Shown: positions 1 to 64,000 of the stretch, in pieces
Layout of the letters: each line of letters opens with the position of its first letter
Position numbering within the stretch: the first letter of the stretch is position 1
Assembly (NCBI GenBank): GCA_965205675.1
Contig: OZ242186.1
Coordinates: 224,001-288,000, forward strand
Length of the DNA stretch: 64,000 bases
Source: Nitrosopumilus sp.
GTDB lineage: Archaea; Thermoproteota; Nitrososphaeria; Nitrososphaerales; Nitrosopumilaceae
Direction of reading: 5' to 3'
Program-made: the position numbers and the translations under genes
Notes under the pieces: generated by a model
The model's input: only the letters and a program-made list of their open reading frames with translations
Told to the model about the DNA's origin: nothing
The model's database searches: none

Positions 1-4
1 CGGC

Positions 5-709
5 ATGACTCCAAAAAAACTGATACAATTCATATTTTACAGAACACGCATTACATATCATATCACTCACGTGCGTCGTTTGATGCATAAATGGAATCTA
101 AAACCAAAGGTTCCACAAAAACTACATGTACGTGCCGCATCCAAGGATGTATGTCGCAAGTGGAAAAACCGCATCATTTCACGCATAGAAAAGGCAAAAA
201 AGAAAGGTTTTACAGTATTTATCCAAGACGAATCAGTATTTGTAGACGATGTACGTCTTGGCAAAAAATACTGGACAGATGCACACCAAAGATTAATTGT
301 GCATTGGAGAGGATCACATCAAAGATTTTTGGTTTATGGAAATGATGATAATCAAAGTTTTTTTAGATCGTATGAAAAATTTAATTCAATTGCATTTATA
401 GATTATTTGGAAGCAGCTCGTAGAAAATTTGGAAAAATATTTGTTATCGTCGATAGAGCACCGCAACACAAAGCTAATGATGTAAAAAAATATCTGCGTA
501 AAAACAAAGATGTTAAACTGGCATATCTTCCAAGAGGTTCTCCACATTTGAGTATGATTGAAGAGATTTGGAGACAGTGCAAACATGTTAATGTTGAATC
601 AGAATTTTATGAATCTATTCATGAAATGAGGTATACAGTTATGGAATATTTTAGAACGCACAAATTTAATTTGAATATGTATCAGTATTTTGCAAGAACA
701 ATAAATTGA
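5..709 (+). mobile_element. IS630-family transposase (winged-HTH + DDE), probably cut at the window edge; element right end near 730
   Basis: QDES / VDRA / IEE catalytic triad and the LPRGSPHLSMIEEIW motif typical of IS630; TATA at 729-732 marks the junction with the truncated gene downstream. Confidence 0.85.
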
Positions 710-715
710 AAAGAC

Positions 716-1329
716 TTATGATCTGGGGTATACACCATCAATTAGTTTTGTTCCAGGTCCACAAATACCAAACTTTTTCTCTTCTACAACTGGCTCTTCT
801 AATCCAACTGCTTGATAAATAGAATCATACTCTGCAAAGTTATCATCAAACCATTTCTTGTAGATTGTCTCTGTATTATACCTGTCAACATAATTCTGTG
901 GATCTTCAGTCTCATCTACAAATGATGCAATTCCTAATTCTTCAAGTTCTACAGGGGGTTCGGACTTTGGTTTGGGTATAGTCTGTGTAGGTATTGTCAT
1001 AACTGGCTTGTCTGAAATTGTTACTGTGATAGTTTCTTTATCTTCAAGTGGACCTGCCTTTACTATAATATCAAAAACATATTCTCCAAATTGAGTACTA
1101 GTTGGTGTCCAAGAAAATGCTTCTGTATCCTTGTTAATTATTGCACCACTTGGGTGTTTTTCTAAACTAAACTCCTCATCTTTAATTTCTGACTCTGTTA
1201 TGCTTGCTGTAAAAGATAATTTTTTGCCTTGATCTACTACTTTATTCCCAATCTCTTTCAAAACTAATTCATAATCTGGCAGTATACTTACAATTCCATT
1301 GTCATATTCAATTTTGATTACAGTTCCAT
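716..1329 (-). pseudogene. Fragment of a thaumarchaeal surface protein (Ig/cadherin-like domain + SFVDxxxDPQxYVDRY domain), cut at both ends by mobile elements
   Basis: FSWTP Ig-like motif; the frame stays open upstream of 1261 up to the MITE at 1330; the CGPGTKLIDGV tail runs into the IS630 end. Confidence 0.65.
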
Positions 1330-1471
1330 TAGACCTCTTGCGTAATTATAGAGATTTTTTCTCAAATTTTGTATTTTAACAGAATTCATACCTGAAAATT
1401 CAAATTTCTCAACCAATTTGAAAAATCCTGCAGCAAAATTCACGCCTAGAAATAATTACGCAAGACGTCTA
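1330..1471. mobile_element. 142-bp MITE
   Basis: TIRs TAGACCTCTTGCGTAATTAT (1330-1349) and ATAATTACGCAAGACGTCTA (1452-1471), 19/20 match; the left 37 bp recur inverted at 32368-32404. Confidence 0.8.
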
Positions 1472-1533
1472 TTAATGATGTTGAGAAAGAATTAAGAAAG
1501 TTAGGATATCTTTAGAATTGTTAGATTTTTAAC

Positions 1534-2676
1534 ATGACAGATTTTAAATCAAAATTCAAGGATGTTTTAGCCGTAGGGACTGGAAATATTTCTGCAAGTG
1601 CGATATCAGCAATATTTTGGCTATACATTGCTGCAATTTTAGGTACAGAGAAATATGGCGAAATTAGTTATCTGTTTGCAATTGCAAATATCGCATATGT
1701 TATAAGTCTTGTAGGTAGTGGTAATACAATTACTGTATTTACAGCAAAAGAAAATAAAATTCAATCTTCAATATATGCAATCGCTGTATTCTTAGGTGTA
1801 ATAACATCATTAGTGATCTTTTTCATTTTCAATAATGAAGCAATATCATTATACATTTTTGGTTCAATAATTTTTGCCATTGCAATTACAGAAATGCTAG
1901 GTAGAAAACTATTTCAAAATTTTATGAAAATTATAATTACACAAAGAATAATCATGACTATACTTTCAATTACATTATACTATCTTATTGATATACAAGG
2001 AATAATTTTGGGTTACGCAATTTCATTTTTACCATATTCAATAATTGTGTTTAAAGGAATGAAAAAAGAATCAATTACAATCACTAAAGTTAAACCAAAA
2101 ATTAATTTTATGCTTCATTCATATGCGTTAAATTTGTCTAGACAATTAAGTCTATCATTAGATAAATTAATTATTTTCCCATTATTTGGATTTACATTAT
2201 TAGGTAATTATCAACTTGGAATACAAGTACTGGCTATAATGACATTAATTCCAACTACAATATTTCAATATCTATTATCACAAAATGCAATTGAACACAA
2301 TAATAAAAAATTGAAAATTTTAGCTATAATTTTTTCAATAATAATAACAGTACTAGCAATTACATTAACACCATTTGTATTACCTATTTTCTTTGAAGGA
2401 TTTACAGAAGCAATTCAAATTACACAAGTAATTAGTTTGTCAGTAATTCCAATTACGATGACGGCAATTTTTAATTCTAAATTTTTATCACTAGAAAAAA
2501 GTAAATTTGTTTTCATTGGATCAGCAATTTTTGTCTCAACACAAATAATTGGTATATACATATTATCAGAATTGATGGGAATTATAGGTGCAGTATATGC
2601 GTTAGTAATTGCATCTATTTTCCAATCAATCTATTTAATAATTTCAAATAAAATAATTTTAAAAAATAATCTATAA
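1534..2676 (+). CDS. Oligosaccharide flippase (Wzx/MATE-like polysaccharide biosynthesis membrane protein)
   Basis: Many TM segments; LGTEKYG and DKLII...LGNY motifs; next to a glycosyltransferase. Confidence 0.75.
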   Translation: MTDFKSKFKDVLAVGTGNISASAISAIFWLYIAAILGTEKYGEISYLFAIANIAYVISLVGSGNTITVFTAKENKIQSSIYAIAVFLGVITSLVIFFIFNNEAISLYIFGSIIFAIAITEMLGRKLFQNFMKIIITQRIIMTILSITLYYLIDIQGIILGYAISFLPYSIIVFKGMKKESITITKVKPKINFMLHSYALNLSRQLSLSLDKLIIFPLFGFTLLGNYQLGIQVLAIMTLIPTTIFQYLLSQNAIEHNNKKLKILAIIFSIIITVLAITLTPFVLPIFFEGFTEAIQITQVISLSVIPITMTAIFNSKFLSLEKSKFVFIGSAIFVSTQIIGIYILSELMGIIGAVYALVIASIFQSIYLIISNKIILKNNL

Positions 2677-2684
2677 TTAGAAAA

Positions 2685-3465
2685 TCACATAGAATTCATA
2701 AATGTTATAAAGTTCTTTTGGAAATTGAAAATATCGAATTTTTTCACATAAGATTGTAATGAAGGTAACAAATGATCAAAATTACCAGATAACGCATCAG
2801 ATATCTTTTGTCTTGCTTCATTAACATCTCCATCTAGATATCGTAATTCATTAAATGGAACAGTTTCTTTATGTCCTCCAACATCAGGCACAATTGGAAT
2901 ACAACCTGCTGCAATACTTTCAACAATAGAAATTCCAAATGTTTCTTTAGAACAATGAAAGTAAATCTTGGATTTGTTTATTTTTTCTACGACATCAGTC
3001 CGATCTAAATTTTTTGACAGATGAATTTTTTTGTAATTTCCAGTTTTAATTATATTTTCTAATTTTTTATAATAAAGAACATTAGATTTAGTCTTGGTGT
3101 TTCCAATAATATCATAATTGTAATCTAAATCTTTCATAACGTTAATTCCAAAATCATGGTGTTTTTCTGCAGAATATCGTCCTAAAGTAACTACAGTATT
3201 TTTCTTTTGAAACGGGTAGAATTCATTCAAAGTTACTGGAGGGTAAATAATTTCTGAGTTTTTGTTGTGTTTTTCTTTAATACTGTTTTGGATGTATTCG
3301 GAATTACTAATTAGATGTATTCTAGAATCATTGATGTTATAAATAAATTTTTGAATCATTGAATAATATAATTTGTAATACAACCCCCTTCTCAATCCTT
3401 TGTATTTTGTATCAGGATTGTCTAATTCATTTGTAAAATCTGCATGACAATAAACAATAATTTTT
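2685..3465 (-). pseudogene. GT4 glycosyltransferase, C-terminal part (interrupted by IS66)
   Basis: IIYPPV, GRYSAEK and ETFGISIVESIAAG motifs; its N-terminal part lies beyond the IS at 4856-5156. Confidence 0.85.
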
Positions 3466-4855
3466 GTAACTGTCTAGAGTTTTGAAGTAAAATCTCCAAG
3501 ATATTCTAAAGAATAATCATGAAAGTTTAATCCTCGTAATCTGCATGTCTCCTTTATACTCATCAGTATCTTATGAGAATCAGCACCATGAATGGTTCTA
3601 TGACCGTTTGTAATTTTACGAATTATCACATTTGGTCTGATTGCCCTCTCTGCTGTGTTATTGTGTGAATCAGTTCCAGTAATTAGGAATGTAAAAAGCA
3701 TTTTTCTCTCACGTTTCAATCTTTTTACAAACCTGATACAGTTTTTCTCTGTGTATTTTTTTGATATGATGTGATTAATTCTCCTTTCAAGATTCTTTTT
3801 TGCATGGATTCTTTCTGATTCTGATTTTATTTTTGCCACACCATGAGAGTCATAAATTATTTTCTTGAGATTCTTGGCAAATGGTGCAAATTCTGGTCCG
3901 GGATTCTTGTGATTAATGGTATCATTAACCTCTCTGAGATAATGGATGTGACATTTCTGGTGAGTGCTTCCAACATGGTTCCATGCAGGGTACGAATCAC
4001 TTGTAATGTTGCCATCATATCCCTTGAGAATTCTCTTGGGAACATCCATTGAACGTGATTTGTCAATCTCGTAAATTACAGTCCATTTACTCACAAATGC
4101 CCACAACCAGTGGTTCTGGCCATCTATCCTCCAACTTGTCTCATCACCATGTATGTTTAGATCTTCTTTTAACTCTACAATCATTGTATCATATCTGCTC
4201 CCAAATGCTTTTGATACTATTGATACTGCATGATTAATTGCAGATTCTGTAATGTGCAGTGAGAAGAGCATCTGCAAAAGATGAGATATTTTACCATACG
4301 ATAATCCGATAGTTTTCAGTGATATGATTAGCACCATGAGCCTAATTCCAAACCTTTCATTTGACAGTACAGTGTGAATGTTACCTGAGATTTGTTTTTT
4401 GCAGTTTGTGCAGTATCGTCTAACTATCGTATATTTTGTCACAACTGCTTTTGCAGGAATGATGTCTTCTACTATTCTGGTGTATGAATCAGTTGGTTCT
4501 GAGAGTGATTTGCCACATGTGTTGCACTCTTTTTGGTCAACTGTAATGGCATCATCAATGTGTGCCCGTCTGCTTCTGCTTTTTCTAGGATGTCTTGATG
4601 TTTTCTTCTTTTTTGCAGTTTCAGTCTTGTTTGGTTTTGCTTTGATATTTCTTGCAACAAGTGTAGACACTGTTTGTTTTAGTTCTGCAATTTCTCTGTG
4701 TAACTGACGGTTTTCTTGCTCCAGCGAGCGACATCTGTTACGATAATATTCCAGCTCATCATATACTGACAATTGTATATTGTAATTTGTCACTGATCAG
4801 AAAAGATATAGATAAAAAATATTAAAGAAAGTACTTCAAAACTCTAGACAGTTAC
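3466..4855 (-). mobile_element. IS66-family element, 1390 bp, single ORF
   Basis: Perfect 24-bp TIRs GTAACTGTCTAGAGTTTTGAAGTA (3466-3489 / 4832-4855); 8-bp TSD TAATTTTT (3458-3465 / 4856-4863). Confidence 0.95.
3474..4793 (-). CDS. IS66 transposase (TnpC-like)
   Basis: Coiled coil, CxxC...CxxC zinc finger, HGDETSW, SDSY, QKCHIHYLR and NNTAERAIRP motifs. Confidence 0.92.
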   Translation of the reverse strand: MTNYNIQLSVYDELEYYRNRCRSLEQENRQLHREIAELKQTVSTLVARNIKAKPNKTETAKKKKTSRHPRKSRSRRAHIDDAITVDQKECNTCGKSLSEPTDSYTRIVEDIIPAKAVVTKYTIVRRYCTNCKKQISGNIHTVLSNERFGIRLMVLIISLKTIGLSYGKISHLLQMLFSLHITESAINHAVSIVSKAFGSRYDTMIVELKEDLNIHGDETSWRIDGQNHWLWAFVSKWTVIYEIDKSRSMDVPKRILKGYDGNITSDSYPAWNHVGSTHQKCHIHYLREVNDTINHKNPGPEFAPFAKNLKKIIYDSHGVAKIKSESERIHAKKNLERRINHIISKKYTEKNCIRFVKRLKRERKMLFTFLITGTDSHNNTAERAIRPNVIIRKITNGHRTIHGADSHKILMSIKETCRLRGLNFHDYSLEYLGDFTSKL

Positions 4856-5156
4856 TAATTTTTTGATTTGAGTTTTTTGGAATTCCTACTCCTCCGGACG
4901 GTTGTATTAACAAATCTTCGTTTTTAGCTTTAGAAATTAATTTTGACTCCATTGCACGCTGAAGTAATCCAAAATATGGAAGAGAGATAGGGATTGTTTT
5001 TTTAATTTTTATTTTTTTAGATTTTATGTTAGGTTTAGAGAATGTATACAAAGTCACATTATGATCAGTTTGTTCTAACGCATCAAGAATTCCACGAAAT
5101 GTTTTTTCAATTCCTCCTCCTCCTCCTACAAATCCATGGATAACTCCAATATTCAT
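4856..5156 (-). pseudogene. GT4 glycosyltransferase, N-terminal part
   Basis: MNIGVIH...GGGIEK GT4 N-terminal motif; the frame runs into the IS66 TIR. Confidence 0.85.
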
Positions 5157-5204
5157 AATATGGAAAACTAAAATGAGGTTTTAAGGTCTTGGATTAAAAA
5201 ACTA

Positions 5205-6869
5205 TTACATTGTTGCTTGAGAAGCATCATGGAACATCTGACTCTTTGCACAACCAGCAGCAAGTTCATCACCTGCTCCACGTCTCATAAGACCTCTGTA
5301 CAAACCATCTTCTAGTTTAACACCTTCTCTTTCTTCCCATTCCTCTACAGTGATAGAGTATTTCTTTTGAATTCTATCTCTATACCATTCTGGAATTACA
5401 TTAAATGCACAGAATGGAACTATTCTAAGGTCTGGAGTTACATAGTGGATATCACATCTTTGTAGTCTTTCTAAATCTTCATTGTATTTGTCTTGAAAGT
5501 GCATCATACCAAGGAATAATCCTTTAACGTGCCATGAACCAACTGAATCAAATGATCTCTTCATCAAGATGTTACCAAACATCTTTGCCAAGTCTAATCC
5601 TGCTGGTTGTTTCTTTGTATCAACAAATCCTTTGAGTTTTCTAACAACCTCAAGCATTGTAAAATACTTGTTTTTACCAGAACGAATTTCTTCTGCTTTA
5701 TCTTCAAATAACTCCAGCATTCCTTGAATATCACAGAATTTTGTTAATGGAACAAATTTCTTTGTGTCTGCATCTTCAAAGATGTATGTTCCTGCACCAC
5801 AAGCAAAGTGAATTGATAATTCATACTTTGGTTTACTTGAGAATGCTTCAATTACATTAGTTAGTGGCATACAACTTGGGACTGGGAACCAATCATCAAC
5901 AGTTACTTCACCATTTGTTTGCTCTTCAATTCTTTGAACACAATCAGGAACTGTAATTCTATATTTTTCACGTTCAGATTTGCCCATCCTTCCAGTTAAT
6001 GATACCGGTTGAAAATTAACTGCATGAACTACATCCATATTCTTTTGTGCATATCTAATAATTCCACCTAATTCATGGTCATTAATTGATTTGATTACTG
6101 TTGGAACAAATACTACAGTGGTACCTGTTTTTCTACAACTATCAAGTGCATAAGGAATTTCCCAATGATTCTTTGGGTTTGTTCTTGCAGTTACACCATC
6201 AAATGAAAGATACAAGTTATTACATCCAGCAAGTCTAACTTCTCTTGCAGCTTCTGGATCCATTGCATGTCGGATACCATTAGTATTCATTTGAATATGG
6301 TCAACTCCTTCTTCTTTCATAATTTGAATAACATCAGCAATATCTTCTCTAAGCATTGGTTCACCGCCAGTGATTTGCATGGAGTTTCCTGGAATTGGTC
6401 TCTCAGCTCTTAGAGTCTTCATCATACCTCTAACTTGGGTATGATCTGGTTCGTACATGTAAGCGCCTTCAAGACCTTTCTTTACATAAAAGAAACAATA
6501 CCAACATGTTAAATCACATCTATTAGTTACAATCATGTTTGCAAGTCCACTGTGTGACAAGTGATTTGAACATAAACCACAATTATTTGGACATGAACAT
6601 TTGTCAATCATTACATTTGGAGCATGAGCACCTTTACCATCCATCCAGTATGTACTGAATTTCTTGTACATTTCATAAGAACCAAAATATAATTCCTCAC
6701 ATTCACCGTGAGTTGGACAAACTTTTGACATGAAGACTTGACTATCTCTCTCAAAGACTTCAGCATCTAGAATCATGTTACAATCAGGACAAATACTTTG
6801 AGTGAATCTAATTGTAGATTTTTTACCTAAATTTTTAGTTGATTGATTGGATATCTGAATTAATGCCAT
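5205..6869 (-). CDS. tes: Radical SAM tetraether lipid synthase (Tes/GDGT-MAS family)
   Basis: N-terminal CPDC...CPTHG, CPNNCGLCSNH, radical-SAM CDLTCWYC and C-terminal RC..PFCAFN, the architecture of the MJ0619/Tes family. Confidence 0.85.
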   Translation of the reverse strand: MALIQISNQSTKNLGKKSTIRFTQSICPDCNMILDAEVFERDSQVFMSKVCPTHGECEELYFGSYEMYKKFSTYWMDGKGAHAPNVMIDKCSCPNNCGLCSNHLSHSGLANMIVTNRCDLTCWYCFFYVKKGLEGAYMYEPDHTQVRGMMKTLRAERPIPGNSMQITGGEPMLREDIADVIQIMKEEGVDHIQMNTNGIRHAMDPEAAREVRLAGCNNLYLSFDGVTARTNPKNHWEIPYALDSCRKTGTTVVFVPTVIKSINDHELGGIIRYAQKNMDVVHAVNFQPVSLTGRMGKSEREKYRITVPDCVQRIEEQTNGEVTVDDWFPVPSCMPLTNVIEAFSSKPKYELSIHFACGAGTYIFEDADTKKFVPLTKFCDIQGMLELFEDKAEEIRSGKNKYFTMLEVVRKLKGFVDTKKQPAGLDLAKMFGNILMKRSFDSVGSWHVKGLFLGMMHFQDKYNEDLERLQRCDIHYVTPDLRIVPFCAFNVIPEWYRDRIQKKYSITVEEWEEREGVKLEDGLYRGLMRRGAGDELAAGCAKSQMFHDASQATM

Positions 6870-6987
6870 ACCTATAATTGGAATTTTTCTGAGATAGTAT
6901 ATAATGCATTACATACTTGCCCTATGGTGGAATTTAGGAAGTAGGCACACCTGATTTAAATACCAAAACTGATCGATTAGATCGCAT

Positions 6988-7755
6988 ATGAGTATATCTG
7001 ATAAAACACAGAAGGCATTAGAAAAAATTGGACTTACTAGTTATGAAATTCGAACATTTTCTGCTTTACTCAAATCAGGAGAATTAACAGCATCAGATCT
7101 TAGCCAAAAATCAGGAGTTCCATATTCAAAAATTTATGAAGTGTTAGGAACTCTAGAAGAAAAAGGGTGGATTGGATCAGATGATTCAAGACCTACAAAA
7201 TATTTTGCAAAATCTCCATCTACAGGATTAGATACTACAAAACAAAAAATGGAAACAGATTTTTCACAGAATCAAAGTGTAATTCTAAATGAACTAGTAC
7301 CACTATACGAGAAAAGTGGGACAAGTGAAAGACCAGATATTTGGGTATTATCAGGTGCAGTTAACATTGCAACGAAAATTTTAGAAATGGTAGAAACATG
7401 TAGAAATGAAGTAATGATTGCATTACCAGAAGCAGGAGTAGAACTAGTAAAACAAGCATTACCAAAATTAAGATCACTTCATGACAAAGGAGTAGAAATT
7501 ACGATTTTAACATCAGATAAAATGGATAAAGAATCAATCAAGGCAATCAAAAGAGTATCTAAAGTAACAATCAAGAAAGGATTATTTGGAGGAGGCATAA
7601 TTTCTGATAAGAGATATGTTGTGATTCTACTAGGACCAGAAATAGGAGGAGTAAATTCTTCAGAAGTGGTTGCAATATGGGCAGATCATGCAGGATTAGC
7701 CAGATTTGCACGCCAATACTTTGAATATTTATTAAAAGATTCCAAGAAGGTATAA
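6988..7755 (+). CDS. TrmB-family transcriptional regulator
   Basis: GLTSYE...SGVPYSKIYEVLGTLEEKGW wHTH plus C-terminal effector domain. Confidence 0.9.
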   Translation: MSISDKTQKALEKIGLTSYEIRTFSALLKSGELTASDLSQKSGVPYSKIYEVLGTLEEKGWIGSDDSRPTKYFAKSPSTGLDTTKQKMETDFSQNQSVILNELVPLYEKSGTSERPDIWVLSGAVNIATKILEMVETCRNEVMIALPEAGVELVKQALPKLRSLHDKGVEITILTSDKMDKESIKAIKRVSKVTIKKGLFGGGIISDKRYVVILLGPEIGGVNSSEVVAIWADHAGLARFARQYFEYLLKDSKKV

Positions 7756-7756
7756 C

Positions 7757-8206
7757 ATGGATGCATTGGATGAAGAAACTCTTTTTGTAGGTACTGCAGA
7801 AGCAGAACATGTAGAAATGTATCTTAAAGCAATTTGGCATATCAAAGAAAGAGGAGAAGACGTAAAAATTAGTACTATTGCAAAGATGCTAAATGTTAGA
7901 CAACCAAGTGTTGTTCAGATGCTCAAAAAATTAAATCTAAAAAACCTTGTAAATTACAATAAAGCAGGTGTAAAACTTACAGAAGATGGGGAGAAGATAG
8001 GTGCAAGTATGATGAGAAATAGTAGATTGTTAGAAGTTCTCATGGACAGTGCATTAAAAGTAGAGGTTGATGAAGAAATGGTTTGTGGAATTGAACATCA
8101 TATGAATAAACAATTTACAGATGCTCTTTGTGTAATGTTAAAGCATCCAAGAAGATGTCCACACGATCATGAAATTCCAATGGGTGAATGTTGTAAATCA
8201 GGATAA
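7757..8206 (+). CDS. DtxR/MntR-family metal-dependent regulator
   Basis: EMYLKAI, V.QPSV..ML, RLLE, EHH and CPH motifs. Confidence 0.9.
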   Translation: MDALDEETLFVGTAEAEHVEMYLKAIWHIKERGEDVKISTIAKMLNVRQPSVVQMLKKLNLKNLVNYNKAGVKLTEDGEKIGASMMRNSRLLEVLMDSALKVEVDEEMVCGIEHHMNKQFTDALCVMLKHPRRCPHDHEIPMGECCKSG

Positions 8207-8256
8207 CTAAAACTACATCCCAAAAGATATATCATCTCAAAAAATTATATTCAAAC

Positions 8257-8421
8257 ATGACATGTTTTTGTGGCTGTAAAACATATGAAAAAAATGAAAA
8301 TGGATTTAAAATTGCATGTATAAAATGCGGACATGGACCACAAAATCACAATGATGAATTTAGAGATGCAGCAAGAAAGAATGAATCACAAAGTCAGAAA
8401 CGTGATGCAGATTTTGGATAA
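8257..8421 (+). CDS. Small Cys/His-rich protein, 54 aa (not in ORF track)
   Basis: Manual translation MTCFCGCKTYEKNENGFKIACIKCGHGPQNHNDEFRDAARKNESQSQKRDADFG. Confidence 0.6.
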   Translation: MTCFCGCKTYEKNENGFKIACIKCGHGPQNHNDEFRDAARKNESQSQKRDADFG

Positions 8422-8975
8422 TTATTTGCCAATGATTTTAATTAAAACCCGTTTTGATCTTTTTCCATCAAATTCATCATAAAAAATTTCTTCCCATGGT
8501 CCAAAATCTAATTCACCATTAGTTATAGCAACTACAACTTCTCTTCCCATTACTTGTCGTTTTAGATGTGCATCAGCATTATCTTCACCTGTGTTGTTAT
8601 GATCATATTGTGTGGTAGGTATAGCGAGAAGCATAAGTTCATGAGTTATTTTTTAGGTGTTTCAATTTGTTTATTCGTATTTACCTATAGGTAAGATCAA
8701 TTGATTTCTAGTTTTTTGAAATTATTTAGTTCGCGAACTTTATCTTTTCGCTATACATGTGGAGCTAATTCTTCTAACCATTTTTCATAATCATGTAATA
8801 ATCCACTTTCATTATCATTAATGAAAACACTTGTTGTGATATGCATAGCATTTACAAGACAAAGACCTCCTTGGATCTTACTTTTTGTTACTGATTTTCT
8901 TACGTTAGAAGTAATGTTAAGAAAAGATCTTCTAGTTTTGACTTCAAAAGTCAAATATTCAGTTAGAGGTTTCAT
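8422..8975 (-). pseudogene. yjbQ: YjbQ/UPF0047 protein split by a MITE
   Basis: The [10 protein letters not shown] half and the [12 protein letters not shown] half rejoin in frame (LAPH-V-PTTQY) when 8622-8753 plus one TA are removed. Confidence 0.9.
8622..8753. mobile_element. 132-bp MITE with TA target duplication (IS630-like)
   Basis: Imperfect TIRs TAGCGAGAAGCATAAGTTC and GAACTTTATCTTTTCGCTA, flanked by TA at 8620-8621 and 8754-8755. Confidence 0.85.
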
Positions 8976-9010
8976 ATTTTAATAATTATCATCATTAATT
9001 AAAATCCTAA

Positions 9011-9072
9011 TGCAGGCTCAGAACTCAAGATCCTCATCATCAATCAAAGGGATATGTACATCATGGCCTGCA
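9011..9072 (-). ncRNA. Candidate C/D-box sRNA; D guide complementary to a tRNA-Leu(CAA) anticodon loop
   Basis: 7-bp terminal stem TGCAGGC/GCCTGCA; C ATGATGT, D' TTGA, C' ATGATGA, D CTGA; 12-nt D guide GGATCTTGAGTT. Confidence 0.75.
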
Positions 9073-9146
9073 AGGCATATTTCAAGCATATTACTATTGA
9101 GTCTTTCAAGAAGCTTGATAAATGGCCAATAATTGGATCATTCAAA

Positions 9147-9563
9147 ATGGTTACAATAGATACTCCTGCATCATTGGAAAGTTTTAGAAGATTTGTCATT
9201 TCAAGTACATGTAAATCTTATGCACCAAGAGCTTATTTAGAAGATTTTGAGGTCTTTGCAGAAAGAGAAGATAGTCTTGGAGCAATTTATGTAGAAGCAG
9301 CTGATAAAGTTACTTTGAAAAAAATTAGAGATATTACATTTGTTAATGGAAAAGATGTCTTGGGAATTATCTATAATTCAAAGAGTGGAAACACTTCTCT
9401 AAAATGGAGACAAATTAGAAGAAACAATGGTAAAGTTACAGGAGAAGCATCTGCAAATTCTTTAACAAATCTATCCGAATCAGGTGTTCTTACTTTGGAA
9501 TGGGTTGAAAATTATCTAAAAAAGAAATCAGAAGAAACAAAAACTGAAGAAACTACAAGCTAA
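9147..9563 (+). CDS. Hypothetical protein
   Basis: Clean ORF; start moved to ATG 9147 because the upstream extension overlaps the sRNA candidate. Confidence 0.7.
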   Translation: MVTIDTPASLESFRRFVISSTCKSYAPRAYLEDFEVFAEREDSLGAIYVEAADKVTLKKIRDITFVNGKDVLGIIYNSKSGNTSLKWRQIRRNNGKVTGEASANSLTNLSESGVLTLEWVENYLKKKSEETKTEETTS

Positions 9564-9595
9564 ACTCTTTTCTTTTTGTAAATTGGATTAATATT

Positions 9596-10648
9596 ATGAT
9601 TACAAAAGAGATAGATGAAAATTCAATATCGGTCATACCAGAAGATTCTGAAGATCTTTTGAATTTACGTCGGATTATTAAAGAAAATGATAAAATAATT
9701 GGTGATACTACAAGAGTCCTAAAACAAGACAGGGATTACTCAAGACCGGATAAAGGAGAAAGAATTAAAGTTAGAATTGCATTAACAGTAGAAAAAATCT
9801 CACTTGATGATGTCTTAGATAGATTAAGAGTTGGAGGTATAATTTCAGAATCAAATAATGAATCAGTTCCACATGGTTCACATCATTCTTTTATTTTAAA
9901 ACTTAATGATGGAATTACAATTTCAAAGAAAAAATGGATGCCAATTGAAAAAAAACTTTTAGAATCTAGTAACAATCAAGTTAGTTTTGTATTAGTTGCA
10001 ATTGATACAAGTGATGGTGGAATTGCAAGATTAAGAGGTACACATTTAGAATTTATGCCAAATATCTATTCTGGTTCGGGTGGAAAAAGATACAAAACAA
10101 ATTTCAACATTGGAAAATTCTTTGAACAAATACAACAAGCAATATCAACTATTTTCAAAGAAGGAGATACAATAGTAGTTTTTGGTCCTGGTGAAACAAA
10201 GAAAAGATTTGCAAATTTTATTGAAAAATCACAAAAACTTCAAAAATATCAAATTCAAGTTGTAGATGGAATTGATTCCGGTGGAGAAGATGGAATATAC
10301 ATATTTACAAAATCTCAAACAATGCAAGAAATAATGTCAGATAGTAAATTAGCCAAAGTATCATCCATTATTGATGAGGTAATGATTCTTGCAAACAAAA
10401 CAAGTAGAAAATTTACTATGGGGTATAATGAAACATTTAACGCAAATCAAATGGGGGCAGTCGAATCACTTGTATTTTCTGATAAAGCAATTCAAGAAAA
10501 TGATGAGCAAGAAATAATGAATTTTTTAAATGATGCAGAAAATAAAGGGGTAAAGATTTTCAGTGTTGATTCATCTACAGATATTGGTCTTAGAGTGTCA
10601 GGCTTAGGTGGAATAGTTTCTTTGTTAAGATATGCAGTAGAATCCTAG
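9596..10648 (+). CDS. pelA: Pelota / Dom34 ribosome rescue factor
   Basis: PED.EDL..L, RLRVGG, GSHH, GPGETK and LGGIVSLLRY eRF1-like motifs. Confidence 0.92.
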   Translation: MITKEIDENSISVIPEDSEDLLNLRRIIKENDKIIGDTTRVLKQDRDYSRPDKGERIKVRIALTVEKISLDDVLDRLRVGGIISESNNESVPHGSHHSFILKLNDGITISKKKWMPIEKKLLESSNNQVSFVLVAIDTSDGGIARLRGTHLEFMPNIYSGSGGKRYKTNFNIGKFFEQIQQAISTIFKEGDTIVVFGPGETKKRFANFIEKSQKLQKYQIQVVDGIDSGGEDGIYIFTKSQTMQEIMSDSKLAKVSSIIDEVMILANKTSRKFTMGYNETFNANQMGAVESLVFSDKAIQENDEQEIMNFLNDAENKGVKIFSVDSSTDIGLRVSGLGGIVSLLRYAVES

Positions 10649-10956
10649 GTTATAGATTCAACTAACCAATTCAGATATGATTTGTTAATTGAATTGACAT
10701 CAATTTCTACAATTTCAGGAACATCATATGGATGAGTTTCTTTAATTTTCTTTTTCAATAAAGTTTTGTTTTTTGTTATTGTTTTGAATATAGCAAAATA
10801 TTCTGATGTATTTTCAACTTTATCCTTCCAAGAATAAATTGAAGAAATTTTAGAAATATTAACACATGCAACGATCCTATTTTTTATAAGTTCATTTGCA
10901 ACTTTAGAAATTGATTTTTTATTAGGATATGTAGAGATAATTATTACTGGTTTCAT
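10645..10956 (-). CDS. cutA: Divalent-cation tolerance protein CutA
   Basis: ACVN, SIYSW and HPYDVPEI motifs. Confidence 0.92.
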   Translation of the reverse strand: MKPVIIISTYPNKKSISKVANELIKNRIVACVNISKISSIYSWKDKVENTSEYFAIFKTITKNKTLLKKKIKETHPYDVPEIVEIDVNSINKSYLNWLVESIT

Positions 10957-10999
10957 AGTAAACGATAAATGTCCGTACTTAAAAAAATTAATAATTAGG

Positions 11000-12220
11000 T
11001 TGGAACTCGATTTTATTACTCAGAATGCAATAATCTATGTCTTAATGGCTTGGGTAGTCATTATAGTAATTGCAAAAGCTCTCAAAGTAGAAAAATATGG
11101 TTTTGAATTAAAGGCATATAGTCTTGTATACAAGAATAAAGATGTTAATGATATATTAATCAAAGTACTTGGACGAACAAAAAAAAGTATCAAAGTTTTT
11201 GCAGACATAAGTGTGGTTGCAGGCTTTATTATGATGGGATTTGCATTTTATTTTTTATTAAATAATGTTTCAAACTATTTTGTTGCACAATCAAGTTTTT
11301 CAGAACTAACAGTACTTATCCCAGGCGTTACGTTAACTTCAGCACCAGCTATTGCATATTTTCTACTTTCAATTCCAATTGTATTAGTTATGCATGAAGG
11401 AGCACATGGCATAGTAGCTGCATTAGAAAAGATAAAAATCAAGACTGGCGGATTTGCAGTATTCATTGCATTGTTTGCAGGATTTGTAGAGCCAGATGAA
11501 GAAGAGTTTGATAAAGCTAAAAAGATTTCAAAATTAAGAGTGATTGGAGCAGGCGCCACATCGAATGTATTATTTGCAATTGTACTAGGAATGATTATGT
11601 TAACAAATCCAATTTTTGGAATAGTTTTAGAGAGCATTCCACTATTTGGTGAAACTATCTTGAACACATTTTATGAATTATCAAAAGGAGTTCTGATACT
11701 TTCAATCATAGAAAACTCAGGTGCTGAACAAGCAGGATTGCTTGCAAATGACATTATTACTACGATTAATGGTATACCGATTCATGGTCCGGCAGATTTC
11801 CCTATTTTAAATCCAGGAGAAACAGCTAATGTTTTTGTAATTAGAGATGGCCAAGCATTAGAATTTGGATTAGAAGTAATGTCTGATCCAAATGATCCCA
11901 AAAGAGGATTAATAGGAATTATGAGGGATAATTCAATTCCATACAAACCTGTGATGAATTTTATTGACTGGACAAATGTAGATTTTAACATTTCAATGTT
12001 TTTGTTGTGGCTTTGGATGATTTCATTTTTTATTGGTATTATCAACATGCTACCTTTACCAATTTTAGATGGTGGAAAATTCATTCATATAATTATTGAT
12101 AAACGAATTTCAGATAAATCAACTAACATAGTAATGTGGGGAATATACGCATTTACATTTGTTCTATTTGGTCTTAACATTGCCTTGTCATATTTAAAGT
12201 CAGGATGGTTTACAATCTAA
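11000..12220 (+). CDS. Site-2 protease (M50) with PDZ domain
   Basis: HEGAH, NMLPLPILDGG and SGAEQAGL..ND PDZ motifs. Confidence 0.92.
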   Translation: MELDFITQNAIIYVLMAWVVIIVIAKALKVEKYGFELKAYSLVYKNKDVNDILIKVLGRTKKSIKVFADISVVAGFIMMGFAFYFLLNNVSNYFVAQSSFSELTVLIPGVTLTSAPAIAYFLLSIPIVLVMHEGAHGIVAALEKIKIKTGGFAVFIALFAGFVEPDEEEFDKAKKISKLRVIGAGATSNVLFAIVLGMIMLTNPIFGIVLESIPLFGETILNTFYELSKGVLILSIIENSGAEQAGLLANDIITTINGIPIHGPADFPILNPGETANVFVIRDGQALEFGLEVMSDPNDPKRGLIGIMRDNSIPYKPVMNFIDWTNVDFNISMFLLWLWMISFFIGIINMLPLPILDGGKFIHIIIDKRISDKSTNIVMWGIYAFTFVLFGLNIALSYLKSGWFTI

Positions 12221-12430
12221 ATTGAATTATTTTTCCATCTACTGAATGTAAATATAACATGTGTACTCAAAATATTTTGAACTCGTCCGCTAATGGACTA
12301 ATATTTTTAATATCATTATTATAAACTTCATACTGACAGTATTATGTTAGGAGTTAACAATGATCGCAATATTCAGAAAGGAATAAAAAAATTTTAGAAA
12401 TGAACGAAACTAGTTTTTCATTTATGATTT

Positions 12431-14581
12431 TCAGACAACATAAGGTGACTTACATTTTGGACACTTGTCATCAAATGGTTCATCCTTGAAACCACACTCA
12501 CCACAAATTGCAATATGTCTTAGAGGTTTGAAAGAAGGCACAAGTTCTGATGTTTTCTCTATGGATTTTTTAATATCATCAACTTTAGCGTCTTTGTCAA
12601 TTTGTAATGTTACCAATAAACCACCGTTAAGTAATTTTGAGATTTTATTGCATTCAGAAATATGCTCACTTTTGGCAGTCAAGTCAGAAACTTCTGAAGC
12701 ATTAACTGTAATACCTTGAGAATAAAAATCAGTATCCATAGAGTTTAGGCTCGAATTTTTGCCATATTTTTCACCATCAAGGTTTGCAAAACGAGCAGAT
12801 CCTTCAGTTTTAGTCATAGAAATAGCCACAGTATCGCCTAATTCTTTGCCTTTTTTGTTACCAACATCTACGGCAGTTTCTATGACTTTATGAAGAATGT
12901 CTCGTCCTTCTTTGTTGTCTTGGAATCCAAGTATGTTAAAGACTGCTTCTTTGAGTCCCACTAAATTCACAACAAGAGATACAGAACTTCTCTGCATGTA
13001 TTGTGTATTCTTTGCAAGGATTGGATTAAGTCCTCTTCGTGTAAGATCAGAGATCTCTTTCTTTCTTAATGCCATGGAAGCTAAAGCTGGTTTCATTAGT
13101 AAAGCAAGTCTTGCTCTAAAATAGGTTTCATCTTTATTTGATTCAAATGCTAATCTTGGAAGATTAATTGAAACAGATTGTAGATTAATTGATAGAGAAC
13201 CAGATGTTTTTGTAGAACCATTTGTGATTCCATAACTAGATGTTTGTCCTTTAGCAAATATTATTTTTCCACCAAGTAAAATTATTTCAGCCGCTGATTT
13301 TGATACATCAGTAATCTTTCCTTTATCAGCATCAATTATCAAACCAATTTTTGGAATTGGTGTAATGTTTGTATAATTTTTATATGCATTGATAATTGCA
13401 TTAATTATTTTTGTATCCGTACCCAATTGTAAACGAATAGAAATATTGGTGCTAGTTTTACTATATTTTGAAGTAGTTGACGCAGTTGCAAATGCATTAG
13501 TTAATCTTTGTTCAAGTTCTGGAAGAGACTTTGAATGTTTTATAAATAATGAAACTAAACCATCAAGTACAATTTCTTGTGAAGCTTCTTTAGAAAGAAG
13601 AGCAATGATTATAGATAGCGAACTTGTGATTTCGTCTAATTGTTTTGATGCTGAAAATCTTGATACATCAAGATATTTTCCACCAAGATCTATACCGCCA
13701 TCAATTAATTCTTTAATGTTAACAAATATTGTATCCGGAATCATAGACCAAACTCCAGGATTAGAGATGTGTAAATCGCCAGATAGATGTGAATCTGCTA
13801 CATCTTTGGGTAAAATGTTTGTAAGAAGATGTTCTGCAAACACTTTTTGTCCACTATTAAACAAAAGACCTTCAGCACCATTATCTACATCATCCAAGTT
13901 AGAAATCATTTCTTGAACATCATAAACAGGTAAGCCTAAGCGTGCGAGTTTGTTCCGATATTCTTCATGACCATGCTCAAGTAGTACAGAATTGACCATT
14001 TCACGGATTAATGCCCCTGTAAGATAAGTTGTCTGATATTTGTAAATTCTATTTTCAACTTCTTCTGTAATTTTTTGTGCAAGTTCTAATGGAAGACTTC
14101 CTTCACGAACAAGTGACTGAATAATTTTATGTGAGTTAAATTCTTCAATTGATTCAGAAGACGTTCTAACATACATTTTTCCACTTTCAATAATTGAACG
14201 TTCTTCAATTTGTCTTGCCAAACTTAAAACAAGTTTTCCAAGATTTGTAATTGTGTAACGTCTTTCAGATTTATTTAGTGCAACAAGCGATTGCCTAAGT
14301 AATTTTCTTAAATGATATGCAAATTTTCCACTTTCTTTTTTTGATTTAAAACCAGCTAATGATTTTAATTCAGAATAGGTTAATGGACCTTTAGAGTTTA
14401 AAATTCTAAGTATATCAATTCTGTTTGGACTAGCCATTACAGAGAAGATCATCCTGACTCGTTTTGATGTAGATTGTAGTATTCCATCTCTTTTTGGATC
14501 AGAATCATCCATATCAGAATCTAGATCTAATTCAGAATCATCATCTAGTTCTAATTCTAAATCTTCTTCGGTTTGTTTCAT
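12431..14581 (-). CDS. ArsR-like wHTH + ATP-cone + degenerate class III RNR (NrdD-like) fusion protein
   Basis: PNRIDILRIL...YHLRKL HTH; VRTSSESIEEFNSHKI ATP cone; HLSGDLHI and INLPRLA NrdD motifs; C-terminal CxxC-CxxC; no glycyl-radical loop. Confidence 0.8.
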   Translation of the reverse strand: MKQTEEDLELELDDDSELDLDSDMDDSDPKRDGILQSTSKRVRMIFSVMASPNRIDILRILNSKGPLTYSELKSLAGFKSKKESGKFAYHLRKLLRQSLVALNKSERRYTITNLGKLVLSLARQIEERSIIESGKMYVRTSSESIEEFNSHKIIQSLVREGSLPLELAQKITEEVENRIYKYQTTYLTGALIREMVNSVLLEHGHEEYRNKLARLGLPVYDVQEMISNLDDVDNGAEGLLFNSGQKVFAEHLLTNILPKDVADSHLSGDLHISNPGVWSMIPDTIFVNIKELIDGGIDLGGKYLDVSRFSASKQLDEITSSLSIIIALLSKEASQEIVLDGLVSLFIKHSKSLPELEQRLTNAFATASTTSKYSKTSTNISIRLQLGTDTKIINAIINAYKNYTNITPIPKIGLIIDADKGKITDVSKSAAEIILLGGKIIFAKGQTSSYGITNGSTKTSGSLSINLQSVSINLPRLAFESNKDETYFRARLALLMKPALASMALRKKEISDLTRRGLNPILAKNTQYMQRSSVSLVVNLVGLKEAVFNILGFQDNKEGRDILHKVIETAVDVGNKKGKELGDTVAISMTKTEGSARFANLDGEKYGKNSSLNSMDTDFYSQGITVNASEVSDLTAKSEHISECNKISKLLNGGLLVTLQIDKDAKVDDIKKSIEKTSELVPSFKPLRHIAICGECGFKDEPFDDKCPKCKSPYVV

Positions 14582-14693
14582 TGATGTTTCTAAATTTAAT
14601 GCAGTAAATAAGACTTGTGACTATATAATTTATTGTGATTTTTGATCAGATTATTTGAAAAGATAAAAAAGATCTATAAAGGAGATTAAACAA

Positions 14694-14855
14694 TTATTTT
14701 TCTTGGACATCTAGTGAAAATTCTGATGTAGAAAGTTTTTGTCCACACGATGGACATTTCCCATTTGAGGGATTTAGTACATCTTTTAGAGATTTTAGCA
14801 TTTTCATATTTGTGATCTTTTCTCCACATTTACCACATGTAATTTCTACTGACAT
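14694..14855 (-). CDS. Small zinc-ribbon protein, 53 aa (not in ORF track)
   Basis: Manual translation MSVEITCGKCGEKITNMKMLKSLKDVLNPSNGKCPSCGQKLSTSEFSLDVQEK, two CxxCG motifs. Confidence 0.75.
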   Translation of the reverse strand: MSVEITCGKCGEKITNMKMLKSLKDVLNPSNGKCPSCGQKLSTSEFSLDVQEK

Positions 14856-14925
14856 GAATATGATTAGATAAGCAAAATAATTAAGAACAGGTTTTGACTT
14901 TTTTTAATAATTCAAACAAATTATT

Positions 14926-15291
14926 TTACTGTTTTTCAATGAGAATTCCACGTTCATCAAAACCACTGATTTTTGCTCGGGTTCCAACTGGAAGATCTGC
15001 CGGAGTGGCAATTTCAGCCATAAATCCAGAAATTCGTAAATCCGTATTATCTAATTGAAGTACAACAAAAGCATAAGGGGTGTATTTTTCAAAGCCTGCA
15101 GGAGGCACGGTGATTATGGTATAAGTAGCAACTGAGCCTACACCATCTAAAATAGCAGCTTCAAATTCCTTACTACCACATTTTTGACAATAATATACAG
15201 TTGAAAGATGTAGTAATCCACAATCAGAACATTTGTGAGTTAAAACTTTGCCATTTTTTGCATTTTCAATAAGTTGTTCTTCAATAGTCAT
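14926..15291 (-). CDS. DUF35 Zn-ribbon/OB-fold thiolase partner
   Basis: CSDCG...CQKCGS and PPAGF..TPY motifs; translationally adjacent to the thiolase. Confidence 0.9.
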   Translation of the reverse strand: MTIEEQLIENAKNGKVLTHKCSDCGLLHLSTVYYCQKCGSKEFEAAILDGVGSVATYTIITVPPAGFEKYTPYAFVVLQLDNTDLRISGFMAEIATPADLPVGTRAKISGFDERGILIEKQ

Positions 15292-15292
15292 T

Positions 15293-16456
15293 TTATACAC
15301 TTTGGAAAACATGAACAGCACAACTTGCTCCGGTTGCACCAAAATTATGCGTTAAACCGATTCTTGCATCTTTAACAGTCCTATCACCTGCCTTACCAGT
15401 TAATTGATCAAATACTTCTACTACTTGACCAACGCCTGTTGCACCTATTGGGTGTCCTTTTGATTTAAGACCACCTGAGGGATTAATAGAAATGTCAGAA
15501 TTTAATTTTGTTCTACCTTCACGAACAGCTTGGATACCTTGACCTTTATTAAAGAACCCTAAATCCTCGGTGTCAACTACTTCTGCAATCGTAAAGCAGT
15601 CATGTACTTCTGCAAAGTCAACATCTTTTGCAGTGATATCTGCCATTTTGTATGCATCTGCTGCTGCAAGTTTTGTACTAGGAATTGTTGTCATATGTTC
15701 ACGTCCTTGTAAAGCAGCAGGTGAACCGCCCCGACCTGAACCAATTACTTCAATGTAATCACCACCATGTTCTTTTGCAAATTTTTCAGAACAAAGAATA
15801 ACAGAACTTGCACCATCAGAAAAAGGACAACAATCATAAAGTTTCAATGGACTTGCAACTACTGTAGAATTCATTACATCATCAACTGTAATTTTCTTTT
15901 GCATGTGAGCTTTTGGATTAAGATAACCATTATCATGATTCTTTACTGCAACACTTGCAAAATCTTCTTCAGTTGCATCAAATTCTGTCAAATAAGCTCT
16001 TGCCATAGATGCAAACAGACCTGGAAATGATGCACCTGCTTGACCTTCATAGAAAAAGTCAGAACAATATGCAAAGTAAGTTGTAGTCCATTCAGTTCCG
16101 GTATGTGTTACTTTTTCAACACCAGTGACAACAAGACAATCATAAAATCCTGCTGCAACATTTGCATATGCCTCTCTAAAAGATACAGAGCCACTTCCAC
16201 ATGCCGACTCTATTGTTAATGATGGTTTATCCGAAATTCCTAGTCTGCTCATTAAGACAGGACCAATATGGACTTGTTTGTCAGCTACTCCAAAAACGTT
16301 TGAAATGTAAGATGCTTTAATCTCTTTAGGATCAATGCCAGCACTTTCTATGGCTAAAATTGATGCCTGAGTAGTAATATCAGCAATACTCTCACTTAAT
16401 TTACCATATTTGGTGCTACCAGATCCAAGAACACAAACCTTTTCCACAAATGTCAC
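15293..16456 (-). CDS. Archaeal acetoacetyl-CoA thiolase
   Basis: ESACGSG, DCCPFSDGA, EVHDCF and KGHPIGATG motifs. Confidence 0.92.
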   Translation of the reverse strand: MTFVEKVCVLGSGSTKYGKLSESIADITTQASILAIESAGIDPKEIKASYISNVFGVADKQVHIGPVLMSRLGISDKPSLTIESACGSGSVSFREAYANVAAGFYDCLVVTGVEKVTHTGTEWTTTYFAYCSDFFYEGQAGASFPGLFASMARAYLTEFDATEEDFASVAVKNHDNGYLNPKAHMQKKITVDDVMNSTVVASPLKLYDCCPFSDGASSVILCSEKFAKEHGGDYIEVIGSGRGGSPAALQGREHMTTIPSTKLAAADAYKMADITAKDVDFAEVHDCFTIAEVVDTEDLGFFNKGQGIQAVREGRTKLNSDISINPSGGLKSKGHPIGATGVGQVVEVFDQLTGKAGDRTVKDARIGLTHNFGATGASCAVHVFQSV

Positions 16457-16503
16457 TGACCTATTTCCCTATAAAAATTGTTTTAGTAAATTCACCATAG
16501 AAA

Positions 16504-16977
16504 ATGCCAAGAAAAAAATCAAGTCTCAAAACTGTTCAGATCAAAAAACCTGTAATGAGACACATAGTCAAAACTACAAAATCAAGAACTAACATCTTAA
16601 AAAAAGAAATCATTCAGTATTTTGATAGTAATGGATTTCTTTCGTGGTCTTCAAAAGAGAGAAAATACATTATTCTTGGAACAAATTCTCCTAAAAATGG
16701 ACTAGTACAGTGTCCTGAATGTAAATTAGGAAAATTGATGGTGGTTAGATCAAAATCTACTAGAAAACGATTCATAGGTTGTTCAAATTTTTATGGCGGA
16801 TGTAAAGCATCATCGCCACTATTACAAAAAGCAAGGATGAGGGCATTGAAGATGCCTTGTGAGATTTGTAAATGGCCAATGATCATTTTTAGATATACTA
16901 GAAATCAAAAATGGACAAAACAATGTGGGAATTTTAATTGTGAAAGCAGAAAGACTAAGATTTCAAGTAAGATATAA
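16504..16977 (+). CDS. Topoisomerase-I-type C4 zinc-ribbon protein
   Basis: CPEC..G.L, FIGCSNF..C and CEIC...C.N..C repeats. Confidence 0.7.
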   Translation: MPRKKSSLKTVQIKKPVMRHIVKTTKSRTNILKKEIIQYFDSNGFLSWSSKERKYIILGTNSPKNGLVQCPECKLGKLMVVRSKSTRKRFIGCSNFYGGCKASSPLLQKARMRALKMPCEICKWPMIIFRYTRNQKWTKQCGNFNCESRKTKISSKI

Positions 16978-17179
16978 CAACGATCAAAAGTTCATGAATA
17001 TTTTTATCTGATTTCTAAAAATATAATTTGCAATATCAAGTTTGAACTATTTTACTATCAAATATTTAGAAACTGCCTTGTTCATTATTGCAAACATTGC
17101 ATAATATTCTGATATCAACCTGATATCAAGATAATTTAATTGTCAAAGGATTCACCATATTTGAACAGGATAGAATAAT

Positions 17180-17920
17180 AATGGAAGATAAACAAATATA
17201 CAAGAATTCTTTGCAAGATGTTCTTTTACTTTTTTTGAGTTGTGAACTGATGTCTTGTCCAACCTCAGTGTAATTTTTCCATATTTCCAGTATAGTTACG
17301 TTAAATATTCTACAAATGTTATAGAATCGAGTTTGTCATACACTCGAAACAGTTGACTGTTATTTCCGGTGATTGCTCCATATACTGCCAGACTTTGATG
17401 TCGTCCTACATATGGAAAAAATATTATCTTGACAATCTAATGACCAATGCTTTTTCCTGTCTTTACATCTCCAATAAAAAATGCCTTATCAGCCATTGCA
17501 ATGACAAATCCATTCTTTTTTAGGCGTGAAATTCTCTCTTTGATGCGTCGTTGTCATCTTTGTCAAGGGATACACTTGCATGGTTGATGTAATATTTTTG
17601 TAGTTTTTGCAGATATGTCGTACTATGCATTATCTTTCTGAGATGAATTATATGAAATTTCACTCTAGTGAGATAAGAAGTTGTTTGTGGTAGCATCATA
17701 GATGTAAACAGAGTTAAGATTATCTTTGAGATAATGCAAAACATTTAACCCATTTTCGCATTCAGTTTGTGTAGCGTATTGTAGTTTTGTCATCCTTTAG
17801 AATCATCAATACTGCAAGCATTCTTACTGGAGCTTTGGAGTTTTTCTTTTTATGTATTGCTTTAAAGAATTCTAACTTGTTCATATGTTTTGTTGTGCTA
17901 ACTGATCAAAAAGTTTTTTA
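17180..17920 (-). pseudogene. Degraded IS630-family transposase
   Basis: Broken frames such as MNKLEFFKAIHKKKNSKAPVRMLAV, YHxxHLRKIMH, VKTGKKHW, LAVYGAIT and RVYDK, similar to the 5..709 transposase. Confidence 0.7.
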
Positions 17921-17933
17921 TTTTGGGATTTAC

Positions 17934-18749
17934 TTAGTTCACGAATTTATGCATATTGCTATAGATATCTGTTCTTCTATTTTTAAGCAGAGGTAAAATT
18001 TTTCTAGTTTGTTTTACTTTATTCAAATCAATATTTACAAAACCAATTCCTTGTTTCTTTTTCATATCAAGTAAAATTTTACCATATGGATCAACTACTA
18101 AACTTCGTCCGCAGTAAATATTTCCAATTTGATCAGGTGCAATAAGATAGCATCCATTTTCTATTGCACGTGTTTTATTAATTGTAATCCAGTGTTCTTC
18201 TTTCATATTTCCTTTAACCCATGCAGATGGAGCTACTAAAACTTCAGAGCCTGCAACTGCAAGTGATCTAGACATTTCTGGAAATCTTAGATCATAACAT
18301 ATCATCATGCCAATTTTTCCAATTGATGTTTTTATTGGCTTTGAGATTTTTGAGCCTGGAGTTATCTTGTCTGATTCTCTGAAACCTAATGCATCATAGA
18401 GATGAATTTTACGATAAGTAGAAATTATTTTACCCGATTTGTCAATTACAAATGAAGTATCATACACTCTATCTTTTATTCTACTTTTCTCATAAAACGA
18501 GCCAACAATTTGGATTTTATTTTCTTTTGCATGTTTTGCAATAGTTGTAACAAAATTTCCATTAATCGTTTCAGCTAAATTTGCTAATTGTTTTGAAGTT
18601 TGAGATGAATTTGTATAAAACATCATGAATTCTGGGAATGCACAAAGTATTGCATTCTGTGAAGTGGCTTTTTTAACAAATGAAAGAATTTTTTTTAGAT
18701 TATCATCTTTGTTAGTAGATGCTTTGAATTGAACTATTGCGACTTTCAT
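17934..18749 (-). CDS. Carbon-nitrogen hydrolase (nitrilase superfamily, Nit1-like)
   Basis: FPE, YRKIHL and ICYDLRFPE catalytic E-K-C triad. Confidence 0.92.
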   Translation of the reverse strand: MKVAIVQFKASTNKDDNLKKILSFVKKATSQNAILCAFPEFMMFYTNSSQTSKQLANLAETINGNFVTTIAKHAKENKIQIVGSFYEKSRIKDRVYDTSFVIDKSGKIISTYRKIHLYDALGFRESDKITPGSKISKPIKTSIGKIGMMICYDLRFPEMSRSLAVAGSEVLVAPSAWVKGNMKEEHWITINKTRAIENGCYLIAPDQIGNIYCGRSLVVDPYGKILLDMKKKQGIGFVNIDLNKVKQTRKILPLLKNRRTDIYSNMHKFVN

Positions 18750-19389
18750 AAAATGAATTAATCATATGGCAATAAAAGGATAAACTTATGGTACAAGTGA
18801 GAAATGTACTATTTTCTTATTATGTAAATTTATTTTAGAAAATACAAATCGAACAGTGTATATACTGTCTAACAAATATTCATGACCCAAAATCTTCCAA
18901 ATTATGCTAATTCCTGAAATTTAAACTTGAATCTACAATGTACGTAAATCGAGTTCAGAATAGGGTGACGAATTTTTGTTATTGAGTATATGTGATCCCT
19001 TGACTGAGAAGTATTTTCCAGCCAAAAATTATTTTAGAATATTTCTATACAGTTTGGTATGACTGCACATCCCAAATGCATACAACATGTGTATAAAAAT
19101 AGATAGACCATGTCTGAGATTTGGGCATAATGATTTACAAATTGATCAGAAATGATCTCTAATGTGAGAAATAATCATTTAAATTCTTTTTTCTATGATA
19201 TTTTTTCATTATTCATCATTTTTTAGATATCATGTACGATCATGGTGTGAAATTATGAAAAATATTCTTTCCAAAATTACCACTACAATGCAAATTGGAG
19301 CATTGTCAATTTTATTCCACCGAAGTTTTAGGAAAACCCGACAAATAGTTTTTATCGTCATTTGTTCTAACCCCTGTGAAGAGATTATA

Positions 19390-22041
19390 ATGGACAATTC
19401 ACAAATAGAAAATACGATCAGTGAGATCCGTAAGCGCAGTGGTGCAGTAACGGCTTTCAATAAAGATAAAATTTCAAATGCCATTTATCAGGCATTGGCA
19501 GCCACCTCTAAAGCCGATCGTGGCGTTGCCGACAAACTAGCAGAGGATGTAGTTAACAAGTTAGTAGAACAAGGATTTACTAGTTCTAGATCACCTACAG
19601 TTGAAGATATTCAGGATGTTGTAGAATCGACTTTAATAGATAGCGGTAATAGTGATATTGCAAAAGCATACATCGTCTATAGACACGAGAGAAGAAAATT
19701 AAGAGACGAAAAAATGAAAGTCTTGAATCTAAAAGCATTAGATCCAGTCTCAAAGAAATTTGATTTAAATTGTTTGAGAGTGTTAGCGTCAAGGTATCTA
19801 TTCAGAAATTCAAAAAATGAAATTACTGAATCACCAACTCAAATGTTTGAGCGAGTTGCAATTCTAGTAGGTATTGGTGACATGCTATATGATTCACAAA
19901 TATTTGATAAATCTGGCAATCACAAACAAGACATTGAACAAGCAAATTCATATCTCGAGAAACTAGATGCTTTTGATTACAAGTTCAAAGTTGGGGATTA
20001 TTTCTTCAATAAATGGCACTTTAGGGCTTTAATCAATCACTATGTAACTCTTGCAAATAAAGGTCAAATGAAAATTAATTTCAAAGATCTTTTGACACTT
20101 CTGGCAGGAAAGAAACTTGAAAGTTATTCAGATAAAATTACTGAATACTTTGAAATGATGACTGGACAAGACTTTCTACCAAATTCACCAACAATGATGA
20201 ATGCAGGTGGAAGGCTAGGACAGCTATCAGCATGCTTTGTACTTGGCATGAATGATGGCATGGAAGATATTATGAAATCTACTTCTGATGCTGCATTAAT
20301 CTTCAAGTCTGGAGGTGGAGTTGGCATCAACTACTCTGATCTTCGTGAAGAAGGCGATATTGTTGCATCAACATCTGGTGTCGCATCTGGTCCTGTATCT
20401 TTCATGAACATCATTAACACGGTCACAGAAGTTGTAAAACAAGGTGGTAAAAGACGTGGTGCAAATATGGGAATTATTGAAGCATGGCATCCTGATGTAG
20501 AAAAATTCATCACCAACAAGACAGAAGCAGGGATTTTAGAGAATTTCAACATTAGTGTTGGAATTTGGGAAGACTTTTGGCATGCACTTGTAAACACTAC
20601 TGATGGTAACTATGTTTTGCGTAGTCCACGTGACAAAAAACCTGTTAAAGAAATCAATGCACATCAACTAATTGATCTAATTGCATTATCTGCTTGGAAG
20701 AGTGCAGAACCGGGTTTGATCTTCTTTGATCAAATTAACAAATACAACGTATTTGCAAAAGCTAGACAGGCGCCACTAAGAGCAACAAATCCATGTGGTG
20801 AACAAAGTCTATATCCGTATGAATCATGCAACCTAGGTTCTATTAACTTGGTAAATCTTGCAAAAAGACAAGCTGATGGTTCTTATGAATTTGATTGGCA
20901 AGGATATGAAGAGATCATCCGAAAGACAACCAGATTTTTAGATAACATCATTGATGTAAATAATTATCCAGTACAAGAAATCAACATAGCCTCAAAAGAG
21001 TCTAGACGAATTGGGCTAGGAGTAATGGGAGTAGCTGATTTACTATACAGACTAAAAATCCCATATAATTCTAAAGAAGGATACAAACTACAATCAAAAT
21101 TATCTGAAGCCTTAACATATTATTCTATGGAAGAAAGTGTTGCACTGGCTAATGCACGTGGTGAGTTCCCACTTTGTGCAAAGACAGAATTTCCTGAAGG
21201 GAAGATTCCAATATCTGGATACTATGAGAAATCAAAAGATGCTCATTCTTATGAATGGGATCCACTCATTAAAAAAATCCAAAAACATGGTATTAGAAAT
21301 GTTTTAACTACTACAGTGGCCCCAACTGGAACATTATCTATGATTGCAGATTGTTCAAATGGAATGGAACCTGCATTTGCGCTAGTGTTTGAAAAGAGAG
21401 TCACTGTTGGAAGATTCTTCTATACAAATAAGATTCTAGAAGAAGCTCTAAAGGAAGAGTGTCTCTACACAGATGAAATTCTTGAAAAGATTGCAGATAA
21501 TTATGGCTCATTGAGTGGAATAGACGAGATTCCACAATGGATGCAAGATGTCTTTGTTACAGCAATGGACATTCATTGGGCTGATCATTTGATGGCTCAG
21601 GGTGTATGGCAAGATTGGATTGGAAATGCAATTGCAAAAACAATCAACATGCCGTATGATGTAACAGTAGAAGATGTGAAATCTGCATATCTACTAGCCC
21701 ATGAGATTGGTCTAAAAGGAATGACTGTTTATCGGGATGGTTCAAGACACAAACAAGTTCTTCATATGACCAGCGAGAATGCAACAAAGACTTTTGAGGT
21801 CACACCGAGTGATTACATGAATGAGTTTGTAACTAAAAACATTACAAATGCATACATAAAATCTCAAGTTAATGCCGCACTTACATTAAAGGTCCATGAT
21901 GAAGAGATCACATTAGAACCTCCAAAACAAGAAGAGATTCCTGAGGACAGATTATGTCCAACGTGTAAAAACACTCTTGTCTTTGTTGAAGGTTGTAGTA
22001 CCTGTATCGAATGTGGATACAGTGGTTGTACTTCTGGATAA
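19390..22041 (+). CDS. nrdJ: Class II (adenosylcobalamin-dependent) ribonucleotide reductase with ATP cone
   Basis: ATP cone; FLPNSPT, LSACFV, TNPCGEQ and TVYRDGSR motifs; C-terminal CPTC...EGC..C..CG; start set to ATG 19390. Confidence 0.95.
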   Translation: MDNSQIENTISEIRKRSGAVTAFNKDKISNAIYQALAATSKADRGVADKLAEDVVNKLVEQGFTSSRSPTVEDIQDVVESTLIDSGNSDIAKAYIVYRHERRKLRDEKMKVLNLKALDPVSKKFDLNCLRVLASRYLFRNSKNEITESPTQMFERVAILVGIGDMLYDSQIFDKSGNHKQDIEQANSYLEKLDAFDYKFKVGDYFFNKWHFRALINHYVTLANKGQMKINFKDLLTLLAGKKLESYSDKITEYFEMMTGQDFLPNSPTMMNAGGRLGQLSACFVLGMNDGMEDIMKSTSDAALIFKSGGGVGINYSDLREEGDIVASTSGVASGPVSFMNIINTVTEVVKQGGKRRGANMGIIEAWHPDVEKFITNKTEAGILENFNISVGIWEDFWHALVNTTDGNYVLRSPRDKKPVKEINAHQLIDLIALSAWKSAEPGLIFFDQINKYNVFAKARQAPLRATNPCGEQSLYPYESCNLGSINLVNLAKRQADGSYEFDWQGYEEIIRKTTRFLDNIIDVNNYPVQEINIASKESRRIGLGVMGVADLLYRLKIPYNSKEGYKLQSKLSEALTYYSMEESVALANARGEFPLCAKTEFPEGKIPISGYYEKSKDAHSYEWDPLIKKIQKHGIRNVLTTTVAPTGTLSMIADCSNGMEPAFALVFEKRVTVGRFFYTNKILEEALKEECLYTDEILEKIADNYGSLSGIDEIPQWMQDVFVTAMDIHWADHLMAQGVWQDWIGNAIAKTINMPYDVTVEDVKSAYLLAHEIGLKGMTVYRDGSRHKQVLHMTSENATKTFEVTPSDYMNEFVTKNITNAYIKSQVNAALTLKVHDEEITLEPPKQEEIPEDRLCPTCKNTLVFVEGCSTCIECGYSGCTSG

Positions 22042-22088
22042 ATAACAGAATCACAACTTTTTTACTTTCTTTTCTTTTCTAATCTATA

Positions 22089-23210
22089 TTGAGAAAAAAG
22101 TCTCTATGCATAATTGTAGGCACAAGCATAGTTATTGTTCTGGCAATTATGGTCTTGAATATTTCTAGTCTCGGCATTATTTCACCTCAATTGACAAATG
22201 AAAAAATTGGTCTTGTAATCAATTCTCCAAATCAATCAACAACATTACAGGACTTGGATAGCATTTATTCAGAAGCATCGGATTCTGGAATTGGAAGAAG
22301 TAATGTCTATCTTTTTTGGAATTTAATTGAGCCAATACGTGGAGAATATGACTGGAAACAATCTGACACACTTATGAGCTTTAACAAAAAAAACAATCTC
22401 CAAGTTACTTTGTATTTTTCTATAATCAATGGTGAAACTCTTGGTCCTTTTCCAACTTGGATTGGAAATCCGTCTCTCAATTCTATAGATGAAGATAGAA
22501 TTGCCAGTGTACTTGATGCAATATTATCAAGATATAACATTGTTGATACAGTAATTTTTGCAGGAGAGACAGAATCTCAGTTTAGATATAAAGAACAAAA
22601 TATTCCCATCTATAAAGAACTATTTAACGGGGTATATGATCAAATTAAAGAGAAACATCCAGATGTAAAAATAGGAAATGCGTTTGCGTTACATCAAGTT
22701 TTGAATAAAAATTTACGAAATACTGTAACTGACTTGCTAATTGGTGATTTTATTGCATTTTCATATTCTCCAGTTGATACATTAAATGATATTGTAAAAA
22801 CTCCTGAACAAGCCAAAGAAGACTTGAAACAAGTGTTTGACTTGGTAGATGATAAAAAAGTTGGACTTTTTGAGATCAGTTGGAGTACATCTGATTTTAT
22901 TGGAGGAAATAATACCGGACAAACAGAATTTTTAGAAAAATCCTTTGAATTCTACACTGAGAATGAATCTAAAATAGAATTTTTCACTTGGTATAGACAA
23001 TACGATAAACCTGATGGAACATGCATAATTGAAGAGTCAGAAATTAGTAGTGTTAACATCAATCCCGGTGGAGGATCTGGATTGGGTAGCAATGAATATG
23101 TAATTGAAAGATTGAGCCATTACATTTGTAATACAGGATTGATTACTAGTGAGGGTATACCTAAATCAAGTTGGAATGAATTTAAAAAACAAATTGGAAT
23201 GTTAAACTAA
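22089..23210 (+). CDS. Membrane-anchored glycoside-hydrolase-like (TIM barrel) protein
   Basis: N-terminal TM anchor; W..IEP..G.YDW and E.SWS GH-A clan-like motifs. Confidence 0.55.
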   Translation: MRKKSLCIIVGTSIVIVLAIMVLNISSLGIISPQLTNEKIGLVINSPNQSTTLQDLDSIYSEASDSGIGRSNVYLFWNLIEPIRGEYDWKQSDTLMSFNKKNNLQVTLYFSIINGETLGPFPTWIGNPSLNSIDEDRIASVLDAILSRYNIVDTVIFAGETESQFRYKEQNIPIYKELFNGVYDQIKEKHPDVKIGNAFALHQVLNKNLRNTVTDLLIGDFIAFSYSPVDTLNDIVKTPEQAKEDLKQVFDLVDDKKVGLFEISWSTSDFIGGNNTGQTEFLEKSFEFYTENESKIEFFTWYRQYDKPDGTCIIEESEISSVNINPGGGSGLGSNEYVIERLSHYICNTGLITSEGIPKSSWNEFKKQIGMLN

Positions 23211-23211
23211 A

Positions 23212-23880
23212 ATGATTTCTTTAATATTATCAGAATCATCATTAGAACTTGTTCCCCCTGAATTAAAACATCACCCATCAGTTATTTCACATGCAAAAAA
23301 ACTTGGAAAATATCCATCAGAAATCTTACTAGACAATTCATGGCATTTTGCAGCTATGAAAGGAATTGAAAATGAAATAAAAAGAGGCCGACCCGATCTA
23401 GTTCATTTTTCAATCCTTGAAGCTACCACAATACCATTGTATCTTCAAAATAAAATGAAAGTATATGTTCATACACTTGATGATAAGGTAATATCATTTG
23501 GAGAAAATGTACATGTTCCTAAATCATATCATAGGTTTGAAGGCGTTATAGAAAAATTATATCAAGAGAAAAAAATTACAGTAAAAAATGATGTTTTATT
23601 AGAAATTAGAGAAAAAACATTTTCTAAACTTCTTGATGAAATTAATCCTTCAAAAATACTTGGTTTTTCTACTGCAGGTAAACCAAATACATATGAAAAT
23701 ATTGCACAAGAGATCACAAATGATACTTGTATTGTATTTGGTGGATTTCAAAAAGGACATTTCTCGGATTCAGTTGGAGATAAAATAACAGATTTGTATT
23801 CAGTTGGAGATAAATCATTTGAAGGACATGTTGTAGTTGCTAGAATGCTTTACGAGTATGAAAAAACCATTTTTATGTAG
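23212..23880 (+). CDS. nep1: Nep1/Emg1 rRNA pseudouridine N1-methyltransferase
   Basis: RGRPDLVH, VPKSYHRF and GGFQKGHF SPOUT motifs. Confidence 0.92.
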   Translation: MISLILSESSLELVPPELKHHPSVISHAKKLGKYPSEILLDNSWHFAAMKGIENEIKRGRPDLVHFSILEATTIPLYLQNKMKVYVHTLDDKVISFGENVHVPKSYHRFEGVIEKLYQEKKITVKNDVLLEIREKTFSKLLDEINPSKILGFSTAGKPNTYENIAQEITNDTCIVFGGFQKGHFSDSVGDKITDLYSVGDKSFEGHVVVARMLYEYEKTIFM

Positions 23881-23902
23881 GAAATAAAATTTTCACGTTA
23901 TT

Positions 23903-23976
23903 GCAGTCATAGTATAGCCTGGTTAGTATTCGGGGTTTCCAACCCTGTGACGCGGGTTCGAATCCCGCTGACTGCA
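23903..23976 (+). tRNA. tRNA-Gly(TCC)
   Basis: Acceptor stem GCAGTCA/TGACTGC+A; anticodon arm CGGGG-TTTCCAA-CCCTG; T-arm GCGGGTTCGAATCCCGC. Confidence 0.95.
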
Positions 23977-24027
23977 TTTTTTAGCCTTCACGAAAACCAA
24001 TTTTTAGGTGTATTTTTAGATAATGTT

Positions 24028-24324
24028 GTGAAACCTGCTGTAAAAAAAATTGCAATGGAGAGGATGCAAATTTTGATTGATAGCGCAATTGGTAATGCTA
24101 GAACAAATCCTAAACTTTCGCAAAGACAAGCTTTTCTTGCCAGAAGAATTAGTACCAAATATAAAATTAAAATGCCATATTACCTCAGAATGGTGTTTTG
24201 CAAAAAATGTAAATCTTTTATTGCACCCGGATTAAATTCACGATTTCGTTTAGGAAGATCATCTGTCAAGTCAATTAAAATTTCTTGTAATTTATGTGGA
24301 CACACTTATCGCAAAATTACATAA
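24028..24324 (+). CDS. rnp4: RNase P protein Rpp21 (component 4)
   Basis: IAMERMQIL and FCKKC...CNLCG..R motifs; start set to GTG 24028 to avoid the tRNA. Confidence 0.88.
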   Translation: MKPAVKKIAMERMQILIDSAIGNARTNPKLSQRQAFLARRISTKYKIKMPYYLRMVFCKKCKSFIAPGLNSRFRLGRSSVKSIKISCNLCGHTYRKIT

Positions 24325-24369
24325 AAATTATTATAGATTTTCATACTTGTTATATCCCAAAAACAGTTC

Positions 24370-24800
24370 ATCCCTTATTCCATATCATATTCCCCCCCTC
24401 CCTGTCTGCTCATCAATAATTTTTGTTTCTTTCTCTGGCATCTTTCTCACATATGCTTTTACAGATATCTCCAGATTGTTCCAACCAAGTGATATGTGTG
24501 GCTTTATGTGATTATATCAGTGAATCAACTAATTGATTCCATCAAACCATTTTTGCTTTCTTTGGATCTTACCGTGAAATTGCTCTAGTTTTCCATTTGT
24601 ATGTGGAATGGTTCACTCTTGCAAGGATCTGTTTTATCTCCAATTCTATCAGTTTCATCTCAAACTGTGATGCTTCTTTTCTTTTGTATTTTGATTAGTT
24701 TGCATAGAATTGGGAATCATGGTCAATTAAGATAGATGCGGGTTTATCTTGCCTGAAACTGAAACTGTTCGTGTTTTATGATATCGCGAGTAGAGTTTCT
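24370..24800 (-). pseudogene. Degraded integrase-core (IS481-like) transposase remnant
   Basis: Frameshifted LARVNH/PHTNGKLEQFHG and YNHIKPHISL motifs. Confidence 0.65.
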
Positions 24801-25013
24801 GTATCCAACGAGTAGATACTTTATAGATAAGGCCACATCTGCATTCTTAGTCCCATTCTCTTTCGATTTGATTATCCATGATACTTGAATGGGATCTAGC
24901 TTTTGCATGCTCGGGATTCTTTCCTCTTTTCCAAACGCATCTTGACTTTAGTTTGAAAGTGATGGGATGAACTAATTTGAGGATAATAGAAAAATAATAG
25001 ATAAACTTAGTTT

Positions 25014-25190
25014 TTACAGTTGCTTTCCTGCTAAAAACCAATTTTCTTTAGGATTATCTTCAAAAACAACAACAACATGATTTTCTTTGGTTTTTAGAAT
25101 TTCAACTGCGGATTTTGTGATTGCTTTTGCATATTCATCTTTTTGTTCCTTAGTTCTACCAGGATACATTGACACAGTGATCAAAGGCAT
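25014..25190 (-). CDS. 4-oxalocrotonate tautomerase family protein, 58 aa (not in ORF track)
   Basis: MPLITVSMYPGRTKEQK...ENWFLAG, with catalytic Pro1 and the GRT.EQK motif. Confidence 0.9.
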   Translation of the reverse strand: MPLITVSMYPGRTKEQKDEYAKAITKSAVEILKTKENHVVVVFEDNPKENWFLAGKQL

Positions 25191-25223
25191 ATTAGTTATA
25201 AATAAAATCAGGAATTTATGCTT

Positions 25224-25991
25224 TCAATAATCTGATCTGTAACCATATCTTGTTCCATATGTAAAATCAGAACTGTATATTTTTTTGTAAATATATCCTG
25301 TTCCTAAACCAACTACAAATCCACCAATGTGTGCAAGATACGCTACACCACCACCTGGAATACCAAATCCTCCAATGAAAAAAGGAAGTAAGTTTTGAAA
25401 GATTAACCAAAACGGTAAGAACCATCTGGCTTGAATATGCATCATTCTCCAAAAGAATCCAAGCATCATAAAAGTTTGAATTCTTGCTCTAGGAAAAATT
25501 ACAAGATATGCACCTAATATACCAGAAATTGCACCAGAAGCTCCAACTGCAGGAATAGGACTAGTAGTATCACCAAGTATGTGAATTAATCCTGCTGTTA
25601 TTCCCCACATTAAGTAAATTCCAAGATATTTTAGTTTGCCAAATTTCTGTTCAATGTTATCTCCAAATATCCATAGAAATAGCAAGTTACCACCAAGATG
25701 AATCAATCCACCATGCATAAAAGTAGAGGTTAACAAAGTAATTTCAGAGAATGCAGGACATTGTTGTATTCCATTACCTGTATCGATTCCACTAAATTCT
25801 CCGGTAACACAAGCTGGTACAGCACCCCAATTGTAAAACATAACAAATGCATTTGAATTATTAAAATCAAAAAACTGTCCAGTGTATGCTACTTCCATAA
25901 AGAACACAATTACATTTGCAATGATTAATGCATAGGTTACTTTTGGTTTGAATCCAGGTGGATGTGGATTCTCATCTCGTAATGGGAACAT
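25224..25991 (-). CDS. Rhomboid intramembrane serine protease
   Basis: H...HL.GN, VGASGAISG and AHIGG motifs. Confidence 0.93.
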   Translation of the reverse strand: MFPLRDENPHPPGFKPKVTYALIIANVIVFFMEVAYTGQFFDFNNSNAFVMFYNWGAVPACVTGEFSGIDTGNGIQQCPAFSEITLLTSTFMHGGLIHLGGNLLFLWIFGDNIEQKFGKLKYLGIYLMWGITAGLIHILGDTTSPIPAVGASGAISGILGAYLVIFPRARIQTFMMLGFFWRMMHIQARWFLPFWLIFQNLLPFFIGGFGIPGGGVAYLAHIGGFVVGLGTGYIYKKIYSSDFTYGTRYGYRSDY

Positions 25992-26099
25992 TAGTTGTTT
26001 AACTTCCATGAAAATCGTATAATAAGATTATTCAGTTTCAATAATTTCTATGATTCTTTCTTTTATTGGAAATTGAATTCCTTGAATGAAAGAATCATT

Positions 26100-27480
26100 C
26101 ATCTATGATGTTTTCTACACATCAATCATCATTATTTTTAACCCAAGATAGAATATTATTTTTAAATTCAGACTGAGCCTGATTTGGTGATTGAATTACT
26201 ATAATAAAATTTCCTTTTGATAATAAATGTCCATTAATGTTGATAAAACTAAATTTGTAGTATCTAATTGTTTATTATCAAACATAATTTTGTGAGGATT
26301 GGGATTTAATGAATTGACATTTCCTATCATATATTTTGAATATATTTCAAAATCTTTTGGCATTATTATCAAATCATATTCAATTAATTTTTGGGATTTG
26401 GTTAAAAGTAATTCTTTAAAACTTACAAAAAATATTACTTCATTAGATGTATGAATAACTTCAGGCTCTCCCAAAAAAGAAATACTTTGTATCTTAAATC
26501 AGTAGTTGTAAATTTCAGAGGAAATGTCATTTTTTAACTAGGTTTTAATTCAAAATTCATTACAGAGTCAGAATTAATTATTACCATTTTATGTATTTCT
26601 TTGATTAATTCTTAATTCAAAACTATATGGATTAGATCTATCTTCAAAAGAATAATCATGTATGGTTATTGTATCCACAGATAACAAAACATTATTCACA
26701 ATTAATACATATGTTGTTGCAAAAAAATTGCCAAAAGTAGTAGAGATTCTAATTTCTTGATGTACTACATTTATCTGTTCAAAATCTTGATATCGATCAA
26801 AAAACATTAAGAATTTTACAGTATCTGATTCAAATAAAAATTCATTAATTTGATCAAAATATAAAATTAATTGAATAGTTTGATTTTTATTTAAATTATT
26901 TTTTATTGTAAATGAATTATTTTCTACAATGTTAATTGCATCTTTGAATTTCATTTCATTAGTTAAAATATTAAAATCAGAATCAATAGTTAAAATTCTA
27001 ATTACAGAATCATATAATCTTCCTGAGATAAACACAGGATTCCTAACAATTATAGACACAAAATCTTTATTGTTCCAACCATTTGGAATAAGTTCTTTGT
27101 TTCCTTCAATAATAACTTGATGAAAATTATCAATTAGAATTTTGATATTTAGATAGTCAAGTTAATTATAGAAAATATCTTTCAAAATTTGTTCTCTATT
27201 TTTTCTTAATTCAAATTTATACGTTACATGTTTAATTATTGCAGACAAATCAGAATTAAATAATTTTAAAGAGATATTTATTTCAGGATTATTTTCATCA
27301 TAAACTGATGGAGAAATTTCAATTGAAAGGGTTGCTCCTTTATCTTCAACAGCATAGGAGGAGGAAATTCGCCTCTTAATCCATGACTAAATATTTGAAA
27401 TTAACCCAATATCGAGAAAAAGACAGAATATAACTATAGTAAAGAGAATTTAAGTTTCTATCGCTAGAAATATCAATTAT
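26100..27480 (-). pseudogene. Degraded large secreted/surface protein gene
   Basis: Consecutive fragments (signal-like start, KHVTY, ILTIDS, VVHQEIRI) broken by stops and frameshifts; very AT-rich. Confidence 0.55.
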
Positions 27481-27850
27481 TAGAATCTCCTTGATTTAGA
27501 AAAATGAGAAGAGAATACTTCTTCAAATAGCAGAAAAGGGAAAATCGATTAATTTCGACAATTTTTTTTATGATGTATTAAAACAAAATCTTCTATTTTG
27601 CAGAGGGCAAAAAAGAAGGAATTCTATTTTTCAGCCACAAGAAATAAGAAAAACGGAAATAAACATCGAAAGATACAATGATAGATTAAACAGAATCTGA
27701 TTAATCTAATTTGATCGCATAAACTGATTAGCATTTTTATTGTTCAAAATATAATGATCGATTAGGGGATGGAGTCATTATTTGATTACTCAGTTGAGTT
27801 TTACACTTTTTCTAAAATTATATCTTTTACATTTGAGGTGTTGATGTAAG

Positions 27851-29293
27851 TTGCCTAAAGTTAAAGAAAATTGTGGTGTAGTTGGAATTTACAGTTTATC
27901 TGGAAAAAATGTCATTCCTATGGTCTTTGATGCTTTACGAGCCTTACAACACAGAGGTCAGGAAGCCTGGGGATTTGCAGTTCCAAACAAGCCTCCATTT
28001 AAGAGAGTGGGATTGGTTTCCCATTCTTCGTCTGATTTTAAAAAACTTGCGAAAGAATATGAATCCTCATGTGTCATTGGCCATGTTAGATATTCTACAA
28101 TGGGTACAAGTACTTTGGATAATGCACAACCTCTCAAAATAAAAGATCTTTGTATTGCACACAATGGAACAATTGCCAATGCACAAGAACTATCTAATCT
28201 AGTTGGAGGTTGTTCTTTTACTCCTCAAAATGCAAGCGATACTTTGGTTGCTGCACAAAGATTAGTTTCACTAATTTCTGAAAATGGTGAAATGGGTAAA
28301 GCGCTATCTATTCTCAAAAATGAAATGATTGGCTCTTATTGTTTTACATTCATCTCTGATGATAATTCTGTTTATGCTGCACGTGATCCTAAAGGATTTC
28401 GTCCGATGGTGTTGGGACATAAAGAATCTGATGATACATACATTGTAACTTCTGAATCATCTGCTATCACTGCAGTTGGTGCAACTCTTCAAAGAGATGT
28501 GGTTCCTGGTGAATTAATCAAACTAAGTAAAATTGGTTTAGAAACTGAAAAATTTTCAACTGATACTTCTCGTGCACATTGTTCTTTTGAATTTACTTAT
28601 TTTGCACATCCTTCAAGTAACATGGAAGGACATAATATCTACATTTCAAGAAAAAGAATTGGGCAGTTTATGGCAAAAAAATTCCCTATCAAAGATGCTG
28701 ATTTAGTCATACCTGTGCCTGATTCTGCAAGACCTGCAGCATTAGGATATGCCCAAGAATTAGGTGTTTCTTTTGATGAAGGCTTACTCAAGGATAGATA
28801 TAGCAAGAAAGGACCATTGCGAAGTTTCATTGAACCTCACCAAAGTGATCGAGTTGATATCAATCGTTGGATTATTCCCATCAGCGAAATCATTAAAGAC
28901 AAACATGTAGTGGTAATTGATGATAGTTTAGTTAGAGGCACTAGCTCAAAGACCATCATCAAGGCACTTCGTCGTGCAGGTGCTAAAAAAATCAGTATGC
29001 TAATTACATATCCTCAAATTAACTATCCTTGTTATGCTGGAATTGACTTTCCTTCTCAAGAAGAACTTGCCACATTTACCAATGGTAAAACTATGACTCC
29101 TGATGAAATTACTGAAATGGTTAGACAAAATATTGGTGTTGACTTTTTGGGATACAATGATGCTGAGAATCTTGCAGATGCAGTTGGAATGCCAAAAAAT
29201 TCAATGTGCTTTACCTGTTCCTCTGGCAATTATGATTCGTTGGGAATAAATCCTGATTTTACTAAACGAGAACAAGTAAAGGCTACAAACTAA
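27851..29293 (+). CDS. purF: Amidophosphoribosyltransferase
   Basis: ENCGVVG (Cys1 after the propeptide), LQHRGQ, DDSLVRGT and C-terminal Fe-S cysteines. Confidence 0.97.
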   Translation: MPKVKENCGVVGIYSLSGKNVIPMVFDALRALQHRGQEAWGFAVPNKPPFKRVGLVSHSSSDFKKLAKEYESSCVIGHVRYSTMGTSTLDNAQPLKIKDLCIAHNGTIANAQELSNLVGGCSFTPQNASDTLVAAQRLVSLISENGEMGKALSILKNEMIGSYCFTFISDDNSVYAARDPKGFRPMVLGHKESDDTYIVTSESSAITAVGATLQRDVVPGELIKLSKIGLETEKFSTDTSRAHCSFEFTYFAHPSSNMEGHNIYISRKRIGQFMAKKFPIKDADLVIPVPDSARPAALGYAQELGVSFDEGLLKDRYSKKGPLRSFIEPHQSDRVDINRWIIPISEIIKDKHVVVIDDSLVRGTSSKTIIKALRRAGAKKISMLITYPQINYPCYAGIDFPSQEELATFTNGKTMTPDEITEMVRQNIGVDFLGYNDAENLADAVGMPKNSMCFTCSSGNYDSLGINPDFTKREQVKATN

Positions 29294-29334
29294 ATCAATT
29301 TAGAGATTTAATTAAATATGGATTAAGATCTTCA

Positions 29335-29619
29335 ATGTTTATGCAAGCTATATGGAATAATGTTGTCATTGCTGAAAGTAGTAATACTATAGAAGTCGAA
29401 GGGAATCATTATTTTCCATTTGATTCAATCAAAGAAGAGTATTTCAGAAAAACTGAATTTGTCACTATTTGTGGTTGGAAAGGAAAGGCTAATTATTATT
29501 CTGTAGTTGTTAATGAAAAAACCAACAAAGACTGTGCTTGGTATTATGCAGAACCAAACGATGCTGCCTCAAAAATTAAAGGCATGATCGCATTTTGGAA
29601 TGACGTAGATATAAAATAA
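29335..29619 (+). CDS. DUF427 protein
   Basis: VIAES, EGNHYFP, C.WKG.A.YY and AWYY motifs. Confidence 0.9.
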   Translation: MFMQAIWNNVVIAESSNTIEVEGNHYFPFDSIKEEYFRKTEFVTICGWKGKANYYSVVVNEKTNKDCAWYYAEPNDAASKIKGMIAFWNDVDIK

Positions 29620-29743
29620 GTTCACTAGTCTTCATCAAATGTTCTTTCCATAAATTATTTCGTGGCATCTTCAACAGTGATTCCTCCACAGTATTTCGTG
29701 GTCTATGAGTATCTCGTTTGTTATCAGTACTTGGGAAAGTAAC

Positions 29744-30887
29744 TGAGACTTGGGCATAACTAATTCTAATTTTTGAGTCAATTCTCAAATTATTCAAATC
29801 AAAAAAGCTAAGGATCTTATCATGTTTTGTTCATTGGAATGTCAAAACAAATGAAAATCCCTAGGCAAGATTCTATCGGAATCATTTCTTATTGGTGTGT
29901 TACATTTGGTGGGAATGTTGTCTTTGTATGAGGAAGTATTCAGATCGGGCAGGACCGTATGTCTATTCAACTATTCTAATGGTGCAACTATTTATCATAA
30001 AGTCGTGGATGAAAATTCCTAGTAACAATACGTTTCATTATTTTCTTTTGACTAAAGGTACTGATGATAAATTGTTCAAGGTTTGCAGATTAACTCGGAA
30101 TTCCAAACAGAAGAACCATTGACAGACGATTTCAAGTTCTGCCAATTGGCGATATCGTTGGGACAATGAAAAGTCAGTTTATCTCCGATAAACTAGTCGA
30201 TGACATATCTGCATCAGTTGATAGTTCAATGCTAAAAGCTACAGGTCCAGTATGGCACAAATCAGACATGAAGAATAATCGTTTACCAATTTCAGGAATT
30301 GACACTGATTGTTCAATGGGGATTCTCCAAATCAAAGGGTTGGACATACGGATACAAACTGCACATGAGTTGCAGTACTGGCAAACTGGTTATTCCATTA
30401 TCTGCTGATGTCTCAACTGCAAATGTTTCTGATGGTAAAATGTATTATACAATAGTTGAACCGCTTTCAGGACTGGTTGAGAATATTTTATGTGATCCAG
30501 CATATGATAAATCATTATATCAGTTTAGTGATGAGAAACATTTGAGATTAATTTGTCCTATCAAAATATATCCATCAACGCCACCAGAGCGAATCAAACT
30601 TGCAGATTTTTATAATTCTGTACAAGGTCAAGAGTTATACTCACAAAGAAAAGTTTCGATTGAACCTTTATTTGAAATATTCAAAGATACGTTCAACATT
30701 AGAACTGTACATGTGAAAGGATTTGACAACGTGAAATCATTTGGATTGGTTTGCGTGTTGGTGTATCAACTTGCAGTATATTACAATTGCATAACAAAAA
30801 CAGAGAATCCAAGAATTGTGAAGAGAATGCTGTGTTGCTAGAGTGATATTGGAAATTATTTTTGTAATTGATTATGCCCAAGTCTCA
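29744..30887 (+). mobile_element. IS5/IS982-like DDE element with frameshifted transposase
   Basis: 16-bp TIRs TGAGACTTGGGCATAA / TTATGCCCAAGTCTCA; transposase in three frames (SVDSS, GYKLH, CDPAYD, R..IEPLF). Confidence 0.88.
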
Positions 30888-31147
30888 ATTATTCATGATG
30901 CTGTATGTAACGTTCTGATCAATATCATGTAATGTCAACCAAATCAGATCAATGGATCATAAAATTTTGTTAGAAAGTATATTCAATGATTTACAAAAAT
31001 ATTTTCATTACTTTAAACCATTTTCTTCTATTTTTAATTTTTGGGAAAAATTCTAAGATGAATCATAATTACTTTTATCGTTTTGGAATCTAATTTAATA
31101 ACTGAATTCAAAAATAATTATATGTATTGTTTAAATCTTCATGATGG

Positions 31148-32158
31148 ATGATCACTCAAAATGATCTAGATAATATCGATAAATCTAAAATGTATCAAGT
31201 ATATGATAAATGGCCTCAAATGGCTAAAGAGTCATCTGAATCAATTTTTCAGGAATTTTTCTTTGACGGGATTGATCATATTGTATTTTCTGGAATGGGT
31301 GGCTCTGGTGCAATTGGAGATGTTTTTTCATCAATTCTATCAAAAAGTGACATCCATGTTTCCACGGTTAAAGGATATCTTTTACCTAAAACAGTTGACA
31401 AAAATACTTTGGTAGTAACAACAAGTATTTCTGGTAATACTGCTGAGACATTAACAGTATTATCTTCTGCCCAAAAATTAGATTGTCAAGTAGTTGCATT
31501 TTCATCAGGTGGAAAGATGGAAAAATTTTGTAATAATAATCAAATTAATTACAGGAAAATCAAATCAACTCATTCTCCCAGATCCTCTTTTGTAAATTTT
31601 ACTTTTTCTATGTTAAAAATATTAAATTCAACGCTTTCCATTGAAAAAAATGATATAATAGAATCAATAAATCAACTTGCAAAACTTAAAACAGAAATTT
31701 CTTCTTCTAATCTTTCAAATTCAAATCCTGCATTATCTTTGGCAGACTGGATTTCTGGTATTCCTTTGATATATTATCCTCATGGATTACAATCATCAAC
31801 TATCAGATTTAAATCCTCTTTACAAGAAAATGCAAAGACACATAGTATGATAGAAGATGTAATTGAAACTTGCCATAATGGAATAGTCTCATGGGAAAAA
31901 TCTTCCATTGTACAACCAATTCTTTTACGTGGACAAGATGATTATTCAAAAACTAAAGAAAGATTTGAAATAATTAAAGAATATTTTATTGAAAATAATA
32001 TTGATTTTAAGGAAGTTTGTTCTGTTTCTGGAAATATAATTATAAAATTACTTTCTTTGATCTATTTGTTTGATTATACTTCAATATACAAAGCAATTTT
32101 ATCACATATTGATCCAACACCTGTTAATTCAATTGATTTTATTAAAAGTAGAATTTAG
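31148..32158 (+). CDS. SIS-domain bifunctional phosphoglucose/phosphomannose isomerase-like protein
   Basis: GMGGSG, SISGNTAET, SSGG, SPRS, ENAK and ETCHN motifs. Confidence 0.88.
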   Translation: MITQNDLDNIDKSKMYQVYDKWPQMAKESSESIFQEFFFDGIDHIVFSGMGGSGAIGDVFSSILSKSDIHVSTVKGYLLPKTVDKNTLVVTTSISGNTAETLTVLSSAQKLDCQVVAFSSGGKMEKFCNNNQINYRKIKSTHSPRSSFVNFTFSMLKILNSTLSIEKNDIIESINQLAKLKTEISSSNLSNSNPALSLADWISGIPLIYYPHGLQSSTIRFKSSLQENAKTHSMIEDVIETCHNGIVSWEKSSIVQPILLRGQDDYSKTKERFEIIKEYFIENNIDFKEVCSVSGNIIIKLLSLIYLFDYTSIYKAILSHIDPTPVNSIDFIKSRI

Positions 32159-32194
32159 ATTTATCTAATTATGAAAAACACTCACTAATAACAC

Positions 32195-32404
32195 TATACC
32201 TTGGAGCATAATTCTTTGCAATTTTTCAAAACAAATAGCAATACTTTTTGATCAGTAGTTGGAAATAATTTCATGGACATCACAAATGACGAGTTACTCC
32301 AGGCCTACAAAAAAGAAAAAAATATTCACAAAAAAACAAGATTACATGCAATGTAACTGTCTAGAGTTTTGAGAAAAAATCTCTATAATTACGCAAGAGG
32401 TCTA
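32195..32404. mobile_element. Composite scar: IS630 left end with transposase start, IS66 TIR, and MITE-family TIR
   Basis: TATACC..CATAA.TCTTT resembles the inverse of 710-732; short ORF MDITNDELLQAYKKEK..RLHA; IS66 TIR at 32353-32372; 32368-32404 is the reverse complement of 1330-1366. Confidence 0.8.
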
Positions 32405-32436
32405 TTGAGTTACTTTCCCAAGTACTGTTTAAGGGT

Positions 32437-33279
32437 TTATAGCCATTTTTTTTGATAATTTTCTCTTTCCATCTTGAAAAGAAATTGTTGTGCATATCCG
32501 GCATATGGGCCAAAATAGTTTACAATTTTTTCATGAAGAATTTCATATTGTTTTTCTGTTATAGTTTTAGTTTCAAGTTGGAATTTATTTGAATAGTATT
32601 TTTCTAATATTCTAATCATCCATCTATCTAATGGAAAAGATTCCAATTTGTTTAATGAAAATAATAAAATACAATCAGCAACTTTGTTTCCTATGCCTGA
32701 TATTAAACAAAGTTCGTTCTTTGCCTCTTGATAATTAGCTTTTTTCAAGTATTCGAAATCAATTTTTTTTAACATTGTTTTGGTTGCTGCTTCTTTGATA
32801 AATCTTGCACGATAACCTACTCCACAATTTTCAATTTCAGTTATTGATGCTCTAGCAAGTTTTTCTGGTTTTGGAAATAAAAAAAACTTCTGATTTTCAA
32901 ATCTAACTTTAATCCCAAATTTTTTTGATAAATTTTCCAAACTATTTTTTATTTTTTGAATATTAGAATTTGAGGATACAATAAATGAAATTAGACATTG
33001 GAAAGGATCTTGTTCTAATATTCTCAAACCCACATATTGTTTTACAGCATTTCTGGTAGTTTTATCTTTTGAAATTGATTTGATAATTTTTTCAATATTG
33101 TCTCTTTTTCGAAAAAAATCTATTCTGATATTTTGATGTGATGTAATTTCCCCCATATCATTTATTCTTAAAACATCCTGACCGTTAACCCCATACCAAT
33201 AATCTTCATTTTTTCTCCAAAGAAATACTTGACCACTATTAATCGAATTTTCAACATTTATGGTTTGATTATTTTGCAT
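32437..33279 (-). CDS. 8-oxoguanine DNA glycosylase (OGG1-type, HhH-GPD)
   Basis: SGQVFLW, DPFQCLISFI, GIGNKVADCILLF, FPLD and AGYAQQFLF motifs. Confidence 0.92.
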   Translation of the reverse strand: MQNNQTINVENSINSGQVFLWRKNEDYWYGVNGQDVLRINDMGEITSHQNIRIDFFRKRDNIEKIIKSISKDKTTRNAVKQYVGLRILEQDPFQCLISFIVSSNSNIQKIKNSLENLSKKFGIKVRFENQKFFLFPKPEKLARASITEIENCGVGYRARFIKEAATKTMLKKIDFEYLKKANYQEAKNELCLISGIGNKVADCILLFSLNKLESFPLDRWMIRILEKYYSNKFQLETKTITEKQYEILHEKIVNYFGPYAGYAQQFLFKMERENYQKKWL

Positions 33280-33280
33280 T

Positions 33281-34546
33281 TTAGATGATTATTTCATCAT
33301 TTACTGCAGGTGAAAATGTTTCAAGACCAAATTTTTCATGAATTTCTCTTGCAAACATTTCACATGATTCTGAGTCGCCATGAACAGTACATACCTTTGG
33401 ATTTCCTTTAATCTGCTTTATCATATCAAATAGCTCTTTTCTATCTGCATGGCCTGAAAATTGAAATTGTTTTACTTGTGCTGTGACATTAAGATCTTTT
33501 CCTCGAGTTGAAACCATTCCTGTATCTAGTAATTTTTTTCCTGGAGTGCCTTCTCCTTGATACGAAACAAGGGCAATCCCATTTTTATTATCAAAAGATA
33601 GTTGTTGCAAATAATATACTGCATTACCTCCTACTAACATTCCAGCTGGAGATATCACTACACAAGGCTCTCCCATCGCTCGTTTTCTTTCAGCGTGTTC
33701 TCTTACTGCCGTTGCACTCTTGATTGCCTCAGAAAAAACTTTAGGATCTCTAAGGTATTCTGGATGTTTAAACATTATCTCATTTACTTTGAGTGCCATT
33801 CCATCCATTATGATTTTATGCTTGAAATTTGAACTTCGTAGAATACAAGCAATTTCTTGTGAACGTTCTACAGAAAATGAAGGAATGAATAATATTCCTT
33901 TTCTATCCATCACCTCATTTGCAAATTCTATTAGTTCTGCCTCTGATTCTTTTCTTGGTTTCTGTTCTGTCTTTGCATAGGTACTTTCAGTAATTAACAA
34001 ATCAATTTCTCCAACATCCAAATCCATCTCTCGAAGCATTCTAGAGCCATTTGTTTTAATATCACCTGTGTAGAAAAGACGTTTTCTCTCTGATTCTACT
34101 AATACTGTACTTCCGCCTATTACATGTCCTGATTCTCTTAACTCAAATGTAGTATTTCCTTTGGTAATTTTCTGTTTAAACCCTACTTCTTTGGCATTTT
34201 TCATCATGTTATTTACTTCTGGTAAATCAAATGGATGTGAATTTTTTTCAATTTTTAGCATATCCTCAATCAATAATTTTGAGAGATCAAATGTTGGTGG
34301 TGTAGCATATACATCTGTATTACCACTTACAAATAGAGATGGGACATTTCCTGAATGATCTAAATGAGCATGAGTAATAATGATTGCATCCAAATCTTTT
34401 GGTTTTACGTGTAGTGGGTATTGTGGAGGAGATCCTCTTCTTCCAAACATTACTCCATAATCCAACAATAATTTAGTTCCATTACAATCAACCAAAAACC
34501 CCGATCTGCCAACCTCGTTTGCAGCTCCTAAAACTTTAACATTCAA
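33281..34546 (-). CDS. beta-CASP metallo-beta-lactamase ribonuclease
   Basis: HAHLDH, GH..GS, ESTY and FSGHAD motifs. Confidence 0.92.
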   Translation of the reverse strand: MNVKVLGAANEVGRSGFLVDCNGTKLLLDYGVMFGRRGSPPQYPLHVKPKDLDAIIITHAHLDHSGNVPSLFVSGNTDVYATPPTFDLSKLLIEDMLKIEKNSHPFDLPEVNNMMKNAKEVGFKQKITKGNTTFELRESGHVIGGSTVLVESERKRLFYTGDIKTNGSRMLREMDLDVGEIDLLITESTYAKTEQKPRKESEAELIEFANEVMDRKGILFIPSFSVERSQEIACILRSSNFKHKIIMDGMALKVNEIMFKHPEYLRDPKVFSEAIKSATAVREHAERKRAMGEPCVVISPAGMLVGGNAVYYLQQLSFDNKNGIALVSYQGEGTPGKKLLDTGMVSTRGKDLNVTAQVKQFQFSGHADRKELFDMIKQIKGNPKVCTVHGDSESCEMFAREIHEKFGLETFSPAVNDEIII

Positions 34547-34659
34547 GAATTAAAATGAGTTTTCATCCATGTTAAAACCTTCTTAGAGACAAGCCGATCA
34601 TTATGCCTGTGGTGGAATCTACACAAGCTTTAATTAGTGTAAGCTAAGATTCGATCCTC

Positions 34660-34872
34660 ATGGGAAGAAGCTTCCAAGAATGGTTAGGACAACAAGATCA
34701 AGCCGTCGTCGCTAAAACACGTGCTGGTGACGAAGCAAATAAACCACTCCTTAACCAAATTAACTGGATTTGGGTTAACAATCTGATGAATCAGAAAGCA
34801 GACCTTAATCCTTCTTCAGCAGAACTACTTGACTGGGTTACTTCTGGTCAAATAGACGCAATGAGAAAATAA
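34660..34872 (+). CDS. Small hypothetical protein, 70 aa
   Basis: Clean ORF with TATA-like TTTAATTA about 25 bp upstream and a T-rich tract after the stop. Confidence 0.75.
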   Translation: MGRSFQEWLGQQDQAVVAKTRAGDEANKPLLNQINWIWVNNLMNQKADLNPSSAELLDWVTSGQIDAMRK

Positions 34873-34949
34873 ACGTGGATAACACGTTATCTTTTTGTTT
34901 TTTAATTTTTTCCGATATGGATTCTGCGCATGGATTGTAATCGATCATT

Positions 34950-34988
34950 TTCATAACAGGGTTATGAATTTCAATCATGGTTTAAATA
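34950..34988 (+). promoter_or_regulatory. Palindromic operator candidate plus TATA box of the ferredoxin gene
   Basis: TTCATAAC-AGG-GTTATGAA (34950-34968) and TTTAAATA (34981-34988), ending about 25 bp before the ATG. Confidence 0.5.
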
Positions 34989-35013
34989 GGCACTAAGCAA
35001 TCTTAACATTGTA

Positions 35014-35316
35014 ATGCCAATAGCAATACTTCCAGACATTGATGAACAAAGATGTATCGGATGTGCACTATGTGTAGAAATCTGTACAACTCTTGGTCCA
35101 GATGTCCTTAGAGTAAAACCAGTTGAAGGCTGGAAGAGAGGTAAAGCATTTGTCTTTTACCCAGAAAGATGTATTTCTGATGGTGCATGCATCGGTGTAT
35201 GCCCAACAAAATCAATCTTTTGGATGAGACCAATGAATTACACTGCTGGACAACCAGTGCCTCTTCACAAAAACGGTATCTTCATCAAAGGTTGGGCAGA
35301 AGACGCCGCATTATAA
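35014..35316 (+). CDS. Dicluster [4Fe-4S] ferredoxin
   Basis: CIGCALCVEIC and CISDGACIGVCP motifs. Confidence 0.92.
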   Translation: MPIAILPDIDEQRCIGCALCVEICTTLGPDVLRVKPVEGWKRGKAFVFYPERCISDGACIGVCPTKSIFWMRPMNYTAGQPVPLHKNGIFIKGWAEDAAL

Positions 35317-35355
35317 GCAGGCATCTTTTAGCACATTCTTTTTTCTTATTTTTAA

Positions 35356-36885
35356 TCACACAAAAGATCTTTTCTTGATCTCTTTTGGTAAAACTTTGAC
35401 GAATTGTTTGAGGAATTTATCTTCTTTATCGTAATATACTTCTAAAAATTTGTTATTTGTAAAAAAGTCACTCCATGTTTTTTCAAATGTGGGAAATTCA
35501 TTTGGTTCAAAATTTACTCTGGCAGTTTCATGATGTGCTGTTGGAAAAATATCTGAAATTTCAATTGGTATTAATCCTAGTATTGGATTGTATTGACAAA
35601 TTTGGAATGAGTCAAAATCTTTGAGTTTTTTTCCTAGTCCAATATACTGACGAGATAAATATCCTGGCTTTGTACTGGACTCTTTTGTAATGATTAATTT
35701 CTTTTTCTTTGATCTGAATCTTCTAACTGTTTTATGAAATGATTGAACTTCTGGTCTGTATTGATCTTCTCTGTCAAATAAGAAAATTGCTCTTTCTTTG
35801 AATTTAGGAGTGCTTAATCCTAAAAATTCATAATTTTCAGTCATTACCTCAATCATTTCAAATAGTTTTGGATGGGCCCTGGCCTTTTTAATTACATATT
35901 CCCATAATCTTCCTTCGTGGATTGCTTGTTTGACTTTATCTACTTCTAGTTTAATTGCACACAAATTATGAATTGCCAATTCGTTGATTTTTTCAATAGC
36001 CTTTAATTGACGAAACTCATCTGGGGTATATTTTGAACATATCTCACAATTACATGGGAATACGGAAATATCTGATAAATAACGAGTACCATCATCTGTA
36101 ATGTATCTTAATTGTTTAGCATATAACATGTAAGATGCTGAATCAAATGTGTCACATCCTAAGGCTATTGCAAATGGAATTGTAAGGGGATGACCTGCAC
36201 CAAAAAGATGCAATGGAATTGAATGTGGTATTTGTTTTTTTGCAGCCACAATCATCTGTGCTAATAACCTATACTCGTACGATTCCATAAATTCAACTGG
36301 GCTTCCTAATGCTAACATTTGAAATCCCATCCTGACTAAACTTTTTGCAGATTTTCCAACGAGCTCAAAATGCTCTCCTCCTTGAATTGGACCTATCCAA
36401 ATTTGACCATTATTTGCACTATTACCAAGTGTTTGTTTACAAACATTTAGAGTATGTTTGACGTATGCTTCTGCTTTTTTAATCGGCATTCCATATCCTG
36501 TTGGCTTGTCAAGTGGAATTGCAAAATCAGTTAAGATGCCTTTTTCAAAATTTGCCATATCTGGCGGTAATACATCTACATCCCCATATTCAAGAACTTG
36601 ATATCCTCCAGAATCTGTCATGATTCCTCCGTCAAAATCAATTATTTCGTGTATTCCTTTTTTAATTGCCTTATCGCCATAATTGTTTCTTGTAATGTAT
36701 GCATTAGTAATTACTAAATCAAAACCAATCTCTCGAATTTTTTTAGATGGAATTGTTTGTTTAACTGGATGAATAACAGGAACGTATGCAGGAGTCTCAA
36801 TTTTACCATGATTGGTATAAAGAGTGCCGATTCTTCCAGCTAAATCTGTTTTAGATATTTCAAACAAGTAATTACATCCATTCAA
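35356..36885 (-). CDS. tgtA: Archaeosine tRNA-guanine(15) transglycosylase
   Basis: MTDSGGYQ, HLFGAGHP, FDSASY and CNC..C zinc site. Confidence 0.93.
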   Translation of the reverse strand: MNGCNYLFEISKTDLAGRIGTLYTNHGKIETPAYVPVIHPVKQTIPSKKIREIGFDLVITNAYITRNNYGDKAIKKGIHEIIDFDGGIMTDSGGYQVLEYGDVDVLPPDMANFEKGILTDFAIPLDKPTGYGMPIKKAEAYVKHTLNVCKQTLGNSANNGQIWIGPIQGGEHFELVGKSAKSLVRMGFQMLALGSPVEFMESYEYRLLAQMIVAAKKQIPHSIPLHLFGAGHPLTIPFAIALGCDTFDSASYMLYAKQLRYITDDGTRYLSDISVFPCNCEICSKYTPDEFRQLKAIEKINELAIHNLCAIKLEVDKVKQAIHEGRLWEYVIKKARAHPKLFEMIEVMTENYEFLGLSTPKFKERAIFLFDREDQYRPEVQSFHKTVRRFRSKKKKLIITKESSTKPGYLSRQYIGLGKKLKDFDSFQICQYNPILGLIPIEISDIFPTAHHETARVNFEPNEFPTFEKTWSDFFTNNKFLEVYYDKEDKFLKQFVKVLPKEIKKRSFV

Positions 36886-36898
36886 AGGCGTTATTTAA

Positions 36899-37447
36899 TC
36901 AATCAACAAAAAATTTCCCTAAATCATTATTTTCTTTCACTAATTCTAACCAGTCTACTTCTTCATTACCTCTCTCATTCATGATTACTTTTATTGTGTT
37001 CTCTACAACTTCTATAATCGTCTTTTCACTTACATTAATTTGAAATATTTTTTCTTCAAATTTATTTATTGCATCATTAGTGATAACTCCTAAAATTTCA
37101 CTACCTATATTTTCAATAATTTTTTTTTCTGAATATTTTCTATCTTTATAAACTGAAATCAGATCATATGGATTTCTTCTTAACACGATCATTATCTTTA
37201 CTTGTTCTTTTTTTAAAACATATGGTGCTAAATGTCCCACAATTACATTGTTCTTAGATGTTTTCTGTTTTAGTATTTTTTCAAGTTCTTCAACATCTAT
37301 GTCGTTTGTATCATTATTTCTTTTAAATAATCCTGAATCTTTTGCAATTTTGTTGATATCTATGATTGATAATTTCATTCTCTTGGAAATTTTTTTTGCA
37401 AGTGTGTGTTTTCCAACTCCTGGATTGCCTGTGATTACTATTGACAT
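36899..37447 (-). CDS. Adenylate kinase AK6/Fap7 family
   Basis: ITGNPGVGKHT P-loop, hhhGH motif and C-terminal VDW. Confidence 0.85.
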   Translation of the reverse strand: MSIVITGNPGVGKHTLAKKISKRMKLSIIDINKIAKDSGLFKRNNDTNDIDVEELEKILKQKTSKNNVIVGHLAPYVLKKEQVKIMIVLRRNPYDLISVYKDRKYSEKKIIENIGSEILGVITNDAINKFEEKIFQINVSEKTIIEVVENTIKVIMNERGNEEVDWLELVKENNDLGKFFVD

Positions 37448-37520
37448 TATATGAAATTCCGATTAATTAGATTAAATGATTTCTGCAATACTAATAAGTA
37501 GAATTGAATTTTTGAGAGTA

Positions 37521-38708
37521 TTGCAAATTGGTTTATTAGGAAAAGCAAATGTTGGAAAGTCAACCTTTTTTTCAGCTGCTACTGAAACTTTAGTCGCCTC
37601 GGGAAATTTTCCTTTTACTACAATTGATCCAAACATTGGAGTAGCATATGTTAACGTCAATTGTGCTTGCAAACATTTTGAAATTAAACATCAAACTGAA
37701 TTATGTGTAAATGGCACACGTTTTATTCCTGTAAAACTAATTGATGTTGCTGGATTGGTTCCAGGAGCACATGAAGGTAAAGGATTGGGAAATCAATTTC
37801 TTGATGATGCAAGACAAGCTAAAGTCTTAATTCATGTAGTTGATATTGCAGGAACAACTGATATCCAAGGTCAACCTGTTTCAGTTGGAAGTCATGATCC
37901 TTTAGAAGACATTGCTTTTGTTCAAGATGAATTTGATCAATGGTTTACAGATATTTTAAGACGAGAATGGGATAAAATTACCCGTGAAATAGATCAAAAA
38001 CGTGCGAAACTAACTGATGGTATTTCAAAAAGATTTTCAGGATTGAGCATTAAGGATTTTCAAGTTCAAGAAATTCTCCAAAAATTAGGATTCATGGCTA
38101 AAAATCCAAAAGAATGGTCACAAAATGATATTGAAATTTTTGCAAAAGAATTACGTAATAGTACAAAACCTATGGTTATTGCAGCAAACAAAGCAGATCT
38201 TTGTAAAGATCTTGATATAACCAAACAAATTTCTGAGAATGTAATTCTATGTAGTGCTGAAACTGAATTACTCTTGCGTAAAGCTTCCAAAGCTGGCATT
38301 GTAAACTATTCTCCCGGCGATGAAGGATTTACTCCTGTTGATGGAAAAGAAATACCTCCACCACAACAAAAAGCTCTGGATTTAGTAAAATCTGTTTTTT
38401 CAAAAATTAATTCAACTGGAATTCAAAGAATTTTAAATACTGCAGTTTTTGATTTATTACAATTTATCGTTGTATATCCTGTTGAGGATGAAACAAAACT
38501 TACAAACAAAAATGGAGTTATTCTGCCTGATGCAAAATTAATTCCACAAAACTCTACGGCCAAAGATTTAGCAAGTTTAATTCATGCAGATATTGCAAAG
38601 GGATTTTTACATGCTATAGATTGTAAAACTAAGCAAAGAATCAGTGGAGATCAAAAACTCAAAAATGGCGATGTAATCAAAATTGTTTCTACATCAAGTC
38701 ATGGTTGA
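37521..38708 (+). CDS. Obg-family YchF-like translation-associated NTPase with TGS domain
   Basis: GKANVGKST, FPFTTI, DVAGLVPGA..G.GLGNQFL and NKAD motifs. Confidence 0.92.
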   Translation: MQIGLLGKANVGKSTFFSAATETLVASGNFPFTTIDPNIGVAYVNVNCACKHFEIKHQTELCVNGTRFIPVKLIDVAGLVPGAHEGKGLGNQFLDDARQAKVLIHVVDIAGTTDIQGQPVSVGSHDPLEDIAFVQDEFDQWFTDILRREWDKITREIDQKRAKLTDGISKRFSGLSIKDFQVQEILQKLGFMAKNPKEWSQNDIEIFAKELRNSTKPMVIAANKADLCKDLDITKQISENVILCSAETELLLRKASKAGIVNYSPGDEGFTPVDGKEIPPPQQKALDLVKSVFSKINSTGIQRILNTAVFDLLQFIVVYPVEDETKLTNKNGVILPDAKLIPQNSTAKDLASLIHADIAKGFLHAIDCKTKQRISGDQKLKNGDVIKIVSTSSHG

Positions 38709-38709
38709 T

Positions 38710-39693
38710 ATGTTAGGTCTGGGAATTGAGAGTACAGCTCATACATTTTCCTGTGCTATAATTAAAAAAAATGGAAAAAAAGGAAAAATCCTTTCAGATA
38801 TTAGAAAAATTTATCGTCCTGCGGAAGGTGAAGGAATTCATCCTCGTGAAGCATCTAGGCATCATATTGAGAATAGTTCAGTAGTATTATCTGAATGTCT
38901 ACAAGAAGCAAATGTAACTGTCAAAGATTTAGATATTGTTTCTTATGCCGCAGGACCTGGTTTGGGTCCATGTTTACGTGTAGGTGCTGTAGTTGCAAGA
39001 TCTTTGTCATCTTTTTACAACATTCCAATATATCCAGTTAACCATGCAATAGGGCACATTGAATTAGGAAAACTGTTAACTGGCTCAACTAATCCTTTGG
39101 TACTTTTAGTTTCTGGTGGTCATACAATGCTTTTGGCTTTTCTGAATAAACAATGGAGGGTGTTTGGAGAAACTTTGGATATTACTCTGGGGCAGTTACT
39201 TGATCAATTTGGACGTTTCATAGGTTTTGCATCTCCATGTGGAAAAAACATTGAAGAATTGGCAAACACTTCTTCTAATTACATAACTTTACCATATTCT
39301 GTTAAAGGAAATGATGTATCTTTTTCTGGATTATTGTCTGCAACTAAATCCATATCTTCAAAAAATAAGATTGATGCATGTTATTCACTTCAAGAAACTG
39401 CGTTTGCCATGATCAGTGAGACAGTAGAACGTGCTTTATCATTTACAAGAAAAAAGGAATTAATGATAGTGGGAGGAGTTGCTGCTAACAAACGACTATC
39501 CGAAATGCTAAATGATGTGTGTAAGCGACATGGTTGCAAATTTTTTGTAGTTCCATTAAAATATGCTGGAGATTGTGGAAGCCAAATATGTTGGACTGGC
39601 TTATTGGAATCTCAAATAAAACAAGGTGTTCCAATAAAAGATACGTTTGTTACTCAGTCTTGGAGATTAGATTCTGTTAAAGTTGAATACTAG
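38710..39693 (+). CDS. kae1: KEOPS t6A synthase Kae1
   Basis: LGIESTAH, NHAIGH, LVSGGHT and GGVAAN motifs. Confidence 0.95.
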   Translation: MLGLGIESTAHTFSCAIIKKNGKKGKILSDIRKIYRPAEGEGIHPREASRHHIENSSVVLSECLQEANVTVKDLDIVSYAAGPGLGPCLRVGAVVARSLSSFYNIPIYPVNHAIGHIELGKLLTGSTNPLVLLVSGGHTMLLAFLNKQWRVFGETLDITLGQLLDQFGRFIGFASPCGKNIEELANTSSNYITLPYSVKGNDVSFSGLLSATKSISSKNKIDACYSLQETAFAMISETVERALSFTRKKELMIVGGVAANKRLSEMLNDVCKRHGCKFFVVPLKYAGDCGSQICWTGLLESQIKQGVPIKDTFVTQSWRLDSVKVEY

Positions 39694-40013
39694 CTTTTAT
39701 TCTCACTAATAGCTCCATCAATTGTTTTAACCCAATCTTTAGTATTGAAAACTCCAAACTTGAAAGTTTGTTCTCCTTTCTCTGTTTTTGCTGTAAAACA
39801 TACTTTTTTCATTAGCAATCCTTCTTTCCATGTTTTTGTTATTTTATCTAATGTAGTATCTAATACAGTTTCTCCAAAATGTTTAGAAAAATCCATTATT
39901 CTTGCATTAGTTTTATCAAAAGCCAATCTTTTGTTTGTCAATGTTAAAATTCCTGCACCTAACTTGTCTTCACTACAATCTTCTTGTTTGATTCTTTTTT
40001 CTCCTTCATCCAT
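39690..40013 (-). CDS. Small PH-like domain protein
   Basis: G.LTLTNKRLAF beta-strand motif and C-terminal W-containing helix. Confidence 0.55.
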   Translation of the reverse strand: MDEGEKRIKQEDCSEDKLGAGILTLTNKRLAFDKTNARIMDFSKHFGETVLDTTLDKITKTWKEGLLMKKVCFTAKTEKGEQTFKFGVFNTKDWVKTIDGAISENKS

Positions 40014-40050
40014 GATTAATTTTTATTGAATTCCTTTGGATATAATGTTA

Positions 40051-40671
40051 ATGAAATTAATCAAAAAAGGAGCTGAAGCCGACATATATCAAACTAAATG
40101 GCAAAATTCTAATGCAATATTAAAAATTAGAAAAATCAAAACTTATCGAAATCCTTCATTAGACTTAAAAATTCGTAAGCAAAGAACAATCAAAGAATCT
40201 CAAATGCTTTCACATGTAAAATCTTTTGGAATTCCCACTCCTCTTGTTTATTTTGTAAATTTAAAAAAAACATCAATAATGATGCAAGAAATTCCTGGAA
40301 AACCTGTTCATGACTTGTCTGATTCTAAAATTATTAAGCTATCAAAAAATATTGGTAAACTAGTTGGCACTTTACACAAAAATGGAGTAATGCATGGAGA
40401 TCTGACAACTTCAAATTTTATTTTATTTCACAATACTGTATTTGTAATTGATTTTGGATTGTCTCAAATCTCAGTAAAACCTGAAGATCATGCTGTTGAT
40501 CTAAGATTAATCAAGGAAATTCTCAACAGTGCACATGCTAAAATTATGCAGTATTCATGGAAAAACTTCCTAAATGGATACAAATCCATAGTTGGATATG
40601 CATACTATACTCAAATAACTAAATTAGTTTTAGAGATTGAGAGTCGTGGTAGATATGCACAAGTCATTTGA
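40051..40671 (+). CDS. bud32: KEOPS kinase Bud32
   Basis: KGAEA, HGDLTTSN, IDFGL and AVDL motifs. Confidence 0.95.
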   Translation: MKLIKKGAEADIYQTKWQNSNAILKIRKIKTYRNPSLDLKIRKQRTIKESQMLSHVKSFGIPTPLVYFVNLKKTSIMMQEIPGKPVHDLSDSKIIKLSKNIGKLVGTLHKNGVMHGDLTTSNFILFHNTVFVIDFGLSQISVKPEDHAVDLRLIKEILNSAHAKIMQYSWKNFLNGYKSIVGYAYYTQITKLVLEIESRGRYAQVI

Positions 40672-41203
40672 TCTATTTTTTGTATCTTCAAATATTAACA
40701 AATATCATGAAGCTAAAAATATTCTAGATTGTTCTGGAATTAATCTTGGATTTTTAAAATCCGATCTAGAAGAAATCCAATCAAACTCCCTTCATGATAT
40801 TGCATTAAACAAAGCAAGAGATGCATTTTCTAAATTCAAAAAACCCATCATAATTGAAGATGATGGCTTGTTCATTGATTCTCTTGAAGGTTTTCCAGGT
40901 CCTTACTCATCATATATTTTTAAAACAATCGGAAATAAAGGAATTCTTAATTTGTTAAAAAATAACAGAAAGGCAAAATTTATCTCCATTATAACTTATT
41001 GCGATAAAACAATTCTAGAATCTTTTGATGGAAAACTAAATGGAAAAATATCTAGAATTCAAAAAGGAAAAGGTTGGGGATATGATCCTATATTTGTTCC
41101 AAATAATTCAAAAAAAACATTTGCTGAAATGAATGTCAAAAATGAACTATCTCATAGATACAAAGCGTTAAGAAAATTTTCTAAATGGTATTTGCATAAG
41201 TAG
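40655..41203 (+). CDS. rdgB: RdgB/HAM1 non-canonical purine NTP pyrophosphatase
   Basis: EDDGL, GFPGPYS, GWGYDPIF and KNELSHR motifs. Confidence 0.93.
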   Translation: MHKSFDLFFVSSNINKYHEAKNILDCSGINLGFLKSDLEEIQSNSLHDIALNKARDAFSKFKKPIIIEDDGLFIDSLEGFPGPYSSYIFKTIGNKGILNLLKNNRKAKFISIITYCDKTILESFDGKLNGKISRIQKGKGWGYDPIFVPNNSKKTFAEMNVKNELSHRYKALRKFSKWYLHK

Positions 41204-42206
41204 GAATAAAACGATCAATATGTCGTTTGTTATTTTGTAATATTGAGATTCGTGAAACAATACTTTCATCCATTATTGAAAATATTTTACTTTGTTTAGC
41301 AATTTCTTCACTAAATTTTTTTATTTCTTCCATCTCTAACATATTTTTACGCTCTAATCTGTTCGTTGAACGTCCAATATGCATATATGATTTAATTTCA
41401 ATAAAGTGTGGGCTAGCTTTCCTAAACATTTCTGCAAATGTTGGAATTACTTCCTTTTGATCATTGTAATCTCTAATCAAAGTGATTCTTAATACTGTTC
41501 TAGTATTCAAATCCTTTAACATGTCAAGTGTTCTATTCCATCTTTCCCATGAATCATCATATCTTGGTTTGTTTATTCTCATAAATGATTCATAGTCTGC
41601 AGCATTTGTTGATAGATACAATTGTGTTGGTAATGCATCCTCTTCTTGTAATTTTTGAATCATGTCTGGTTCTTGTCCATTTGTTACAAGAAAAATTGAT
41701 TTTGTTGCTTCAAATGATTTTAGATATTTAATTAGTTCTGGAAGTTTAGGATACATTGTAGGTTCTCCAGAAAGTGAAATTGCATAATGAGCAGGCAATA
41801 AAGATTCATCTAATCTTTGTTTATCGTTTCTTGAATCACCATAAAATCCGTTGATCAGTTTTTTTCTTTCACCCATTAACTTTGTTAGGATTTGTTCTGG
41901 CTCTGCAACTTGTTCTGGTTTCATTTGTATTGAATCATAAAACTCCATTGGTCTCCAACAATACACACATCTATTTTCACAATACATGCCAGCAGGAGAA
42001 AACTCCATACATCTATGAGTTGAAATTCCATAAAACTTGTGTTTGTAACAATTACCCTCATGCTTGAATGATTTTTTTGTCCAATGACAAAGTCCTACAG
42101 TTGAATGATCTGCTACACCATATTTTGCTTTTTTCAGTTGTGCAGATATTGCAGGTCTGATCTGAATTAATTCTTCTTCTTCAACAGTTTCTCCAGAACA
42201 GCTCAT
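41181..42206 (-). CDS. taw1: 4-demethylwyosine synthase Taw1/TYW1 (radical SAM)
   Basis: LCHWT, CYKHKFYGI.THRC, CENRCVYCWR and SLSGEPT motifs. Confidence 0.95.
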   Translation of the reverse strand: MSCSGETVEEEELIQIRPAISAQLKKAKYGVADHSTVGLCHWTKKSFKHEGNCYKHKFYGISTHRCMEFSPAGMYCENRCVYCWRPMEFYDSIQMKPEQVAEPEQILTKLMGERKKLINGFYGDSRNDKQRLDESLLPAHYAISLSGEPTMYPKLPELIKYLKSFEATKSIFLVTNGQEPDMIQKLQEEDALPTQLYLSTNAADYESFMRINKPRYDDSWERWNRTLDMLKDLNTRTVLRITLIRDYNDQKEVIPTFAEMFRKASPHFIEIKSYMHIGRSTNRLERKNMLEMEEIKKFSEEIAKQSKIFSIMDESIVSRISILQNNKRHIDRFIPTYANTI

Positions 42207-42345
42207 GAGTTCAGATCGTGTTCTGGTTTACTTAAATTGATCGAGTTTTTTTGTCCAACATGGAAACTTTTCTCAAAACTATTGATATTTTCAGTCGATT
42301 CTAGAGTGAGGTTTAATAACTGGATCCTCGACGTATTTTTAGGCT

Positions 42346-44778
42346 TTGAAAAAAATACACTCTTTGTCATTCCTATTGTTACTTGTAGCCACATTAACCA
42401 GTATGCCAATTAACCCTGTTTTTGCTTATGACTTGGATGGTGATGATATTGATGATTCCATAGATGCATGTCCTAATTTACAAGAAGATTATGAAGGAAC
42501 CATTGATGGATGTCCATCAGACTTTGTTCCATGGTATGACGAAGATTATGATGGAATAGAAGATCATATTGATGCATGTCCAAATTTGAAAGAACATTAT
42601 AATAAATTCCAAGATGAGGACGGTTGCCCTGATACGCTTCCTGGAAGTGGAAGTGGAGGTGCATCTGATTCTGACGGTGATGGATTTATTGATTTAGTAG
42701 ACTTGTGTCCAAACCAACCAGAAACTTTCAATGGTGTTTTAGATAGAGACGGTTGCCCTGATTCTTATGGTTCTGGTGATAGAGATTTAGACGGTGTTTT
42801 AGATTTTACTGATGAATGTCCACTAAGTGCTGAAACTTATAATAAATTCCAAGATGAGGACGGTTGCCCTGATTCAGTTAACGATTCAAGTTTTGTAGAT
42901 TCTGATAATGATGGCATTCAAGACAAAATTGATTTGTGTATATCAGAACCAGAAACGTATAATGGTTACAGAGACACAGACGGTTGCCCTGATGTCGCAT
43001 TGGATTCTTCATTTAATGATAAAGACGGCGATGGAATAGCTGATCAATTTGATATTTGTCCTGAATATCCTGAAACTTTTAATCGTTTTGCAGATTATGA
43101 CGGTTGCCCTGATGCAGTTCCTTCATTTGATGGTACACTAAATGATACAGATGGTGATAGAATTGTGGATGCCGATGATTCTTGTCCATTAGATCCTGAA
43201 AGATATAACGGATTCCAAGATGCAGACGGCTGTCCTGATATCCCTCCTTATACTAGTGATAATGATTCAGATCTTGATGGAATTCTTAACAGTGTTGATC
43301 AATGTCCAACTGTAAAAGAAACTTACAATAAATTCCAAGATGCAGACGGCTGTCCAGACTTTGTAGGTTCTAACAAAGAAGTTCCAGATTCTGACGGTGA
43401 TGGAATTAATGACTTTTCAGATTTATGTCCAAACCAACCAGAAACTTTCAATGGTGTATTTGATAGAGACGGCTGTCCAGATAATGATACTAGTAGCGAT
43501 AGAGATTTAGATGGAATCCCAGACAGTTTGGATTCATGTCCTACCGCTAAAGAAAATTACAACAATATAGAAGATGACGACGGCTGTCCAGAAGGTAGTT
43601 CTGGATTACTAGGATTAGATTTTGATGGTGATGGAATTCCTGATTTGAATGACAAATGTCCTTTAGAGTCTGAAACTGTGAATGATTATCAAGATTTAGA
43701 CGGTTGTCCAGATGTTTCTGTATTAGATTCTGACGGTGATGGAATTCGTGATAGCTTAGATTTATGTCCTTCAGCTGAAGAAACATGGAATCGTTATCAA
43801 GATCATGATGGTTGCCCCGATAACACATCTGAACCTGATTCTGACTTTGATGGAATTTTAGATGGTATAGATCAATGCCCTCTTGATAGAGAAAGATACA
43901 ATGGCTTCCAAGATGAGGACGGTTGTCCTGATTATCCTGACTTTACTACTACTATAGACTCAGACTTTGATGGTATTGATGATGAATTTGATCAATGCCC
44001 ACTAGTTCCTGAAACTTATAATAAATTCCAAGATGAGGACGGCTGTCCTGATTATGTTGGAGATAACAAAGGAACTCCTGACACTGATAATGACGGAATT
44101 AATGATTATAATGATCATTGTCCAAATCAACCAGAAACCTATAATGATATTCTAGATTTAGACGGTTGTCCTGATGACTATATTCCAAAGAATGACCGAG
44201 ACGATGATGGAATTCCAGATGATATTGATGCATGTCCAAGTGCCAAAGAAACTTACAATAAATTCCAAGATGATGACGGCTGTCCTGACTATATAGCTGA
44301 TTCGTTTGTAGTAGATTCTGATAATGATGGAATTGATGATGTTTCTGATGATTGTCCATTAGTTGCTGAAAATTATAATGGCTTCCAAGATGAGGACGGT
44401 TGTCCTGATTCTGATAATATTCAGCCAGATTCTGACGGTGATGGTGTTCCAGATGTAATGGACGTGTGTCCAGAACAAAGTGAAGTTTGGAATAAATATG
44501 TAGATTATGACGGTTGTCCTGATACTATTCCAATTGGAAATGTTCTCATTGATAGTGATGGAGATGGCATAACTGACGAATCTGATCTCTGTCCACATGA
44601 AAAAGAGTCTTGGAACAAATACAATGATCGTGACGGCTGCCCTGATATTGTACCAGAACAATCAAGATACAAACATGATGCTGACTTAGATGATATTATT
44701 AATGAAAATGACATGTGTCCATTCGAACCTGAGGATTATGACGGTGACCGAGATCATGACGGCTGTCCTGACCAATAG
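42346..44778 (+). CDS. Secreted thrombospondin type-3 repeat protein 1
   Basis: Signal peptide followed by tandem DxDxDGxxDxxDxCP..ExxNxxxDxDGCPD units to the C-terminus. Confidence 0.92.
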   Translation: MKKIHSLSFLLLLVATLTSMPINPVFAYDLDGDDIDDSIDACPNLQEDYEGTIDGCPSDFVPWYDEDYDGIEDHIDACPNLKEHYNKFQDEDGCPDTLPGSGSGGASDSDGDGFIDLVDLCPNQPETFNGVLDRDGCPDSYGSGDRDLDGVLDFTDECPLSAETYNKFQDEDGCPDSVNDSSFVDSDNDGIQDKIDLCISEPETYNGYRDTDGCPDVALDSSFNDKDGDGIADQFDICPEYPETFNRFADYDGCPDAVPSFDGTLNDTDGDRIVDADDSCPLDPERYNGFQDADGCPDIPPYTSDNDSDLDGILNSVDQCPTVKETYNKFQDADGCPDFVGSNKEVPDSDGDGINDFSDLCPNQPETFNGVFDRDGCPDNDTSSDRDLDGIPDSLDSCPTAKENYNNIEDDDGCPEGSSGLLGLDFDGDGIPDLNDKCPLESETVNDYQDLDGCPDVSVLDSDGDGIRDSLDLCPSAEETWNRYQDHDGCPDNTSEPDSDFDGILDGIDQCPLDRERYNGFQDEDGCPDYPDFTTTIDSDFDGIDDEFDQCPLVPETYNKFQDEDGCPDYVGDNKGTPDTDNDGINDYNDHCPNQPETYNDILDLDGCPDDYIPKNDRDDDGIPDDIDACPSAKETYNKFQDDDGCPDYIADSFVVDSDNDGIDDVSDDCPLVAENYNGFQDEDGCPDSDNIQPDSDGDGVPDVMDVCPEQSEVWNKYVDYDGCPDTIPIGNVLIDSDGDGITDESDLCPHEKESWNKYNDRDGCPDIVPEQSRYKHDADLDDIINENDMCPFEPEDYDGDRDHDGCPDQ

Positions 44779-44789
44779 GAGATCTTAGA

Positions 44790-46958
44790 ATGAAAAAACA
44801 ATATCTTTTAGGATTTTTGCTTTTATTAACTTCTACTATTGGTATGATGCCAAACAGCATTTATGCTAATAATGAAATTGATACTGACGGTGATGGAGTT
44901 CCAAACAACTTGGATTTATGTCCTCATCTTCTAGAGGATTATGATCCACAATATGGTGATAATATTGACGGTTGTCCAGCAGATTTTGTTCCATGGTATG
45001 ATGCTGATTATGATGGAATACAAGACCATCTTGATCATTGTCCAACTGTAAAAGAAACTTACAATAAATTCCAAGATGAGGACGGTTGTCCTGATTTGTC
45101 ATCGGTTGACTCTAAAGGCACTGCAGATACTGACGGTGACGGCTATCCTGATTTCATGGATTTATGTCCAACTCAACCTGAAACATTTAATGGATTCTTA
45201 GATACAGACGGCTGCCCTGACAAACAATCTTCTACTTTAGATACTGACGGTGATGGCATTCCCGACATCTCTGATACTTGCCCACTAGAACCTGAAACTT
45301 ATAACAAATACCTTGATTCAGACGGCTGCCCTGATACATCTGATTCCCTTGATACACGATATCAATTCCCTGACACTGACGGAGATGGTGTTGAAGATAG
45401 ATGGGATTCATGTATTGATGAGCCAGAAAACTATAATGATTATCTAGATCATGACGGCTGCCCTGATATGCCTGGAGTTACTTCTCAAGAAGCACCTGAT
45501 GCTGATTATGATGGAATTCTTGATGATGTAGATGAATGTCCATTAGATCGTGAAAATTACAATAAATTCCAGGACAGTGATGGTTGTCCAGATGTATTAC
45601 AATTACAAATAACTGGCGATGTTGACGGTGATGGAATTTTAGACCGAAATGATTCTTGTCCATTTAGTCCTGAAACTTATAATCAATTTGAAGACACAGA
45701 CGGCTGCCCTGATCATATAGCTGATAACAAATTTGTATTTGACACTGATGGTGATGGAATAATTGACAACGTAGATCATTGCCCAACTCAACCTGAAACC
45801 TACAATGGAATGCAAGACACAGACGGCTGCCCTGATAATGACTTTACATCTGATCAAGACTTTGATGGTATCTTCGATTTTGCAGATGATTGTCCAACTG
45901 TAAAAGAAACTTACAACAAATATTTAGATCATGACGGCTGCCCTGATAATATTAATATTTTAGATTCAGTTTATCAATTCCCTGACACTGATGGTGATGG
46001 AATTGATGATAGATGGGATTCATGTATTGATGAGCCAGAAAACTATAATGATTATCTAGATCATGACGGCTGCCCTGATACACCTGGAACTACTATTGGC
46101 GATATACTTGATGCTGACTATGATGGCCTGGCAGATCATTTAGATGCTTGTCCTACATTAGCTGAAAGACACAATGGCTTCCAAGATGATGACGGCTGTC
46201 CTGACAGTATTGATTATCAAACAATTGGTGATGCTGATTATGATGGAATACAAGACCATCTTGATCAATGTCCAACTGTAAAAGAAATTTACAATCAATT
46301 CCAGGATTCAGACGGCTGTCCTGATCATGTAGATAATGACACATTTACTGCAGATACTGACGGTGACGGCATTTCAGATGTTATTGATCATTGTCCAACT
46401 CAACCTGAAACATTTAATGGATTCTTAGATACAGACGGCTGCCCTGACAAACAATCTTCTACTTTAGATACTGACGGTGATGGCATTCCCGACATCTCTG
46501 ATACTTGCCCACTAGAACCTGAAACTTATAACAAATACCTTGATTCAGACGGCTGCCCTGATACATCTGATTCCCTTGATACACGATATCAATTCCCTGA
46601 CACTGACGGAGATGGTGTTGAAGATAGATGGGATTCATGTATTGATGAGCCAGAAAACTATAATGATTATCTAGATCATGACGGCTGCCCTGATGTATTG
46701 GCAGCAGAATCAACTATCCCTGTTTCTATAGATTCTGACGGTGATGGATATGCTGATGCTACTGATTCATGTCCAACAAACCCTGAAACTTGGAACAAAT
46801 ACAACGATCATGATGGATGTCCTGATACTGCCCCAGAACAACAGCGATTTGCCCATGATGATGATCTAGATAACATTATCAACGATGACGATCTGTGTCC
46901 TCTTGATGCTGAGGATTATGATGGTGACCGTGATTCAGATGGTTGTCCAGATCCATAA
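44790..46958 (+). CDS. Secreted thrombospondin type-3 repeat protein 2
   Basis: Same repeat unit; internal exact 303-bp duplication. Confidence 0.92.
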   Translation: MKKQYLLGFLLLLTSTIGMMPNSIYANNEIDTDGDGVPNNLDLCPHLLEDYDPQYGDNIDGCPADFVPWYDADYDGIQDHLDHCPTVKETYNKFQDEDGCPDLSSVDSKGTADTDGDGYPDFMDLCPTQPETFNGFLDTDGCPDKQSSTLDTDGDGIPDISDTCPLEPETYNKYLDSDGCPDTSDSLDTRYQFPDTDGDGVEDRWDSCIDEPENYNDYLDHDGCPDMPGVTSQEAPDADYDGILDDVDECPLDRENYNKFQDSDGCPDVLQLQITGDVDGDGILDRNDSCPFSPETYNQFEDTDGCPDHIADNKFVFDTDGDGIIDNVDHCPTQPETYNGMQDTDGCPDNDFTSDQDFDGIFDFADDCPTVKETYNKYLDHDGCPDNINILDSVYQFPDTDGDGIDDRWDSCIDEPENYNDYLDHDGCPDTPGTTIGDILDADYDGLADHLDACPTLAERHNGFQDDDGCPDSIDYQTIGDADYDGIQDHLDQCPTVKEIYNQFQDSDGCPDHVDNDTFTADTDGDGISDVIDHCPTQPETFNGFLDTDGCPDKQSSTLDTDGDGIPDISDTCPLEPETYNKYLDSDGCPDTSDSLDTRYQFPDTDGDGVEDRWDSCIDEPENYNDYLDHDGCPDVLAAESTIPVSIDSDGDGYADATDSCPTNPETWNKYNDHDGCPDTAPEQQRFAHDDDLDNIINDDDLCPLDAEDYDGDRDSDGCPDP
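45165..46694 (+). repeat. 303-bp direct repeat (45165-45467 and 46392-46694)
   Basis: Nucleotide-identical by eye from TGTCCAACTCAACCTG to GGCTGCCCTGAT. Confidence 0.85.
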
Positions 46959-47040
46959 TCTTCCTGATTCCCATTCTTTAAAAGAATCTATTTAACGTGA
47001 GACTTAATAAATACTTGATAATAGCGGTGTCAGAGAAAGA

Positions 47041-49212
47041 ATGAAAAAACAATATCTTTTAGGATTTTTGCTTTTATTAACTTCTACTATTGGTATGATG
47101 CCAAACAGCATTTATGCTAATAATGAAATTGATACTGACGGTGATGGAGTTCCAAACAACTTGGATTTATGTCCTCATCTTCTAGAGGATTATGATCCAC
47201 AATATGGTGATAATATTGACGGTTGTCCAGCAGATTTTGTTCCATGGTATGATGCTGATTATGATGGAATACAAGACCATCTTGATCATTGTCCAACTGT
47301 AAAAGAAACTTACAATAAATTCCAAGATGAGGACGGTTGTCCTGATTTGTCATCGGTTGACTCTAAAGGCACTGCAGATACTGACGGTGACGGCTATCCT
47401 GATTTCATGGATTTATGTCCAACTCAACCTGAAACATTTAATGGTATTGATGATAAAAACGGCTGCCCAGATGATGCTTTAACTCTAAAGGATACTGATC
47501 AAGACGGAATTTCTGATTCATTTGATATTTGTCCATTAGAATCTGAAACTTATAATTTCTATCAAGATGAAGACGGCTGTCCTGATACTGTTGATACAGT
47601 AAATCCTACATACACGTTTCCAGATACTGACGGAGATGGTGTTGATGATAGATGGGATCAATGTATTAATGAACCTGAAAATTATAATGGCTTTTTAGAC
47701 TGGGATGGCTGTATCGATGTTCCTGGTTCATTTTCTGAAGGACTAATTGATTCAGATTATGATAGTATTCTTGATTCAGTAGATGTATGTCCATTAGAAC
47801 GTGAAAATTTTAATAAATTCCAAGATGAGGATGGATGTCCTGATGAATTAGAATTTTTAACTACCGGTGATTTTGACGGTGACGGCATTCCAGATCAACT
47901 TGATTTGTGTCCTCATTCTAAAGAATCTTGGAATAAATTCCAAGATACAGACGGCTGTCCGGATTTAGTTGCAGATGATTCATTTACTTATGATTCTGAC
48001 GGTGATGGAATTGTTGATAATTTAGATTTATGTCCAAATCAACCAGAAAGTTATAATAATTTCTTAGATACAGACGGCTGCCCTGATAATGATGACTCTG
48101 TTCTTGACACTGACATGGATGGAATATTGAACATATTTGATGGATGTCCGTCAAAACCTGAAACTTATAACTTTTTCAAAGATGGTGATGGCTGCCCTGA
48201 TTCATCAAGTTCTATAGTTTCTTCTTACATATTCCCTGATGCCGATGAAGATGGAATTGATGATAGATGGGATCAATGTATTGATGAACCAGAAAACTAT
48301 AATAATTTCTTAGACACAGACGGCTGCCCTGACATTCCAGGATTTTCCAAATCTGCATTACCTGATTCAGATTATGATAGAATTCCAGATGAGTTTGATG
48401 CATGTCCAACTCTTGGTGAGAGGTATAATCAATTCCAAGATGAAGACGGCTGCCCAGATACTGTAGCATACGACTCATTTGGAGATGCTGATTTTGATGG
48501 AGTAACTGACAATGTTGATGATTGTCCTACTGTTAGAGAAACTTACAATAGATTCCAAGATGAAGACGGCTGCCCAGATCTAATCTCTGATAACAGATTA
48601 GTCATTGATTCAGATGGAGATGGAATACTTGATATTCATGATTTATGTCCTGCACAACCTGAAACATTTAACCAATTCAAAGACGGTGACGGCTGCCCAG
48701 ACAAGTTCACACTTACACTTGATTCAGACATGGATGGTATAGTAGATGTTTCTGATATTTGCCCTCTAGAGCCTGAAACTCACAATTTTTATCAAGATGA
48801 AGACGGCTGCCCAGACTCGATTGATACTGTTATCCCATCATACATCTTTACAGATACTGATGGTGACGGAATTGATGATAGAAAAGATGCCTGTCTTACA
48901 GAACAAGAGAATTTTAATGGATATCTAGACTGGGATGGCTGCCCTGATGTATTGGCAGCAGAATCAACAGCTCCTACAAGAGTTGATTCTGACGGTGATG
49001 GATATTATGATGGAATTGATTCATGTCCAACAAACCCTGAAACTTGGAACAAATACAACGATCATGATGGATGTCCTGATACTGCCCCAGAACAACAGCG
49101 ATTTGCCCATGATGATGATCTAGATAACATTATCAACGATGACGATTTGTGCCCTCTTGATGCTGAGGATTATGATGGTGACCGTGATTCAGATGGCTGT
49201 CCAGATAACTAA
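47041..49212 (+). CDS. Secreted thrombospondin type-3 repeat protein 3
   Basis: Same repeat unit; first 404 nt identical to gene 2 and 3' end near-identical. Confidence 0.92.
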   Translation: MKKQYLLGFLLLLTSTIGMMPNSIYANNEIDTDGDGVPNNLDLCPHLLEDYDPQYGDNIDGCPADFVPWYDADYDGIQDHLDHCPTVKETYNKFQDEDGCPDLSSVDSKGTADTDGDGYPDFMDLCPTQPETFNGIDDKNGCPDDALTLKDTDQDGISDSFDICPLESETYNFYQDEDGCPDTVDTVNPTYTFPDTDGDGVDDRWDQCINEPENYNGFLDWDGCIDVPGSFSEGLIDSDYDSILDSVDVCPLERENFNKFQDEDGCPDELEFLTTGDFDGDGIPDQLDLCPHSKESWNKFQDTDGCPDLVADDSFTYDSDGDGIVDNLDLCPNQPESYNNFLDTDGCPDNDDSVLDTDMDGILNIFDGCPSKPETYNFFKDGDGCPDSSSSIVSSYIFPDADEDGIDDRWDQCIDEPENYNNFLDTDGCPDIPGFSKSALPDSDYDRIPDEFDACPTLGERYNQFQDEDGCPDTVAYDSFGDADFDGVTDNVDDCPTVRETYNRFQDEDGCPDLISDNRLVIDSDGDGILDIHDLCPAQPETFNQFKDGDGCPDKFTLTLDSDMDGIVDVSDICPLEPETHNFYQDEDGCPDSIDTVIPSYIFTDTDGDGIDDRKDACLTEQENFNGYLDWDGCPDVLAAESTAPTRVDSDGDGYYDGIDSCPTNPETWNKYNDHDGCPDTAPEQQRFAHDDDLDNIINDDDLCPLDAEDYDGDRDSDGCPDN

Positions 49213-49272
49213 TAGGGTCCCCCCTCTACTATCTTTGAAATACTAGATATATTGAATTTGTAAAATTTCAAT

Positions 49273-50235
49273 ATGCTTCCAAAATTCTCCGGTCCTGCAT
49301 TTTTGGCTCCTATGGCAGGTGTAAGCGATCCTGCCCTTCGTTTACAATGTAAAAAAATGGGAGCTGGATTAGTTGTTACAGAATTTACAAATATTCATAG
49401 TATTATTGCAAAAGAAAATCAACTCAAAGAAAGAATGAAAACTATTCAAGATTTTCTTGAATACTCTGATGAAGAACGTCCTCTCTCAGTACAGCTATTT
49501 GGTTCTGATCTTTTAGCATTAGAAAAAGCAGCAAAGATTGTAGAACCTTATTTTGATATAATTGATTATAACATGGGTTGTCCTGCACCTCACATTACAC
49601 AACAGATGGCTGGAGGTGCCCTCTTACAAGAGGTTAATTTAACACAACAAATTTTTAGTACTCTTACTAATGCTGTGAAAAAACCTGTGACCCTAAAAAT
49701 CCGCTCAGGAGTTACAGATGCTAGTAAATTTCTCTTTCGAAAAATTGCAGAAATTGCAGAAGATGAAGGCATTGAAATGATTACTTTTCATCCAAGAACT
49801 GTTAGCCAAGGCTATTCTGGAATTGCTGATTGGGATTTAATTAAAGAATTAAAAGAAAATTCTAACATTCCAATTGTTGGAAATGGTGATATCACAACAC
49901 CTGAAGATGCTAAAACAATGTTTGATAATACTAATTGTGATTATGTAATGATTGGTAGAGGTGCAATGGGCAATCCATTCATCTTTGAGCAAATCAATGA
50001 TTTTCTAAAAACCAATTCTTATCAAGAATATACATTCAAAGACAGACTGGATTCTTTTTTTGATTATTTACATCTCACAACCAAATACAAAATAAAATTT
50101 GCAAATATCAAGGGACAAGCTATGAGATTCACAAAAGGTGTGAAAGGTGGTTCAAAACTTCGTTCCAAAATCACTTTCTCCAAAAACATTGAAGAACTAG
50201 AAAAAATAATGAACAATGCATATGCCTCACCTTAA
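49273..50235 (+). CDS. dus: tRNA-dihydrouridine synthase (DusB-like)
   Basis: LAPMAG, NMGCP, HPRT, GNGDI and MIGRGA motifs. Confidence 0.93.
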   Translation: MLPKFSGPAFLAPMAGVSDPALRLQCKKMGAGLVVTEFTNIHSIIAKENQLKERMKTIQDFLEYSDEERPLSVQLFGSDLLALEKAAKIVEPYFDIIDYNMGCPAPHITQQMAGGALLQEVNLTQQIFSTLTNAVKKPVTLKIRSGVTDASKFLFRKIAEIAEDEGIEMITFHPRTVSQGYSGIADWDLIKELKENSNIPIVGNGDITTPEDAKTMFDNTNCDYVMIGRGAMGNPFIFEQINDFLKTNSYQEYTFKDRLDSFFDYLHLTTKYKIKFANIKGQAMRFTKGVKGGSKLRSKITFSKNIEELEKIMNNAYASP

Positions 50236-50375
50236 GAATTTAATAAATTCTTTCAAATTACTTTATATTTGTTTATAATATCACTGAATTTCATGTTAAA
50301 TTTTTAAGCGAATTAAACTATTCTTATATATTTCAAGGGTGCATTTTAAACATGAAAATAGGAGTAAAATCATAA

Positions 50376-50615
50376 TTGGCAGCAGCTTATGTTCTCATAA
50401 ACTGTGAATTAGGTTCTGAAGAAGCAGTAATTTCAGAATTAAAATCAATTGAAGGTGTTGTTGAAGTACATGGTACCTTTGGTGCATATGATATCTTGGC
50501 CAAGGTAGAATCTAGTCAAGTTGAAACGCTACGTGAAACCATAACTTGGAAGATCAGAAAAATCCCTAAAATTAGATCAACGTTAACGTTGATGGGTATT
50601 GATGGGCAACAATGA
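50376..50615 (+). CDS. Stand-alone Lrp/AsnC ligand-binding (RAM) domain protein
   Basis: AYVLINCE.G and G.YDI.AKVE motifs, IR..P.IRSTLTL; no HTH. Confidence 0.88.
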   Translation: MAAAYVLINCELGSEEAVISELKSIEGVVEVHGTFGAYDILAKVESSQVETLRETITWKIRKIPKIRSTLTLMGIDGQQ

Positions 50616-50778
50616 TACATCAAAATCCCTTGCTTTTATACTTAAATTGCAATATCTAATTATCCCTTCAAACAAACATGTCCCCCAAAGGGATAACGTC
50701 CTGAGAGGAAGTAGTAAGCCTCTCAGCAGTTAAATTTTGATTGATTATGATATGTGTTATTTCAGTAAAAGAAAATAA

Positions 50779-51126
50779 TTAGAGGGCTTCAGAACCACTC
50801 TTTTTAGATGCGATATTCAAAACGCTTTCTACATCAGATACAACAATAATCCCATCTCCACCTTTTCCAGTATAAGATGCATCAGCAATTGCTGTTGAAA
50901 CTTTTTCCACATCTGCGTCATCAACAATTGTACTAACAGTTGCAACTTTATTGTATTCTGCAGTTACAGTGCCAGTACCTCTGCCTGATCTAATTTCTTG
51001 TCTTACTCCAGAACCTCTGCCATTACCTTCTAAAATGGTAAATCCGCCAACAATATCGTTTATTGCATCAGATACAGCACCTATTTTATTGCCTTGAATC
51101 GTTGCTTCAATTCGTTTCATTTGCAT
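50779..51126 (-). CDS. P-II family signal transduction protein
   Basis: MKRIEATI, GRG T-loop start and TG..GDG.I.V B-loop. Confidence 0.88.
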   Translation of the reverse strand: MQMKRIEATIQGNKIGAVSDAINDIVGGFTILEGNGRGSGVRQEIRSGRGTGTVTAEYNKVATVSTIVDDADVEKVSTAIADASYTGKGGDGIIVVSDVESVLNIASKKSGSEAL

Positions 51127-51225
51127 TTATTTTTAGGTATTATTTAAAAAAGATCATATGTTTTTATTCAAATTTTATGATACTATTACATCAATTGGTT
51201 ATATCATTATCCTCTGAGCTTTTTA

Positions 51226-51423
51226 GTGTTAAAGAAAAATAAAATTATGAAAAATGATGAAAGACGATCTCATAGACTAAACTATCTTTTAAAATGTTAT
51301 TTGATAAATCCTAAAGAAAATGATCTATATCAAAGAGCCAAACAAATGGGAGTTACTGATTCTACTGCCAAAGATTACATTCGAACTGTCATAATACAAG
51401 CGCAAAAGATCTATGCAAAGTAG
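51226..51423 (+). CDS. Small hypothetical protein (possible HTH)
   Basis: Short ORF with AKQMGVTDSTAKDYI, a helix-turn-helix-like pattern. Confidence 0.55.
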   Translation: MLKKNKIMKNDERRSHRLNYLLKCYLINPKENDLYQRAKQMGVTDSTAKDYIRTVIIQAQKIYAK

Positions 51424-51469
51424 CTTTTTAACATATATTCATAAATAATGAATTAAAAAGAAAATACAC

Positions 51470-52156
51470 ATGACAGATTCATTATTGGATGATGTAAAGG
51501 CTCTTTTGGATAAGGATTTTGGGGATGATAGAATTCTAAAACAAATTTTTAGAGCATGTGAAAATAATGAACTAATCAGTAATTATGAAAGAAATTATGT
51601 TACAAAACTAGCTGAAAAACACCTAGGTAAAAAACCTGCATTTATCCTCACTAGTGAAGAAAAACCTGTAATTCCTGATGTACTTTTACCTAAAGTTTCA
51701 TCTATTCAACAACAATCACTTCAAACACCACCACAGATATCATATTCTAAACCAAAAAAGAAAAAAATCATGTTTGGTATTGGTGGTCTAGCTTTAGTAA
51801 TAATTATTGCAGCTACGGCCTCCATTGGTGGTTTTATTGACGGTCCTGCTAAAACCATTCCTCCAATAAACACTACGCCTGTCTTATTTTCTATTCAAAC
51901 TGATTTAAAATCATATGAGAACAAGGATTTAATTTCAATTAGTGGAATATCTGACACTAGTGGCACTGTAACGCTTTCAATTGAAAATCAAAATAATGAA
52001 CTTGTATGGACTGAAAAAATCTCATTGAAAAATAATGGAGAATTTTCAACTTTAGCTATTGCAGGAGGTCCTGGATGGGAAAACTCTGGTACCTATACTG
52101 TTAAAGTAGATAATGGCAAAGAAACAACATCTGACACATTTTCATTTACTGTATAA
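51470..52156 (+). CDS. Single-pass membrane protein with C-terminal Ig-like domain
   Basis: Central TM helix; TD..SY...D.I.ISG and W..SGTYTV beta-sandwich motifs. Confidence 0.7.
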   Translation: MTDSLLDDVKALLDKDFGDDRILKQIFRACENNELISNYERNYVTKLAEKHLGKKPAFILTSEEKPVIPDVLLPKVSSIQQQSLQTPPQISYSKPKKKKIMFGIGGLALVIIIAATASIGGFIDGPAKTIPPINTTPVLFSIQTDLKSYENKDLISISGISDTSGTVTLSIENQNNELVWTEKISLKNNGEFSTLAIAGGPGWENSGTYTVKVDNGKETTSDTFSFTV

Positions 52157-52280
52157 TATTTTCAAATTCTTTCCAGTGTGAGTCTATCAAATCTCGTAAT
52201 TTTTCTATACTAATTTCATTCATGTATTCACGATATACAATGAACTTGTTTTGTTTACTTGCATCATCACTGTAAATATC

Positions 52281-52679
52281 TGAGACTTGGGCATAATTAT
52301 TTACAAAAATAATTCTCAGGGATTTCCTAACAGTAAAGCATTCTCTTCACAAATCGGATATTCTCTGCCCCAATTATACAGTTGTAATACACTGTCAACT
52401 GATACACAAGAACACAAACCAACACAAATGATTTGACATTGTATAATTCTCTTACTGGCATCACCCTACGGTTCCTGCCAGATCTGAATACTTTCTCATA
52501 CAAAGACAACATTCCCACCAAATGTAACACGATAAGAAATGATTCCGACAGAATCTCGCCTAGGAATTTTCATTTGTTTTGACATTCCAATGAACAAAAC
52601 ATGATAAGATCCTTAGCTTTTCCATTTGAATAATTTGAGAATTGACTCAAAAATTAGAATTAATTATGCCCAAGTCTCA
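52281..52679 (-). mobile_element. 399-bp internally deleted derivative of the 29744-30887 element family
   Basis: Same 16-bp TIRs; 5' part near-identical to the 29744 copy and joined directly to a transposase C-terminus (..KRMLYC). Confidence 0.9.
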
Positions 52680-52733
52680 ACTAAATGATGAGCAAGGTTG
52701 TAAACTTTAGTAAAGTTCTATGATTTTTCTGAT

Positions 52734-52955
52734 TTATCTGCAGAAAAATTCACTGCCTGTACCCTTGTACAGTATAAAATATTCATCTTGATTTTTTCTG
52801 TCTTTTTTTGCATTTAGAGCGTCTTGATACATTTCAAAATGCTCTATCATATACAATTGATTACCTGGCTCTGCAAAATAATCAATGCCAATTAAATCAA
52901 ATCCTGTTTCGGGAGTTAACTTGATCTTTTCATCCTCAAAAATATCTTTAGTCAA
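52734..52955 (-). CDS. Small hypothetical protein
   Basis: 73-aa ORF directly downstream of tbp. Confidence 0.6.
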   Translation of the reverse strand: MTKDIFEDEKIKLTPETGFDLIGIDYFAEPGNQLYMIEHFEMYQDALNAKKDRKNQDEYFILYKGTGSEFFCR

Positions 52956-52973
52956 TTTCTAAAATAATCAAAA

Positions 52974-53537
<564 letters not shown>

Positions 53538-53602
53538 GACGAGGGACTTTATATATGACCTTTATATATACTAGTCAAATTTTCCTGAGATTTTTTTATT
53601 TT

Positions 53603-54058
53603 CTAATGATGTCCTATCCATTGATAACGATATTCTTCATCTATGATATCTGATACTATCTCTTTGTTTTTGATTTTAGTTTTTGGAATCTCTACATCAA
53701 AGAATCCTAATTGACCTTTCCACGGAATTGGAATTCTAAATAATTTTGGATTCTTTAACATGAATCCAAATGTTTTATTTTGAAAATCTTTTTCTGCATG
53801 ATGAAATTTTTTATCTTCTCTGATCTTTTTTTTTGAATCATATTTTTTCACATCATAAAGTTCAGCTTTTCCTACAATTCTACCCACTACAAATTTTTTA
53901 TCGATTTTTAATCGTTTAACATCTTTTGTTCTAATCTTTAATGGTGCATGAACTAAAAATTCCCCGCGAAAGTTAGTATTCCAACTGCGTAATTCTATGG
54001 TTTTTTTGCCTGAAATAATTAGATCAGCAAATGGCTGAGATACTGAAAGACATTTCAA
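53603..54058 (-). CDS. ASCH domain protein
   Basis: LSV.QP.A.LI..GKKTIELRSW.T..RG...HA and KGQLGFF motifs. Confidence 0.9.
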   Translation of the reverse strand: MKCLSVSQPFADLIISGKKTIELRSWNTNFRGEFLVHAPLKIRTKDVKRLKIDKKFVVGRIVGKAELYDVKKYDSKKKIREDKKFHHAEKDFQNKTFGFMLKNPKLFRIPIPWKGQLGFFDVEIPKTKIKNKEIVSDIIDEEYRYQWIGHH

Positions 54059-54062
54059 GTTC

Positions 54063-55613
54063 TTATTCTTTGGCTATCTGAATATATTCACTAGGATTTT
54101 TGCTTTGTCCTTCAGGCAGATTCGTAATTCCCCCATTCAAACTTTCAGTTACTATCCCTTTACTTGCAAGTACTTGAGCAGCCATCAATGATGTATTTCC
54201 CGCCATACAAATTAACAGTGATTTACCTTTAGAACCATCTAGCTCTTTACTGAATTCATCAGAAAGTTGTTGCGTTGATAATAATTGATTAACGGTACTT
54301 GCTTTTGGTATTGAAATTTTCTCTTTATCTACTCCTAAAGATTTAGCAATCATTTCAATCCCTTCCTCTTTTGGTGTATATTGAGTGTGAACCCAGATTA
54401 TTTTATCATATTCCTGAACACTTGATGATGCTTCATCTAATGAGACCTGGATACGTTGATTATTTGACATTGCTTCTAGATTTTTCCTATACTTCTCTAT
54501 GCCGTCAGCAACTACGACTATAAATTTACCCTTATCTCCATCACTGAGCATTTCTAAAACAGAATACAATGCAAGTGCTGTACTCTCACCAATATTGTGA
54601 CCTTTATCTACAAAGAATTTGAGCAAGTGCTTTGCTTGTCCAAAATCTACTTCATGCTCTGCTGCATAGGCGTCTGGATTGTACAACTTTAAACCATCAG
54701 CTTTATCCTTTGTTCTAATTCCTGCAACATCTTGACCTGCAGGCGGAAATACTACATGTATTGCTTTTTTCCCGTATTTTTCATTCATGTATCTACTTAG
54801 CCCTCCTGATGTGCCACCTGTTCCAAATGCACACATTATTCTATAGTCTTTTAGAGAATCTTCTTTTTCTTCTAACTGTTGTTCAATTTCTACTGCTGTA
54901 ACTCTTTGGTGTGCATCGATGTTTAATTCATTATCATATTGTTCTGGACAAAAACATCCATAGATTTTTGCAAGTAATTTTGCTAAATTAATAATATCTT
55001 GTGCTGCAAGTAGTGTTTCAATTTCAGAAATTGAATTGTCATAAATTGTAAGATCAAAACCTAATTCTGCAAGCTGAGAACGGACATTGCCTGCAGTAGC
55101 TTTGGCCTTTAGTACATCAGCATCACTGTCTTTCATTCCAGGTGCAGGACAAATATCCATATCCAAATCCATTATTTGGATATTTTCATTTCTTAGTTCT
55201 TTAAACACTCCTTCTTGTAATTTCCTTGAAACAAGTGAGATCACTGTTAATCCAAGTTTTGCCATTTGTCCTAAAGCAATTCCGAAATTACCTGATGTTG
55301 CTTCAATGATTGTTTGATCGCTTTTCAATTTGCCTGTCTTGATAGCATCATGCATAATGTGAATTGCTGGTCTAACTTTGATTGATCCAGTTAGTAAGTT
55401 AGCATCAAATTTTCCATAAACTTTCAAATCTAAATCTGACATGTCTAGTTTGTAGATACTTTTTGCACATTCTATGAGATCACTTGTAAGATCAACTAAT
55501 GGTGTTGCATTGACTACTTTATCACCATCTAAATGTGGTATCTTATTCCAAATTTCCCGTTCAAATTTTTCAAGTAGAGGTTTATCGATATCGTTTTCTG
55601 ATATGTTTTGCAT
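54063..55613 (-). CDS. PLP-dependent cysteine-synthase-like enzyme fused to a C-terminal rhodanese-like domain
   Basis: TGSIKVR (PLP lysine), EATSGNFG and GTGGT motifs; C-terminal LLICMAGNTS...SLNGGI. Confidence 0.8.
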   Translation of the reverse strand: MQNISENDIDKPLLEKFEREIWNKIPHLDGDKVVNATPLVDLTSDLIECAKSIYKLDMSDLDLKVYGKFDANLLTGSIKVRPAIHIMHDAIKTGKLKSDQTIIEATSGNFGIALGQMAKLGLTVISLVSRKLQEGVFKELRNENIQIMDLDMDICPAPGMKDSDADVLKAKATAGNVRSQLAELGFDLTIYDNSISEIETLLAAQDIINLAKLLAKIYGCFCPEQYDNELNIDAHQRVTAVEIEQQLEEKEDSLKDYRIMCAFGTGGTSGGLSRYMNEKYGKKAIHVVFPPAGQDVAGIRTKDKADGLKLYNPDAYAAEHEVDFGQAKHLLKFFVDKGHNIGESTALALYSVLEMLSDGDKGKFIVVVADGIEKYRKNLEAMSNNQRIQVSLDEASSSVQEYDKIIWVHTQYTPKEEGIEMIAKSLGVDKEKISIPKASTVNQLLSTQQLSDEFSKELDGSKGKSLLICMAGNTSLMAAQVLASKGIVTESLNGGITNLPEGQSKNPSEYIQIAKE

Positions 55614-55663
55614 CTAAATGCCATCAATATTTTACTCATATAAAATATCCTAATGTTTTAATT

Positions 55664-57226
55664 CTATATTTTTAAAATACTCATAACTTTATTTGGAATA
55701 TCATTTAATCTGCTAACTGCCATTGTTTTTTCATATCCCAAATGTCTTAGATTATTTGCTATTGCTGTAGACCTTACCGTGTTTGGACCTAATCCTAAGG
55801 CAACCATATTAATTTCTAATCCTTTAAATGATTTGATCATATTTCTGACTGCGTCCGGATCCGTTGGTTCTCCATCAGTTAGTGTCAAAAAAATATCTGG
55901 TCTTTTTGACTGTAAAATTGGGAACATTTTATCATATACTTCAGCTAGTGGCGTTGAACCATTGGCAACAATCCGTGCTAATCTTTTAGCTGTAATACTA
56001 TTCCATTTTACATTTTCTAGTTTAATTGACCAACATACCATTGCTCTATTTTCAGTACTAAATGCATAAACTGCAAATTTTACCTTAAGAAAAGATAATA
56101 CTTCACAAAGTGCCAATGTTGCTTTTTTGTATTCTATTGCATCAGGTGCAATACTGGATGAGTGATCTAATAATATCACAATCTTTGTTTTAATTGATTT
56201 TCTGATATCTGTAAAAAACGGTCTATGACCATCGATATAATTCTCTTCATCAAATTCATCTCCTGATCTTAAATGTTGTTCTTTCCATCCTGATTTCCAC
56301 TCTTTGAATTTCATTTTTAATCCATTTATCAGACTCATGTCGTAGATTGTTGTTTCATCAATATTTCTTGTTGATGGAACTTGAATTCCTATTGTTTCAG
56401 CTGTCAATCCTTTATTTTCTGTTTTCTTATTTTCGTCTAACAATACTTTGTATTCGTCATAAACATCCTGTCCACTTATAACTGATTTTGGATCAACTGT
56501 TCCTAAATCACCCTCTTTAGTTTTTGAAATTATTTTTAGCACTTTTAGTAGTTCTTCTGTTGATAATGCCATTCCAGCTTTCATAAAAGGTAGAGATACT
56601 GGAATTGTTAGAAGAGAATCAATATCTAATATTTTGATTATTTCACTTACATGTTTTTCAATCCATTCTGTATCTTGATTTTTTTTTATTGATTGACTAA
56701 CAATTTTTTTTGCAAATATTGATGCTTTTTTTATTTTTTCAAAATTACTTTTTTGTATGTCTCCTTTAATTGCACCAAACATAAAATATTGATAAAATGC
56801 CTCTACAATTCTTGCTTTACCATAAACTGTGTGCAATTGTGGTCTTGCAACAAGCATGTAGGTATAATTAAAAATTATCTCAGTGTCCATGCCTCTCCAA
56901 ATTTTTCTTCCCAATTTCTCAATTCTTTGAGTTTCCATAGTGTTAAGAATAAATCCAAATGCATGATCATCGCTGAGAATTTTCTGACAGTATTTCATTC
57001 TCATGGCTTCATACCATAATGAAGTTCTAAACTGTCGATATTTTTGAAAATCATCTCCAATTCTTTTTTCCAATGGAGTTAGAATTATTTTCTTTTCTTT
57101 TAATCTGGTCTTAGTTTCGACTTTATCTGAAATTTCTATTATAGCGTTATCTTTTTCAGACCATCTTCTAACTAGAAATGTTCCAATCTCTATTAGAGAA
57201 TCATTTTGGAGTTGAATTGTTTGCAT
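55664..57226 (-). CDS. vWA (MIDAS) domain protein, NorD/CbbO-like
   Basis: LLDHSSS, GSTP and LTDGEP MIDAS motifs. Confidence 0.85.
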   Translation of the reverse strand: MQTIQLQNDSLIEIGTFLVRRWSEKDNAIIEISDKVETKTRLKEKKIILTPLEKRIGDDFQKYRQFRTSLWYEAMRMKYCQKILSDDHAFGFILNTMETQRIEKLGRKIWRGMDTEIIFNYTYMLVARPQLHTVYGKARIVEAFYQYFMFGAIKGDIQKSNFEKIKKASIFAKKIVSQSIKKNQDTEWIEKHVSEIIKILDIDSLLTIPVSLPFMKAGMALSTEELLKVLKIISKTKEGDLGTVDPKSVISGQDVYDEYKVLLDENKKTENKGLTAETIGIQVPSTRNIDETTIYDMSLINGLKMKFKEWKSGWKEQHLRSGDEFDEENYIDGHRPFFTDIRKSIKTKIVILLDHSSSIAPDAIEYKKATLALCEVLSFLKVKFAVYAFSTENRAMVCWSIKLENVKWNSITAKRLARIVANGSTPLAEVYDKMFPILQSKRPDIFLTLTDGEPTDPDAVRNMIKSFKGLEINMVALGLGPNTVRSTAIANNLRHLGYEKTMAVSRLNDIPNKVMSILKI

Positions 57227-58042
57227 TTAGTTTCCAAACATTGAAGTTATGATGTCACTTACTTTTTGATATTCAATAGTTCCCCATTGCATGTATACAT
57301 TTCCAAAAACAATCTCTGCTGCTTTTCTTGGTGGCATTTCTTTATCTAATAATTTTCCAAAAGCAATGGTTTCCCTCAAGCTAGGCGAATAAAATAATTC
57401 TTCAACAGCGGCTGCTTGTCTTAATGTGTTTGCTAGTTTTATTGCTTGAATTATCTCAGATTCATAATTTTCTGAAACATGTTTTTTTACAATTTCTAAT
57501 TCTATATCTTCTGGCGGATATTCTAATCTAATTCGTACTGGAAATCTACTTAGTAATTGTGGTGGCAATTCTTTGGTTCCACTATGTGTTAGTGGATTAA
57601 TTGTTGCAACTACAAACCAGTTTTCTTTTGCTCTAATTGTTTCTCCAGTTGATTCTTTTAACACAATTTGACGTCTATCATCTAATGCCTCATCTAATCT
57701 GAGCAATACATCTGCTTCTGCTGAATTAATTTCATCTAGGTAAAGCATTTCTCCGGTTCTCATTGATTTGACTAGTAATCCTTCATCAAATTTGACGGTT
57801 CCATCTGTCAGCGTTTTGGTTCCAATCAAATGACTTTCTCTAGTTCTAAGACTGAAATTAATTGATTCTAAATTGATATTCTTATTTTTAGCAAAATCTC
57901 TCACTAGAGATGTCTTCCCAGTTCCTTTTGGGCCTATAATGAGCACAAAAAGACCTGTTTCGTATGCTTTGTTTAGTATTTCATTAGAATTATTCCAATC
58001 AAGATATTGTGCTTCTTCCAAAGTATGTTTTGATTGATTCAA
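57227..58042 (-). CDS. MoxR-type AAA+ ATPase (CbbQ/NirQ/NorQ-like)
   Basis: GPKGTGKT, YLDEIN, LLSRF and SLRE motifs. Confidence 0.9.
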   Translation of the reverse strand: MNQSKHTLEEAQYLDWNNSNEILNKAYETGLFVLIIGPKGTGKTSLVRDFAKNKNINLESINFSLRTRESHLIGTKTLTDGTVKFDEGLLVKSMRTGEMLYLDEINSAEADVLLRLDEALDDRRQIVLKESTGETIRAKENWFVVATINPLTHSGTKELPPQLLSRFPVRIRLEYPPEDIELEIVKKHVSENYESEIIQAIKLANTLRQAAAVEELFYSPSLRETIAFGKLLDKEMPPRKAAEIVFGNVYMQWGTIEYQKVSDIITSMFGN

Positions 58043-58062
58043 ACGATATTTAACATTAGATC

Positions 58063-59520
58063 TTATTTCCCAAATGCTTCTACTTTGGTAAATGCCGCAT
58101 CCATTCTCTGATGAAGTGTTTTATTCCACTCATCAAATCCCGATGGATCTTTTGGATACTCATTGTAATGTTCTACCAACCACTGGTTTTCTTTTGATGT
58201 GTATCGCAATCCATCTGCAACTGTTTTATTCATTACGCCTCTGATAAGCATTCCAAGTTTTCCTAATCCTGAAAAGTCAGGATGCTCACCTTTACTAATT
58301 GACTCTACATCCATATTTCCTAAGAAATGTTTCATACCATAACTGATTTGTTCGTTTGTCATTTGTTGCACTAATCTTCTAAACAGCTCAAGTCCTGCTG
58401 TTTTATATCCATACTCTTTAATGAAATCTAAATTATATTGCCATAGTCCTGCTTCTGAAATGTCGTTTGCTTCTAGGGCTTGTGCAACATTGTTTCCAAG
58501 AATTGTACCTGCAATTAATGCTGGTCCTATTCCACCTGCATCAATTGGTTTTGGCATCCATGCAGAATCTCCAATCATCATATATCCACCTGATACCATA
58601 CAATCGTTTTGTCTTCTAACTGAAACTTGGAATACTCCTGAATTATTGTTAATGTCTTGGGGTTCTTCTGATAATTTTGCATTTTTGATTGCAGTGTTTC
58701 TATAAAGATACTCTTTCATCAGTGATTCAACATTATCTTTTTTACCCAATCTCTTGTTTCTTTTATCCAAAAGAGATTTCTCAACTCCTAACCCAATGTT
58801 AACTTTGGTCTCCCCTTTTGGAAATACCCAGCCATATCCACCTGGAGCAATGTCTTGATCTAAATGAATAATACAATAATCTGGATCAAATTCTGTTAGG
58901 TTATTTTCTCCTTTTTCAAAATGCATAATGTATCTTCCAGTTGATTCCAAATCCCTTCTGTCGATTCTTTTTTCCACTTTAGTAGAATTTTGAAGACCGT
59001 TTCTTAGCATAGATGTAACGCCTGTAGCGTCAATTACAATTTTTGATGTTTTCTTGAATGGTTGTTTTGTTTTATTATCCACTCCTTGTATTCCAACTAC
59101 TTGCTGTCCCTCGTAAATTAACCCTGTTAGATTAATTTCATATTCAAATTCTATTCCCATTTTTTTACATCTTTGATTTTGAATTTCTGGTAGTCTTTGA
59201 CGATTTAACATAAATCCATCACCATCAAATGGAATTGCAGTTTCTGAATCTGGTGAGAATGCCATAACCCCTTTTACGTCATGTTCAATTTCTGGTTTGG
59301 TCCATTCTACTTTGATTCTCTTTGACATAAAATCGACTGCTTCTTTAGAGCATGCATCTCCACATACCCATCCTGCTAATGATTTTCGACCTGGTAAAAA
59401 TTCAGTGTTTCTGTCAACTACTAGAATTTTTAAATTTTGATTTGAGTAATGAGAAATAGCTTGTGCTGTAATAGTGCCCGCGAGACCTCCACCTGCGATT
59501 ATAACATCATAATCTGCCAC
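58063..59520 (-). CDS. Geranylgeranyl reductase family FAD oxidoreductase
   Basis: GGGLAG, CGDA, PGGYGWVFPKG and GDSA...P..AGGI motifs. Confidence 0.85.
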   Translation of the reverse strand: MADYDVIIAGGGLAGTITAQAISHYSNQNLKILVVDRNTEFLPGRKSLAGWVCGDACSKEAVDFMSKRIKVEWTKPEIEHDVKGVMAFSPDSETAIPFDGDGFMLNRQRLPEIQNQRCKKMGIEFEYEINLTGLIYEGQQVVGIQGVDNKTKQPFKKTSKIVIDATGVTSMLRNGLQNSTKVEKRIDRRDLESTGRYIMHFEKGENNLTEFDPDYCIIHLDQDIAPGGYGWVFPKGETKVNIGLGVEKSLLDKRNKRLGKKDNVESLMKEYLYRNTAIKNAKLSEEPQDINNNSGVFQVSVRRQNDCMVSGGYMMIGDSAWMPKPIDAGGIGPALIAGTILGNNVAQALEANDISEAGLWQYNLDFIKEYGYKTAGLELFRRLVQQMTNEQISYGMKHFLGNMDVESISKGEHPDFSGLGKLGMLIRGVMNKTVADGLRYTSKENQWLVEHYNEYPKDPSGFDEWNKTLHQRMDAAFTKVEAFGK

Positions 59521-59606
59521 GATATTGGGGTTTGTCTATCAGTATTTAAAATAATGCCATGAAATAGTCTATAAAACCAATTTCTAAAAATTATTGATCG
59601 ATAAAA

Positions 59607-59675
59607 GGGGTCGGTTCGTCGCGGCCTCTTCAAAGCTTTTGCTCAGACTGGAGCGGCTGTTATTTCCTCATTCCC
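59607..59675 (-). ncRNA. Candidate C/D-box sRNA with two guides complementary to 23S rRNA peptidyl-transferase-centre-like sequences
   Basis: GC-rich island; minus strand GGGA-ATGAGGA(C)-guide-CTGA(D')-spacer-TGAAGA(C')-guide-CCGA(D)-CCCC. Confidence 0.72.
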
Positions 59676-59706
59676 AAATTGAGTAGCTTGTTTATTCCTA
59701 TTTAAT

Positions 59707-60135
59707 CTAGTTGGCAGCTTGAAAAATTTCTGTAAATGTTTTGACTGTGTCTTTTTTGTTGTAAATGGGAGTATGAATTTTTAATTTTACTGTATCTTCT
59801 CCTCCAACTGTTAGATTCCCTTTGATCAATTCCTGCTTGCCTAGTCTCATATGAAATCTAGAATCTACTGTTCGTTCCTCAATTTCTTCAACTAACTTAT
59901 CTATTTGTTTTACTGGTAATAGTTTTAGTATTTTCTTCATCAGTTCTTGAGCCTGTTTTTTTACAATATTTGCTTTTAACATAATTATTGGATTTTCATA
60001 ATGTCCTTCTACTTTTGCAATAACAAAATCCGCTTCTTTTAGATTTAAAATATTCTCAAAGGCTTGAAAGATTTTTGAAATGTCTTCTGTTGCATGAACA
60101 ATTACATCAATTGTAATTTCAATCTTATTTGCCAT
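59707..60135 (-). CDS. Archaeal RNA-binding protein (exosome/RNase P-associated family)
   Basis: VHATED, EGHYENPI and RLGKQ motifs. Confidence 0.75.
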   Translation of the reverse strand: MANKIEITIDVIVHATEDISKIFQAFENILNLKEADFVIAKVEGHYENPIIMLKANIVKKQAQELMKKILKLLPVKQIDKLVEEIEERTVDSRFHMRLGKQELIKGNLTVGGEDTVKLKIHTPIYNKKDTVKTFTEIFQAAN

Positions 60136-60161
60136 GATTGTAAAAGAATAATTTTTGTTGG

Positions 60162-60773
60162 TTATGCTTCTAGTAATTTTGTTTCTTTATCTGCGGTTCT
60201 GATTAATTTTACTTTTTCTAGACCTACATGTCTTACTCTAATTACTTTCTTGAATGCTGCCATAATATCTGAGTTAATTTTACTGTAACATGTTGCTTGA
60301 ACAAATTGATCAATTGTCATCTCTGGAATTGTCTTGTTAATCACATCCCTGGCAATTAATCTGAGAGCATGTTGTCTAGATGTATTTAGCTGTCTGTGTG
60401 TTAAAGCAAGTAATTTAACTCTGAAAATATAGCCATCTTTTGTTTTAATATCTATAATAAAATTGATTTTTGATGAACCTCTTCTCACCAAACTACGTAA
60501 GAATTCTTTAGAGTATTCATATCTCTTGAAGATAGTTGATGCCTTATCTCCATCAACTTTGTTAATTTGGAAATAGATTTTGTATTGATGTTGTGAAGGA
60601 TCTCCTTTTAGAATATCATATAATGTAACTTCTAAAACTCTACCTGCTGTGTTTTCATCGTCTGTAATTGGAACATAGGCAATTGGGACATTGTTAAATG
60701 AATCTGGTGCATATGCTGTAACCCAGCGTTTTTCTCGCCACTTGTCCTTTACTCGACCTTTTCTACGTGCCAA
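60162..60773 (-). CDS. rps3ae: 30S ribosomal protein S3Ae (eS1)
   Basis: KDKWREKRW...AP, GRVLEVTL and LRSLVRRGSSKI motifs. Confidence 0.95.
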   Translation of the reverse strand: MARRKGRVKDKWREKRWVTAYAPDSFNNVPIAYVPITDDENTAGRVLEVTLYDILKGDPSQHQYKIYFQINKVDGDKASTIFKRYEYSKEFLRSLVRRGSSKINFIIDIKTKDGYIFRVKLLALTHRQLNTSRQHALRLIARDVINKTIPEMTIDQFVQATCYSKINSDIMAAFKKVIRVRHVGLEKVKLIRTADKETKLLEA

Positions 60774-60813
60774 TTATTAACGACCTTTGAACCCAAAATA
60801 TAAGGGTATATCA

Positions 60814-62079
60814 CTAGATCTCTTTTTGATTTCCCATGTAATTCTGTAAAACACTTGGAATTCTAATGTGTCCATCTTTAGTCTGGAAATTCTCCATTAT
60901 TGATACTAAAATTCTTGTTGTAGCAATCAGGGTACTGTTTAACGTATGTACGTATCGAGTATCTTCATTTGTTTTATCTCTAAATCTAATTTTCAATCGT
61001 CTTGCTTGATAATCTAAACAATTTGAACATGAAACAATTTCTCGATATGCGTTTTGTCCTGTCATCCAAGCTTCAATATCATATGTTTTTGCTGAAACCT
61101 TTCCCATGTCTCCAGTTGATAGTAACATCACTCTGTGAGGAATTTCCAAGTTTTGATAAAATTCTTCGGCAACTGTCAACATTCTTTCATGTTCCTTCCA
61201 GGAATCTTCAGGTCTTGAAAATACAAATTGTTCGATTTTATCAAACTGATGAACTCTGAAAATCCCTTTTTGATCTCGTCCGTGGGCGCCTGCTTCCTTT
61301 CTAAAACATGGACTAACTCCTGCATATCTTAAAGGCAAATCTTTTCCTTCTAGAATTTCTTTTGCTCTCATTGCTGCCATGGCATGCTCTGATGTTCCAA
61401 TCATGTATAGATCCTCATTTTCTATTTTGTAGATAACTTCTTCAAAATCATCTGCAATTACAGCTCCTTCCATGGATTCCCGATTAATCATGTATGGTGG
61501 TTGAACAAGTGAATATTCTTTTTTTGTTAGAAAATCTAATCCATAATGAATTAGTGATTGATTCAATCTCACAAGATCATTTTTCAGATAATAGAATCTG
61601 GCACCTGCTACTTTGGCAGCTCGTTCTAAATCTACCAAATCTAAATTCTCTGACATGTCTATATGATCATTTATTTTAAAATCAAAATTTGGAATATCTC
61701 CCCATTTTTTGATTTCTTTATTTGCGCTTTCATCTGTACCTACAGGAACTGATTCATGAACAAGGTTTGGGATAGTTAATGCTAATTTTGAATATATGCT
61801 CTCAATTGTACCTTGCTCTAATTCTAATTTTGTAAGGCTATCTGAAACTTTTTTCATTTCAGCTAAAATCGATGAGGTATCTTCTCCTGCTTTCTTTTTT
61901 TGAGAGATTTCTATAGCTACTTGATTTTTCTTTTTTCGTAATTCATCTGTTTTAATTATTAACTCACGTCTTTTCTGATCAGATTCAACTAATCCATCTA
62001 AATCAAAATCAACTGCCCTTGCTTTGAGCATATCTTGAATCATTTGTGGTTTTTCTTTGATTAGTTTTGGATCTAACAT
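60814..62079 (-). CDS. serS: Seryl-tRNA synthetase
   Basis: GTSE, FRKEAG, FRVHQFDKIE, EIVSCSNC and HTLNST motifs. Confidence 0.97.
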   Translation of the reverse strand: MLDPKLIKEKPQMIQDMLKARAVDFDLDGLVESDQKRRELIIKTDELRKKKNQVAIEISQKKKAGEDTSSILAEMKKVSDSLTKLELEQGTIESIYSKLALTIPNLVHESVPVGTDESANKEIKKWGDIPNFDFKINDHIDMSENLDLVDLERAAKVAGARFYYLKNDLVRLNQSLIHYGLDFLTKKEYSLVQPPYMINRESMEGAVIADDFEEVIYKIENEDLYMIGTSEHAMAAMRAKEILEGKDLPLRYAGVSPCFRKEAGAHGRDQKGIFRVHQFDKIEQFVFSRPEDSWKEHERMLTVAEEFYQNLEIPHRVMLLSTGDMGKVSAKTYDIEAWMTGQNAYREIVSCSNCLDYQARRLKIRFRDKTNEDTRYVHTLNSTLIATTRILVSIMENFQTKDGHIRIPSVLQNYMGNQKEI

Positions 62080-62321
62080 TATTCTATCACCTTTAATGCA
62101 ACTTGGATATGTTCCATTACTTCATCAATTGTACTGGTTAACTGTTTCATATTCTTTTTACTTTGAAAATTAAAAACTAGTTTGTCATCAATATTTTCAA
62201 CATAAAGACTCAATCCCTCTGGAAAATCTACGTTGTCTGGCTCTAAGGCTTTTTTTACCGTTTTGGCTTTCTCTCTTGATATATTATTGAGAATTACCTG
62301 GACTTGACACATTAACGACAT
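62079..62321 (-). CDS. pcc1: KEOPS subunit Pcc1
   Basis: ALEPDN motif, about 80 aa, in the conserved S15-RecJ-Pcc1-S3Ae gene order. Confidence 0.8.
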   Translation of the reverse strand: MSLMCQVQVILNNISREKAKTVKKALEPDNVDFPEGLSLYVENIDDKLVFNFQSKKNMKQLTSTIDEVMEHIQVALKVIE

Positions 62322-63705
62322 TTACTTCTAAATAGTTAAGAAATTCATCCAATTTGTCTTTAGTTATTTTTGCTCCCGCAGCAGCGTTATGACCTCCTCC
62401 GATACCATCAAATTTCTCAGCACCTGTTCTCATTATTTCACTTAGATTGATATCTGATTTGCATCCGAAAGCTTTTCTTGATGAGAATTTTATTGTATTC
62501 TCTTCTGCTTTGGTTCTCAATATTACAATTTTTCCTGAATTTTTTGGAGATCCTGCAATTAATGATGAAATTGTACCAGTCATTGTTTCTGGAACTACAT
62601 CTTCCCCATTTACCATGATACATGTCTCACTTTCTGAAATTCGCCATCTCTCATTTGATAAGATATTCATATATTCTCGAATCATTTTTCTATAATCTGT
62701 TAGAATAGTTTCAGCTTCTCTTAGCATCTTATTTCTATCTCCCATACATACTGCCATTCCAACTCCGGAACGATTAATCCTACCACATGAGTTTAACATG
62801 GTGGAAAATTCTCTTCCATCTCTCAAAAAACTTCTATTATCTTCTCTTGAAAATGTGTACGTATATCCAATTAATTCTGACATTATCTCAGTGGCATTTT
62901 TTCCAGCGGCAAATTTTGTAATTGATTCAATCACCAGTCTTTTTTCACCTTCATTTAGTTCTGCTGGAACTCTCCACCTCCCCTCTTCTTTAAGATCAAT
63001 TCCCGATGAATGTAGTAATGAAAGACATGTATCTCTATTCCAAGTCAATCCTTCAATAAATGGTTGTGATGTAAATGCTAAGGCATCAGCTAATGGCCTA
63101 GTTTCTCTTCCTACTAGTAGCAAATCTAAATCGATATCTACTAAACCCAACTCCTTTGCAGTATTGGCAATCTCAAAATTTTTACCTGTAAATGATTTTC
63201 TTTCTCCTTGGTCTTGTCTATCTCCTAGAGCAGATACAACTGCAATTGCAGACAAGTCTGAATTTCTTTCATCCATAGCTACAGATGCGAGATATGCCAT
63301 TCCTCCGGCACATATCGCAACTCCTCCATCAATTCCATATTTCCATGAATTAATGACATTTTGATTATCTATTTCTTCATCTGGAATTTGATGATGATCT
63401 AAAACTATCCAATTATCTCCTAATGTTTCATCCAACTCATTTGCAAAACCTCCTCCCAAATCCGTTATCACATGAAAATCTCTAGAATCCGTTTTCAACG
63501 ATTCTAGAACATTTTTACTAAATTCTTTTGATGTTCTAACTGTACAATTGGCGCCTGCTCTGATTAGGGCCTTGGTAATTATGCTTCCAGAAGTAAGTCC
63601 GTCACAATCAATATGAGTTGTAACAGAAATTGATTTTTTTGATTTTATACAATCTGAAATTTTATCTTTGAAAAATGAAAGTGATTCATCAAGTGATTTT
63701 GTCAT
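62284..63705 (-). CDS. DHH-family RecJ-like phosphoesterase
   Basis: HIDCDG, TDLG, LDHH and GGGH..AAG motifs. Confidence 0.92.
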   Translation of the reverse strand: MTKSLDESLSFFKDKISDCIKSKKSISVTTHIDCDGLTSGSIITKALIRAGANCTVRTSKEFSKNVLESLKTDSRDFHVITDLGGGFANELDETLGDNWIVLDHHQIPDEEIDNQNVINSWKYGIDGGVAICAGGMAYLASVAMDERNSDLSAIAVVSALGDRQDQGERKSFTGKNFEIANTAKELGLVDIDLDLLLVGRETRPLADALAFTSQPFIEGLTWNRDTCLSLLHSSGIDLKEEGRWRVPAELNEGEKRLVIESITKFAAGKNATEIMSELIGYTYTFSREDNRSFLRDGREFSTMLNSCGRINRSGVGMAVCMGDRNKMLREAETILTDYRKMIREYMNILSNERWRISESETCIMVNGEDVVPETMTGTISSLIAGSPKNSGKIVILRTKAEENTIKFSSRKAFGCKSDINLSEIMRTGAEKFDGIGGGHNAAAGAKITKDKLDEFLNYLEVNVVNVSSPGNSQ

Positions 63706-64000
63706 TACTCTAGTTGGGCAACTACGGATTTATACTTCCATGTTTTAGAAATTCTTCCAATTTTTTTGTAGTAGACTGATAGTCTGTGAACTTTGGCTTC
63801 AATTAATTCCAAAGATCTGACATTTCTGTTGTCTCCTTTGTTTGCCTTGAGGTGTTTCTGAAGACCTACTGCTTTTCTAACAATATTTTCAAGATCTTCA
63901 GGCATTTCAGCTTTTAAATCATTTTCCTCTAAAATTTGACCCATGCTCTTTTTGGTAATTGGTTTGATTAGAGGAATAGAATGTTGATCTCTGAGTTTAA
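63705..64000 (-). CDS. rps15: 30S ribosomal protein S15 (uS15), 5' part outside the window
   Basis: PEDL..L..KA..L.KHL..N..D...LELIEAK..RL..YYK motif. Confidence 0.95.
   Translation of the reverse strand, partial: KLRDQHSIPLIKPITKKSMGQILEENDLKAEMPEDLENIVRKAVGLQKHLKANKGDNRNVRSLELIEAKVHRLSVYYKKIGRISKTWKYKSVVAQLE

Follow-up and report, generated by a model that had tools for sequence, protein, structure and literature searches.

Ammonia-oxidising archaea are abundant in the ocean, and to our knowledge the control of RNR transcription in archaea is a largely open question. In bacteria, RNR genes have a specific repressor, NrdR, a protein of ~150 aa in which an N-terminal Zn ribbon stands directly before an ATP-cone, and which attaches to paired boxes in RNR promoters depending on nucleotides. 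NrdR is described as rare in archaea in the accessible part of PMC9110341. In the class III enzyme NrdD, the HxHD motif binds the substrate triphosphate, according to the portion of PMC11226230 that was available. GlyXL, as far as the accessible text of PMC13759103 describes it, is NrdD-like, lacks the catalytic residues and works aerobically in glycine synthesis.

An ORF on the minus strand of the window (the whole 64,000-nt stretch of Nitrosopumilus sp. DNA that was analysed) spans 12431..14581 and encodes a protein of 716 aa that joins a winged helix-turn-helix (wHTH), an ATP-cone, a catalytically dead NrdD-like barrel and a Zn ribbon (Table 1). We propose that this protein is probably a non-catalytic, RNR-linked transcription regulator and, by analogy, a functional counterpart of NrdR. 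The four parts had been recognised in an earlier note made from the sequence of the window, and profile searches, the structure model and the motif positions (HLSGDLHI at aa 265-272, INLPRLA at aa 472-478 and CPKCKSPYVV at aa 707-716) bear them out. Pfam matches above the gathering score include NRDD (PF13597; 98.5 bits), DUF7347 (40.8 bits), HTH_20 (32.6 bits; cut-off 27) and the ATP-cone (PF03477; 34.1 bits; cut-off 25.8). The AF2 model (pLDDT 91.2, pTM 0.86) was matched by Foldseek to solved class III RNRs (E 7e-21 to 3e-12, TM up to 0.67), and a profile of the family matched both NrdD chains (E 5e-42 to 9e-31) and the ArsR/SmtB chains NolR, NmtR, HlyU and ArsR (E 6e-5 to 4e-4). Within the wHTH, we read GKFAYHLRKL (aa 85-94) as the putative recognition helix. 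Modelled as a homodimer, aa 233-716 scored 0.77 (best control 0.00; partner pLDDT 82), a value that may mirror likeness only, because NrdD dimers have already been solved. Three runs shared at least 94 per cent of contacts, and the score mark used is reached by 20 of 30 solved pairs and by one of 23 single chains.

Table 1. Positions in the window of the parts of the candidate regulator gene, its surroundings and nrdJ.
Feature	Positions	Strand	Remarks
Relic of ancestral intergenic region and nrdJ leader	12243..12430	-	downstream of candidate regulator gene
NrdD-type Cys4 Zn ribbon	12434..12541	-	C693, C696, C707, C710
NrdD-like barrel	12542..13885	-	aa 233-680; Asn of NLPR present (N473)
ATP-cone and linker	13886..14194	-	aa 130-232; VRTS variant, as in archaeal true NrdDs
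ArsR-like winged helix-turn-helix	14195..14464	-	aa 40-129
Acidic N-terminal tail	14465..14581	-	aa 1-39; 15 Asp/Glu among first 30; pLDDT <50; little conserved
Conserved promoter element of candidate regulator gene	14601..14622	-	consensus AGTCAcAAgTCTTATTTA
Candidate operator before nrdJ	19285..19318	+	near-palindrome ACAATGCAAATTGG, then conserved TTGTCAA-N5 element
nrdJ, intact class II RNR	19390..22041	+	4.8 kb from candidate regulator gene

Comparison with true NrdDs shows that the protein is not a class III RNR. All of its cysteines lie at positions 644, 693, 696, 707 and 710, leaving residues 1-643 with none, and the four of the ribbon align column for column with C644, C647, C662 and C665 of E. 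coli NrdD. Beyond the ribbon, E. coli NrdD runs on into the loop of Gly681 (the glycyl-radical reference position, Gly580 in T4), whereas the protein under study stops six residues past its last Zn cysteine and thus has no glycyl-radical loop. Likewise, the best stretch of the PF13597 match (aa 458-712) covers profile positions 272-529 of 562, so that the glycyl-radical end of the profile is unmatched. The positions of C175 and C384 of E. coli NrdD, which were verified and which we take to be the catalytic cysteines, are occupied by T284 and by Thr/Ser in the finger loop; in the distant comparison set, an alignment of 98 representative rows, no row has Cys at the first of these columns and 3 rows have it at the second. 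The HxHD motif reads H271-I-S273-N274 and is intact in a single row of the 98 (P0261, which has no wHTH), and the ENANLQ flap of neighbouring true NrdDs is absent from the protein in the alignment. The Asn of NLPR is kept in 96 of the 98 rows, and the barrel is therefore clearly constrained and more than a spacer; a new catalytic role of this constrained barrel is possible and was counted against our main reading.

Profile scores and genome-wide searches agree with the alignment. The NrdD equivalog TIGR02487 gives 93.4 bits against a cut-off of 326.35, and six other NrdD models of NCBIfam all fall far below their own cut-offs. The genome (2.01 Mb in one contig, 99.9 per cent complete) was searched whole and contains no second NRDD match, no Gly_radical domain, no separately encoded Gly-loop tail detectable by tblastn and no NrdG above cut-off. 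For NrdG, the genome reaches at best 47 bits (cut-off 131) and 37 bits (cut-off 126), and the top scorer is a QueE-like radical-SAM protein; as a positive control from within the phylum, NrdG2 reached 174-216 bits in three genomes with a true nrdD, and 49-51 bits in two relatives in the genus Nitrosopumilus. As regards class III RNR chemistry, the protein is a pseudo-enzyme. The earlier note had argued this from the five cysteines, four of them in the ribbon and none in the finger loop, from the stop at CPKCKSPYVV and from the lack of NrdG in the window; each of these points holds, the last now for the whole genome, and neither the separate glycyl-radical subunit nor the activase that it had named as counter-evidence is found there. 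Its suspicion of mis-annotation was also well placed, as close relatives, and many members of the family, carry the name 'anaerobic ribonucleoside-triphosphate reductase' in public records. This enzyme label of the family is wrong.

One part of that account is less secure, namely that the protein keeps its nucleotide-binding sites. Apart from the altered HxHD motif and the absent flap, residues T140-S141 of the cone stand where canonical cones have Lys-Arg, which contact the dATP phosphates; the lack of this canonical pair was counted against our main reading. We considered a decayed ATP-cone and rejected it, as the neighbouring true NrdDs carry the same Thr-Ser variant. Because the variant is common to these apparently active archaeal enzymes, it is a lineage trait and not a sign of decay. 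The genome encodes no further ATP-cone protein apart from NrdJ, which has a cone of its own (76 bits), and hence no NrdR.

The earlier note had called for a conservation survey, and a match to the protein was present in each of the 56 genomes sampled from its family, with the wHTH as the most conserved part of the protein. Among 18 Nitrosopumilaceae orthologs, the mean identity to the query is 99 per cent for the wHTH (with 89 per cent of columns invariant), 89 per cent for the cone, 60-78 per cent for the barrel and 58 per cent for the Zn ribbon, and among the 98 distant representatives the near-invariant residues are again grouped in the wHTH and cone. Judged by sequence, this gradient suits a DNA-binding protein rather than an enzyme. 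Orthologs share 60-88 per cent identity, compared to 71-93 per cent for NrdJ, which we regard as essential, in the same genomes; such values indicate that the gene is under selection and not decaying. An HMM of the wHTH built from the 18 Nitrosopumilaceae orthologs only matches 96 of the 98 rows and neither of two true-NrdD controls, and in a FastTree phylogeny a branch separates the wHTH-bearing rows from archaeal true NrdDs. The family ranges over ammonia-oxidising archaea and related lineages, with Bathyarchaeota and Conexivisphaerales among the named relatives. In the literature searched, supplements excepted, we found no published account of a family that combines wHTH, cone and dead NrdD.

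The gene order ties the family to RNR more strongly than could be seen from the window, where the intact class II gene had been noted about 5 kb away. The genome has no class I/II RNR barrel other than NrdJ, which is its one working RNR, and nrdJ is the presumed target of the candidate regulator. In 24 of 26 Nitrosopumilaceae genomes examined (16 of 17 and 8 of 8 in the individual sets), the gene immediately precedes nrdJ in the same orientation. The genome under study is an exception: a rearrangement relocated and inverted nrdJ and split the pair, and yet the candidate regulator is intact and its wHTH unchanged. The placement directly before nrdJ recurs in three of three genomes from other families of the order. 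Among 17 loci from other lineages of the phylum, the gene is upstream of nrdJ in two and of a true nrdD, with the Gly motif intact, in three; the remaining 12 have no RNR gene within the fetched flank, and in nine of these the next gene downstream, in convergent orientation, is pyrB or pyrI. Gene order may stay conserved by inheritance with no regulatory link behind it, a point that was counted against our main reading. The pairing with RNR genes holds, however, from ~90 per cent down to ~27-30 per cent identity and switches between class II and class III, so that inertia alone is hardly sufficient to explain it.

Non-coding DNA around both genes was searched for shared signals. From the end of the TATA-like part of the conserved element before the candidate regulator gene to the ATG there are 23 nt, a distance that points to an mRNA with little or no leader. 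Rfam gave no match between positions 12000 and 23000 (E <=1), and the long nrdJ leader is thus without a known riboswitch. In relatives, conserved dyads are located ~75-125 nt upstream of the nrdJ start. The genome under study has one dyad left at the old site, within a relic homologous to the spacer between the two genes in relatives (the first dyad copy, with one mismatch, at 12320-12332), and the other, degenerate, before nrdJ; there, the candidate operator is situated upstream of a TATA-like box at ~19350 and a Shine-Dalgarno-like GAAGAG at ~19378. No dyad is common to the nrdJ leader and the candidate regulator's own promoter. Only GATCAA-type words recur in both promoters (the 6-mer in 10 of 17 genomes), and we dropped them as a shared operator given the mild genome-wide enrichment of GATC in non-coding DNA (3.5 vs 2.9 per kb). 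A genome-wide scan for the candidate dyads, run with as many mismatches as were necessary, returned too many matches for a regulon to be delimited, and one apparent family of matches was traced to an unrelated dispersed repeat. A TGTCAA-type half-site is found in three of eight spacers between the gene and RNR genes of distant lineages, by rough estimate no more often than expected by chance in AT-rich DNA.

We hypothesize that a whole, ATP-cone-bearing NrdD gained an N-terminal ArsR-like wHTH and then lost its radical machinery, that is, the glycyl loop, both catalytic cysteines, HxHD and the flap. The barrel would keep the NrdD-type homodimer and so offer two wHTHs to dyad-symmetric DNA before the working RNR gene, which in the genome under study would be nrdJ. 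The inherited ATP-cone, possibly together with remnant effector or substrate pockets, would read the nucleotide pool, and this reading would alter DNA binding or oligomer state, as in the unrelated NrdR of bacteria. The protein most likely controls genes that make DNA building blocks. A broader version of this scheme, which we put forward only tentatively, is that the family is an archaeal master switch for DNA-precursor supply that senses nucleotides at several sites and arose from a duplicated nrdD. A cone-bearing nrdD would have been duplicated in tandem and have captured a wHTH, after which the radical machinery would have been shed step by step; surviving intermediates would be those members that retain a C-terminal tail, in some cases together with an RxxG motif. 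The allosteric apparatus of the enzyme itself (its cone, perhaps with the effector and substrate pockets) would then serve as a multi-site nucleotide sensor that governs the transcription of the host's RNR genes, irrespective of their class.

Other explanations account for parts of the same evidence. The barrel could have become a new non-radical enzyme resembling GlyXL, which we take to be a DUF711 member, and the wHTH would then make the protein a 'trigger enzyme'. The precedent of GlyXL, as given in the accessible part of PMC13759103, and the purifying selection on the barrel speak for such a role, and we nevertheless consider it unlikely: no folded part of the protein is less conserved than the barrel, where an enzyme would be expected to show the reverse, the linkage of the gene extends to both class II and class III RNR genes, and neither the Pfam scan (E <=0.1) nor the genome yielded a match to PF05167 (DUF711). 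It is also improbable that the protein binds DNA at non-RNR targets, either generally or in another pathway, and that its gene order was merely inherited by descent. The pyrB or pyrI neighbours of distant loci and the survival of the gene after its separation from nrdJ would fit that explanation, and the persistence of the pairing across deep divergence and across RNR classes is difficult to reconcile with it.

Close pairing with RNR genes and the dimer interface retained in the model would also be compatible with action on the working RNR protein itself (NrdJ here, NrdD elsewhere), to which the dead paralogue would bind as a modulator, with the wHTH secondary. We judge this quite improbable, since NrdJ and NrdD differ in class and one binding surface would hardly suit both, NrdJ already has its own strong ATP-cone, and the near-invariance of the wHTH would be left unexplained. 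The NrdD fold and the Zn ribbon are still present, as they would be in a working class III RNR fed by a separately encoded glycyl radical and activase. Such a split enzyme is extremely improbable: the nearly complete genome encodes neither component, the protein has no cysteine for a thiyl radical, and the Nitrosopumilus host is an aerobic ammonia oxidiser.

Our preferred reading, an RNR-linked regulator, supplies a concrete candidate for RNR control in archaea, a wHTH-cone-dead-NrdD protein encoded before the working RNR gene. If true, it would be a clear example of an entire radical enzyme reused as a sensor-regulator, and because some lineages still have the active paralogue in the adjacent position, living intermediates may reveal how the enzyme became a regulator. 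Metabolic reconstructions that rely on the mislabelled records could wrongly attribute an oxygen-sensitive class III RNR to aerobic ammonia oxidisers.

Compared with known systems, the protein shares a wHTH of the ArsR type (HTH_20 above cut-off) with ArsR/SmtB regulators, but this wHTH has no Cys, is joined to ~590 further residues and scores 23.5 bits with the NCBIfam metalloregulator model NF033788 (cut-off 55). GlyXL is likewise distantly NrdD-like, without radical residues and found in aerobes; unlike the protein described here, it has genetic evidence for an enzymatic role and an ACT-domain protein partner, and the accessible part of its description mentions neither wHTH nor ATP-cone (PMC13759103). 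With NrdD, the protein has in common the fold, the ATP-cone and linker, the LPRxVADAHLSG and NLPR motifs, the Cys4 Zn ribbon and the homodimer, in its own case a predicted one. It differs from NrdD in lacking the glycyl loop, catalytic Cys, HxHD and ENANLQ flap, in its extra wHTH and in the absence of an activase from the genome. In contrast to NrdR, it has an ArsR-like wHTH at the N terminus, carries its sole Zn ribbon, of NrdD type, at the C terminus, adds a whole dead NrdD barrel of ~480 aa and has the archaeal NrdD variant of the cone (VRTS, without the canonical Lys-Arg), and the two show no homology outside the cone. Like NrdR, it combines a DNA-binding domain with an ATP-cone and is encoded next to RNR genes of different classes, and for both proteins it is presumed that RNR transcription is tied to the nucleotide pool through them.

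An earlier note, written from the sequence alone, had read the ORF that heads the table below as a dead NrdD (the class III RNR catalytic subunit) fused to a wHTH, and as a candidate dNTP-sensing transcription regulator analogous to NrdR. Its observation is confirmed: the ORF has exactly the position described, and the three named motifs are all present. The four Pfam matches exceed their gathering scores. The best stretch of the NRDD match ends short of the glycyl-radical-loop part of the profile, which is thus unmatched, and all seven NCBIfam NrdD models score far under their cut-offs (TIGR02487, 93.4 vs 326.35). Structure prediction, which the note had proposed as a check, was carried out with AlphaFold2 on the 98-row family alignment (mean pLDDT 91.2, pTM 0.86). 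The top Foldseek matches of this model are the solved class III RNRs of S. thermophilus, P. copri, T. maritima and phage T4 (E 7e-21 to 3e-12, TM up to 0.67), and class I RNR structures rank far lower. The acidic N-terminal tail is modeled with low confidence and differs greatly in length and sequence between close relatives. Directly upstream of the gene lies a zinc-ribbon ORF with weak family matches only; when upstream regions are aligned, conservation of its coding sequence can be seen in most of the Nitrosopumilaceae relatives.

Features of the regulator and nrdJ regions (window nucleotides unless residues, aa, or source-genome coordinates outside the window, G000:C1, are indicated)
Feature	Position	Strand	Details
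Regulator ORF	12431..14581	-	716 aa
DUF7347	aa 45-119		Pfam 40.8 bits
HTH_20	aa 49-101		Pfam 32.6 bits
ATP-cone	aa 136-208		Pfam 34.1 bits
NRDD			Pfam 98.5 bits; best stretch, profile 272-529 of 562
HLSGDLHI	aa 265-272		
INLPRLA	aa 472-478		
CPKCKSPYVV	aa 707-716		C-terminal
Acidic N-terminal tail	14465-14581	-	15 Asp/Glu among first 30 residues
Zinc-ribbon ORF	14694-14855	-	53 aa, CxxC...CxxC
Regulator block	12318-16982		
Relic spacer	12243-12430		Downstream of regulator
nrdJ block	19286-23007		Relocated and inverted
Segment upstream of nrdJ	18864-19285		~420 nt
Near-palindrome at nrdJ	19285-19298		
nrdJ start, mechanical ORF	19195	+	
nrdJ start, by homology and ribosome-binding-like site	19390	+	Aligned start codon TTG in most relatives
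Dispersed repeat, 11 copies	G000:C1 near 591389, 702430, 873491, 879632, 1018681, 1034314, 1049425, 1066349, 1098333, 1516626, 1816003		Apparently near-identical over most of 179-nt context

The annotated record of E. coli NrdD has Cys at 175, 384, 644, 647, 662 and 665 and Gly at 681; C175, C384 and G681 are the catalytic positions. When the regulator was aligned to this protein (MAFFT and hmmalign), as the earlier note had suggested, four of its five Cys (693, 696, 707 and 710; the fifth is C644) fell in the same columns as the four Zn-ribbon Cys. It stops six residues past the last of these, where E. coli NrdD runs on into the Gly681 loop. T284 lies opposite C175, the finger-loop Cys column holds Thr or Ser, and in a profile-to-PDB alignment the S. 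thermophilus finger-loop Cys lies opposite a Ser of the family. Since there is no Cys before residue 644, the lack of both catalytic Cys, including that of the finger loop before NLPR, holds whichever alignment is used. In P. copri NrdD, recognition of the substrate triphosphate is ascribed to the HxHD motif (PMC11226230, in excerpt), in place of which the regulator has H271-I-S273-N274. The ENANLQ segment of neighboring true archaeal NrdDs (those with an intact Gly motif), which by its pattern may correspond to the 'NxN flap' of the same excerpt, was not found in the regulator. With the Gly loop, both catalytic Cys and HxHD missing, the description as a pseudo-enzyme for class III chemistry stands, and we judge it close to certain that this is no class III RNR. 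The full catalytic set is present in 0 of 98 family rows.

The source genome is a single 2.01-Mb contig (99.9 per cent complete), in which the regulator ORF is the only NRDD locus. No NrdG activase scored above the cut-off anywhere in the genome (best, 47 bits vs 131, a 237-aa radical-SAM protein whose top model is QueE). In three genomes of the phylum that carry a true nrdD, used as a positive control, NrdG2 reached 174-216 bits, and in two Nitrosopumilus relatives 49-51 bits. No Gly_radical domain was detected across the 2.01 Mb, and tblastn with four true-NrdD tails retrieved no stray Gly-loop tail from the genome; it returned short Zn-ribbon-like matches only, the best being the regulator ORF's own ribbon. 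Hence, neither the separately encoded glycyl-radical part nor the activase that the earlier note had considered was found genome-wide. There is one class I/II RNR barrel, that of the class II enzyme NrdJ. The only two ATP-cones are those of NrdJ and the regulator, and the genome is therefore without NrdR.

At least 120 word-index matches have 85-100 per cent identity to the regulator; all 120 top listed carry the same four Pfam domains, and the named hosts among them are Nitrosopumilus. Some relatives are indeed named 'anaerobic ribonucleoside-triphosphate reductase', as the suspected mis-annotation would have it, and others 'helix-turn-helix domain-containing protein' or 'ArsR family transcriptional regulator', so that the suspicion holds for part of the records. 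A phmmer search of 1.84 billion representatives returned 1269 proteins at E 1e-3 or below. Within a sample of the phylum, 291 of 401 genomes had a match at E 1e-5 or below, a count that includes true NrdDs because of the common cone and barrel. Within the window's own family, 56 of the 56 genomes sampled had a match, and several families of the sample had none (0/23, 0/15 and 0/12 genomes).

A conservation survey, also proposed in the earlier note, identified the wHTH as the best-conserved part. Among 18 Nitrosopumilaceae orthologs, mean identity to the regulator is 0.99 in the wHTH (89 per cent of columns invariant), 0.89 in the ATP-cone, 0.60-0.78 in the barrel segments, 0.58 in the Zn ribbon and 0.31 in the acidic tail; an enzyme would give the reverse gradient. 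Whole-protein identity (60-88 per cent) runs parallel to that of NrdJ, an essential enzyme, across the same set of genomes (71-93 per cent). Across the 98 more distant rows, near-invariant residues cluster in the wHTH (R54, L61, G85, F87, Y89, H90, L91, L94, Y109 and G115) and the cone; in the barrel, only D263, G268, N473, G542 and R597 reach that level.

An HMM of the wHTH, built from Nitrosopumilaceae orthologs only, matches 96 of 98 rows; it does not match E. coli NrdD or the one true archaeal NrdD tried. The two missed proteins, P0251 and P0261, are thus not to be counted as family members; P0261 has two ATP-cones and no wHTH (Pfam). A FastTree phylogeny of the barrel regions, with E. coli as the root, groups the three archaeal true NrdDs together (support 96) and makes P0261 their sister, and the other 97 rows lie on the opposite side; as it was built quickly, has many long branches and relies on a single distant outgroup, this tree is indicative only. 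The cone hairpin of the regulator, V138-R-T-S-S-E, replaces the canonical V-x-K-R-(D/S)-G (IRKRSG in the window's NrdJ, VMKRDG in E. coli NrdD). In P. copri NrdD, the Lys-Arg pair belongs to the set of basic residues around the phosphates of dATP (PMC11226230, in excerpt). A reading of this cone as decayed was rejected, as adjoining true NrdDs in Bathyarchaeota-like genomes, and P0264 as a further true NrdD, have the same VRTS-type hairpin. All of them also have in common with the family a 7-residue deletion before the YR motif and a TRLGLPV linker, so the whole cone was passed down from a lineage of active enzymes. Of the 98 rows, 88 to 96 keep the basic cone residues R139, K152 (K or R), R193, R209 and R214. 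The archaeal P0264 (1206 aa), in which the Gly motif is intact, has a large insertion, intein-like by size and position, where its finger-loop region aligns with E. coli NrdD.

The C-terminal tail ends at most 22 residues from the ribbon, as in the regulator, in 36 of 98 rows; 26 keep a tail without the Gly, and 14 keep one that matches the permissive pattern [RK]xxG. These states show a graded loss. The other 22 lack the ribbon or differ in some other way, and one of the 18 orthologs (L052, genome G124) has no ribbon at all; the ribbon is thus dispensable in part of the family.

Gene order is the main new evidence. Where both genes were available in the window's family (17 genomes), the regulator lies directly upstream of nrdJ in same-strand tandem in 16 (gaps 194-438 nt) and adjacent and divergent in one. 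The tandem is found in 8/8 closest relatives in the genus and in 3/3 genomes from other families of the order (40-53 per cent identity). Elsewhere in the phylum, where identity drops to 27-30 per cent, 17 loci were compared: the gene is upstream of nrdJ in two, upstream of a true nrdD in three, and without an RNR gene in the fetched flank in 12. One such protein (locus L065) is 99.6 per cent identical to a protein named Candidatus Bathyarchaeota by NCBI. In the three neighboring true nrdD genes the Gly motif is intact (NRDD up to 518 bits), and at two of these three loci a small ORF intervenes, which is glutaredoxin-like in the one tested (L075). Nine of the 12 loci that have no RNR gene nearby were examined (L064, L067, L068, L070, L071, L073, L074, L076 and L080), and in all nine pyrB or pyrI is the immediate convergent downstream neighbor. 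By eye, pyrB/pyrI also occurs at L066, L072 and L075. Convergent aspartate carbamoyltransferase genes after the dead-NrdD gene, or after the true nrdD behind it, thus form a recurrent nucleotide-metabolism neighborhood in distant lineages.

The barrel is predicted still to pair as an NrdD-type homodimer. A model of two copies of residues 233-716 scored 0.77 (vs 0.00 for the best of three controls). Of 30 solved pairs, 20 attained this mark, as did 1 of 23 single chains; runs agreed in at least 94 per cent of contacts (partner pLDDT 82). This pass may reflect likeness only, since NrdD dimers are solved. Through such a dimer, dyad-symmetric DNA would meet two wHTH domains at once. The regulator-nrdJ spacer of relatives contains two conserved dyads, TATGAAnTTCATA and GCG(G/T)TGT(C/T)AA-N5-TTGA, within diverged surroundings. 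Their distance from the start codon is ~75-125 nt, and a TATA-like box near -50 and a GGGGAG ribosome-binding site follow downstream of them. The regulator's own promoter has a different conserved element, AGTCAcAAgTCTTATTTA, and no sign of an operator of the spacer-dyad type; this element ends 23 nt before the ATG, which suggests a leaderless mRNA. By analogy with NrdR, a nucleotide on the cone, and possibly on the remaining pockets, would tune DNA binding or oligomer state. Our data favor neither activation nor repression.

Relative to the closest relative, the nrdJ block of this genome is relocated and inverted with respect to the regulator block. The flanks contain housekeeping genes and no mobile-element gene. 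The relic downstream of the regulator is a near-complete copy of the ancestral spacer, in which the TATA-like box and the first dyad (one mismatch) are retained. Its present neighbor is a convergent M50 protease gene, whose 3' end it faces. At its new position, nrdJ has ~104 nt of a second spacer type, known from some relatives, with a near-palindrome and a TTGTCAA element whose second half-site is altered. The segment upstream has no counterpart in the relative. The regulator remains intact, with a wHTH on average 99 per cent identical to orthologs despite the split from nrdJ, which argues that it acts in trans. As to which of the dyads matters, the rearranged genome offers a natural test case. 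A chance find of a motif scan was a dispersed repeat outside the window (see table), possibly a MITE or the end of an insertion sequence.

A full-text literature search found no description of the family, although supplements, which lay outside that search, might hold annotations; a term search of an RNR phylogeny paper (PMC9531940) gave no match for helix-turn-helix, transcription or archaea. Among dead NrdD-like proteins, the nearest precedent in function is GlyXL, which acts in aerobic glycine synthesis (PMC13759103, in excerpt), and by analogy the barrel may be a new enzyme, a reading that we keep alive. The regulator differs from GlyXL in that the Pfam scan and genome search found no DUF711 match for it, which speaks against that reading. 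The best-supported reading is a DNA-binding regulator tied to RNR genes, which we consider reasonably probable; nucleotide sensing by it is plausible. NrdR is rare in archaea, according to part of the NrdR structure paper (PMC9110341). Judging from gene neighborhoods, pairing with either RNR class, according to the host's usage, is behavior like that of an RNR-specific regulator, and bacterial nrdR likewise accompanies all RNR classes (PMC9110341, same part).
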